DNA of 47,970 bases, filler included, from Porpidia crustulata (lineage: Eukaryota): NCBI GenBank assembly GCA_964255105.1. It is 2 parts of 2 records of this genome, joined end to end, with 100 filler letters (N's around TTAATTAATTAA, not from the genome) between each part and the next. Parts side by side here need not be neighbours in the genome. Positions count along the whole stretch, not along the records: positions 1 to 23,964 come from CAXUWE010000065.1; 1 more part is not named here. The stretch is one strand, 5' to 3'. Position numbers and translations under genes: made by a program. How positions within the stretch are numbered: the first letter of the stretch is position 1; each line of letters opens with the position of its first letter. Below the pieces are notes generated by a model. It saw only the letters and a list, made by a program, of their open reading frames with translations. It was not told the origin of the DNA and made no database searches. Below are positions 1 to 47,970 of this stretch, piece after piece.

Positions 1-539
1 ATCCCTCCTAACATCCATCCATCACCATTCAGCCCGCTAACCCCTCCACCCACCTACTCTAATTCAATCTCATCCCCATATTCCGGACAGATCGAAAATC
101 GGTCAAATAGTCATTTATTGCCGTAGTTGAATGGAGTGTGTGAACTTCGCCTCGCGTTAGCATGCGATAAATACTACCGGATGGAAATTTTTTTGGTTTA
201 GGTAGATCTATCGTCGTCATCGCCATTGGTCGCCCCTCTCTCTTGTCGTGGACCGAGCATGATCGAAGGAAAGAGTGTCTACGAGACGATGTAACGATTA
301 AATCGGTTGGAAAGCCGAGATCGATTTCATTTTCATCACCTTTACGATATATATCGCAAAAACGACCGAAACTCCCTCACTCGTACAAAATATACCGAGC
401 CAATACCATTACACCCCCTTTCAATGTCTCTCCATCTCCTCATACTACATCTAGACAAACCACTTCACCAACTATACACGTTCAATAGCCACAAAAACGT
501 GCCTGACCCATCACTCGTCCCGGACCACCAGTCCAACAC

Positions 540-2346
540 TCATATCGGACTCCCATTGACCTTGAACGGGTGCGCCTCCGTGTTGAACACGAACTGGTTC
601 TTCCCCTGATTCTCCACCTGCCATGCCGCATCCTGTTGGATTTGATCAGTAACTCGTGGTCAATTTTCCGCTCATCACGGGACGGAAATGTGGCACGAGA
701 CTTACGGGCGCGTGGATTAGATACGAGTACTTCATGACTTCGGCGAATAGGAAACTCTCCTGCACGTTCTGGAATCCGCCGCCGCCGACCTGGTTGACGT
801 CGTTGATGGAGCTGAAACCGGAACCGACGCGGGTGGTAGCGTTGATGGCGACGAAGGCGTCCCAGGCCCAGTCGCGGTACATTTGATTCCCAGTGGCTCT
901 GTTGGATGTATTAATGTGCTGTGACTAGATCATTGACACAAGGTCAGTGGATATTTACCTGTATGCATAATAGAAACTCTCCAGAACCTCCGGACGTAAA
1001 ACATATACTGAGTCGGTGATGTAGAAACCCGATTTCTGGTAGAACGCGGCCTGAGTGGGGTCGATAGTTGACGAGTTCCAGCTGAAGCTCTCGGGGCCGA
1101 TCATGGTGGCGGTGCTGGTATAGGTGTCGTGACATCCGTTGACGAGTGCGAGGCCAAAATCAATGTATTTCTGTTGTTTGAGCACTTGCCCTCCAAGGAT
1201 GAAGTTACCGCCATCGAAGCAGGTCAAGTGCTCGGAAGAGTTGACAAAGTTTTGATTTTCGAAAGAGGCCAAGAACGTCAGATCGGGTCGGGAAGACGGG
1301 TGTGAGGTTAGATACTTGATAGTCGAGTCTGCGGCTGCGATCCAACGATCTCTGTACTTGCCATACTTGACTGAGTCGTAGACGTACATCTTGATTAGAT
1401 ACTCGTAGAAACTGTCGTCACCACCGTTCCAACCTCCAGTGGCATCCAAGAATTGCCCGGATTGGATATCAATATTGGAGCCGACCAGTCCAGGGAATGG
1501 TTCCGAGGTCGCAGGTTGCGGGTTCAGGAGATTCGACTCCGCCTTTTGCGCGAGATTGCCGTACTCCGGGTTCCCTGTCAAGTCCGAGAGATGCTGCCAT
1601 TCGAGGACAAGAGTGCCAACGGTGGCAAGACCGTTGGTCGTTCCACCGTCCGTGGTCTGCGAATTGATGATGAGCCCATTCGAGGGAACACCTGATTTTG
1701 TGTTGAAGCTATACTTGAGGGTATCCCCCAGCGTCGTGGCTTGTTTTAGCAGGGTGTCTACTTGGGTCATGTTCCGGGCTAGTTTTGGTAGGGGACCCTT
1801 TAAAAGATCATAGCCAGCCAAGAGGCCGCCAAGGTACCGAATAGTGGTTTCGAAAAGACTAACTGGGGTACTAGTCTTTGCGAAATCAATCGTGGGAACG
1901 TAAGTCAAAATTTGATTGACAATAGGCTTAATCTCCATCACAATTGCCGTGCTGTGGAATTTTAGAGAATAAAATCTATGAGTAATCGTTCCGCGGGGCA
2001 TCACCTCAGAGCGTCCACAGCGGTCGCCCCCCAGTTGTTCCTGGGGTTATCGCACGTGTTGGTGACTGGCAGGAGTCTGTCATCGTACTTTAGATATTGA
2101 CCATGGTTGAATATCGGGAGCTATGACATACTCGTCCTGGCCCTTGCAGTATTTGAAGTATCCATTCCACGCAAAGGTGAACGCAGACTTGACGGCGTCC
2201 GCTCTTTGCCTATTCAGCGCAGGATCGTCAGAGCGGCTGGAAGCTGGGTCGCGGACCCGTAGCTGCTCATTGTAAACCATGCTCGAGGCTGGAAGGGCAA
2301 CGGCCTGTGTAGCTACCAAGGCTAATGAAAGAATTGAATAACGCAT
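540..2346 (-). CDS. msdS: Class I alpha-1,2-mannosidase (GH47), secreted MsdS/MsdC type; 5 exons
   Basis: ATG at 2346 followed by a signal peptide ([19 protein letters not shown]). GH47 motifs [71 protein letters not shown] and terminal FNTEAHPF; stop TGA at 540-542. GT..AG introns join the ORF pieces. Confidence 0.93.
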
Positions 2347-5300
2347 AGTGCAAGTATATACCAGAAGTGATAAAAGACAAAGATGGAGAGAATTCAAGAA
2401 TCTTCCTAAGGATGGAACTACTGGGAGAATGAAGCGTGAGCGACAGCTCGAAATAAGGGAATATATGTAGACACGAGATAATGGACAGGCTTGAAGTGGA
2501 GTCAAGAGACATTAGGTCAACAGATCCCGTCTCGACAGTAGCACTGCAGGCACTTGGTGCGCCAGCATGTTGGAGGGACATTTCGAGATTCCTGTTTGGG
2601 CTCAGAAAGTATAATAAGCTGGCTGCCTGACCGCTCGAAACGCTGGATTCGACGATGCTCCATAGTATGTGCAAGAGCAGACATGTCGTGAAGAACGTGG
2701 TGTAGCATGGTAGAGTGGTGTTTGGTGACAATATGTCATTTGGCTTGCTCCGCTGACGATAACCCTAAGCTCCCTCCCGGCCTAGCGGTGTGCATTTCCC
2801 CGCAGTCTATATTTGCTGCAGAGCATAGAGAGAGCTGTTCTTCGGGTCTGGGGTGGGTCAGTCATCTGCCATCTACTCGTGGTAGAAAGACGATTAAGCG
2901 CCGCAGAATAAGTGTTTGTCTTCTCTCCGTTCGGTTTGCCAAGATACTCAGGAGGATGGCGAGGTAGACATGTGCTAGCCACTGGTACACCGAGTGCAGT
3001 GCCCTTTGCAGAGCAGAAAGCCTGGACTACCATTTGCACCACTCGTGGGTTGGAGTGACTTGCAGCCTCCAAGTGGGTGGAGAGATGAGTCCACTGGAGG
3101 AACGGGATGCAGTGCGACGGGAGGGTAGCTTCTGTGACCTGCATACATGGGGAAGGTGCGGCGGTAGTCGTCCACTAGCGCCAACACCAGTATCATAAGG
3201 TGCTCAAGCTTTTTCTTGTACAAATCACCTACCGTCCTACCTCTCCACTACAGCTGCATGAACAATCGTCTATTTTAGTGTCCGCTCTTGGATCAATCCC
3301 CACCCGTAGAGTGCTCGGCACTCCGGATCCTCTCCCCTTATTCAAGTGCGGCTTCCTCGCCCCACGACCGTAAGTCATTCGACCGAGCTGCACTCCTCGA
3401 AATGACATCCCGGCCGTCAAGGTGACAAGTCCAGATGATCCAAGGTCTAGTGTATTGCACAAGTTGTCGTGTTATCACGATTCCTGAGATTGTCCACGGT
3501 GCATTTATCCTCTCAGGATTCCTGGCTCCGCAATCAGGAAACTTGGACTGACGGAGGCTGTCAGGGTTCCACGAGAAAAAGTTCATCACACGTTGGAGAG
3601 GTCGAGCGTGCGGACAGGGTGACGTGACACCCATTGGGATTTGTGCGCGCCGAGACAAAAGCTTAATCAGACTTCGACTCCGCATTTAGCAACTAGGTAT
3701 CTGCTACACTGAGCAGAGAGATTGTACATGTCAATGTTGCAGAACAGCTGTGCATGAAGGAACTGCAACCTGTTGATCGTGTAACGATGTCAATAGTATA
3801 TTGTACTTGATAGAGGTGAGAGGTAAGGTAGACCCATCGACGTGGTTGAGGGGTAAGTGGCAGTTCATTCGTTGTCGGCATTCGATGGGCCGAGGGCTAG
3901 TCGTGCAGACGACTGCGTACACATGAGACACAAAAAACAGTCGAACGAACCACTTCTATGACGAGTCTTCCTTGCTTTGCATCCTCCACCAGGTTGCAGC
4001 TACTTCGATGGGGCATGGCCTGCGTTCCCAGTATCGATTCGCTGTCCATAAAGCAGGATCGCTGCAGATCCTACGGTAACCACAATCACCATAAATTCCC
4101 GTATGCATCTCGATAGCCGTACCGGTCAATCAAGCCGGCTTTGCTGCAAGTGTACTGTTGTTGCTTATAGACGGCGTGAAGACGGAGCTGGCCCTGACTT
4201 GCGTTGAAGTATGTGAAGGAGAGAATTGGCGCTACCAGAGCTGTCTGGTTACTCTTGCTTGCCAGGCGGATTCAAGTCTGGCTAGATTCAACGACACCAG
4301 AGAATCGATCATGGTAAAATTGAATTAGCGCTTGTCAAAGATCTAGAGTGTAAAGCAAATATTGGACAACGCGCAACGATCGAGGCAACGGGGGGCTACT
4401 AGACCAACTGTCGCCGTTTAACTGGGGCTGAATGGAATCGGAGAGACCGTCGTAGTGACGGCCGAAGCGGTACTCAATGAAGCGCTGTTGCTGATGGCCA
4501 AGACCGAGCTTTGGAAGATGGGAAAAGCTACGACAGTTGCAGTTGACGTGGTGCATATAACCTGGGTGCCTATCGAGGCTCGCGTGGAAAAGGCATTGTT
4601 TGGACTGGACTGTTGGCCACTGCTAAGTATAACTTCGATGCGGCACTTAAATGTATAAGAGAAGCGCCCTATGGTGTATTCTGAGCACTCAGTAGTGTTG
4701 ATGAAGCGTCTCGCGCCTGAATCCGTGCCGACAAAGGGAGCAGGTTTTGGGCCTGGATCATTTCGTTTTATGTAGATGACTGGGAATCTTGTGCCGTACA
4801 GTATCAAGACGTTTAGGTTTGTAGATTAGAAGTTTTGATCTCAATGTAAGTAAGGTATTTGATATCATAGAGACAAGTTCCTGCGTCACAACCGCTTGAG
4901 TAATCCTACGAACCTCTCACATGGGAGCGGCTCCGAAGAGTCGATTGGATTTCAAATGCCAATAAACTGCTACTTACTAAGGTTCGGTTGCGGCTAGAGC
5001 AATATTGTTCGCGAGCGGTCCAGACGCTGAGACTGTAAATCGTCGATATGGTCGACATTATCCGAATTGATACCTGTTTACTGGATTTCGCGATGCTGGC
5101 TTAGAGACTAACGGAGTTTAGGCAACCTGCCTTTTGATCATCACCACCCCTAGTATCGCATATTGTGATGACCAGATTCCATCCGATAAGTGAATATGGA
5201 GAACAAATCCAGACAAAGGCGGTTATAATCTTTGAAAAGCATAAATAAACATCAAGATTGGAATAGACATGACGTAGAGCGAAGGCTGCCAGATCAAACT

Positions 5301-6081
5301 GCAGCGAGCATATCGTATAGATGAAGTATTGTATACATAGAACATAAAAGAGGGATGGAAACATTTGAGAATACTGATGATATAGTATCATGCGCAAACG
5401 AATCCCCTTAGCATGCAGACGCCTTTTGCTAGCATGTGGGCCGCGACTTGGATTGCATACCATGGTACTAATTACATCCCCCCAGCGTAGATCAATGTAT
5501 GCATGGGAAAAGGGTTCGAAGAACGCTGAAGCGTACCCTGTTCGACGGCCCAAGTCATGATCGTAGACAACCTAATATGCAGTCAGGTCCCACAAAGGTG
5601 GTATCGGTACCGTATCTGATGTAGTACCCGGCTGTTAATCTGAGTCGGGAGTTGGCATTGTCGGTGCGACACTCTAAGTGGACGAAGAAGGTATTTTGCT
5701 CTTCGAATTCCCCGGGTCCAGGAATTGTAATAGATCGATTCCTCTCGTAACGATCTAGGCGGTGAGAGCGGTACCAAATTCTCTCGTTGTGTAGGTACAG
5801 GTCATGCGTTTCTTAATAGGAGTAGGTAACATGCTTCCCTTTGTGGAGGCGGATTCCTACAGCCACCCAGTTGGTGCGACGGAGCTAATGCTTTGCCTGC
5901 GATGGATCTTACAGGGGTAAGTATCATTCCATATCGTAGATAGTACTTGAGGTCTTATTCTTATGATAAGATAGTAAGAGCAAATTTGACATGGTCTTGT
6001 GAACCACGGCCGCTCGTAGATTAGCTGACAGATGCATATTTGATAAATCCTATACCTGTTTCCTACCACATTCTATATGGC

Positions 6082-6742
6082 TCAGTCTTGACCATCCCTC
6101 TCGGTCTTCAAAGCCTCCATCTTCTTCCTCGCCTGGCGCAAGCTCTTGAACAGGCTAACATCCAATGGCAGCTTTTCACCCATCCAAGTAGCCCGCTGCG
6201 TGTGATCCCTCTCCTCCTCATCCGTGTTTGGATGTACCAACGCACTCAACGGGCCTCTGTTGATCACCAGCCAGGGTATGAACGCGCCAAACTGCACGGG
6301 GGTGAATAGATTGACTTCGAACATCGCCGCTGGGTGCGGTCCAATAGGCCTATCCCAAACTTTATAGATCCGAAGTTCGGGGAACTCCCTACGGATGCGT
6401 TCCCACAAGGCAACGGCGAATTTGACCTGCTCGGGGTCATTCTGTCGGAATGTTTAGCATTGGGTCTCTTCGACGGCGAGGTGCTCAGACGTGGAAGAAA
6501 TATATGTGGATATCGAAGCCACCTCGCTTGCCATTGTTGATGGGTGACACGAAGCTTTTGTACGAGTTACTGAGGACGTTGCTTGACGGATTGACAAAAC
6601 TTTTGCCGTCGCTGCTTTTCTCGCTAAAGCTTCGTTAGGCGCGAGACGACATCTCGTCGCAATGCACATACTTTGGGAGCGGTGGCAGACTCTCGTAACC
6701 CTCGAGCGGTGATGGGTAGCTGTACAATGACGGATCCGCCAT
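6082..6742 (-). CDS. DOPA 4,5-dioxygenase-family (DOPA_dioxygen) protein; 3 exons
   Basis: Spliced reading MADPSLYSYPSPLEGYE...GGFDIHIYFFH...ALWERIRREFPELRIY...PIGPHP.AMFEVNLF...WL.INRGPLSALVHPNT..E.RDHT.RATWMG. These are the His-containing motifs of this family. Confidence 0.88.
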
Positions 6743-8231
6743 CGCTATCAGATTAAAACTATAATCCTACTTAGTTTTATCGTAACGAAGTTTGCGATTT
6801 TCAATTGCGGCCTGGGATAGATAAACGCGACCCCACCTCTTTAATCGGATGCTCTTTCCTAGCTTTCTGGGACGTGTTGGCGTGCCTTCGAATACTCGGA
6901 AGTTACGCCTTTGAGTAGATGTGAGCTGTTCACAAGCAATTCAGAGAAATCGGATTTTATCATTCATGTAGTAGTGGATAGTGTAAACCTCATAGGACGC
7001 GTCCCTACATTACGAATGGCTGACAAACTCTCATTTCGGTCATTCCATCGCGCTGACAGTGCTTTGAAGTTGAAATTATCATTTCAAGTTGAGACATCAT
7101 CATGGATCAATTGGTGGAGTTCTACCCTACCACCACGATAATCCGATACTAGCACATTTCTCATCCAAATGTATGGATGGAATTTTAGTTACCACTCGTA
7201 ACTACATCCAGCCACCAAACGCAAGTCCCCGCTAGATGAGACTTGAAAGAAGAGGAAACATTATTGTCATGAGCTGTTGTCAAATCCAGCGAACCGGCCT
7301 TGTACGACATACCTTACCATGTCTGGCGATCTCCGTGCCGCTATGGCAAGACCGAATATCAATAAATGCTTGTACCAGTTCCCGGATTATTTAGCTGATT
7401 TAGAGTGCAATGATTGAGGGAAAAGCCAAAGAATCATGCCGCGTGGAGGACAATCATATTGGAATTCGAGACTCACACTGCAAAACAAGTATCTCGTTTC
7501 CTGCAGTGATGTATCTGCTAAGCTTTGATGCTTTGGAGAGAGATATTCTAACGATGAATAGATTTTGATACCTTTAGGCCCCGGCATTCAAGTGGTCATT
7601 ACTCATCGATAATGACGGAGAGAGTCAACTATATATTCTCAACGATTGATAATATTGAAAATGAATGAAGAAACGGTCTGATCTGACTCTTATTAGGAAA
7701 TTTGCCGCAAATGAAATTTGTTGCTTTCATCTTTTCATACTGATAGGGGTGAGAATACTAAACATCAAGAATAGGAAATGTATGACGGAATTTTCTTGAT
7801 GGACTTCTGGCAAATATGGATACGAATCGATTACTGTGAACGGGATTTGAAACCAGACTCGAGATAACTATTCGGATTCATGATTTACGATTTTTGAGTA
7901 CTGGCCCAGTCGATCTGTATATAAGTATAGACTGGCCCCTTCTAGGTGTCGTTGAAACTTTGACATGATGCATAATTTCGTAGCAGTATGTATGCTTGTA
8001 TGAGGTTGGCTGTGTTTGCCGACTTGTGTCAGACCAAAAATTCTTGGAATATTGAAAAATTAGTGAGGCAAATACCTTTATTATTTGAAAAAAAGACACC
8101 CAATCTTCAAATCGTCCATGATAACGCATATATCTAATAGAGTCTCATCCACAAAAACACACCGCTTGCGAAAGATGAGCTCTCATAACAGATTTCTAGG
8201 TTCCGCCTCACCAGCAAACATCCTCACCCTC

Positions 8232-8738
8232 TCAATGATGCACCCCCGTCTGATTCGACGCGTTCCTCAAGCCCGAGCAACCATCACAATTCGAACAGTT
8301 CACGCAGTCCACGCAGTCGTCACAGTTGGAACAATTAGTGCAGCGCGTGCAGTAATCGCAGTTGGAGCAGTTCCTGCAGCTTTTGCAATTGTCGCAATTT
8401 GTGCAGTTGTGATAATCTGTACAGTTGTCGTTGTTGCTGCCGTTGGCGTTTACGTCCAGAAGGAGCGCAGCCGGAGGATTAAGGGCGTAATGGGTTGCAG
8501 CAAAAGCTGTGCCGCCGGCCAGTAGCAAGTAGCTCAGAATGGGGTTTGAAATCTTTGAGAAGGCGCTTTTTTGATTCTTTTGTAGCCTTGTTAGGCTTAT
8601 CGAGAACGGGCGAGGGTGGTTGCTGTTGTAGGTATGCTTGTATGATCCCTTCCAATAAATCAAACAACGGTGACTGGTCAGACGAATAGCTCTGAGTCCT
8701 TGGTAGGCCGTTTGACACATTCTGGATAGGATCCTCAT
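8232..8738 (-). CDS. Cys-triplet (Cxx)n repeat protein with putative mitochondrial presequence and transmembrane segment
   Basis: 168-aa single ORF. The N-terminal ~90 aa are Arg/Lys/Ser-rich and lack Asp/Glu. A hydrophobic segment (ILSYLLLAGGTAFAATHYAL) follows, then 16 Cys spaced every third residue. Confidence 0.7.
   Translation of the reverse strand: MRILSRMCQTAYQGLRAIRLTSHRCLIYWKGSYKHTYNSNHPRPFSISLTRLQKNQKSAFSKISNPILSYLLLAGGTAFAATHYALNPPAALLLDVNANGSNNDNCTDYHNCTNCDNCKSCRNCSNCDYCTRCTNCSNCDDCVDCVNCSNCDGCSGLRNASNQTGVHH
8277..8423 (-). repeat. Coding tandem repeat: 9-nt (Cxx) unit with 36-nt (12-aa) super-period
   Basis: CTD YHN CTN CDN CKS / CRN CSN CDY CTR / CTN CSN CDD CVD / CVN CSN CDG CSG. 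Synonymous codons vary (TGT/TGC), so it is not a simple microsatellite. Confidence 0.85.
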
Positions 8739-9446
8739 ATGTGGTGGGAAGATGGTCGTAGTTTATGATTTGAGCAAGCCCTGGAGAGCGCCTTCGACAC
8801 CATGACGTCAGTTGGCCGAGCGCGTTGGAGATCCACAACCGTGAGGGTACAGAAGGACATTACACTACTTTTGATGATAAAGACATTGGCCCTTTCCATT
8901 AGGAGATAGAGACATATGAATGTTGTCCTACCCAGTTTAGACTACGCGGATGCCGAATCAATCGGCAGCACATGGCAGAGGTGATTCCGTTGTGATTGGG
9001 ACAGGTTTCTACGTCATTGAGGAATGTATGGTTTTGCTGCAGCTACACTTTTGATAAGGGCCCAGCGATCTGGCAATGGAGATTGAGTCGTTTAAAAATT
9101 TGTGTATGTAAGCCTGAGTGGCTGCCTTGGTACTACAAGATAGCTCCACTATCACTGGCATCATGTCAGCAGCTAGATTACAATGGACAAAGACACTATT
9201 ACCGATTATCATACGCTCCATGTAGATCTGTCTTCCTCCGCACCTCATTAAATCTGGCCGGGAAGTATCAAGAAATGTGCTCCATGCTCATATCCTATCT
9301 TCTCTCGCCGCTCCATCTCGATCTATTCTGCTAGATCGCTTGCGACCTTCGCCTTAGATATCCAGTAAGTATTAAAGCATTTCATAGCAATTGCCATATT
9401 AGACACGCCATCACACTTCATAACCATTTGATGGGGTCTACATTCC

Positions 9447-11162
9447 TCAAACCGCGTTTTCTCCAAAATGCTTCGCCGTCCGTGACTCCTGGGTACCCTC
9501 TAAATCTTTTAGACATGGAGCGAAGAGAAGACTCCCATTAGCGAGCTTGCGTACAGTCCCACAAGCGACCATTATCCAAAGTAGTGTCACGGCAATTGAA
9601 AAGACCTAAGATCGTTCCCGTGTTAGTTTCATTTATGTAATAATCCCATTTCAATTTACTCGCGGTTGTGCGCAACCAAGTATGTTTCTTAGAAGACGTA
9701 GGGATGCTCATACATACCGTACCAAGCACGTCGAAGAATATGGATGGGGTTTCTTTCCCCAACGTTGTCGTTGAGATGGTAAACACACCCAGTGGGAAAG
9801 TGAAACCCCACCATCCCATGTTGAAGGGAAACTTGCTGCGACTGATACTGGCGAGCGCGAAGAATAGCCAGACAACGCCAAAGCCCCACATAATGAGCGC
9901 CATCAACCAGCCCATGACGTATAATATCTCACCAGCATTTCCGGCGCCTATGACAAGGGTATGAGTTTTTGGAAAGGTCTGCAAAGCCATTTTGCCCAGC
10001 TGCATGATTGCAAAACCGCCTTGTCCCAAGGGACCTAGTGGAAGGAAGACGGAGACAATGACCTCCCGCGCAGGTAGCTTATGCACAGTAAGGCGATGGA
10101 AATAAATTACCAGGACGGCCATAGCAAGAGGAACACCAGTACCCCAAAGGATGTATGACACTATAACGGTCCATAGCGCGTGGGTAGGGTTAGGCAAGAT
10201 TCCTGCAACAATACCCCCGGACGCTGCTGCAACGATGGGTACAACAATTGGTAACAGCCAAGCGGCTGTCATAGTTGAGAGCTCACACTGGTGGAGGTAC
10301 ATACTGTGATAGAAGCGATGAGCTGATCAAGTTATCTTTGGATAGATGCAGCAAGAGGAGTCGGCGGAAATACGTACATCACAAATGGTAGGTAAAAGCA
10401 GGTGAAGACGGCAACCACGGCGTCCAACCACCACAGCGCCCAAGCCTAGTTGTTTTAGTATATTGACTTGGGTAATAGCATGTAGATCCTGCACTTACCA
10501 GATAAACAGCCCGAGGCCCCCAAGCTGGAACGCAAACAAAAACAACCATGTTGACAATTGTAGCGAGGCCCATGGGAAAAGTGCCAAGAAAGAGTGATTG
10601 GGTTGGATGGTGAATCATTGCGGACCAGATCTCGGGATAGACTATGTAGCGCAGGATAGAGATGAAGAGAAAAAGGTTGAAAAGCAATACATTCAGGGCA
10701 AAGATGACCACGGACAGCCAGTAGAGCCAGGCCCCATTATAGGGTAAATTATGGAGTAGTATCGATACAATGCCAGTCCCCATAATAACCGAAAACCAGC
10801 TAGAGGTGATTTCAATTAGTCAATTCCTCTCGTAGGTCGTAGGTACCCAGATTTCGTGATCAAAGGTCTCGGCGGGGATACATCAATATCTGGACTTACG
10901 AAGGAGTAAAGTTCCGGATAACTTTCCTCCAACCTCGTTGCTGATCCATCCTACTGCGCAACTCTTTGGCCTCTTGTTCACGAAATTCGGCATCCGATGG
11001 CTGGGGTCTGGGATCTGCATCGATGTCACATTCCGTCTTCACCGCTACGGGTACTCTGAGTGGATCTTGAATTGAGCCAGATGTACAAGATGAACGGTTT
11101 GCATTATCCTGATCAGTGATGCAGTTGGCCTGGCTGCAAGTGCCTGCTGCGGAGGGATCCAT
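9447..11162 (-). CDS. ssu1: Ssu1/Mae1-like TDT (SLAC1) family sulfite/dicarboxylate exporter; 4 exons
   Basis: RNFTPS|WFSVIMGTGIVSILLH.LPY, QSLFLGTFPMGLATI, MTAAWLLPIV..IVAAASG, IVSVFLPLGPLGQG, FPFNMGWWGFTFPLGV and C-terminal LFAPCL; TGA at 9447-9449. Confidence 0.9.
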
Positions 11163-11328
11163 CTCAGCTTCGGAGTATTATCCACTGTGGATCGAGGTGG
11201 TGGTGTACAAGAGAAAGTGAGGTGGTCGCGCGACATCTTCACGATTATTCATATGGAAAAACTTGCATCTCTCCGCTGCCACGCCCCATGGGCAAAAATA
11301 GCGGAGAAGAATGAGCGTATTATCGATA

Positions 11329-11601
11329 TGAGGATTAAGTTTTAAAGTCGCTGAAGAGCCGTAGGACTAATCGACGAGCATGAAAATCACGTAAAGTCAA
11401 TATTCTGAGTACATTTTATCATCATTCGAATTACATTTGCGAATTTAAAACGCATTTGCAGAATAAATCGTATGTTGGAGATAAACCTCCGAAAGTTTTC
11501 GAACTCTTATAGTGTTGCACGAGACGTGGCGAGCTTTGCAATGTCGTCGTATCTAAATCTGTCCCTTACGGCTCTTCAGCGACTTTTGAGTCCGACCCTC
11601 A
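11329..11601. mobile_element. MITE-like element (~270 bp) with ~35-bp terminal inverted repeats
   Basis: Perfect 20-bp inverted repeat AAAGTCGCTGAAGAGCCGTA at 11344-11363 / 11567-11586. It extends outward to TGAGG ends, with mostly transition differences. TA dinucleotides lie at 11327-11328 and 11603-11604. No coding capacity. Confidence 0.7.
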
Positions 11602-12813
11602 GTAGTCAAACTAATTGGGCAAGGTTCAACGATCTTCACAGGGTCCAATTAAATTGCGTGAATTCCTACTCGGCTCAAAATAGTGGGAGTAACCCTAACC
11701 CTTGGTCAGCTGACCCGTTGAGAACAAGTAATCCATCGATTCTAATCCTCGTCTCATCTGATTTCCTTGACCCTGATTTGCCGTTCCCCAAACATTTAAA
11801 GAGCGTCACTTATTGAAGTCGTTCCGAACTTCAAAACCGCAGGCTCTTTCTAACAGTTGGGAGGCTACGATGTCACGATTGATACTACCCCAGACTGTAA
11901 AGTTCGTTCCTCCAATGAGTTGATAGCAATGCTTCTCTACAATATAATTAAAAAAGATCACGATGTCTTCGACACAAAGTACAGGACAAGCACGAAAGAT
12001 GGCGCGTCTTTGAACTGAGGGCGGGCTCTCGACGCTGACGGGAATATTGAGACCGGAAGCATTGTTTGTCTCCATGAAGCGCCCGAGTCTTCCAATGTAA
12101 CACCAGTTGATAAAACGACACTCTCTACAGAATAATTGACGCAGCTGCTATAATAACTGTTATCAGGTTTCACCTTTTCATCCCAATCTCTTCGTCAATG
12201 TCCGGTCATACCACGCAACAGAGGATCCTCGGTGATGACGTTGGACCATCTTTGTTATGTCTTGCAGCTGATACGTCTGATGGCTGTACGTCAGCGGAAC
12301 ACGTTGGAGTGACGTGAAGGTGATCGGGAGGAAGATGAGACAGGTGTGACTTCAATGAGCCGCTGCTGTACGGAGGGACACGATCCTCTTGGTGCATCAC
12401 AACAGTCTGGATGCAATTGTAATGCTGAATTTCACCGACTTCAATTTGTATTAACTTATTCCCATTTACGAACAACCCTACATCAGACAGTAGCCTATAC
12501 AATGATCCACAGTCAGCATTTCTGAATACCTAATTCATCTCTTATTATTGGATTCCCTAAGAGTATTATCTCTATTTCATAGACATTATCGACTCCTCTC
12601 TACGGATGTGTGTCCTGGATCTTTTCGGCTGGCTGGTTTCTGGAGTTGTAATAGTGTTGCAAATGGAGAAGCTGGGTAAGATGGATCTATGTAATTCGGG
12701 TTTGATACATTTCGAAATGGAAGATTGGGAGTCCAAGTATGGAAGATTCGCAGAAGTGAAAGACTTGGCAGAAGTCACCTTTGCTTTGAGCACGGTCTTT
12801 GGCGATCATTCTC

Positions 12814-14516
12814 TCAAGATACACACTCATCGATCGCTTTCTCGCGATCCCAGATGTATCGTCTCCACTTTATGCCTCTGGTCTTCAAGAGTACCATAAC
12901 CATTAGATTCGCCGCTGCGAGGCTACCAAGCACCGTGTACAGCCAACCCGATCCAAGAGCCCACAGCAGTGGCTGTGCAACGCTCCCACCCACGGCTCCA
13001 ACCAGGTTCCTTGCCATAGAGTTAAGCGCAATGAGCGACGCCGTATGACTGGGTACTAATTCCACGAGTACGGTTGTCACGAGCCCCAGGTTGAGACCAC
13101 AGCTAGAGCCTAATAGGACCGCTGACAGCATCTAAACAATTCTAGTCAGCAGATGGCTTTGAGAGGAATTTATCTTAATATATAACGTACTGGCACGATC
13201 CAGATGAGATGAGCATGCAGGACCCAGCCTAAGATCGTGAGTGCCGTAGGCATAATAACGAAAGAGACCCAGGCGTTTTCTTGTATCCGATCTTCCGGAA
13301 CCAGTTGCTGGTCCACGGCATCCGAATTGGCTGCGCGGGCTACAGAACGCTTACGCATGATATCGTCAGACCATTTACCACCGAAGAGGGATGCAGCGAT
13401 AGCGCCGAAGGCGTAAGGAAGAAAAAGGAGACCTACGATGAGACTGTCATAATTGTATGGGATGGCCGAGAAAACAGACTGGACGGTAATTGCAAAGATG
13501 GCAGTTAGGGCATAGGAGAGTGCTGCAAGGTATAGCAGGATAGCGACGAGAGGGTAATGGAGGTAGCCAAATGCTCGTAGTGGGTTTGTAAGTGCTGCAA
13601 TTGCAGCCTTCGTTCCGCTTCGCAATAGCTGATAGGGACTGTCGTGCGGGTGGACTGAAAGGTTTTCTGCGGCAAGGAATTCCCGACTTCCCAAGGGGAT
13701 ATTCTGCTTGGTCTCTGGGAGGAAGATAATGGCGCTTAACAGCATGGAACCCGCAAATGCGGAGAGAAACCACTGTAGCGAGCGCCATCCCCAACGCTGC
13801 ACCAACAGTCCTCCGGTCACTGGTCCGAGGGCGGGACTAGTAAGCGGGCCCAGAAAGTATACACCCATGGCAAACCCCTTTTCTTTCGTCTCCTACATAT
13901 CACCCACCGTTGCTACGCCAGTGATGATGATCCCTGCCGCACCCGCGCTACCCAGGACATGCATCACGATCAGCATCCCAATAGACTTAGCTGATGCTCC
14001 AAGAGTGGTGAAGAGCACAACAAGACTAAGCGCGAGAACAAGGATTGTTTTCCGTCCAGCGTACTGCGAAGCATACGACCAGTACAGAGCAGTACTTGAG
14101 ACACCCACAAAGTCCAGCGATGAACACAAATTAGCGACTGCATTGCTGACTCGGAAGTCTCTTGATACCTCTGGGAGTGCAGCTACCAAACATCATTAGT
14201 ATGTGTGATTATTGAATTTACAGAGGAATTGTTAACGGTAGAAGCTTGTGGAAGCTATCGGGTTGATGCTTGCGCACAATGTAAGTAGACCTGTCAACAG
14301 AAGTTTGCGAAGCCTGCGGTGAGTTTTGGGATCGTCGGTGGATCTGGTGATTGTCAAGAAATTGAAAACCCTGCTAAATGAGGACTTCTGTCGCAAAGTT
14401 GGCTCTTGGACTGGGATCCGTACGCCATCACCACCAACGGCTGTGGAAGCAAGCTCGACTTTCTCGAGGTCCGAAACGGCCTGGTGTACGGTGTCCGGCG
14501 GAGGGGATCCGTCCAT
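12814..14516 (-). pseudogene. MFS DHA1-family drug/metabolite exporter with an in-frame nonsense codon
   Basis: DHA1 motifs (DDPK...K, GRKTIL, G.ATVGD, GFAMGVYFLGPL.SPALGPV.GG, WGWR, FLPET, PEDRI, ALNS.ARN). GDM-TAG-ETKEKG at 13893-13895 sits where Trp (TGG) is expected, and the two ORFs are in frame across the stop. Confidence 0.82.
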
Positions 14517-15280
14517 TGAGGGAGTTCTGCAATCGAAGTATTTACAGATCAAATACTTCCAAATCAGGTTGTACGATCTGGTACTAATATTCGCTGGGTT
14601 ATCTCTACTCCTCGACGCCCACGGAACAGCCAGCTTAGCCCTGTGAGCTACCGTGGTGACGCTGCTGTGGAGTTGAGTAACCTAAATACCTTCTCAATCA
14701 TAGCGCCTCGAGAGTGATCAGTCGCTGGATCCGAAAAGCTCACGTGAACGGGGCACAAGTATCATGACATAAATGCTGCTCGCAAAAACTGATACACACC
14801 CAATGACGATAAGAGAACATTGATGGCTCTCCATGCACTATTCCTGGCCCAATACAAGTGTAGATCGGCTACACAAACGCAAGTTACGATTCACTGCACG
14901 GTGGAGGGAAAACAAGGTCATCTACCTTTCACTTTGTCGAATTCGCTATATTAGACATTGCATTTTGTCTACAAGTATCACGAAGTCCATTAGGTTCAAA
15001 TTGACGATACGTGCGGTCAATATTCATCTTGCCTCCTGAGTACCTGTGTGAAACCGTCGTCACCGTCGAATCGCCATCCAGGACAGCGATCCGCCGCGCT
15101 GGTATTTTACGTCAATCTTCAATTCGATAAGATGAGATGGCAGCCCAAGACTATGGCGAGGCTTATTTTAGACCGCGTGCAGCAGTTTTGAGCGCCGATC
15201 AGACAAATCGTGCTCAGAGCCTCATTCGACTACTATACTGCATTCTGATTTACTATGCAGACTAATTCTGTAGCATGGAG

Positions 15281-17007
15281 TTAAGCATACAGGGCCTCGA
15301 TTTCCTTTTGATACATATTCAAAACGCTTCTGCGAAGAACGATACCCTTCTCGGTCCATACAAATGGTTTGGCTGAATTTCCAATCACGGTCTTATCTCG
15401 TCGAAGCTTTACAATGTCACCTAGATACTTGGCGTTGATCTCACTCTCCATCAATTTCCACACTGTTCTCAGCATCTCCTCGATTTCGCTGCATTTGGCT
15501 TCCTCTGTGAACTGTAAAATCAGAAAGGGTGAAATTCGGCCCTGGCCTCCTATCAAAACCCCTTATAATTCCGGAAGCGCCCTGATCGGAGGCTCGTAAA
15601 GTAAAGGCTGCAGGCCCACGCCAATGCTGAACATTACGATGTCATCTTTACGACCCGGCATACCTAGATTCCATGCTTTCTCGAATCCGGGTGTGGTGCG
15701 AAAATCTGGCTGTGGTGCGAAAAGATTGTGTGAACGCCGCTCCTCTAGCTCGTGAAAAGCGCAGAAGACTGGTTGGACATAGCCCTCCGCCGTAATATGG
15801 CATTGGCCTCGACTGCCTTGCCCTCCCCGCCACCGCCGAATCATCATCTCATACTGATCAGGTACGTGCTGCTCAAACTCAATTCCCTGACCCGTCTGAA
15901 ATTCGTATAGATTCCAATCCGCCGGGTCGTGACAAGCATGGGTGTCTAAGCCGGCACATTCGGTCGTCCCATACAGTGGTGCTAGACGCACGTGAGGCCG
16001 CAGGCATGCGCCGATATCCTGCGCCAGCGGCGCCCCTGTCCAGAGCAGCAGCTCCAAATCTTTCAACGCTGCACGTCCGTCTATATCTTGCGCCATGGTC
16101 TCGATGATGTGTAGAGTGGTCATCATCAAGCCTACACAGGCGTAACGTAGGATTTCAGTTGTCAGTGTGGCGTCGGGCCAACGATGGGGAGAACCGATGA
16201 CCACAGCTGCGCCGCGCCAAACGCTATGTTGTAGGGAGGAGCTAACACCAGGGCCGCTACCGGTTGTGGTGTAGTAGCGGGCGCGGCCGATGAGGGTACT
16301 GGTATTCTCGTCGCCGCGTGGGAGCTGAGATGACGCATCATTATACATCATCATCGCGTTGACCCATATTATCGGCTTTCGTACGCCTGTGGAACCAGAT
16401 GTGTGGAATGTTACTACGGGGTCGTTCCACGCAATTTCCAAGTCCCTAGCATACGGATAAGGTTCTAAAGCTTCGGCTTGGAGCCATTTACTCTGGTCAG
16501 GGACCAGTAGTTCAGCGACTAGGGGACGACTTTCAACTGTTTGCTCAACTACCATCTCGAAGCCCTCTCCGTATAACATGTCATTACACCTGGTCACGTC
16601 AAGAAGATGAGCGCGGCCTTCGACCGACACCAGAGGCGATAGAACAAGCATCTTTGCTCGGTATCAAAACTCTTGTCCACGATCAAGGTCTGCATTAGAC
16701 TTACGGTTCGATGGGTCTTGGTAGCGGCAACAGTCAGAATGGGGAAGCGGAGATCCTTGGAATCCTCGTAAGAAAATGTCGGGAAGCCGCTGCCTTTTCC
16801 CACCTGCCCCAGCTTTTCATCGAGCCAGTACGCGGCGTGGTTGATAGCATTTGCAAATTGACGGTAGTTGATGTCTCGAAAGTCTTGAGACAGATCGTAA
16901 TCATCGCAAGGAATTGAGGCAAAGACTCGAGGGCTCACCGCTTCGGCGAGGGCGTCAATCACGCTGGGAAGAAGGCCTTGGCCACGCTTCACTCGAATTG
17001 AAGCCAT
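15281..17007 (-). pseudogene. Stand-alone adenylate-forming enzyme (NRPS-like A domain / acyl-CoA ligase-like), interrupted by a nonsense codon
   Basis: DI.YRQFANAIN.AA.WL, FHTSGSTG..KPI (A3), YGTTE (A5), GRKDDIV (A8), KPF...KG...RR.....Y..EI.ALYA. One intron at ~16703-16652. In-frame TAA at 15563-15565 (PEL*GVLIGGQGR). No T or R domain follows. Confidence 0.82.
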
Positions 17008-17905
17008 TCTTTAAACGGTAGACAGGACAGAGGTATATGATGGATTTACCGTGATAGATTCTGAATAATGTATCCTGTCAGGTATAGTATTGATGCGCGA
17101 GCTAATAAAGGGGCTATCGCAAGGCCACCATGTTACTCAGAAGCTCGAAATCGGATCTCTCGAACATGAGTAGCGGCGAGAGGAAAGCCGACGACACAGA
17201 GTTCAGTATTCGAGGTGCCGAGTACCTGATTCAGGAAGAAGATACATCAATATGTATTGTATTGATATCAGCGTCATACGTATCCATATATGCAGGTTTG
17301 CATGGAAGCTTCTTCCTATAGGCTTCATCAACCGATAACGTCTCCTCCTCATCAACCGTGTGCAATCGCACCAGACTATCTCTCTCTCGCTGTGCCTTTG
17401 GCCTCCATACATCTTTATTGCGGACTTGAATTAGCGGCCAAGTCGCGCATCGCTCCGCATCCAATTGAGAAAGTCCAAGACGGAGCGATAGAGATAAGAG
17501 AACACAAGCTCGGTTACCTACCTACTTATATGTGCAATGAAATCATGTGATGCACACCCCAAGTAACAATCCCAACTTCTTCTGCAGCGATGAAAGCTTT
17601 CGATGGCTCTGAATTTTGGGATATCATATGCGGTTTGATCGGCCCTGGCTACGCTCAATATCGATGGCCGGTAATGATCGACTGGAGTTGTTCGCTTTCG
17701 AAGCAGAGAACATTGGTGTTGCACGGTGTGAAACGGTACACGCTGCTGTAGAAATCTCTATATTGTCGTCAGGAGTAATGGCGATCTGCCACTTTCCACG
17801 TTCTCTTTATACGGGTGCTAGGTCCACAATCGTTTCTGTTCCAGCGTTCAAGCGAGTCCGGTCTCCCTATTCTCCACCGCGAATTGTCTTTCATTCAGGA
17901 TCTGA

Positions 17906-19160
17906 ACATCACTGACCGCACCATCTGTCCTCGTTACGTTTACTCCTCTCGGGATTGCGCTGGTGGTGGTGAGCGTCTTATTCCCTATCATAGCAACTTT
18001 CGCAGTCGGACTGCGCCTGCGTTCCCGAGCCATCATGAAAGTGCCAATGGCCGTTGATGACTGGACTATCATCCTCAGCCTTATCTTTGCGTACATGGAC
18101 AATTTCGTTATTGCGTACGGTGTGTAAAACTCGGGCTATGGATTTTTTCAGTGTGAGATCAAGAGCGAGACGAAGATTAAGTTTGGCAAAGTATGCGCGA
18201 CATGATCCTTTTGACCTCGAATCAAGCAATGTACTAAGAAAACTGCGGATCGTAGGCACTCTTTACGGAGACATTATGCTGGCAGCTTGCGATCGCAACC
18301 ATTAAGATCTCTCTTCTCCTTCTCTACACGCGCATCCTCGTCACTCAACGGTTCCGGCTGGCCGTGCACAATCCTTATCGCCGTCACGCTGGCTTGGTTG
18401 GTCGGGAATGTATTTGTGAGCGAAGACAGTCCTCCTTCGACTGTGCCAACTAATAAACAGTCAAGTCTACCATCTTTGCTTTGACAACCGTCTCGGCGGA
18501 GTGGACACGGGAAGGCCATACCAATATCAACTATCCAGGCTTTTTGGTCAGCACGGGCGTCATCACTATCATTCTGGATCTGGTTACGCTATCGTATCCG
18601 CTGTTTGTGATACTCACACTCAACATGACTCGAAGGAAGAACATTGTGATATCGGGCATCTTCCTTTCAGGATTACTATAAACTGTATCCTCATTACGCA
18701 GTCCATCAGTCCACTCACGCTTCAACACATAGTTGCGTTCTCGCCAGTATCGTCCGCTTGCCATATCGCATCATATACCTACAAGCCGCCGGCTCCCTCG
18801 GTGGCGGCGAGAAGGACGCCTTCCGCTCAATCTCGTTCATAAGATCCTCCTATGGGGACTGATTGAAGTGGATATCGAAATCGCGGCAGCATGCCTGCCA
18901 AACTACGCCCCCTTGCTTCAAGACCGCAATCTACAATCGGTTGTACGTAGCGCGTGCTCAGCCATCATCTTCCACAGCGGTGACTCCGGCAACCGATCGA
19001 GACGTGACGATGGGGAAAGCGCCGCGGCGAAGCGGTCGTGGCTGGCCATGTAGGACAGCAACCGAAACGACACATTGGTCCATCACACCAGTATCGCGGG
19101 CGCGTCAACGGACGGGGTGGAACTCGGGATCCGGGTCGACCTGAAATTCGGCGTCTTGAG
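17906..19160 (+). pseudogene. PTH11-like / fungal rhodopsin-domain integral membrane protein, degenerate
   Basis: AVGLRL.SR......DDW, IKISLLLLYTRI, ILDL..L.YP...I..L.M...K...SGIF, W..IE.....AACLP...PL. Lesions: no ATG at the expected start, TAA at 18125-18127, frameshift near 18364, intron donor reading AT instead of GT at 18678, and TAG at 19051-19053. Confidence 0.8.
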
Positions 19161-21178
19161 AGGAGCTCGTGCGGATCGTCTGTTTATATGTAATCATAAT
19201 TATTCGCATAGTAGAGTTGAGAATTGTGGTAGATTACCGCCTTCTCCGTATATAAAACGAGGATGGGATTTCTCACGGGCAAGACGTGACGGGCCGCTCG
19301 GGCCAACAGAAAGCCATATCACGTGGCAGCACTAGTGAATGCTTTTACTTGATCTGCTTAGGTAGGTATCAAGCATCCTCGAGCTATACTTGCAATGTTG
19401 ATTTTTGCATGCTCACAGTCCAAAGCCTCGTCGAAAATACTGATAAGTGGTACAAGCGAAATCTCAATCTTGTGACTGTTGTTTGTGGTCGAGCTTGTCG
19501 GACTTGGATGCCGAAAATCTGGATTGAAACTCATGTCGACTCGAGCCGACAGAGCGTACCAGCGTTTCTTCGTGGCCTTTGAATTTTAGGTTCCATGTTA
19601 TCAGAAATGGAACATTTGGCGTTCGCATTTTTCTCGTGCGGACGTGCGCGAAGGACTGTTGCAGTCACTGTGTCCCTGGCAATAATGCGGTATGACTAGG
19701 AGCTGCATATGGAACCTTGGGCGAAGCTTCTGGAATACTATTGGGGCTAAGTTTCTACGCCGTGAATAGATATCTCCCGGTTTGTGCAGAGTCATTGCAT
19801 TCGGCTGACTTTGCCTCAATTTGACTGGATCTCGTCGAGCGTCAGAACTTCCAAAGAAGTTTGTCCCTCGTGTTTCATCTTTCCGATACCGTTACACTTG
19901 AAAATAGGCATATCGGCATCTACTCGTGGAAGCAGGGACGTCTTAGCAAAATTCTGTTGTTTTAGATACTCATCATCGGAAAGGGTCGACGGAAAACGCC
20001 GTGAAGAGAGGCACAGCGAATGTTGAAGTACTAGTAATTGGTCCCGCTGAGCTGCGAGCGTTCTTGGGAACGTGAAACATAACAAATTCTAGCGTCGTGT
20101 ATCAGGAAAATGCGACTATTAGGTATCATGGCTTCGATCTATAAATATACACTACGAAATGCTCAACTCGCGGCTACTTACCGCAGGCTTAGAGGCCCTA
20201 CAGCTGTCATGTTACCACTATCCCGATTGACCGTCACTAAAAACGAGTCTGTCGTTATGATGTCGCTGTATCAGTAGCTCAAGTCGCTCGAACTCAGTAC
20301 GACTACGCTAATTTGTGTAGCCCTGCGCTCTATCAGGTGTTGAACCTCATGGACTTACTAAAACTTCCCAATGCATGCCCCATCGGCTGTGCAGACCCAG
20401 AGCCCAACATGATGGCTAGAAGCTCGGATTGAGAACTTTGCCGTTATGGCTTATCGACTACATGATAGGAAGACTCGAATGAGTGCATCCATTCGAGGAA
20501 CGCTTCCCGGAAATGATTTTTTAGGGAGCGATCTCTCCCTCTTGCTCCTTTTGGGTGGAGTTATTAGAGATATCACCGCACTTTAGGTCTGACATAGTAT
20601 CTCTCCTACAGCTTCAGCGCACTTATCGCCAGAGAAACTTACAAGAGGGTGTGGTTAGAAGTGCTGACAGCCGTGCGAATGCATTCTGGGCTTGGCCCAA
20701 GGGCAACTGGAGTCAAAAGGTTTTGTATGCAGGCAGCCGACAAGATTCTCCGGAAAGCTTTGAATCCGTGTGATGGTCCGTGGGGCTATGTCTGGTCGAT
20801 TTACTGCAAAAGAAAGGTAATTGCCCTTGCTAGCTACGACTGGAGAAGTATTCATGATGTCCTTTCACATACTCCAATCAATAGACTCAAGGCATGATAC
20901 AGATGCTAACCTGCTTATCCAGCGTAGTTCTTCAAGCCCACCGGATAGGTGTGATTGGGGGCTATGTTTAATGTTTGAGCTATGTCATTCGAAAGTTGCA
21001 ATGATGCCGGACTCCGGAGGACACCATCAACATTGCACGAAAGAATACTTCCACCCACTTTGGTCACAACCATGACTACATAAGGACTCAAATTACTGCT
21101 CTTGCATTGAGAAAGTTACTTGCAGATATACACAACATAGACTCGAGTACAGCACCATTCAATATTCATAGTCTAGTC

Positions 21179-23203
21179 ATGTCCGTAGACATTATACTCA
21201 ATACAGCAACTGCTCCACCCACCCTCTTTTCTTTCACGGACGCTCTGGTTTCGGCAGCAGAGTATGCTCAATTTGCTTCGAATAATGATTCTTTCGAACA
21301 TCCTCCGGCACTCTACAGGCAAGGCTGCATCACTGATGAGAATCAATGGAATTGTACCGAAGCGTGTAAGAACGTCAGCCAAATCTTTTCATCGACGTAT
21401 ACTCTACAGAATTGCATGGCGTTTCCTCGAATATCCTCATTACTAGCTGACGGTTCCCTTACACGGGCAGCTCACACCACTGCTCTCGAAGCTGGTATAG
21501 ACGTATCGAGTTATAATGCATCAACCACGGTTCACGACTCCATAAGCAAGTGCCTTCAAGGATGGTGCCATAAAATCCCTGATTGCACCGGGATCGAAGA
21601 GGGGTATCAATGGTGTTATGATGATGCATATGGGAAAAGGTGGTGTTTTTCAGACCCCTGTAGCCAAACCAACACTCTCGTGAATCCAGATATAGGAGGT
21701 ATAGGGGTAATATCTGAGACACCCTTATTGTAGTTGATGGGCTTACTGACTCTTATCAGGTTTATATATCGTACTGGATGCAAAGCGGAATTGCACTTGC
21801 AATTCAAATCTTGTTCAGAGTGTATACTTCGTGGACGTACTATATTGTTCTAGCTCTATTATGGCCGTTAGGACGCAGGCGAGCTCTGGAAATGGCTCAA
21901 GAATGCCAAGAAAACGCTCGAAAGCATCTACCGGCTCTTATAACAGCGTCTGTTGAGTTTCAAAGAGCTCAATGCTTCTTCATCTTGGCCATGCAGATTG
22001 CGGCACAAATTTTCCTTTCAGCTGGAAACTTAGGCGCAGGTATGTGAAACCATGAAATTCTAGCTTCACGCGGAATTTACTAACGAAGACGCCTCGGTAA
22101 GCCAACATCGGGGAGTATCAGCTTAACAGTTCGTTCCTTGGAGCCGCGTCTCTTGGCGGTATTCTACCTATTGTCTACACCCTAGCTTTCCTACAGATTG
22201 CGGGTCATAGGACTTTATATCCCTTTATCTTGTCATCCTTGACCGTTGCAGTGTCTATAGCCACGATTGTCAGGACCTCCCTTACCACTCCTAATACCAA
22301 AGAACTTCTCCGGAAGCCGTCTTCAATTCCCGACTGTGGAATCAGAGATCCTACCACGTTCTGTGCTAACAATACCTCGTGGAACTTTTCCATCTTCAAT
22401 ATGAATCTAGTTTCTCCTGAAGGAGCCGGTGCTACGCTTGTGATTGCCTCGACGATACTCGGCTTCCTGTTCGTGGACCAGATTAGACTTCATCGTATGC
22501 CAGCAATACAGAGATTCCTGACCAACCACCTTCGCTCAATCACTCAACAGGGCTATGCCGGCTTGAGCGCCCGAAATCATTTCTTCAAAAGGATCTTTCA
22601 CTCGTCACTTTTTTTGACATATATCACATTCTGGGGCCTTTATATATTGCTATTTGCAAAATATTTCTTTCTTCTGCAGAGGCTTCATCCCACACCTTCA
22701 TGGACCTTTGGACAGATTGTTGCGATCACGGTATGGGCTCCTGCTCTTTTCGAGTATGGTAATCTTGAAATTCGTGAGTTCTGCTCTTGCTCAAACCTTT
22801 TCTCCGCTTCTAGTTAACTGACCTTCGTGTTCTAGGGGGCATGGAGTCCGGCTCTGCATATCGTTTTGCATGGCCTTATATTCTCGTCGACGTCAGAGGG
22901 AAGAAAAAAAACAGGCACGAAAAGAAGGCGAAAAGAGTCGATGGCTTACCTTTTTCAATACCGACCATCAGACATGATTCCGAAGGAGGATCATCAGTGG
23001 CCTCGAAAACCTCCGACTCCCTTCTTCATGAGCCCACTGAGGCGACAGAACACACCAGCGAAGCCGCAACCGCGAGCACAACCCTCCTGATACCTCTAGC
23101 TCAGGACCCACACCGACCCAAGATCGTAGACGAAGAGGCGAACCAGAAGGGAGACGGCAGTGAACCGAAAAAGGTTAATATATCGGCGACGATGTCATCA
23201 TGA
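21179..23203 (+). CDS. Uncharacterised fungal multi-pass membrane protein with Cys-rich N-terminal ectodomain; 4 exons
   Basis: Spliced ORF: Cys-rich N-terminus (NCT.AC, TLQNC), NPDIGGIG|VYISYW.Q, VEFQRAQCFF..AMQIAA, WTFGQIVAITVWAP.LFEY. These motifs recur in an unnamed Pezizomycotina family. The introns have GT/AG ends and keep the frame. Confidence 0.78.
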
Positions 23204-23964
23204 GCTTCCTGCAAGACCCGCTCACAACCATGCTTTATCGACCGTGGCATAAAAGATGAATCTCAACTTCATGGACCCGATGATCCGATTTTTTATTATC
23301 CCAAGCAATCAAATCTTGGCAGCGAGGCGTTGTTGGGTGGGAGTTCAAAGGGGCAAGCTGTGGTAATACTGACTGAGTACGAACGTGATGATGAAGGAGA
23401 CGTGTAGTTGTAATGGGAGGACGACGAGACCCAGCGGTATCATGATGATCAACCTTAATACCCCCCCCAACCTACATAATGTTTTGAAGCGCTTAACCGT
23501 GCAAGGATCTATATAAAATAATACTCTTTATATACAAATCCGTACAGTTCAAACAATACCGCCCACATCAAAAATGCATGAAATCACAGCCACACCAATC
23601 GATCTCAAACGGCACTCTCACGCTTTTCGGTCAAAGGACCTTCACAACCCGGTGAATTCCTTGGCGAATTTCATTTTCCCCAAATTACAAATATCCCCTC
23701 CCACTACCAAACCCATCATTTCTTTCCTTTCCTCCTCCCTCCCCTTCCCTCGATAACAAATACCTCGAGATGTCCGAGAAGCGCCCCCGCACCATGGGAA
23801 AAGACCTTAGTAGAATTGAAGGGGAAGAGAAGGAAAAAAGGAAAGAAAAGAGAGAATGAAAGAAATGAAGGAAAAAGAAAAGAGGAGGAGAAGAGGATGA
23901 AAGAAAATGAAAGATTCGCTTGAGGATTTTTGAATTAGAGGTTTGTTGAGGCTTTGAATGAGGG

Positions 23965-24064
23965 NNNNNNNNNNNNNNNNNNNNNNNNNNNNNNNNNNNN
24001 NNNNNNNNTTAATTAATTAANNNNNNNNNNNNNNNNNNNNNNNNNNNNNNNNNNNNNNNNNNNN
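23965..24064. other. Assembly gap with artificial six-frame-stop linker
   Basis: 44 N + TTAATTAATTAA (24009-24020) + 44 N = exactly 100 nt. A purine-only low-complexity tract (~23815-23915) precedes it. Confidence 0.95.
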
Positions 24065-24090
24065 ATCCCCGCTAACCCCCAACCCCCTAG

Positions 24091-24523
24091 GTAACCTCCC
24101 TTGAAGCCGCACGCATAATCAGATTCCTCGTGAGCCGCGAGCTATCCGAGACCAAACGGATGCGGGTATTCGGCGGGGCGTACGCGGTGCAGTGGTTTGA
24201 TTATCCGAGGAGTTTGCGGTGTCAGACTGTATGTCCTTTGATTTACTTCCTGTTTTCTACCTCCTTGATTTCCTATTCCTTGGTGTACTATATTGGTGTC
24301 GGTTTAAATGTTTTCGGGGGTTGATGGGGGATGCTTGCCAATCTACTGAGAGGTTTTACGAGGAGGATGTGATGAACTGACTGTGGGGATTTAGGATACG
24401 GGCGGAGACGGATTTGTGGTGTGGGGCGCGGACGAGTATATTTTCGTGGGGTTTTATGGGGTCGATGTGCATGAGGATGATGCGTATGGGGCTATTGAGG
24501 TTGGGGCGGAGTCGTTGAACTAA
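24091..24523 (+). CDS. Divergent profilin-like protein, last two exons (5' end lost in the gap)
   Basis: Branch point GCTAAC + CTAG acceptor (24090); exon 24091-24228 VTSLEAARIIRFLVSRELSETKRMRVFGGAYAVQWFDYPRSLRCQT; GTATGT...CTGAC...TTAG intron; exon 24395-24523 DTGGDGFVVWGADEYIFVGFYGVDVHEDDAYGAIEVGAESLN*. Hydrophobic/Gly pattern and length match the C-terminal two-thirds of profilin. Confidence 0.6.
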
Positions 24524-24766
24524 ATTGACTGCTACGGTGAGGGTTACATCTCGCCATTGAGAGCCTTTCAACTCTGCTTTCACCTGTCATAGCTTGATAT
24601 CGGTTGGCTGTAAAATTGGATTCAAGGTAGTCTCATAATATTCAGGGTATCGAGTTCTAATATACAAATCGAGTGCCTTCACTTCTCGCAAATTCCCATA
24701 TAGCATGTTGCAGGTCACCAATGACCACCGAGATGAGCAATTCCGGTAAGTACCAATTGCCAGTAG

Positions 24767-26493
24767 TTACAAAGAACCAGTGGAATTGTACGATCGCCGT
24801 ACGTACCCCTCATCTTCCATTCCATCCCCTTCATCTTCCTCGTACGCCTTCACCATACCCTCCTGCTCATCCTGGCCCTCTCCCGCGAGCGTCTCCTCAT
24901 CGTCTATACTCTCACTCTGGGGCGTCCATGAGTGGTCGGCTTTGTGCACCAACCAGCCTGGATTCGACTGAAACCATCGGTCTATCTGCTCGAGACTCTT
25001 GCCTGCCGTTTCAACGATAAGGTAGTATACTATCGGTACAAACGCGGCGTTGAAGGTGGCGTAGATCAAGTAGAGGCCCCAGTGTAGGTAATGAATGCCA
25101 ATCGGGGTGGTCTGTACGACCACATAGTTGAACAGCCAATCCATTGCGGTTGCTAGAGCGGCGCCTTTGGTGCGCATACTCAAAGAATTGACCTCCGCTG
25201 GGTAGAGCCATGGAGTGGCGACCCATCCAAAGCCGAAAGCGAGAAAGTAAAGAGATATGCAGATTGTGGCTACGAGACCAGGGATCAACTTCGCACCATC
25301 GTCACCACCGATTTCAGTGCTAATAGCCACGCCGAGGAAGGCGATGGCTTGCGCTGCGGCCATGGACATGAGCAGGGGGCGGCGGCCAAGCTTTTCGATG
25401 AACATAACCGAGGTGGCGGTAGCAAGCATGAAACAGACGGCGTTGCCAGTCGCTAGGAGTCGAGCGGTGAGTTTGGAGAGGCCGACACTTTTGTGAAGGA
25501 CGAGGGGGAGGTAGTAACAGAGGACATTGATGCCGGTGAGTTGTTGGCTGGTGAATAATCAGTGGATGTGTAGAGCCAGGGACTTTCAGGGACATACCAG
25601 ACCTGAAGGAGCATCCCAAGCAACATTCTTCTCGTTGCCTGACCTCCTCTCAGGATCTGAGACCATGACGCCTGAACAGCCATCTCTTGTCGCACAGAAT
25701 CCCTAATCTTAATGAACTCGGCATCGCTTGCCTCTCCATCCAGAACAGCTAGCACGTTCTTTGCTTCTACTTCTCTCCCTCTCGCAAGCAGCCACCGAGG
25801 TGATTCTGGCAGCACGGGAACCATGCCAAGGATGATGACAATGAACAGCAGCTGAATTCCGAGGGGAAACCGCCATTGCGCCTCGGTCGTGATGCCACTG
25901 AAAGCCAAGGTAATGACATTGGATATGACAAAACCAAAGACATTCACCACCATCTCCTTGACTACGGCTTTGCCCTTGGCGCTCTGATGCGAGGTCTCAA
26001 CATGCCACACGGGCGCCGTGGCGGTATTGCCCCCATTTCCTATACCAGCTATGAATCTCCCCCAAAGGAGATGATTCATTGAGAAGGAAGCAGTCTGAGT
26101 TACGATCCCCACTGTCATGATAATGGTAAAGATAATGAGCATGCGCTTGCGACCCAGCCACTCGCCCACAAGCAACGCAGCCAACGCGCCGGCAAAGCAG
26201 CCCAAGTCGTAGACACTCGTGACGAATCCAGTCAGTGACGGCGAAGGATGGTTGAAATACTCTTGAAACTCATGACCAACAATGATGCCACCAAACACGC
26301 CTTGCTCGTATCCAAACAGGCACATTACCGTTCCGGCGGCGATGGATATGGCCGTGTGCAGGCGTTGACCTTCAAAGGCATGGTGAGATCTACGAGTGCC
26401 ATGTTTGATATCAAAAGGACTGGAGTGAGAGATCAAGCGAGAGGCGGAGCCAGGAGGTGCTTCATCCTCAACGTCGAGGCGTTGATATGACAT
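24767..26493 (-). CDS. Sugar porter (MFS Sugar_tr), Stl1-like; 2 exons
   Basis: LFGYEQGVFGG, GEWLGRKR, GRFIAGIGNG.NTATAPVW..E, QWRFPLGIQ, LPESPRWL, QQLTGINV..YYLP, IEKLGRRPL, PWLYPAEVN.L.MRTKG, ETAGKSLEQID. One intron at ~25597-25549. Confidence 0.92.
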
Positions 26494-27862
26494 TTTGGAT
26501 ATTGGTTTGTTTGGAGATGGTCCGGTGCGATGTAACGACAGAGTATATCTATCCCAGTGTTCCTCATTGCCGGTTCATCGATTCTACCCAGAATTCCTTT
26601 GTGACTACGTATTGTGATGAGGTGTGCTCGTGATTCTCTATGGTTAGTCCAAGAGATGGTGGTGGTCAGGCAGAAGACTGAGTAAGAAGAAGGGCTGGAT
26701 GTCAGAAGAAGAAGAAGCGGCTGACACTCGGCACCTCGGTGATTTCCGAGACAAGCATAGCCTTCCCGCTCCCGTGCTAGTCTAGCCTAATACGTTTCGT
26801 CTATAAATACATCTTTCCGGATTCAGCCTTCCATCAGACTTTCATCTCATGTCGGGTATGTGCAGAAGAACACATAGATTGATTATGACGGTGTCAAGAT
26901 TATCTACTTGTGGAAGAAGGTTTTCAAGGCGTATCATTGGACTCTAAGCAGTCGTCAGGACAGTTCACGCTGTCGAGGTGGATAAGCATTCAAGCGGCTT
27001 CGTCTTAGTCACTGAAGCCACGTAGAAAGCGTAAAGTGTCCTTGCTCGCTGTCAATAACGCTAGTGATCACCTCTACTCTCTTGGCCTCGATGCCTATCG
27101 TCAGACAAAAATATTTCAAACATACAATCGTTTTACTTTTCGCATCTCATATAAATACAGCTTGTGAAAGGTGGTCAGCTAGAGAGAAGACCCATCCTAC
27201 CGGCTTTTTGTACCTATGCAACCTTGACAAGATAGTGTAATGAATATTTAACGAGCAATGCTCCAATACCTACTAAATACTATGGGAGACGATAAAGATT
27301 TTCTTGCAAAAAGTCCTCGCGCGATGTGACTCTGTCCCTAAGTCTTGCGAGCAAACTTATTTTAGAGATATAGATGGTTGATGTAATTTTACGAGAGAAT
27401 ATAGCTTTCAGTCAGGTTTGGACGTGAATCGGGGTGGTGAAGTAGGACTACTCCTTTGCGGAGATATCATACTACTGCTTGCCATAAGTGCAGCTGTCCC
27501 TACTAACTGTGACATTCCAGTGGCAGTCATTCCGTTGCCTCTCCGAGAGACGGTTCAGCTGAGCCGCAAAATAAGAAGAGAAAGCAGTAGGACACTGTTG
27601 TCTGGATGATACAGCTAGCGACCACAATGAGAAAGAACTAATTCAAATCGAGATAGAAAAGAGCGTTGACAGTCATACTTGATGTCAAATAGAGGCCTCT
27701 CGGCGTCAGAACATCTTTTCAGTAGTACAGAATTAGGTACATAGAAAGAAGGGGTATCTTTGAATGAGTCTCCGGAAAACTCCGCAAATCATAGGTCTGC
27801 GCTCTTCATGCTCCCTGAACCCTAGGGGAAATTTCAATGGACTATACATGGTTCCAAGTTTC

Positions 27863-30800
27863 CTACTTCCCCGACCGGGTGAGTTCCCTCATGGCTCGCT
27901 TCATCCCCTCAAGACGGTAACGCTCCCTCACGACTGTACGTTCGGCCAATGCGCGGATCGCCCTTTTCCCAAGTTTAACATGAAGATCTTGCCATGACGC
28001 CAATTCACCCGCAACAACCTGCTGCGTGTACGTCAGTTCGCAAGCGACCCCGCGTAGCTCCTCACGGCTTTTCTCCGCCCTGGCTTCTGCGTCCGCATGT
28101 ATGCCTTTTCGAGTCTCGTCAAGCAGACCAAGCGGCCATCGGTCCGAGCGACGTAGTGAGTTGGTATGCCGGTCCATGGCTTTTTGAATGGTCAGGAGAG
28201 ATGTGATTAGAGAGTGCGGCCGGGCAAGGGAGGAAAGCATGGCGAAAATCGTGGATGAAATGGCCTGAAGATCTTGGTGGAAGAGTTTATATGGGTCAGA
28301 TTCGAAATAGCAATGACAAGCAGCATATCTTGTGAATGCCGAAGTGTAGGATGGCGGAAGGAAGGTACATGTGCGCAATGATTCGTCACATAGATCGAGA
28401 GCAGATGATAAGTCTACGAGATACGTCAACTAGTGGAATCGGATTCGAGAGGCAAAACTTACCTAAAGAGGTGTTCAGTATGTTGGTGACCCTCCGCACC
28501 ACACTTCTTGTAGAATGATTGACTCCTCGGATCGATTCCCGGGCGTGCTCGACAAAGACCTCTACCTCTCTCACATCTTCGATAGGCTCGTACTCTTCTT
28601 TGACCTTTTCTAGACGAATAGCTGCCTTTTTCCTACTACGCTCAGCCATCATCTCTGGCTGGATTTCAGGAAATAAAACAAATTCCCATAAAAGCTCATG
28701 TGTCGAAAAGGTAGAATGGGCCAGCATTATCTTAAGAAACTTGTCCAGCCGTGCTTGGATATCCTGCAACGCTGCCCTGGAAGGTCGTGATGCAATCTGG
28801 AAAGGTGATCTGAAGTCGAAGATTGATGGAAGCCAAGAAGCAGGGTGTTCGACGGACAGCCACTTTGCCAGATTCTCAAAGTCTGTCAATGACCTTCGAC
28901 ACGTAGTCACACCGATCATGCCATTGTCATTACGGACTGCAGACTTGATAATGAGACGTATGGATGCATCTTCAACGAAGAACGATCTGACAACCGCAGT
29001 GACTCGGCCATCTGCAGCAGGAACATTAGAGACGAGTACCATATCATCAATTCGATTTCGAACCTCGTCGTCCTTTGCGAGCTCGACAGCCGTCATACCT
29101 CTAAGCTCTTTGGCCGAGATGTCGACTCTTTTATCGCCAAAGAATGCCCTTACCAGGTCAACTCGGCCATACTTGCTAGCCACCATCAATGGAGTGAAGC
29201 GCTTATCGTTCGCAGCGTTGGCATCAGAATCGCAGTGACGCAAGACTCTCACAGCTAGAGAAGGATCGCTGACAACATGCAGTAACGTATTACCTTTGGC
29301 ATCTACGTGTTCGTCTACATGCAGAGGCTGGCCGTCATCCTGCTCGAGTGTTGCAAACTGCAGAGCATCATTGACCATCTCTAGATAATTGGGATGATCG
29401 TACGATCTGCATAGTGCCAATAAAGGCGTTTGACCATTCTTGTCCTTTAGTCTCCAAGGCAGAACGTTACCAAACCTTGAGATGAGATCAGGCGCATTGA
29501 AGAGATAATGCGCTACCGTCCGACCTCGAATATCGGCTCTTCTAAGATAGTCCGTGACCACTTGTCTATCTCTCGCCTGGAGCACGTACTGCAGGATGAT
29601 CTCAATGAGATCTTCATGTGCCAGTTGTACTGCTGCGCTCAGCAAAGTAGTTCCCTCTCCATTGGAATCTTCGAAGATGAATTTGGTGGGGAAGTATTTT
29701 TCAAGAGTGAGAAGGTAGTAAAGTACTTCCGGCTGATTGGATTCTATTGCCATCATAAGCACAGAATCTCCGAAGGAGTCCTGAGTCTGAGAAAGGGTCT
29801 CGATAGAAAGATCACCTTCGATTGCACTTGCTCTAGAGTCGATAGTTGTGGTGCGAGACTTGAAAGAGATGTCAGATGATATCGACAGACTCCTCACATC
29901 CATAGAAACACGTTTAATCTTGCGAACAGCAGGCGTGCTCCGAGTCGTGCTTATAAGGTCTGCCTGGAAGGGAAATACGTGTGCAAGTGTTGAGTCTTCA
30001 GGCGTAGTTGCGACGGTGGTGGAAGCTTGAGATAAATCATCGTCACCATTCATGAAGCTCTCTTCCAGGCCCCCGTCTCGCCCCTGGGTGCTGTCATCGT
30101 TCTCGTCGATCAGCGCGCCCTCTTCATCTTCCTTTTGCATGTTCCCAACAATTCGGCCTCCTGAGGATGCTTGGCCGGGCTCTAGGATGGCCCTAACCTC
30201 AGCTATCTCGCCTTTTTTTGTAGCTTGCCAAAGCCGCTGGTTTCTCTTGCTTGCTTTCCTGAGATCACCTGAGTCCGTGACCAAATAAGACAAAACAGCC
30301 TCAAAGGTACTTAATGCATATCCAACTTCACCACTTTCCACATCATCAATGAATACAAAATTACGCATGTAAACTAACCTAGCCTGAAGATGGCGGACTT
30401 GAGACCGAATTACCACGACCAGTAACAGAGACACCAGAGTATCAGCATTCATCATCGGTGCGGGTCTAGGCTTCTCCGAGGTAGTTCGATCAACGTCCCC
30501 AGTTTGATATTTCATAGCTCCGCTTGGATCTGGGTCGGTTCTGGCTACCAGTTTTTGTGTTTTGAGTAAGATATCCACCATTTCCTGAGGACTTCCAGCG
30601 ACGCCAAGCTTTCGGAACTCTTCAATTCCTTGCTCTAGCTGTTTCATAAGCAGCTCTTTCCCCCTTCTTCCATCCTCAATCTCAATTCCCATTTGCGCTA
30701 TGTCGATATGCTCCATTTGGTGAATTCGCGACTCAAGCTCAAGATCTTGCAACTTTCTGCTGTTGCATAGTAATGGAAATATGGATGAATTGTGAAGCTG

Positions 30801-31891
30801 CTCTGTGATGTACCGCTCGATAAGGCGCTCAACCACAGGACCTGTGAGATCGGTGCTAGTTCCAAGGAACGATAATTGTTGTTTATCAACAAGCTGAAAA
30901 AGGTCGATTGCTGCAGAAACGGCATTGTCTAATACCCGACGTGCGAAGTCTTCATCTTCATCCACCCGTATAGTCGTCTCCGAAGGCGCCTTAACATGAC
31001 CGTTGGAAAATCTGCTGTTTATTGATCCACTACTTCCAGACCTTGACGAGGAATTCGAGGGTCTCCTCTTCAAGCCTTTGGACAATGGCTGCGACCGAGC
31101 CGAAGGAATTCGTCCACTCATCGCTTTGTCGAAGTCCTTGAAAACTTTCTCGAGACCGGGTTGCATCTGCCTTGCAATCATGGGGAAACTATTGAGAAGT
31201 TCGTTGAAGGATTTCACGCCCTTCTTGTTCTGGGACGCGGATCCACTATCAAAGGTAACATTGGGAGATTCTCCTCCTGGACGGGGTGCATTCCTAAACC
31301 CAGCATAGATACCAGGAAGAGTCGCCGGTGTGATTTTGATTGGCTCGAACGACCCGACCAAGGGTCTCGATATATAGTATACCAGCCACTGTTGCGCATC
31401 GAGGTTATTTGGATAGTAAAGTACATCGCTGAGCAATTGCGCCTGGTTAAGATTTCTGAAGCCTACTGTCGCGTTAATTCAGCCTAGACATCCTGGAGAA
31501 GCCTTGGGTTGGTACCTTTGTTGCTGTAAACAAATGACTCCTTGACTATTACAGTCCGTCCATTGATAGTAGTGAATTGCTTCGCCTTTCCACGACTGTC
31601 TCGAACACCACCCGTTCCAGCTCCCGGTGCCGCCGGAGCAATACGCAGTACATGACTAGCCAAAAATTCTTCTGAGCCAGCTAGCTCAGTGTATGGGGTA
31701 TTCGTCTCGCGGTCCTTGGAGGTGAGGAGTGTCTCGGTGGTGGGGACCAGCAGGATCTTGATTGATGTCAGTCCACGTCTAGTTCTTCTGCGTGCTTAGT
31801 AGGTCATGCTCACGTGCTGATGGACAGGGTTGCATTGGGTCGGAAGAGTGCTCCTGAAGAAGGCACGTAAGAAGGGATTAAGAGAGTGCAT
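27863..31891 (-). CDS. VRL1: VPS9-domain / ankyrin-repeat / PX-domain protein (UPF0507, Vrl1/VARP-like Rab GEF)
   Basis: Start MHSLNPFL.AFF at 31891, ILLVPTT, VPS9 core (NADTLVSLLLVVVIRS...GE.GYALSTFEAVL), ankyrin repeats (GQTPL, GNTLLH, FTPLMVASKYGR), PX-like RRSL.DF..L..WL..EHP.SWLP and a C-terminal helical region. Three introns. Confidence 0.88.
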
Positions 31892-32283
31892 TCATTCAAA
31901 GCTCGGCTACGGGAGCTGTCTACAGCGTAGCCCATTCGTGGCCCGGGTGATATATGAATAAGACTCTCCTGCTGTCGCTGCGATGGGTTAATTCAAGAGA
32001 AGGTCAAGATGAAGATGTCGGTGCCTGAGTAGCTTTGTGATAAATTTCCTTTAAGAACAATAGAGCTAAAGTTTCTTCCATAATGAGCAAAATTGACATG
32101 TGAATGGGGGCGCCCTGTTTCGACATTTGTGCAAGCTTCAAAGAATCTTATCGGCCTCCGTAATCTATATCAGCCCTGTACAATGGCTAGCTCTCACGCT
32201 TTCTACCACAATGTTGACAACCTTTTCTACTCGTCGCTGTCGAGTGAACATGCGCCGCAAGCTGAAGCTCAGTCTCTGATGTC
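31892..32283. promoter_or_regulatory. Short bidirectional promoter region between the VPS9 gene and HIR1
   Basis: Only 392 bp separate the two divergent ATGs; individual sites were not identified. Confidence 0.5.
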
Positions 32284-35200
32284 ATGCGCTTCATTCGGCC
32301 CGTGTGGCTCACTCATAGCGGAGAGAAGAAGGATCATGAGGTTTATAGCTGTCACGTGTCGCCCGACGGCAAGAGGCTTGTCACTGCTGCTGGGGGTGAG
32401 ACTCCGATCCTGTAGGTGATATTTCAAGCTGACAGGGTAATCGTAGATGGCCACGTTCGTATCTGGTCGACCGAGGCCATCTACAATGCCGCTGATCCCA
32501 ACTTCACAAAGCCCAAGCAGCTAGCTCACATGAGCTACCATTCTGGTACTATACACACGGTGCGCTTCTCACCCAATGGGCGGTTCTTAGCTTCGGGGGC
32601 CGACGACAAGATCGTCTGTGTATACACACTGGATCCTAACCCACCGTCACACTCGGCAACGTTTGGTGCGTATGCCCTGAAATACTTACATGAAGGAGCT
32701 CTCGGAAAGCAGAATACTGATAGAGAGAATAGGAACCGATGAGGCTCCTCCTATAGAGAATTGGCGCATATTCCGAAGACTGATTGGCCACGACAACGAT
32801 GTTCAAGATCTGGGCTGGTCCTACGATTCCTCTATCCTCGTATCTGTTGGGCTGGATTCGAAGGTTGTTGTTTGGTCGGGCCATACCTTCGAAAAGCTGA
32901 AAACAATCTCTAGCCACCAAAGTCATGTCAAAGGTCTCACGTTTGATCCCGCCAATAAATACTTTGCAACAGCGAGCGACGACCGGACAATAAAGGTTTG
33001 GCGCTTTACACCCCCAGGCCCAAACTCTACTTCTCATGACCAGATGAACAATTTCGTCCTCGAGAAAACTATAAGTGCACCGTTCGTTGCGTCTCCGTTG
33101 ACTACATACTTCCGGCGATGCTCATGGTCGCCAGACGGCAACCACATTGCAGCGGCGAATGCCGTCAACGGCCCTGTCAGCTCCGTCGCTATCATAAACC
33201 GTGGGACGTGGGACGGCGATATCAATCTGATAGGCCACGAGGGTCCAGTGGAAGTCTGCGCGTTCTCTCCAAGATTGTTTTCCAAATCGCCCCTAATCAA
33301 AGTCCCTATAGACGCCAAAGGGCACGCTCTACAGCACTTGGTGACTGTCATCGCATGCGCAGGCCAGGACAAAGCCCTGAGCGTATGGATTACAAGCAAT
33401 CCAAGGCCACTGGTCATAACCCAGGATCTAGCAGTAAAATCGATATCTGACCTTGCTTGGACCCCAGATGGTAAGACACTTTTCGCCACTAGCTTGGATG
33501 GAAGTATAGTTGCCGTTGCTTTTGAAAGTAGCGAGCTAGGTTATGAAGTAGGTTTGGAGGAAAATGAGAAATCTCTTGCCAGATACGGAGCTGGTAGAAG
33601 AGGTGCAGGCATCATAGAGGGTACCGGAAGCTTGCTACTTGAAGAGAAGAGTCGCGAAGGCGAGATTCGAGGTGCTGAGGGCCGTATGGGGGCCCTCATG
33701 GGAGACACTAATGCTGCGCAAGAGTCCCAAAGAGTCGTAACAAACGGCAACGGGCCACCAGCTCAAGCGCCAAATGGACTTACCAATGGTCTAGCCGCGC
33801 CTTTAGAGTCTAGGAACGGCCAAAGCAGAGATCCAGATGTCGAGCAAGTAGAGGCTTCCACAGCAAAGCCTAAGGTACAGGAAGATGCGAATGCAGCGAA
33901 ACTTGAAAGACTGAAACAACGAGTGACGATTACCAAGGATGGTAAGAAACGTATAGCACCTCTTCTTGTATCATCCTCTGCTGCGCAAGAATCCTCACTC
34001 CCTCGGGCACAATTGATGTCAGCCTCAACTAACGCGCATGGCTCCCTGAATGATGGCCCTCAAACAATCCTTGATCTATCAAAACCTTTCGACGGCCTAC
34101 CTAAAGGTGGCCTCGCAGCACTTCTCCTTGGTAATAAACGAAAGCTAGCGCCACTGGAAGGTGCCGAGGATGGTCACATCGACAAGAAGCTTGCTATCGC
34201 TGGAAAAGATGGTGCAGTCCCTGTCATGGTAAACACCGTAGAGGGTATTGTACCTGCTCATCAAGTCCCTCCGCTCATGGGTCAGCTACCTACGCCCACT
34301 TTCATTCGCCCAGCAGTTGCAAATCCAAGTTTGATGGTGAGTCAAGTAAGACTGGCGGTGCCAAAAGTGCGGTCCCTTATACAACAAGCATACGGGGCGA
34401 CCGGTCCAGCTCAGAAGACAGGTCTTCCAATCAATGGCTCCAACAGTGATAGCGCAGTGCAGAATGCCGCAACTCTGCCAGACATTGTAATCGAGGCACG
34501 CAATCCCAGCCATCTGCCAGTCACCGGCCGGCCACAAGACCAGGAACCATGCAGAATAACGGTGACCAAGCGAGGTCAACCTGTGTGGCAAGACTTCTTA
34601 CCAAGAAGCGCTCTCCTTGTCACGGGTAATACGGACTTCTGGTCAGTGGCTTGCGAGGATGGTAGTCTTTACGCGTGGACTCCAATGGGGCGAAGGCTAA
34701 TTAACGCACTGATCCTCGAAAGCCAACCTGTAATACTTGAGTGCAAAGGACAGTGGCTACTTTGCATAACTGCTGTTGGGATGTGCTACGTATGGGATAT
34801 GAAAATTCTTTCCTCGCCTCACCCTCCTGTCTCTTTGGCTCCAGTATTGGATATTGCGGTTTACAGTTTGCAAGACCATACCACCAAGGCTCCCTCTGTC
34901 ACTTCTGCACGTGTGAATTCTGAAGGTCGTATTATAGTGACGCTTTCTAATGGCGATGGCTATGCCTACTCGCCATCCATGTACACATGGCAACGGCTGT
35001 CTGAGCTATGGTGGGCTGTAGGAAGTCAATACTGGAATAGCACAGATTCGTCAGTTGGTAATCTTCGGCCTTCATCCACAAAGAACCCGAGTGGATCCGA
35101 CCCATCAAGCATCTCGGCGGGGATCATACCCTTTCTAGAGCGCAGTACCACAAGCGAGACTCTTGTCAAAGGAAGGGCTTACATACTCCAGCGGCTTATC

Positions 35201-35690
35201 AAGCAACTCCTGTCACGCGAGGGTTTTGAAGGATTCGAATCCAGTGTGTCGGTGGGCCACCTTGAGAACCGAATAGCTGCAGCCATGATGTTAGGAGCCA
35301 AGGACGAGTTTCAAGTGTATTTATATATGTATGCGAAGAGGATAGGGGCCGAGGGATTGAAGGCAAAGGTTGAGGAGCTGCTTCGAGGACTGCTAGGTGG
35401 CATCCACGAGGGCGTTGGCGAAGATAGGGAGTCCGAAGACGTTCCGGCCAGGAACGCCGAGGACCGCCACTGGAGCAACTCAAGCGACCTCTTATGTGGT
35501 TGGCCTAGGAGAGAGCTGTTGAAGGGTACTGTCCTAATCCTTGGTACTTACTGAATTCGTGATTGTTCAAGGATAATTCTAATCTGAGACAGGTAAAAAT
35601 CGAGATCTACAAAGGATCACTGTACCGTACGCCAAGGTGCTTGAAGTTACAGAAGATCGTGTTCCGAGCGAATATTCAATGGTGTCGTAG
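32284..35690 (+). CDS. HIR1: HIR complex subunit Hir1 (HIRA histone H3-H4 chaperone); 4 exons
   Basis: MRFIRPVWLTHSG..KD.EVYSCHVSPDG.RL.TA, WD40 repeats (GHDNDVQDLGWS, HQSHVKG.TFDPANKYFATASDDRT, FRRCSWSPDG), HIRA B motif KQRVTITKDGKKRIAP.L, C-terminal HLENRI and RDLQRI; TAG at 35688-35690. Confidence 0.96.
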
Positions 35691-36487
35691 TCGCAGTCCC
35701 GGCCCCGGTTTTGTCACAGGTATGGCGTTATATACCCTTGGAGAATGATGAACGATTGCATGTGAAGGTGGCTATGATCTTACTGTAATCTAAATATCCA
35801 GTTCGTTGGTCGTGGACAAGCATGATGCAAGCAATGTTCTTGCTATTCTACCGTTGCACGTACTGTAAAGGAATCGTGAGCTACAGATTGATATCGGAGA
35901 TTGGCTTATCGTCAACGACGCTCACAAATTTGGAATCGTACGTCGGTGGCTATCTCCCTCATGCTCGGACTAAGTGTGGTGCCAGGTCCAAGACCTCATC
36001 TCAGAGCTGTTTTGAGAACTTTGTGCAGGTGATTGACCCCTTTGTTATTTAGTCTTTCCGTGTTTGAACAATAAGCACCCCAGCAACGTGGCATTCAAAG
36101 CAATGCTCACAATCTCCATATATTGACAACAACTCTCACAATTCCTAACGAGCAGCAGCCTTGATGTGTCATTCCCTGCGACTGTGAGCTCGAGTTGCTA
36201 CTTTGGGAAAGCCCAATATCAGCCGAGCGGAAGGGTTCCGCGGAGTGTTAACACGAGGTGAACGAAGTGAAGAGAAATTGCCTTTTCGTACTTTCCTCCT
36301 TTGCTTTTCCTCTCATCTACTCCGTCTATTCCGTTAGCCTTGCTAATTGCACGTTGCCGTATACCAATGCACACTCGTTTGACACTGCCCTCTGTAGGCC
36401 ATTGACTCGCATGCGAAAGAGATTGGACGATTTGACCCACACTGCTCCATCGTCGGGCAAGGTTGCGTATCGGTCCTGTAGCTCAGT

Positions 36488-38240
36488 ATGGGTTTCCTAG
36501 AGTCTACGGTATGGCGGCTGTTCAACTCTCCAACGAGAGACCCGTTTATAGATAAATCGCCAAAGCTGCTCGCAAAGCCGTCGCAGGCGCCCATCTCAAG
36601 GTTTTCGCTACCATCGCACTCATCGTCATCCTCCTCCTCAACAAGCTCGCTGTCGTCCTCGTCCACCTTCTGGATGTCTCCAAAGGTTCCATCGCGATGG
36701 TCGCCAACCAGATACTTGCCAACTAGCTTTCGCAGTGCCGTCTCCAAGAGGCAAATAGCGGTTTTGATATGCGTTGTGCTTGCTCTGATGGTTTGGGTAT
36801 TACCTCCGCCATCTTCTTGGAGTAACCATCAAGTCGTTCATATCACAATTTCACAACCGGCGTCCAGCCCATACCAAGTACTACGTCCTGTCGTCCAGAC
36901 TACAAAGAAACACGCTCCCGATCCCCTGCGTTGGCTGGCTCATAATGCCCAGAACAGGTATGCAGTGCAGCCTGGCTCGAACGTCGTCAGTACTGTGCCA
37001 AACTTTGGTCAAGCCTCCTCTCGGCCTCGTGCTGCTCTCATAAGCCTTGTCCGTAACTCAGAACTCCCAGGGCTGGTGCAGAGCATGCGCCAGCTGGAAT
37101 TCCATTGGAACCGCAAATACCAGTACCCATGGATTTTCTTCAATGATGAGCCTTTCAGTGATGAATTCAAAGTAAGACGACTATGTGCTCGAGTATGTTT
37201 TGACTAACGTGCGATTAGGCGGCTACACAAAACCTTACATCGGCCAAGTGTTACTATGAAGTGGTGCCTCAAGATCATTGGTCGTTACCAGACTGGATTG
37301 ACGAGGGTCGATTCATGAATAGCCTTGAGTTCTTGGGAGCCATTGGCGTCGGCAAAGGCTGGATGATCAGTTACCGGCATATGTGTCGCTGGAACAGCGG
37401 CTTCTTTTATAAGCATCCACGCCTCAAGGACTTTGACTGGTACTGGCGGGTGGAGCCTGATGTACGTACTACTTTTGACAGATGACAGTCTACCTGACCA
37501 TCATAATCTTTAGGTCCATTTCTTCTGTGACATCGACTATGACGTCTTCCGCTTCATGCGCGATAATAATATGAAGTATGGGTTCAACATGAACATACTC
37601 GACGACGCTCGCTCCTTTCCTTCCCTTTGGTCTCGAACCCGATCCTTCATCAACGCACATCCAGAGCTCATCAACCCGGAGGCAGATCTTGACTGGCTAC
37701 TAGACGCGCATAATAATGGTGATTACAATAACTGCCAGTTCTTCTCCAATTTTGAAATTGGTGATCTCAATTATTTCCGTGGTGAAGCGAACGAGATGTA
37801 CTTCAACTGGCTGGATAGAGGTGGAGGATTCTATTACGAAAGATTCGGTGATGCGCCCATTCATACTTTGAGCGTTGCAATGTTTGTTCCGAAATCCGAA
37901 ATATGGTTCTTCCGCGATATTGGATACCAGCACGATATCAATAGGTAGGTCTCTGTGAAGCGTCGAGGTTCGCCCTCTGACTATCAACTAATTGTCTTCC
38001 AGACACTGCCCCCCACAATCATCGAATCGTTGCTCCTGCGAACCTACATCCATTGACGAGAACTTCTACCGTCTTGTGCCGCTAGAGTCACCTCAGAAAA
38101 AGCCGGATGATACCTGTATACGTCAGTTTCTCGGGGGAGACTGGCTGAAGAAGAAGGCAGGGTGGAGCCAGGAGGGGGAGAAGATGTTTGGCAGCGATGG
38201 GTACCATGGGTATGAAATTGGAGGACTAGAGACGACGTAA
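36488..38240 (+). CDS. GT15 alpha-1,2-mannosyltransferase (KRE2/KTR family); 4 exons
   Basis: Type II TM (IAVLICVVLALMVWV), A.LISLVRNSEL, FNDEPF...FK, SYRHMCRWNSGFFY.HP, YWRVEPD|VHFFCDIDYD, NCQFFSNFEI, GGFYYERFGDAPIH, FRDIGYQH. Confidence 0.93.
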
Positions 38241-39742
38241 GCCTATGATATTGGAGTAATACATACAAAGTAGTGAGAGTTGCAAAGGTTTGGAGCATAG
38301 CAGGCTCTAATATTGAAGAATTCGAACTTAGCTCGTTACCTAATACAGCGTATTTAGCTCGATTGACATATCTGACTACCTAACTAATAACCTTCAATCG
38401 CTATCTAAAGAACTATCATGCCATAGCTATCGGAGATAGAGAGTCATGTATACCTCAACAATCATTATTCATTAGTTGATTGGGATTTTCAGGGGGGAGG
38501 GGGGAGTAGTCGGTGAGGCGGATGGTTGGGTACATTGAAAACATCGTGCAAATCTGCTCGATAGGTGCAGACACATGTCTACGGTGATATTGTTCCCGGA
38601 GAGGTTTTATGTATTATATGGCAGTGCCAAAATCCTTACTCGCATTGACCAGAGAACTATCGTGGAACGACTGGAACTCGGAGGCGATATGTTTGGGGTT
38701 ATGGGCGTTGTTGAGAAAGGGGATCGAAGGAGAAAGCTAGAGGACGGGGGCTGTTATAGATGGCTGATTGGTCCTGCTGAGTAGTGATTGGATGTTGAGG
38801 TCAAGATGTGGTAGCTCGCGAATGATTAAACAGGTAGATGGATATTTACTAGAGGTGAGGGTACTGTGGAGTCGATGGAGAAGAGCTGCGTGGGTAAGGT
38901 ATGGAAGACAGCGATATGTGTGGAAAAGAAGAAGCGATTTTCATGACTCTGCAATGCGATAGAATAGTAGTGAAGATGGCACGACGTGTCTCCTGGAAAA
39001 CCATGACTCTTTGAAGATCTGGTCTTGGAGAACGCGGTTCTCGGGAAACTACGTATCCTCGTCATCTTCGACCCTTTGTTTTTCTTTTACACGTATCAGT
39101 CCGGTATCGATTTTTGATATCGGGAGAGAATTTTTCTATGGTAAAGTTAAGGAGATTGGTTTAATTTCTCGACGTATTGATGATCCGTGAATTTCATGAG
39201 TGGCTCCTGGGAGAATGTTCTTGAGAGAAATTCTTTCAAGAGAAGGTATCTCAGAATTTGTCTTTACCAGGGTTCTGGGTCATTTCTGGGTTTGCTAAGT
39301 ACGGTAGAGTAAGCCTATGAAACAAATTCTTTGGAGAGTCAGGAAGCTATCTACTTTCTTGCTTGGTGTTAGGAGTGTGGTTGGTATGTGGTATAAATAC
39401 ATCAAGGTGGCGTTGCTGAGGCAACCAACATATGTTTCTCTGACACCCAGCAAGCAAGTTCGATTATTACGTATAATTCACTTCCTGGCTAGGCTAGTTT
39501 TTAATCTCCAGACACAAAAAGATCACTTTTAGGCCAGTGTTCTCGCCGCAGCTCCAATTCCATTCTATATCCGAAGATTAAAAACTAGCCTGAGTGTGCT
39601 CACAGCTCAATACACTTCGCCATGCCTACAAATCGTCTTTGGAAACCATTCGCGGTCCCCCAACAGGTGATCTAAGTTTATGAACCTTCACGTTTCTTCG
39701 TCGTTAATCTGATACTAGTTTCTCGATTTTGCGTGGACCAGG

Positions 39743-39847
39743 TCTTCACCAATCTTGAGCTTGCCTGTGGAGGTTCTGGTTGAAATCTCTACTTTCCTCA
39801 AGCCGGACACGGTGACTCGTCGAAAAAAATTGCTAGTTCGCTCGTGA
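39743..39847 (+). pseudogene. Isolated F-box-like fragment
   Basis: SSPILSLPVEVLVEISTFLKP after a CAG acceptor resembles an F-box start. The frame closes after ~35 codons, and the upstream candidate exon is out of phase. Confidence 0.3.
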
Positions 39848-40094
39848 GGGAGTCGTTGGAAGCAGCAAAGCGATGAATATACGACTCTTTTACAGTAAAC
39901 TCGAAATTGACAAAGAGAAATTACTACAGAATCGCAGACACATAAGACTCCAGCAAACCGTCCGTTGCACGCATATCGCCGACCATAGAACTAAGCAACG
40001 ACCATCCTACCCAGCTATGAGCCTAGCTGCCGAGTAATCATCAACCCATCTGTTGATTAACTTTTCAATCTCCAAAGACTGTTCTTCCTGTGCT

Positions 40095-40802
40095 TCACTC
40101 ACTAGCACTACCGCCTATCTTGCTCTCACGGTCTCTCTTCTCTTGCTCAATCTCAATCGCTTCCGCTTCTGCCATTGCTAGTATGGGCGACTTTGCCTCC
40201 TTAATCTCCGACTCAGTTACCCATTTCGCCTCTGCGATGATGCTACCATCCGACCTGAAATACCTCCTCTTTGATGGCGTATCCTTCGCGTCTCTGATCA
40301 CGTCCATACACTTTATAAAAATATCTGCTTCCTTATTCGTCATTCTGGCGCCACCGATAATATGATCTCTTTCTCCTTCTGATTTGTTGGATCCGTCTGT
40401 CGTATAAGCCCGTGAGAATATTCCCCGAAAGGTGTCGCCGACCAGCAGCTTATACAGATCGTCGTCTGGGTCATCAAAGCCCATATTGTAACTGAGGCCG
40501 ACACACGTGGAGATCTCGTGGGTTCTGTTCACGAGCCTTTCGGCAAAAGTAACTAGTAGCATCACATTCCTGTCAGCCTTGACTGAAGTGGGCTCTAGAA
40601 GCTGTGGTAGACACTGAGATGATTCATTCGAACCTCCTTCGATCTCCTTCACCGGAGAACCTTCGCAACCAGTCTTCTCGAGGAAGTACTCTACTAAAGG
40701 TTCTCTGGCCCGTATTTGAGCCCTAATGATGGTAGGTCGGCCAATAAAATTCGTCAGAATCCTTGCTACTTTGCGCGGAAGAGCAAGTTTTGAAAGACCC
40801 AT
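40095..40802 (-). CDS. Hypothetical protein (orphan, ~235 aa)
   Basis: Long open frame (277 codons from the first ATG at 40928; the ATG at 40802 is more plausible) with protein-like composition and a charged helical C-terminus. No recognisable domain. Confidence 0.55.
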   Translation of the reverse strand: MGLSKLALPRKVARILTNFIGRPTIIRAQIRAREPLVEYFLEKTGCEGSPVKEIEGGSNESSQCLPQLLEPTSVKADRNVMLLVTFAERLVNRTHEISTCVGLSYNMGFDDPDDDLYKLLVGDTFRGIFSRAYTTDGSNKSEGERDHIIGGARMTNKEADIFIKCMDVIRDAKDTPSKRRYFRSDGSIIAEAKWVTESEIKEAKSPILAMAEAEAIEIEQEKRDRESKIGGSASE

Positions 40803-41240
40803 GTTAAGTGATAGTCTCTGACTTGCAATTTTGTCCAATATCTTATGGATTTGAAGCTGAACATAGGAGGATACGTAAAGGATGAAAAGTACTGAAGGAT
40901 TGGTTATGGGAGCCCACTCTAGCGGCATGTAGGAGCAAACAGAGCCTGCATCCAGTCCAACATGATAGATGACGTACTAACTCGAAATAGATGACGAAGT
41001 GACTCAGAAGCTTCTGAACCCCATATCTGGAACAAACTTGAAAGCATTTACATTCTTACCTCGTATCGTTTCTATCAATGCTAACAAGCCGGTGAGAGAT
41101 AGACCCTCATTGAGGGATGGACCTTCGTGGGAAGGGATGAATCTTAGTTAGTGGGTCCACTCCCACACCTATCTTTCGCACTCCAAAACAACTCTCAACA
41201 CAGTCCCTGAATCGCCGATGATTGAATCCGTCGAATGATT

Positions 41241-41403
41241 TATCCCTTCGTCTGACAAACGAAGGGCCACCAGGATTATCGGCATCGTACCTACATCGAT
41301 TACTGCCCAAGCTTCGGTCTTACCATCATAGATTTCGTGTATATTTGTTTAGGTACTGTGCCCGACAATCCTGGTGGCCCTTTGTTTGCCAGACGAAGGG
41401 ATA
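41241..41403. mobile_element. MITE (159 bp between TA target duplications) with ~54-bp TIRs
   Basis: TA|TCCCTTCGTCTGACAAACGAAGGGCCACCAGGATTATCGG... (41240-41293) is the near-perfect reverse complement of 41350-41404. TA lies at both ends (41241-42, 41402-03), with a ~56-bp spacer. Confidence 0.85.
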
Positions 41404-42046
41404 AGGCTCAGAAGTTCCTTTGGTTTAGCCATTTGCAGAAGATAATCAACCACACGACGATCAGATAAGATGATCATTCTGTGAGCCCCGTGCCAGAGAA
41501 CGCTGGGACATTAATCGCGATAAATAGAAGCAATAGAGACAACGCCGTTGATCTTCGAACAACGAAGAGAATAAAGGAAACATGTAGAGAATTCACCGAG
41601 TAGGATGATAATACCAAGCTTGACAATTCATCACAAAGAATGGGTTGAGGTCAGGCGATTTTTCGGCAACCAAAGACATGCTGTTATCTGTCCATCGATT
41701 TTCAGAGAACCGAAAGCAGCCACAATCAGCAATCATCTGTATGACTACCACTGCGTCTTGACTCTACGCACTAGATTTTGAGAAAAACACAAAAATGTAT
41801 CAGTACGATTCGATCATACTCCAAAAAACCGGCATCACTTAGCCACTGAATCAATAATATGTAAATTCGTCATGAAGGACAGATGCTAGAAGAAAAGAGA
41901 ATGCAAGAAATATCCACGACTTTCATTTGGTGTTTGACAGTCGATCCTGTGCTCAAAATGAATCAAGCGCCACCCGCGCGCACGACTATGAGGAAAATGG
42001 ACTTATACTACCCTCACGAAACTTAGCTTATGACCGAGCAACACCC

Positions 42047-43117
42047 TCACGCATACCTCATCTGATCCCTTCCCAAATCCCGCAAAACAATATTCCACTT
42101 TCTTTCATACCCAACGTGATTATGCCCCCCACCCACGCAATCATTCCTTACCCACCGCCTATGCTCAACACACCAGAACGTCCGCTCCCAACTCAAATAC
42201 TCGTACGTCGCCCAATCGCTCCACCCCCTCTCACCCTGAAACTCTTTCCGCATGCCGGGGAGGTCGAACGCGCCTCGGTGCCGGAGTTCCCTGAACATGG
42301 CGAGATCGTGACGATGGCTTAGATTGGTGAGATAGGCACCATGTTTGAGCAGAGGCAGCGTCGCTCCATCGCGGCGCAAGGCGAGGTATTGAACGACGGA
42401 GCCGAGGGCGCCGTTGCTCTTGCTGCTTTTGAACCACTCTTTTCCACCCGGGGGACTTCGCGGATGACGGAGCTTGCGCAGGATGTTCTCGTCGCTTAAG
42501 TCAGGCAGTGAGGGTTTCTGGATTTTTTGGCTTTCGCGGTCGGAGCCACGCGCTTCGTCGTCGTCGGCGGTGTTGGATCGCCAGGTTTCCCAGTCGTGCT
42601 TCCTGTACGTGTTCGAATAATCCCCCTCAATGATGGAGGCGGTGTTGATGTCCTTAATATCGAAATTTTCGATCTCCAGATCACTGTCCCCTTTGTCTTT
42701 CCCCTCGTCATCGTCCTCCTTGCCCTTGAAAACTGAAGAAAGCGACAGCCTACGCCCTCTACTATCGAAGAGATCGACGCGGCATTCAGCACAATGATGT
42801 TTTAAAGAATCGAAAAGTCATGATAAAATACATTCATGATGACATACGCGATCGCAGCACGACATTTAAATCAGACTATTTTCTTGAACGTACGATTTTG
42901 CATCACAAAAAGCACAGAATTTCTTGTCTTCAGAAGTCTCTATCATTGGAATTAATTTAAAATTAAAGACGCACTAACGAACGTCGTGCATATGCTTCGC
43001 TTGCTCGCGCGAGTCTCAGTCGTTTTAGTAATGATTCGCAGACTTTCAGTCGTCGTCTTTAAAATTTTGCAGATCGAGATTCGCAGAAAATTCATTTATG
43101 ATTCTAAGATGATACAT
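42047..43117 (-). pseudogene. RING-finger protein pseudogene
   Basis: Single frame from ATG 43117: ...KFCAFC...LI*MSCCDRVCHHECILS*LF....HHCAECRVDLF, then an acidic linker and an open C-terminal half. Six in-frame stops, all between 42818 and ~43050, and no frameshift. Confidence 0.72.
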
Positions 43118-44489
43118 TTTAATCGATCGTGAACGAGATTGCTGTGAATACGTGATTGAGTTTCGTTTATCGAGTTTTAAGGATGACGACAATTGATATG
43201 TCGAAGAAGAGACATTGACATGACATAAGAATGAGTATTTACATTCTCACAGACGAGTTAAAAGATGATACTGTGAGAACAAGTTTATTGTGAGTAGAAA
43301 AAGGAATTCATGATGAGCTAGGAAAAAAGAATTGAACAAGACAAAGAGAACAAAGCTCCCCCAATCGAATACCACAATCATCATTATACGCGACGAGGCC
43401 GGGTTTGAGGACATGTGAGCAGTCGAACGACCTTTGAAAACCGTGGACGTTCTCCTATCGAATATCTTAACCATGAGGTCATCAAAACTCGACAATTCAA
43501 CGACGGACGAATCGACAACCTCGAGCGCAAGATTTGCCTTACCTTTGCGCATCGTATCTCCAATTCCCAGCTCCAGGTTTCCCGAATCATTCTGAACAGT
43601 AGTCACAAAACATCAGATCCATCTGTACATGAATTCTCAGAGACTCGAGCTAATGCAGTCTGCGACTTATGAGTCCGACGGATCTCGTGAGTTAATGAGA
43701 TGGGGTTTCGAATTCATGTCGCATACGACGGGGAACATGGCCTGGCTTGTAAGATGATATATATCATACACCCCAAACTTAGGATTTGCAGGAGCCTGAA
43801 TTAGCTGCCCGGCTCAGTCTCCTGCTGCCTAGAAGTCTCCAAGTTCCAGCCCTTGCGATAACGTTAATGATCGGGATCCCTTGCATTTGGCGGGAAGAGG
43901 CGCTCATTAATGGACCGCTTACAGGTTGTTCAAGGTGCGATGTCGAACATCGTGGGGATTCTTAGACAGTCACGCATCTACCTACGGCCACGCGTGCATA
44001 CTTGCGCTGGAAACAACCTTATACAAAAAATAAATCAAATCATCAATCGCCATATGGAGAAGTGGGTGCAAAAGTAATAATACTAGACTGGATAGCTAGA
44101 ATTCCGACTGCTTGCATAGTAAGCAGAGACCTTGTTATGTGTTGGTCTGTCTTTTCCGGTGCCTTTTTCTCACAAAGGCATCGTCTATCGAAAACGCTCC
44201 CAGTCGAATGCAAAGCCACTCAATGGATCTTTTGCCTCGAGAATGAAGATCTGTCGGCTACTGATCGCCTAAAAGCTTTGATGGCTCGCGGCGACCTTAA
44301 GCAGCACTTTTATTGTAAGTATCTCCGCCATCATTCAGACAGTCAGCCAATCGCGTGCTCCCATCCCCGGTACGACGTCAAGTTAGCTGGCACGATATAT
44401 TATATACACCCGAACTTAAGATTAAAATTGCCGTTCCAGGTCGGGAAAGGGAGCAGGCCCTCTTTAGCGGAAGCAGCGAGGGAGCAAAA

Positions 44490-44691
44490 GGGTAGCGGTT
44501 ATTTTCAGACACTTGTCTTTTATTTATAAACACCCTTTGAAGTAAACTTTTTATCTTCAATAATATTTTTAATCTTTTTCAATAGTGAATCTCAAGGCAA
44601 CATTATTACGGTTTAAATAGCCGCAGGAACAGAGGGTACCTGTAAATAAAATTCGAAGGTTCTGTAAATTAAAAAAAAGTGTCTGAAAATA
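44490..44691. mobile_element. AT-rich MITE-like element (~200 bp)
   Basis: Perfect 15-bp inverted repeat TATTTTCAGACACTT (44490-44504 / 44677-44691), extending imperfectly to ~40 bp. TA at both outer ends; AT-rich interior. Confidence 0.65.
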
Positions 44692-44994
44692 CGTAGTTTT
44701 GGTGTCGACCTCCGTATATCAGCCCACTGGTTACTCAGGAGGGCCCAGTATAGAGAGCCTGAGTTGACTTGCTTTGCCCGGCTATACTTACTGCCGCACA
44801 TTCACCAAGTTTGCTGCCTAGCACAGCCCCCTCGACGACATGAATATTCTGAAGGGGGCGTGTTGAGAATACCATAGAAGTCTTTTGTCACGAGAGAGAT
44901 CATGAGTGATCGCTAGAACAGTGTTAAAGAGCGTGCCAGATGAAGCCCCAGAATAAAATTGGGGTCGAATCTGTTTCGATCATATACAGTCTTT

Positions 44995-46784
44995 CTATAT
45001 GTTATAGGAAAATTGTATGTCAGTCTCAAGCTGTTTAAGCATATCAGGTATGTCATGAAGGGTAGGTCGCCTTTTTGCCGCAGCTTGGATACTGTTGTGG
45101 TCCTCGCCACATACTCTCGCCTCTAAGAAGTCCTCTGCTTCGGCAACCCGGATCTTCCACCACGTCTTCGCTGCTCGTTGTGTCCTTGATTCATCTCCTT
45201 CGACCGTACCTCCAGCTTCACCAACGGGGACGAAGACGCCCCTTTCAAGATCAATATACACACTCCTACCTCTCGAGAGATCCAACTCGTTTGCCCCAGC
45301 TATGCATCTTTCAATCCAGCCCTTCAACACCTCCGGTATCCTTCAGATTTCCGGAAACCGCCACGAGCGCTCTTCATCAATCCACGTAGCTACTTCTCGC
45401 GTCATGCACTGACCAGCATCCGTGTAGATGGTAGGCTGTTAATCGAAAATACACCAGAGCGTCTAACCCAACGCAAAAACCGTGGCTGATTCGCACTCCC
45501 TGGCTGAGAGTCGCGTCCAAGCGATATCGCCGGAAGAAGTCGCCTCAGGAGAAGTAGCTACAAGCCGCTGAAGGGCGCTTTTGTAACGTCCAGCGACCTC
45601 ACTCCGAATTGCGGTAGACTTTACTATCAAACCTAGATACCAGATGCAATCGACCTCGGGCGCAATCCATGAGATCCAGCCTCGGCGCTGCTTAAAATCA
45701 ATCAGTACGGCATCGCCATCAGCGGTCAACATGACGTTGTCGGGCTTCAAGTCGCCATGATACTTTGCTATCGTGTGCTTGTGGATATGGAGGAAGGCGG
45801 AGGTGATTTGGCGGGACCAACGGATGCGGTCGAGAAACGGTGTAGTGCACTCGACGCTCAGAGCCTCAAGAAGTGAACCACCGTGATAGTAGGGAAGGAT
45901 GAAATCGCAGATGCCGAGTTTGGGAGTCCCCGTGACGACGTACAGCGGTCGAGCGGAGATATTCGGGGGTGAAGCCATGGAAAGTAGAAGTTTCAGCTCG
46001 TGGTATGTTGTCGTAAGGTTGGAGGCGAAACGAGCCGGCTGAACAACCTTGAATACGAAGAGGGTGGTTTGGTCGAGGAGAAGTTGAATAGAGACGATGC
46101 TGATGAGTTTATTTTTATGGTCGATTAGCTCGAGGCTCGAGAGTTGTATCGATTCAATAGCTAGATCTAGTTCCTGATCCGTTGGCGACTGCCAAACCTC
46201 TTGCAGCTCCTTTAAGGACAACAATTCGTGGTCAAGCTCACGTTCGGAGCCATGCTAATCTGGATATTGTGGACATCGCTGGCGATGTTCTGGACTACGA
46301 TGCGCGATCTGAATGGCAGGCTCAGGTATTTTCTCTCAAAGTTGGGAATATGTGAGGACCACACCGTCAGGCCATGCAGGACGTGTCGAGAGATACCTAG
46401 ATTGGCGACTTGACTTGACGGGCATTTCATAGTCGCGCCAGATTGGAGAAGCAGACGCAGCGCATGAGGGTGCTGTCTTTGGTCTGGGATGTAGACATCG
46501 ATATGGAGAGGTGGACGGCCAATGGCAAAACGCGGATACGTATAGAATTGTCTGCCGTTGCCAAAACATCCTGACAGTCTCCACTGTATGAGTGTCGTAA
46601 AACCAATAGCAGATACTAGAGTGTCAACTTGGTTCTTAGGATTCAGTGGGGAAATGTTCCATACATTGCTGTTTGGAGGTTCGGATTTGCTAATATTAGG
46701 TAGCAGCTCATCTGGGGGTGCTAGGGGTAGTACAGCTGCCACTGGACTCCTAAGCGTTCTATAGACAAGTTGCGACGGCTCCAT
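44995..46784 (-). pseudogene. Fungal protein kinase-like pseudogene
   Basis: FVFK, YHELKLLL, YHGDLKPDNVML, LIDFKQ, W.APEV, VFALG*TLWCIF and terminal RPTL. Frameshift near 46240, plus three in-frame stops (TAG 45463-45465, then TAA and TGA shortly downstream). Confidence 0.82.
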
Positions 46785-46789
46785 GGCAC

Positions 46790-46805
46790 AAGAGAGAGAG
46801 AGAGA
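46790..46805. repeat. (AG)n microsatellite
   Basis: AGAGAGAG run immediately upstream of the kinase ATG (a pyrimidine tract on the coding strand). Confidence 0.7.
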
Positions 46806-47089
46806 CAGATCGGTGAGAAGGCAATCGTGGAGCGGATGAAGATTGTATTCTCATCACAGTCCAATCTCACATCCTACTTTTTGCGAAGACAACAGCCTTC
46901 TGCGAGCGGCTCGTTCCCGATCAAGGTGGGCAGAGTGCTGCCCTGTGGTTGCGCTGCTACTTACGACTGTCAGTACTTGATCCTTCAACCTCCTACTACT
47001 CCTGTCCTACTCGTCAAAGTACTCGCCCCACCCGCCAGAAAGTACCCTAGGCCGATCAATTGGCCGACAGACTCAAAGTAGAAGCAACT

Positions 47090-47970
47090 ATGGCTCGTCG
47101 CAAAAGAGGTGAAAAGGGTAAAGGAGTGTCTAGGGCCCAGCAGTAAGCTCTAGCCGAGCAACAAGCCCAAGCTCGTCAGCAAGCTCTTGCTGAGCAGGAG
47201 GCTCTTGCTGAGCAAGAAGCTCCCGCAAAACTGGACGCCCAGAACAGCTAGCGAGCCATTCATGAGCGCCAAGCTCTAGTTGCTGCCGGGCAAATCCATG
47301 GGGTCACTGAAGGAGACGATAAAGAGGATGTGAGCAGCCAGGACGAAGAAGGTAACGATATCCGTCTAGAGGATCTTACGGCGTCGCATAACCAACATGC
47401 CTATTCGGTCTGAGTCTTAATCAAGGTGAAGCAAGGTTCAGCATGACCTATTAAGTGGGCGAAGAAGCTCCCTGGCGAGAATCCAATCGGCCCTGATTTC
47501 AAGGATGATATGGCGGCTTTATTGCAAGCGATCCAGGATGGCATAGCTCATCATCGACTTAATGACGAGTTCCATTCGATTACCGTATGGATTTGATCCT
47601 CGCGAGGCAAGGCAACTTGCTAGCGAATTACTCTCGAAGAGCTTTCGCCGATTGCTTGCGCTGATGAAGTCGAGCCAGTACTGAAGCAGGAGTAATTAAA
47701 ACACCAATCTTATGAGCTTGAAGTCCATGTGGAATTTGCAGTAACACTACTACTAGCTACAGCTATAGCTGCTTAAGCTACTCCGGAAGCTCGTCAATTA
47801 ACCGCTCGCCGTCCAATTGATGAGGTAGATGATATCGTTTGTGCACCTCATATTCGTCGAACTCGGACGACCTCAAGACGTGATATAGAATGATCGTACA
47901 GACAAGAGGTAGAGATGTTACGGTCAAACCTCCTCAGCCTTCCAAGGTTGCGGCTCTGCGGGTGCTATAC
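47090..47970 (+). pseudogene. Degenerate ORF with QALAEQ coiled-coil repeats and acidic tract, possibly transposon-associated
   Basis: One frame reads MARRKRGEKGKG...QQ*ALAEQQAQARQQALAEQEALAEQEA...EGDDKEDVSSQDEEG...RRTRT to the window end, with nine in-frame stops and no frameshift. It may start further upstream (~46900). Confidence 0.6.

What the first reader, a model, noticed from the sequence alone, without database searches (positions are those of the whole stretch)
8232..8738. Cys-every-third-residue solenoid protein apparently targeted to the mitochondrial intermembrane space
Seen: 16 Cys at strict 3-aa spacing with a 12-aa super-repeat (CxN-CSN-CDx-Cxx)x4, an Asn ladder, capping triplets (LRN ASN QTG V) and a terminal HH. 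The preceding ~94 aa contain no Asp/Glu, are Arg/Ser/Leu-rich (RPFSIS), and end in a hydrophobic stretch followed by ...ALLLD. Established: this layout resembles bipartite IMS-sorting presequences (cytochrome b2, Mcr1 type). Known IMS Cys proteins use twin CX3C/CX9C motifs, not (CX2)n, and 12-aa Cys/Thr repeats form beta-helices in beetle antifreeze proteins. Inference: this could be an undescribed organellar metal-buffering (Cu/Zn, metallothionein-like), redox or ice-binding beta-solenoid protein.
Basis: partly seen in the sequence, partly recalled or inferred. Interest (0 to 1): 0.8.

Follow-up and report, generated by a model that had tools for sequence, protein, structure and literature searches.

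The report
Mitochondria-bound cysteine solenoid of fungi
This is a real fungal gene for a small coil-shaped protein with a cysteine at every third position, resembling beetle and mite antifreeze proteins but carrying what looks like a mitochondrial address tag; its job is untested.

Summary
The ORF (8232-8738, minus strand) is real. The repeat domain is under purifying selection (dN/dS 0.15-0.17), the 12-residue period is significant, and AF2 gives a tight beta-solenoid whose best solved match is Tenebrio antifreeze protein. The basic, acid-free extension is very probably translated: three orthologues keep an open extension with a Met 98-104 residues before the repeats, matching window Met7 (8720), the likelier start. 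A sister group, including a Physcia protein, has R-x-Y-N presequence ends. Mitochondrial import is therefore likely (~0.7). The intermembrane space is only one option (~0.4): the hydrophobic segment matches this genome's Mcr1 anchor, but it is weak or missing in two orthologues and the presequence is lost in another lineage. The repeat itself is not new. It is a widespread unnamed module (phrog_15341; phage, giant-virus and other fungal proteins), and the same (Cxx)n repeat was described in spider-mite putative antifreeze proteins. No Thr-Cys-Thr ice-binding face is present (0 of 27 sequences). Best reading: a mitochondrial, probably membrane-tethered thiol-core solenoid acting as metal/redox buffer or scaffold. 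The mitochondrial version was not found in print in ten searches. New variant of a known kind.

The parts
8232..8738 (-). Longest ORF, 168 aa, intronless as far as can be seen; probable coding sequence 8232-8720 (162 aa from Met7)
   Evidence: no other ATG between 8720 and the domain; the one donor/branch/acceptor set upstream gives no in-frame alternative, checked by hand
8718..8720 (-). Met7, likely true start codon
   Evidence: aligns with the start Met of P0001 and P0002; A at -3 versus C at -3 for Met1
8553..8720 (-). Presequence-like basic region (residues 7-62): Arg/Lys/Ser-rich, no Asp/Glu, net +5 in the first 30 residues
   Evidence: conserved with P0001 (z 6.8, 0 of 1000 shuffles), not alignable with P0002 or P0010
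8595..8612 (-). R-P-F-S-I-S (residues 43-48), fits the R-x-F-x-x-S type of MPP/Oct1 cleavage motif (motif recalled); RSFSAS in P0001
   Evidence: pattern match; inference
8481..8540 (-). Moderately hydrophobic, Gly-Gly-containing segment (residues 67-86): candidate stop-transfer or membrane anchor
   Evidence: Kyte-Doolittle max 1.74 (15 aa) and 1.30 (19 aa) versus 1.65 and 1.08 for the genome's own Mcr1-like anchor; conserved with P0001 and P0002 (z about 12)
8424..8456 (-). Asp/Asn/Gly N-terminal cap of the solenoid (residues 95-105)
   Evidence: conserved in orthologues; a variant of the D-x(1-3)-G-N-x-[ND]-C cap found in 35 of 314 stored proteins, which the window itself does not match exactly
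8277..8423 (-). Cys-x-x repeat core, residues 106-154: 16 Cys, four 12-residue coils, Tyr109 in place of a register Cys
   Evidence: AF2 models; dN/dS 0.15-0.17; phrog_15341 E 1.3e-7
8235..8276 (-). C-terminal cap (residues 155-168) continuing the 3-residue register with Leu, Ala, Gln, Val
   Evidence: near-invariant in orthologues and shared with other ascomycete members

Best explanation
A single-copy nuclear gene of a filamentous ascomycete encodes a 162-aa precursor. A basic, acid-free presequence takes it into mitochondria by the TOM/TIM23 route, and MPP probably cuts near Arg43. A moderately hydrophobic segment (67-86) most likely arrests it in the inner membrane, so that a 74-residue domain faces the intermembrane space; full passage to the matrix is almost as likely. 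The domain folds as a capped beta-solenoid of about six 12-residue coils, with every third residue (Cys) pointing into the core and Asn/Ser/Asp ladders outside. Most likely job: a compact thiol store. The stacked cysteines bind Zn/Cu or switch between thiol and disulfide, buffering metal or oxidative stress at the inner membrane. SHOWN here: the ORF, purifying selection, the 12-residue period, conserved caps, and the extension kept open in orthologues. PREDICTED: the fold. INFERRED: import, cleavage, compartment and function. Step odds: real gene 0.93; extension translated 0.88; solenoid fold 0.8; mitochondrial 0.7; facing the intermembrane space 0.4 overall; thiol metal/redox role 0.35. The confidence below is for 'a mitochondrially imported Cys-core solenoid whose cysteines serve a thiol/metal role', compartment left open.
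For: Domain dN/dS 0.15-0.17 against L002, L003 and L008. Met-to-first-Cys distance 99, 104, 98 and 102 residues in the window (from Met7), P0001, P0002 and P0010, each with at most 4 Asp/Glu and net +4 to +7 in the first 30 residues. Extension conserved window-P0001 and P0001-P0010 (0 of 1000 shuffles each). A sister group (P0007 = Physcia stellaris, P0008, P0016, P0018, P0019) has R-x-Y-N directly before the repeats in 5 of 5, and P0007/P0008 align through the presequence. Hydrophobic segment equal to the genome's Mcr1-like anchor. Domain model mean pLDDT 83.7 with a beta-bridge every third residue; best solved match 1ezg (Z 8.4, rmsd 3.6, 76 of 82 aligned; Z 7.2, rmsd 3.3, 73 aligned). The same module sits in proteins that look cytosolic (phage proteins; a GTPase fusion P0014; RING fusions P0038 and P0285; MGC/MGS-starting forms P0039, P0042, P0049, P0063), where reduced thiols are expected (established knowledge). 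Cys is 16 of 63 residues in 106-168.
Against: No localisation predictor, expression data or metal assay was available. Extensions of the window and P0002 or P0010 do not align beyond chance (575 and 145 of 1000 shuffles). P0001 and P0002 come from unnamed metagenome contigs whose DNA I could not see, so their starts are gene-caller calls. A crude presequence filter also flagged probable intron or UTR read-through products such as P0235 and P0240. Nine of nine loci of another lineage (L002-L010) have no in-frame presequence; L008 has a stop there. Register Cys are replaced by Tyr (window), Leu (9 of 9 L-loci) and Arg (2 of 9), which fits a structural core better than strict metal ligands. AF2 is known to over-predict beta-solenoids for repeats (PMC11795689, abstract and section 3.2.8), Foldseek found nothing in the PDB at E<=0.001, and Z 7-8 is within the tool's background range. 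Neither the window nor the L-loci share neighbours that point to a pathway.
Confidence: 0.4

Rival explanations
1. Same import, but the segment 67-86 is not a stop-transfer signal. The whole N-terminal 80-85 residues are a long presequence and the solenoid is a soluble matrix protein, as in the sister group cut at R-x-Y-N.
For: The sister group has no hydrophobic segment before the repeats (max KD19 -0.04 to 1.04). P0010 has none (0.56) and P0002 is weak (0.49) and has R-H-Y in the aligned place. P0001 and P0002 carry a Pro inside the segment, and Pro-rich, less hydrophobic segments favour transfer to the matrix (PMC11452304, passages). No charged cluster directly follows the segment in the window.
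Against: The segment is the best-conserved part of the extension (z about 12 versus P0001 and P0002), is as hydrophobic as the Mcr1-like anchor of the same genome, and is kept in L002-L010 even though their presequence is gone.
Confidence: 0.3
2. The cysteines are simply the packed core of a rigid mini-solenoid that serves as a binding surface or spacer, with no metal or redox role. The module is carried to many places by different N-termini.
For: The module is fused to a GTPase, to RING fingers, to lipid-anchor-like N-termini with PPxY-type motifs, and to diverse phage domains. The number of coils varies widely between members. Non-Cys residues are tolerated in the register and fill it in the caps.
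Against: Strong retention of Cys rather than other small residues over long distances suggests chemistry beyond packing (inference). Coil number is fixed at 17 register positions in all members of the window's clade examined.
Confidence: 0.3
3. An organellar ice-binding or water-ordering protectant (antifreeze or desiccation protectant), with the Asn-Cys-Ser/Thr ladder as the flat face.
For: Best structural match is Tenebrio AFP. P0007 carries a precomputed PF02420 hit. The mite proteins with the same repeat are induced in diapause (PMC4046741, section on antifreeze proteins). NCT and NCS are the two commonest triplets (69 and 48 counts in 27 sequences). One named relative is a lichen fungus.
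Against: No Thr-Cys-Thr in 0 of 27 sequences, and Thr is only 7% of the window core. The mite paper itself saw no typical ice-binding surface and tested no activity. No Pfam AFP hit for the window protein. Relatives occur in plant-associated fungi such as Diaporthe, Macrophomina and Phaeosphaeriaceae, not known to me as cold specialists (recalled). Known AFPs of this fold are secreted.
Confidence: 0.13
4. The extension is not a mitochondrial signal. The protein is anchored by segment 67-86 in another membrane (outer membrane or ER), or the upstream part is 5' UTR read through in frame.
For: L002-L010 start about 15 residues before the hydrophobic segment and have KRR after it, like a signal anchor. 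Their upstream DNA is only weakly similar to the window's extension (15 of 500 shuffles reach the score) and has stops in the matching frame. Read-through extensions occur among the hits (P0240, P0279).
Against: In the window there is no ATG in any frame between 8720 and the domain, so a shorter form would need a non-AUG start. Four sequences share the start position within 6 residues and the acid-poor, basic make-up.
Confidence: 0.2
5. A decaying or spurious ORF.
For: Cys-to-Tyr at 109. Within L002-L010 the domain shows 0-1 synonymous versus up to 4 non-synonymous differences, including Cys losses (very small numbers). Patchy occurrence across fungi.
Against: dN/dS 0.15-0.17 between lineages; intact frame and caps in all orthologues seen; no stop or frameshift in the window.
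Confidence: 0.07

Closest known systems
Tetranychus urticae putative antifreeze proteins (Bryon et al., PMC4046741; section on antifreeze proteins part 1, passages and supplementary file 14 read)
   Same: Cys at every third residue in a 12-residue Asn-Cys-Thr type repeat; modelled on 1ezg; no typical ice-binding face; by eye a similar G-N-x-N-C N-cap and a similar basic-residue/Asn/x-T-G C-cap
   Different: The mite proteins are a tandem multigene family, 17 of 20 with predicted signal peptides. This is a single gene with a presequence-like extension and a hydrophobic segment. Activity was untested in that paper.
Beetle antifreeze protein, Tenebrio molitor TmAFP (PDB 1ezg; Pfam PF02420)
   Same: 12-residue coil, inward residue every third position, best structural match (Z 8.4 and 7.2)
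   Different: TmAFP has Cys at two and Ser/Ala at the other two inward positions and a Thr-Cys-Thr ice-binding face, and is secreted. Here all four inward positions are Cys, there is no TCT, rmsd is 3.3-3.6 A, and the profile match is only E 0.25.
Unnamed (Cxx)n repeat proteins of phages, giant viruses and bacteria (phrog_15341; automatic names 'Caib/baif family protein' and 'TNFR-Cys domain-containing protein')
   Same: Same repeat: phrog_15341 E 1.3e-7; BFVD structural hits at E 1.1e-6 and 3.6e-6; many of the 186 hits
   Different: No function known; no presequence; different flanking domains. The match may partly reflect repeat composition rather than descent.
Bipartite stop-transfer precursors (cytochrome b2, Mcr1 type; PMC8061763 and PMC11452304, passages)
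   Same: [quoted passage not shown]
   Different: No charged cluster directly after the segment; Pro inside the segment in 2 of 3 close sequences; segment missing in P0010; passenger is a Cys solenoid, not an enzyme
Twin CX3C/CX9C Mia40 substrates (PMC8061763, passages)
   Same: Small, Cys-rich, possibly in the intermembrane space
   Different: Those are helix-turn-helix proteins without presequence; this has (CX2)n spacing, a predicted beta-solenoid and a presequence
Metallothioneins (recalled)
   Same: About 25% Cys in a 60-70 residue domain
   Different: Metallothioneins use CXC/CC clusters and have no fold without metal (recalled); this has a strict 3-residue register, caps and Asn ladders typical of a folded solenoid

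Membership tests
Beetle AFP (TmAFP, PF02420) | 12-residue repeat with Cys at least every sixth residue | tested here: met
Beetle AFP (TmAFP, PF02420) | Thr-Cys-Thr ice-binding array | tested here: not met
   0 TCT in the window and in 0 of 27 sequences examined
Beetle AFP (TmAFP, PF02420) | Ser and Ala at the alternate inward positions | tested here: not met
   Cys occupies them (coil table)
Beetle AFP (TmAFP, PF02420) | Pfam PF02420 match | tested here: not met
   no family for the window protein at E<=1 or its domain at E<=10; a precomputed PF02420 label is listed for relative P0007 but was not reproduced
Beetle AFP (TmAFP, PF02420) | Tight beta-helix fold | tested here: inconclusive
   top hit in both VIA searches (Z 8.4 and 7.2, rmsd 3.6 and 3.3), but on predicted models and near background; Foldseek E 0.067
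Beetle AFP (TmAFP, PF02420) | Thermal hysteresis activity | not testable with these tools
   needs osmometry
T. urticae putative AFP family | [quoted passage not shown] | tested here: met
   window repeat N-C-[ST]-N-C-D-x-C-x-x-C-x against the paper's consensus
T. urticae putative AFP family | Shared caps and common descent | tested here: inconclusive
   compared by eye with supplementary file 14; no alignment or tree with the mite sequences was run
T. urticae putative AFP family | N-terminal secretion signal | tested here: not met
   the most hydrophobic stretch starts at residue 67, after a basic region; SignalP not available
Bipartite stop-transfer IMS precursor | Positively charged, acid-free, amphipathic presequence | tested here: met
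   net +5 in the first 30 residues, no D/E to residue 94, hydrophobic moment 0.45; composition only, no trained predictor
Bipartite stop-transfer IMS precursor | Hydrophobic segment after the presequence | tested here: met
   KD 1.74/1.30 versus Mcr1-like 1.65/1.08 and Cyc2-like 1.79/1.83 from the same genome; weak in P0002, absent in P0010
Bipartite stop-transfer IMS precursor | Charged (especially acidic) cluster following a Pro-poor segment | tested here: inconclusive
   the first acidic residue is 14 positions after Ala81; Pro lies inside the segment in P0001 and P0002; rule from PMC11452304 passages
Bipartite stop-transfer IMS precursor | Import, MPP/Imp processing and IMS location | not testable with these tools
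   needs import assays
Twin CX3C/CX9C Mia40 substrates | Twin CX3C or CX9C motif in a helical hairpin, no presequence | tested here: not met
   Cys spacing is CX2 throughout; the model has no helix in the domain
Metallothionein | Multi-metal thiolate binding | not testable with these tools
   Cys content fits; no metallothionein family hit
phrog_15341-type (Cxx)n repeat proteins | Profile match over the repeat | tested here: met
   E 1.3e-7, domain residues 11-62 on profile 35-86 of 276; repeat part only

The most novel reading that the evidence does not exclude
A group of ascomycetes, lichen fungi among them, has repeatedly or once re-addressed an antifreeze-type (Cxx)n solenoid to mitochondria. 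There it is a new class of Cys-rich organellar protein outside the CX3C/CX9C scheme: a column of four inward cysteines per coil that holds a linear row of metal-thiolate sites or reversible disulfides and protects mitochondria through drying, freezing and rewetting. The same fungal family may be the source, by gene transfer, of the spider-mite 'antifreeze' proteins.
Probability: 0.17. Interest if true: 0.8.

Novelty: new variant of a known kind. Interest (0 to 1): 0.5.

Why it matters
If the targeting holds, this is a Cys-rich mitochondrial protein of a type absent from the yeast-based inventory: a beta-solenoid rather than a helical hairpin, imported by presequence rather than by Mia40. It also gives a small, intronless, single-domain handle on a widespread repeat that has only misleading automatic names and no tested function. 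One purified 74-residue domain would show whether the repeat binds metal, forms disulfides or binds ice, and would bear on the untested spider-mite antifreeze claim.

Tried and rejected
Expression: no RNA holder listed; this is not evidence either way. Laying contigs of three runs gave one full-length, difference-free contig from run X1, which may be the source of the assembly, and nothing from X2 or X3 at 80% likeness. Exact protein not in the 15-billion collection. Pfam and NCBIfam: no family. ESM Atlas: best scores 0.85-0.88 with low recognition, leads only. Foldseek against the PDB: nothing at E<=0.001. Paralogues in the own genome: three single-protein searches found only this locus, plus two weak hits that are simple repeats on inspection; a four-Cys DNA pattern gave 202 matches versus 112 for the control, of which I saw the first 100, and none of those looked like a second solenoid gene. 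The assembly is fragmented and intron-split copies could be missed. Synteny: none between the window and the seven loci tested by blastn (L002, L003, L005, L006, L008, L011, L012) or the four tested by tblastn outside the gene, so the neighbouring Ssu1/Mae1-type channel and DOPA dioxygenase are not treated as functional partners. An upstream exon supplying another start: one donor-like site (8863) and one branch/acceptor (8812-8781) exist, but by hand the spliced frames from ATG 8899 and 8886 hit stops. An intron joining the open upstream frame of L002-L010 to the domain: no convincing sites by eye. A tree of the last 59 residues of capped members supports the window's clade (0.996) but cannot say whether presequences arose once or twice (repeats aligned by the cap, 19 capped proteins of 314 plus the window, L002, L003). 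Literature: ten searches found no paper on a fungal or mitochondrial (Cxx)n protein and no activity test of the mite proteins; the library lacks most subscription papers. A Coccidioides gene annotated with an insect-antifreeze repeat (PMC3401177, one passage) was not checked for kinship. PMC12492740, PMC7765829, PMC8473546 and PMC2878342 (passages) and PMC13288671 (outline and abstract) added nothing specific. No complex prediction was run, as no binding claim is made.

Full report
Setting. The window is from a filamentous ascomycete: intron-split GH47, MFS, SLAC1 (Ssu1/Mae1-type) and GT15 genes; own assembly 22.9 Mb in 2,447 contigs. The species is not known. A lichen fungus is plausible only because one named relative of the protein is from Physcia stellaris. 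The ORF lies between a DOPA 4,5-dioxygenase gene (about 6082-6453 and upstream) and a SLAC1-family gene (9538 onward), all on the minus strand. These neighbours are not shared with the related loci tested.

Observation. The 168-codon ORF at 8232-8738(-) is as described. Cys lie at 8, 25, 106 and every third residue from 112 to 154; residue 109 is Tyr. So 15 of the 16 domain Cys are strictly spaced; orthologues have Cys at 109 and 17 in register. The 12-residue period is significant in the window (lag-12 identity 0.47, 0 of 5000 triplet shuffles) and in 3 of 3 orthologues. No Asp or Glu occurs before residue 95. Only 2.2% of 100,000 shuffles of the 88 codons from Met7 stay open, and 0.6% of those lack D/E.

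Is it a gene? Yes. A word-based search gave 4 hits among 22 candidates, two of them orthologues at 73% and 63% identity (P0001, P0002). A full HMMER search gave 186 hits at E<=0.001, 150 listed, adding a further orthologue P0010. A metagenome scan confirmed 14 of 300 candidate stretches; nine (L002-L010) are near-identical copies of one orthologue from another lineage. Against three of those, the 74-codon domain has dN/dS 0.15-0.17 (Nei-Gojobori, dS about 1.4-1.6, near saturation). The gene appears single-copy in its own assembly.

Is the extension translated? Very probably. There is no ATG in any frame between 8720 and the domain. P0001 and P0002 start at a Met aligned with window Met7, and Met-to-first-Cys distances are 99, 104, 98 and 102 residues for the window, P0001, P0002 and P0010. 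Met7 also has A at -3, so the protein is probably 162 aa. The basic part aligns beyond chance between the window and P0001 and between P0001 and P0010 (0 of 1000 shuffles each) but not between the window and P0002 or P0010 (575 and 145 of 1000); fast divergence with kept composition is usual for presequences (established knowledge). A sister group with a related C-cap (P0007, P0008, P0016, P0018, P0019) ends its basic extension in R-x-Y-N immediately before the repeats in 5 of 5, a pattern I recall as the MPP R-3 site; P0007 and P0008 align through this region. Against this: I could not see the DNA of P0001, P0002 or P0010; a crude filter for presequence-like starts flagged 21 of 314 stored proteins (9 of 19 capped, 12 of 295 uncapped) and included likely read-through artefacts; and 9 of 9 loci L002-L010 have their first in-frame Met only 63 residues before the repeats, with a stop upstream in L008. 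Their upstream DNA is weakly similar to the window's extension (15 of 500 shuffles) and carries stops in the matching frame, which I read as loss of the presequence in that lineage (inference).

Which compartment? Residues 67-86 are the best conserved part of the extension (z about 12 versus P0001 and P0002). But the segment scores only 0.49 in P0002 and is absent in P0010 and in the sister group. P0001 and P0002 have a Pro inside it, and the window has no charged cluster right behind it. PMC11452304 (passages) states that less hydrophobic, Pro-rich segments pass to the matrix and that following charged, especially acidic, clusters are needed for arrest. I put the intermembrane space at about 0.4, matrix 0.3, non-mitochondrial 0.3.

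Fold. AF2 with a 3-sequence alignment gave pLDDT 73-86 over residues 101-160 and disorder elsewhere. The domain alone with an 8-sequence alignment gave mean pLDDT 83.7, pTM 0.67 and a beta-bridge at every third residue. Among 48,161 solved chains the top match was Tenebrio antifreeze protein 1ezg both times (Z 8.4, rmsd 3.6, 76 aligned; Z 7.2, rmsd 3.3, 73 aligned, tied within 1 with TibA at 6.5). Foldseek found no PDB match at E<=0.001. [quoted passage not shown]

How widespread is the repeat? Very. The domain hits phrog_15341 (unknown function, E 1.3e-7) and two viral structures, from a mimivirus relative and a Campylobacter phage (E 1.1e-6, 3.6e-6; 2 of 443 matches at E<=0.001). Named fungal relatives are hypothetical proteins of Physcia, Diaporthe (two species), Xylariaceae, Lophiotrema, Viridothelium, Phaeosphaeriaceae (two) and Macrophomina. 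Their N-termini differ: none, Met-Gly-Cys/Ser starts that look myristoylated (recalled rule; P0039, P0042, P0049, P0063), PPxY-type motifs, a GTPase (P0014). RING fusions also occur (P0038, P0285). An N-cap D-x(1-3)-G-N-x-[ND]-C is present in 35 of 314 stored proteins (shuffled mean 1.2, maximum 5 in 200 rounds); the window has a longer variant.

Closest described kind. Bryon et al. [quoted passage not shown] By eye all 20 rows start with G-N-x-N-C after an Asp, as the short fungal members do, and their C-ends resemble the fungal cap. The paper found no homologues in four other mites and ticks. A fungal origin of the mite family is an untested inference.

Function. An Asn/Ser face is not excluded. 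The module's presence in apparently cytosolic phage and fungal proteins means it can work with reduced thiols, which fits either metal-thiolate binding or a purely structural Cys core. Tolerated losses of register Cys (Tyr109 here; Leu in 9 of 9 and Arg in 2 of 9 L-loci) favour a robust, redundant role over strict ligand sites. I commit to a thiol metal/redox buffer at about 0.35, with a scaffold role close behind at 0.3. Both are inference.

Verdict. Observation confirmed with small corrections; interpretation partly supported. It works like a TmAFP/mite-type Cys solenoid in fold and like a TIM23 precursor in targeting. It is not a member of the beetle AFP family or of the twin CX3C/CX9C family. 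Ten literature searches found no description of a fungal or mitochondrial form; subscription papers and the mite paper's model file were not visible. New variant of a known kind; interest 0.5.

Noticed in passing
P0024, P0235, P0109, P0031 versus PMC4046741 supplementary file 14: Short fungal members and the spider-mite putative antifreeze proteins share the G-N-x-N-C N-cap and a similar C-cap; the mite family has no reported homologues in other mites, so a fungal origin by gene transfer is possible. Compared by eye only.
   Followed up: partly
L002-L010, about 160 bases upstream of the first in-frame ATG (e.g. L003:5785-5943): Three different upstream flanks (L002, L003-type, L006) join at the same point just before the conserved stretch. 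A second frame stays open for 124 codons in L003 and begins with an ATG only in L002. It looks like a presequence or promoter region being rearranged.
   Followed up: partly
P0007, P0008, P0280: A two-domain version: presequence, solenoid, basic linker, second solenoid and, in P0007 and P0280, a C-terminal hydrophobic segment followed by an Arg cluster. Likely a membrane-anchored mitochondrial paralogue type; P0007 is from Physcia stellaris.
   Followed up: partly
P0039, P0042, P0049, P0063, P0101, P0014: Other fungal members combine the solenoid with Met-Gly-Cys/Ser starts and PPxY-type motifs, or with a GTPase domain, which suggests a membrane-associated, ubiquitin-ligase-linked cytosolic form.
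   Followed up: no
window 6082-~7050(-) and 9538-~11200(-): The gene is flanked by a DOPA 4,5-dioxygenase gene (PF08883) and a SLAC1-family Ssu1/Mae1-type channel gene (PF03595). Not conserved in the related loci.
   Followed up: partly
L054 (G000:C143, about 3900-4300, + strand): A Gly-x-y collagen-like open frame in the own fungal assembly; its reverse strand gives spurious Cys-Thr-Pro repeats.
   Followed up: no
window 23965-24008 and 24021-24064: Two runs of 44 N; only 1-23964 maps to contig C65, so the rest of the window is other sequence and gene order across this point is not real evidence.
   Followed up: yes
L003:922-3636(+): A polyketide synthase end with KR, ACP and a C-terminal carnitine acyltransferase domain lies upstream of the orthologue in L003, whereas L002 has an AMP-binding enzyme there.
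   Followed up: no
window 45463-46784(-): Two kinase-like ORFs (PF00069 hit for 45463-45978; none for 46212-46784), possibly pieces of one divergent fungal kinase gene.
   Followed up: no

Follow-up and report, generated by a model that had tools for sequence, protein, structure and literature searches.

Half of a lichen-type fungal gene was probably wrecked by C-to-T mutation aimed at CpC, like several transposon copies of the same genome

Introduction

What process could remove nearly every CC and GG dinucleotide from one half of a gene and leave the other half untouched? The question is raised by a locus in the window analyzed here, a stretch of 47,970 nt from the genome assembly of Porpidia crustulata (GCA_964255105.1), and it bears on how RIP is recognized. 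Common RIP tools score only the loss of CpA and the gain of TpA. Under such scoring, a process that attacks CpC first would be called RIP-negative, which would bias estimates of RIP and of cryptic sex. A CpC-first process would also provide a natural contrast for the open question of what sets the sequence context of RIP.

Results and Discussion

Composition and Boundaries of the Tract

An earlier note, made from the sequence alone, had described positions 42783-43320 as nearly devoid of CC and GG while CA/TG and CG remain plentiful, and counting bears this out. In these 538 nt (35% GC), CC is found 0 times and GG three times (positions 42948, 43181, and 43303) when compared to 13.4 and 20.5 expected, respectively, and both strands are affected. 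Observed/expected ratios (o/e) are 1.29 for CA, 1.07 for TG, and 1.81 for CG; TC (1.40) and GA (1.61) are enriched and TA (0.57) is low. The ratio (CpC+GpG)/(TpC+GpA) is 0.03 in the tract versus 0.76 in the remaining window. The earlier note would have been undermined by CC and GG counts that are not significantly low for the base composition; in 100,000 mononucleotide shuffles of the tract, the CC+GG count had a mean of 33.6 (SD 4.9) and a minimum of 14, so that chance composition is excluded. Among 4,566 other 538-nt windows, the lowest CC+GG o/e was 0.58.

The abrupt bounds that had been described were recovered by a change-point fit, which placed the left edge at 42756-42808 and the right edge at 43277-43359. 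A contig of the X1 run spans 42198-45000 at single-copy depth with zero differing letters, which counts against a local assembly slip, although X1 is possibly the source run and the agreement is then not independent. The tract is delimited as follows:

42782..43303, no strand: core CC/GG-depleted tract, with outer limits of 42757-43358 (dinucleotide counts, shuffles, and change-point fit)
43118..43358, no strand: upstream non-coding section of the tract (GG positions and change-point fit)

Damage to the RING-Finger Gene

At this locus, the damage extends into a host gene and has a sharp edge at either end. The tract spans approximately 190-240 nt of upstream DNA together with the N-terminus and the RING domain of the gene, the features of which are:

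42047..43117, minus strand: broken RING-finger protein gene with the conserved C-terminal domain of a fungal family (relatives and alignment; probable start ATG at 43117)
42782..42916, minus strand: RING domain, inside the tract, with Cys/His ligands retained (alignment to relatives)
42047..42757, minus strand: untouched 3' half, with 236 open codons, 21 Gly, 9 Trp, and a CC/GG o/e of 1.0
42803..42820, minus strand: six codons reading stop-L-F-D-S-L versus W-L-S-G-P-L in the relative P0002, with four differences, for each of which CpC>TpC suffices
42866..43048, minus strand: five further in-frame stops (TGA 43046-48, TAA 43025-27, TGA 43016-18, TAG 42974-76, and TAA 42866-68)

The gene has 17 relatives at E<=0.001, the best of which is P0002 (E 5.8e-37). 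P0002 matches the Pfam domain zf-RING_2 above cut-off, whereas the mutated copy in the window reaches only E 0.26. The 120 codons within the tract include 6 stops (three TGA, two TAA, and one TAG); Gly and Trp are absent from them and Pro occurs once, while the codons 3' of the tract include 0 stops, in agreement with the earlier note. That note had also placed TGA 42818-42820 at the conserved Trp of the RING domain, and Trp is indeed present in 12 of 12 aligned relatives. The second lesion that it proposed, MSCC in place of MPCC, stands in part: the Ser codon TCG is matched by Pro in 8 of the 12 relatives, while P0002, the closest of them, has Gly there. Gly, Pro, and Trp residues of P0002 are retained at 0 of 13 positions in the tract versus 15 of 22 in the 3' half. 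From the sequence, we infer that the tract carries clustered, directional C:G>T:A transitions.

Half of the in-frame stops (two TAA and one TAG; 3/6) are not products of CpC mutation, and TAA 42866-68 lies at a Gln of P0002, a CpA-type change. An invariant RING Pro has become Ala in the tract copy by transversion, and, of the 70 differences between the tract and the distant P0002, 50 are other than C>T and represent ordinary divergence. A foreign insertion as the origin of the tract was ruled out, since the reading frame and the RING motif run unbroken across the left edge.

An alignment query recovered 11 distant loci (40-43%) from metagenomes; these are too far for DNA comparison, and CC/GG-poor tracts are absent from all 11 (lowest 200-nt o/e of 0.40-0.73). 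A metagenome scan with a single protein query yielded no matches, word-based homologue searches gave no result, and the ESM Atlas returned generic RING clusters only.

Mutation Spectrum in Repeat Pairs

Because searches turned up no intact tract copy, the mutation spectrum was measured on other repeats of the same genome. The pooled spectrum comprises four alignments from two copy pairs, one Copia and one MITE, both of which were initially picked out as CC-poor copies. In the first 180 nt of the Copia pair (G000:C1701 versus C1852), C>T/G>A changes number 28, against a single reverse transition and a single transversion; by context, 20/22 CpC, 4/24 CpA, 4/25 CpT, and 0/22 CpG sites are changed. 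In the MITE pair (L060 versus L068), 37 of 57 CpC sites are changed. The earlier note had proposed a C>T process that prefers CpC, an idea against which CpA-dominated or context-free alignments would speak. The pooled counts favor CpC over CpA by 65/95 to 11/70, with CpT at 9/91 and CpG at 3/60. When CpC is compared to all other contexts (23/221), Fisher's p is 6.5e-25, a value computed over non-independent sites. The best reading of the target order is CpC first, then CpA and CpT, and CpG least. CpC is a preference and not exclusive, in that CpA and CpT are changed at 10-16%.

C>T and G>A changes are both present within the same repeat copy. Among 35 isolated CC dinucleotides, 20 became TC, 6 became TT, 6 are unchanged, 3 show other changes, and 0 became CT, which indicates that the 5' C of CC is the target. 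Changes at CCG and TCG total 1/33, and CpA and CpT sites exhibit a weak 5'-pyrimidine bias (16/80 versus 4/81). In a third repeat family that was already CC-poor, further changes fell on CpT (13/17), which suggests that later rounds consume secondary targets. Only 0-2 of 25 CpC sites are changed in 13 LTR-only matches of approximately 186 nt; the sparing of these matches is consistent with a length threshold, which is given as approximately 400 bp for N. crassa in PMC3318451.

An all-against-all repeat scan blind to context revealed no long CpA-dominated pair. It lists asymmetric pairs without clear context (L058 versus L064: CA 2/17, CC 6/26, CG 2/12, and CT 7/23) and short pairs with CA at 3/6 to 4/6.

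The Copia rates, imposed on the 3' half of the gene itself, predict a GC content of 0.37 and o/e values of 0.13 for CC/GG, 2.43 for CG, and 1.62 for TC/GA, when compared to 0.37, 0.08, 2.04, and 1.48 observed in the tract; CA/TG is underpredicted (0.85 versus 1.05 observed). Alternative models applied to the same 3' half yield a CC/GG value of 1.24 with CpA preference and 0.99 when context-free. The CpC model expects about 3.5 TGA, 0.9 TAA, and 0.3 TAG, and 3, 2, and 1 are observed.

Of three Copia RT loci, all with open frames, two were profiled, and neither is depleted. The RVT_1 search brought up two sequences only, a telomerase-like gene and a DIRS-like element, neither of which is depleted across its coding part. 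The latter (L009/L010; G000:C783), which we take from its motifs to be a DIRS-like RT-RNaseH-tyrosine-recombinase element, has two TGA in its RT match, and its coding part is normal in CC/GG; immediately upstream of it is a CC/GG-poor repeat family that is AT-rich and has 6 matches. At positions 296-642 of L017 (G000:C1701), an unmutated repeat is nested within a mutated Copia LTR, indicating that its insertion postdates the burst of mutation. Positions 451-790 of L017 are CG-poor.

Occurrence in the Genome and RIP Indices

A sample of 100 contigs, selected by number and totaling 550,378 nt (2.4% of the assembly; C1302 was skipped, having already been fetched as a targeted hit), holds 14 CC/GG-poor tracts, defined by a CC+GG o/e of <=0.3 in a 200-nt window. 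These tracts total 3,460 nt and some are marginal. Five block shuffles, a null that ignores codon structure, yielded 0, 0, 0, 1, and 0 such tracts, and the 550,378-nt sample contains 0 CA/TG-poor or CT/AG-poor tracts. The RIPper cut-offs (PMC6714961) are passed by one 500-nt window among the 2,052 sampled. For the tract itself, the product index is 0.54, the substrate index is 1.29, and the composite index is -0.74; as the earlier note had anticipated, standard indices miss the tract and are negative, because TpA is not overproduced. The canonical RIP signature, namely a preference for CpA, high TpA/ApT, and low (CpA+TpG)/(ApC+GpT), is thus absent. The process acts in the manner of RIP, yet it lacks the preference for CpA by which canonical RIP is defined. 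The assembly is small (22.9 Mb) and fragmented (2,447 contigs), so heavily mutated AT-rich compartments may be absent from it.

Further long CC/GG-poor tracts are located at L074:2231-2840, L143:391-830, L098:1091-1570, L099:91-550, and L068:1081-1530, and several of the long tracts adjoin LTRs or MITEs. In one L098 frame, there are six stops, and every one is TGA. Searches found no partner copy for the L074 patch and, for the L098 patch, no partner besides protein matches of 27-43%. In 80 sampled contigs, 22 CG-poor 200-nt tracts were identified, a raw count without a null. The tract nearest to a CpA-type relic, L020:3617-3771, is AT-rich with CA/TG of 0.61 and TA of 1.17.

Origin of the Tract

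We consider it probable that the tract is the scar of a RIP-like defense that prefers the 5' C of CpC and that acted on a former duplicate. A piece of 520-600 nt, from the upstream region to the end of the RING domain, would once have been present twice, and homology pairing would have set the limits of the mutated piece. Cytosines 5' of another C would then have been converted to T on both strands, probably through a cytosine methyltransferase for which RID is the first candidate, and the timing may have been premeiotic. The partner copy would later have been lost or would lie outside the fragmented assembly; a partner that segregated away, or that the assembly lacks, would account for the failed searches.

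Of the earlier proposal that a mutator acted on a partially duplicated segment, the CpC-preferring process is upheld, but no partner copy of the tract was found. DNA searches showed the partner to be absent from the assembly, and protein searches returned other RING genes only (31-39% identical). A second tract copy was found neither by a low-stringency and purine/pyrimidine-reduced search of the window nor among X1 contigs at 80% likeness. No pair of repeats flanks the tract in 40500-45500. The repeats in its vicinity are:

41240..41404, no strand: palindromic MITE-like repeat, not CC/GG-depleted (neighbor)
43756..43870, plus strand: remnant of a second MITE-like family, not depleted, approximately 400 nt from the tract
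44395..44487, plus strand: terminus of another copy of the second MITE-like family, not depleted (23 matches in the genome)

Spread of mutation from the neighboring MITEs was ruled out, as these and the intervening DNA are normal in CC/GG. At 44500-44691, directly after the truncated MITE end, AT-rich DNA carries 27-nt inverted repeat arms 138 nt apart and is possibly another small element. A split kinase-like gene is located at 45463-46784 (minus strand), a 171-aa piece of which matches Pfam Pkinase. Contigs C65 and C66 are joined across runs of N at 23965-24064, so the two halves of the window need not be adjacent.

The same mutator could instead have acted on a more widely mutated allele or paralogue, which then donated the piece by gene conversion or double crossover. 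The two sharp edges, the length of approximately 0.55 kb, which is typical of conversion tracts, and the missing partner would all fit. This account requires an extra event, and DNA and protein searches found no donor mutated over a greater length; we regard it as unlikely.

Local hypermutation independent of homology, in which a heterochromatin-guided DIM-2-like methyltransferase or a deaminase acted on a short single-copy domain, appears improbable. Several patches lack partners and several lie beside transposon ends, as would be expected, and DIM-2-dependent RIP is described as mutating single-copy linkers, a property shared with the tract (10.1101/344036). According to the same source, however, DIM-2-dependent RIP in N. 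crassa still requires homology, in the form of close direct repeats, and favors CpA more. The lack of a flanking repeat pair here departs from linker RIP, the neighboring MITEs and the gap between them and the tract are undepleted, and both strands are near saturation, unlike the outcome of a single-strand burst.

Damage of UV type or APOBEC3G type at CC, chance composition, or assembly error is very improbable: CC>TT doublets (6/35) and the weak 5'-pyrimidine bias would suit such damage, but it changes the 3' C of a dipyrimidine, whereas CC>CT is 0/35, CCG/TCG changes are rare, and TC is enriched, and the shuffles and the letter-for-letter match of the X1 contig stand against the other two.

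Relation to Known RIP Systems

The process that we favor for the tract shares several properties with RID-dependent RIP in N. crassa, including dense C:G>T:A changes that run in one direction and hit both strands, sharply defined limits, the sparing of short repeats, and a RID homologue in the genome. Work by Clutterbuck from 2011 reportedly treats CpC double mutations and describes wide variation in context. The order of targets in N. crassa RIP is CpA>CpT>CpG>CpC (PMC5496416), unlike the order observed here, where CpC is first and CpG is last. RIP-like contexts reported elsewhere include CpT in Magnaporthe, Botrytis, and Sclerotinia, CpG in Tuber, TpCpG in Pucciniomycotina, and CpA and CpG to similar degrees in Trichoderma reesei (PMC4352252; PMC3318451; PMC5496416). 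A lineage-specific shift of target is common to these signatures and the tract, and CpC is dominant in none of them as described in the available texts. The term 'CpC' is absent from the main text of PMC4352252, and PMC3318451, citing the 2011 work by Clutterbuck, notes considerable target variation among ascomycetes. A survey of 1,239 fungal species reports, in its available text, that RIP-like defenses have in common that CpA is preferred (PMC12543289), while in PMC5737583 CpC falls in two species and CpA dominates. RIPCAL defines a CpC index (PMC2621366), such that alignment-based tools could detect a CpC process.

RIP, RID, and DIM-2 have been reported in the lichen fungi Cladonia rangiformis and Xanthoria (PMC12542154; PMC13486527). 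There, RIP was identified from GC content or from regions of the RIPper type; neither main text contains the word 'dinucleotide', and the available passages give no context. A full-text literature search did not find CpC-dominant RIP, nor was it found in the available texts of PMC7882544, PMC6714961, PMC13535494, PMC5555474, PMC5602860, and PMC5381539; an earlier report of a CpC-biased species is possible.

Cytosine Methyltransferases

A PF00145 profile search recovered three loci (L004, L005, and L006). Inspection of the RID/DIM-2 complement, which the earlier note had recommended, identified an intact RID-type gene, L005. This open, 675-aa gene is of RID/DmtA type and carries PCQ and EQT motifs. 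L004, a long open frame, is presumably DIM-2, judging by its architecture. The nearest named relatives of L005 are from lichen fungi (Usnea, 59%; Circinaria, 56%; Lecanora, 58%), and over its catalytic region it shares 48% identity with Histoplasma DmtA. A quick RID tree, whose backbone is weak, does not assign L005 or L006 to either paralogue clade.

It is conceivable, if somewhat doubtful, that a lineage of lichen fungi harbors a CpC-retargeted RID-type methyltransferase, that surveys based on CpA do not see this defense, and that the defense reaches host genes via small partial duplications. The switch in context may map to the target-recognition loop of RID or to the loss of one of two RID paralogues. 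A residue scan of L005 revealed 9 positions that deviate from a majority of at least 75%.

Several lichen fungi (Lecanora helva and Teloschistaceae) encode two RID-like paralogues, one long and one short, that form two clades. L006 (G000:C851:5838-9332, plus strand) is a second, broken RID-like gene with TAG/TAA stops, normal CC/GG, and a long branch. One of the 9 deviating L005 positions lies in the target-recognition region, in the loop after the conserved T-x-T: Asp is found there, whereas Gly is the residue in 78% of 116 relatives; this loop varies widely, and the substitution is thus a lead only. The two closest unnamed relatives of L005 have Ala at the same loop position.
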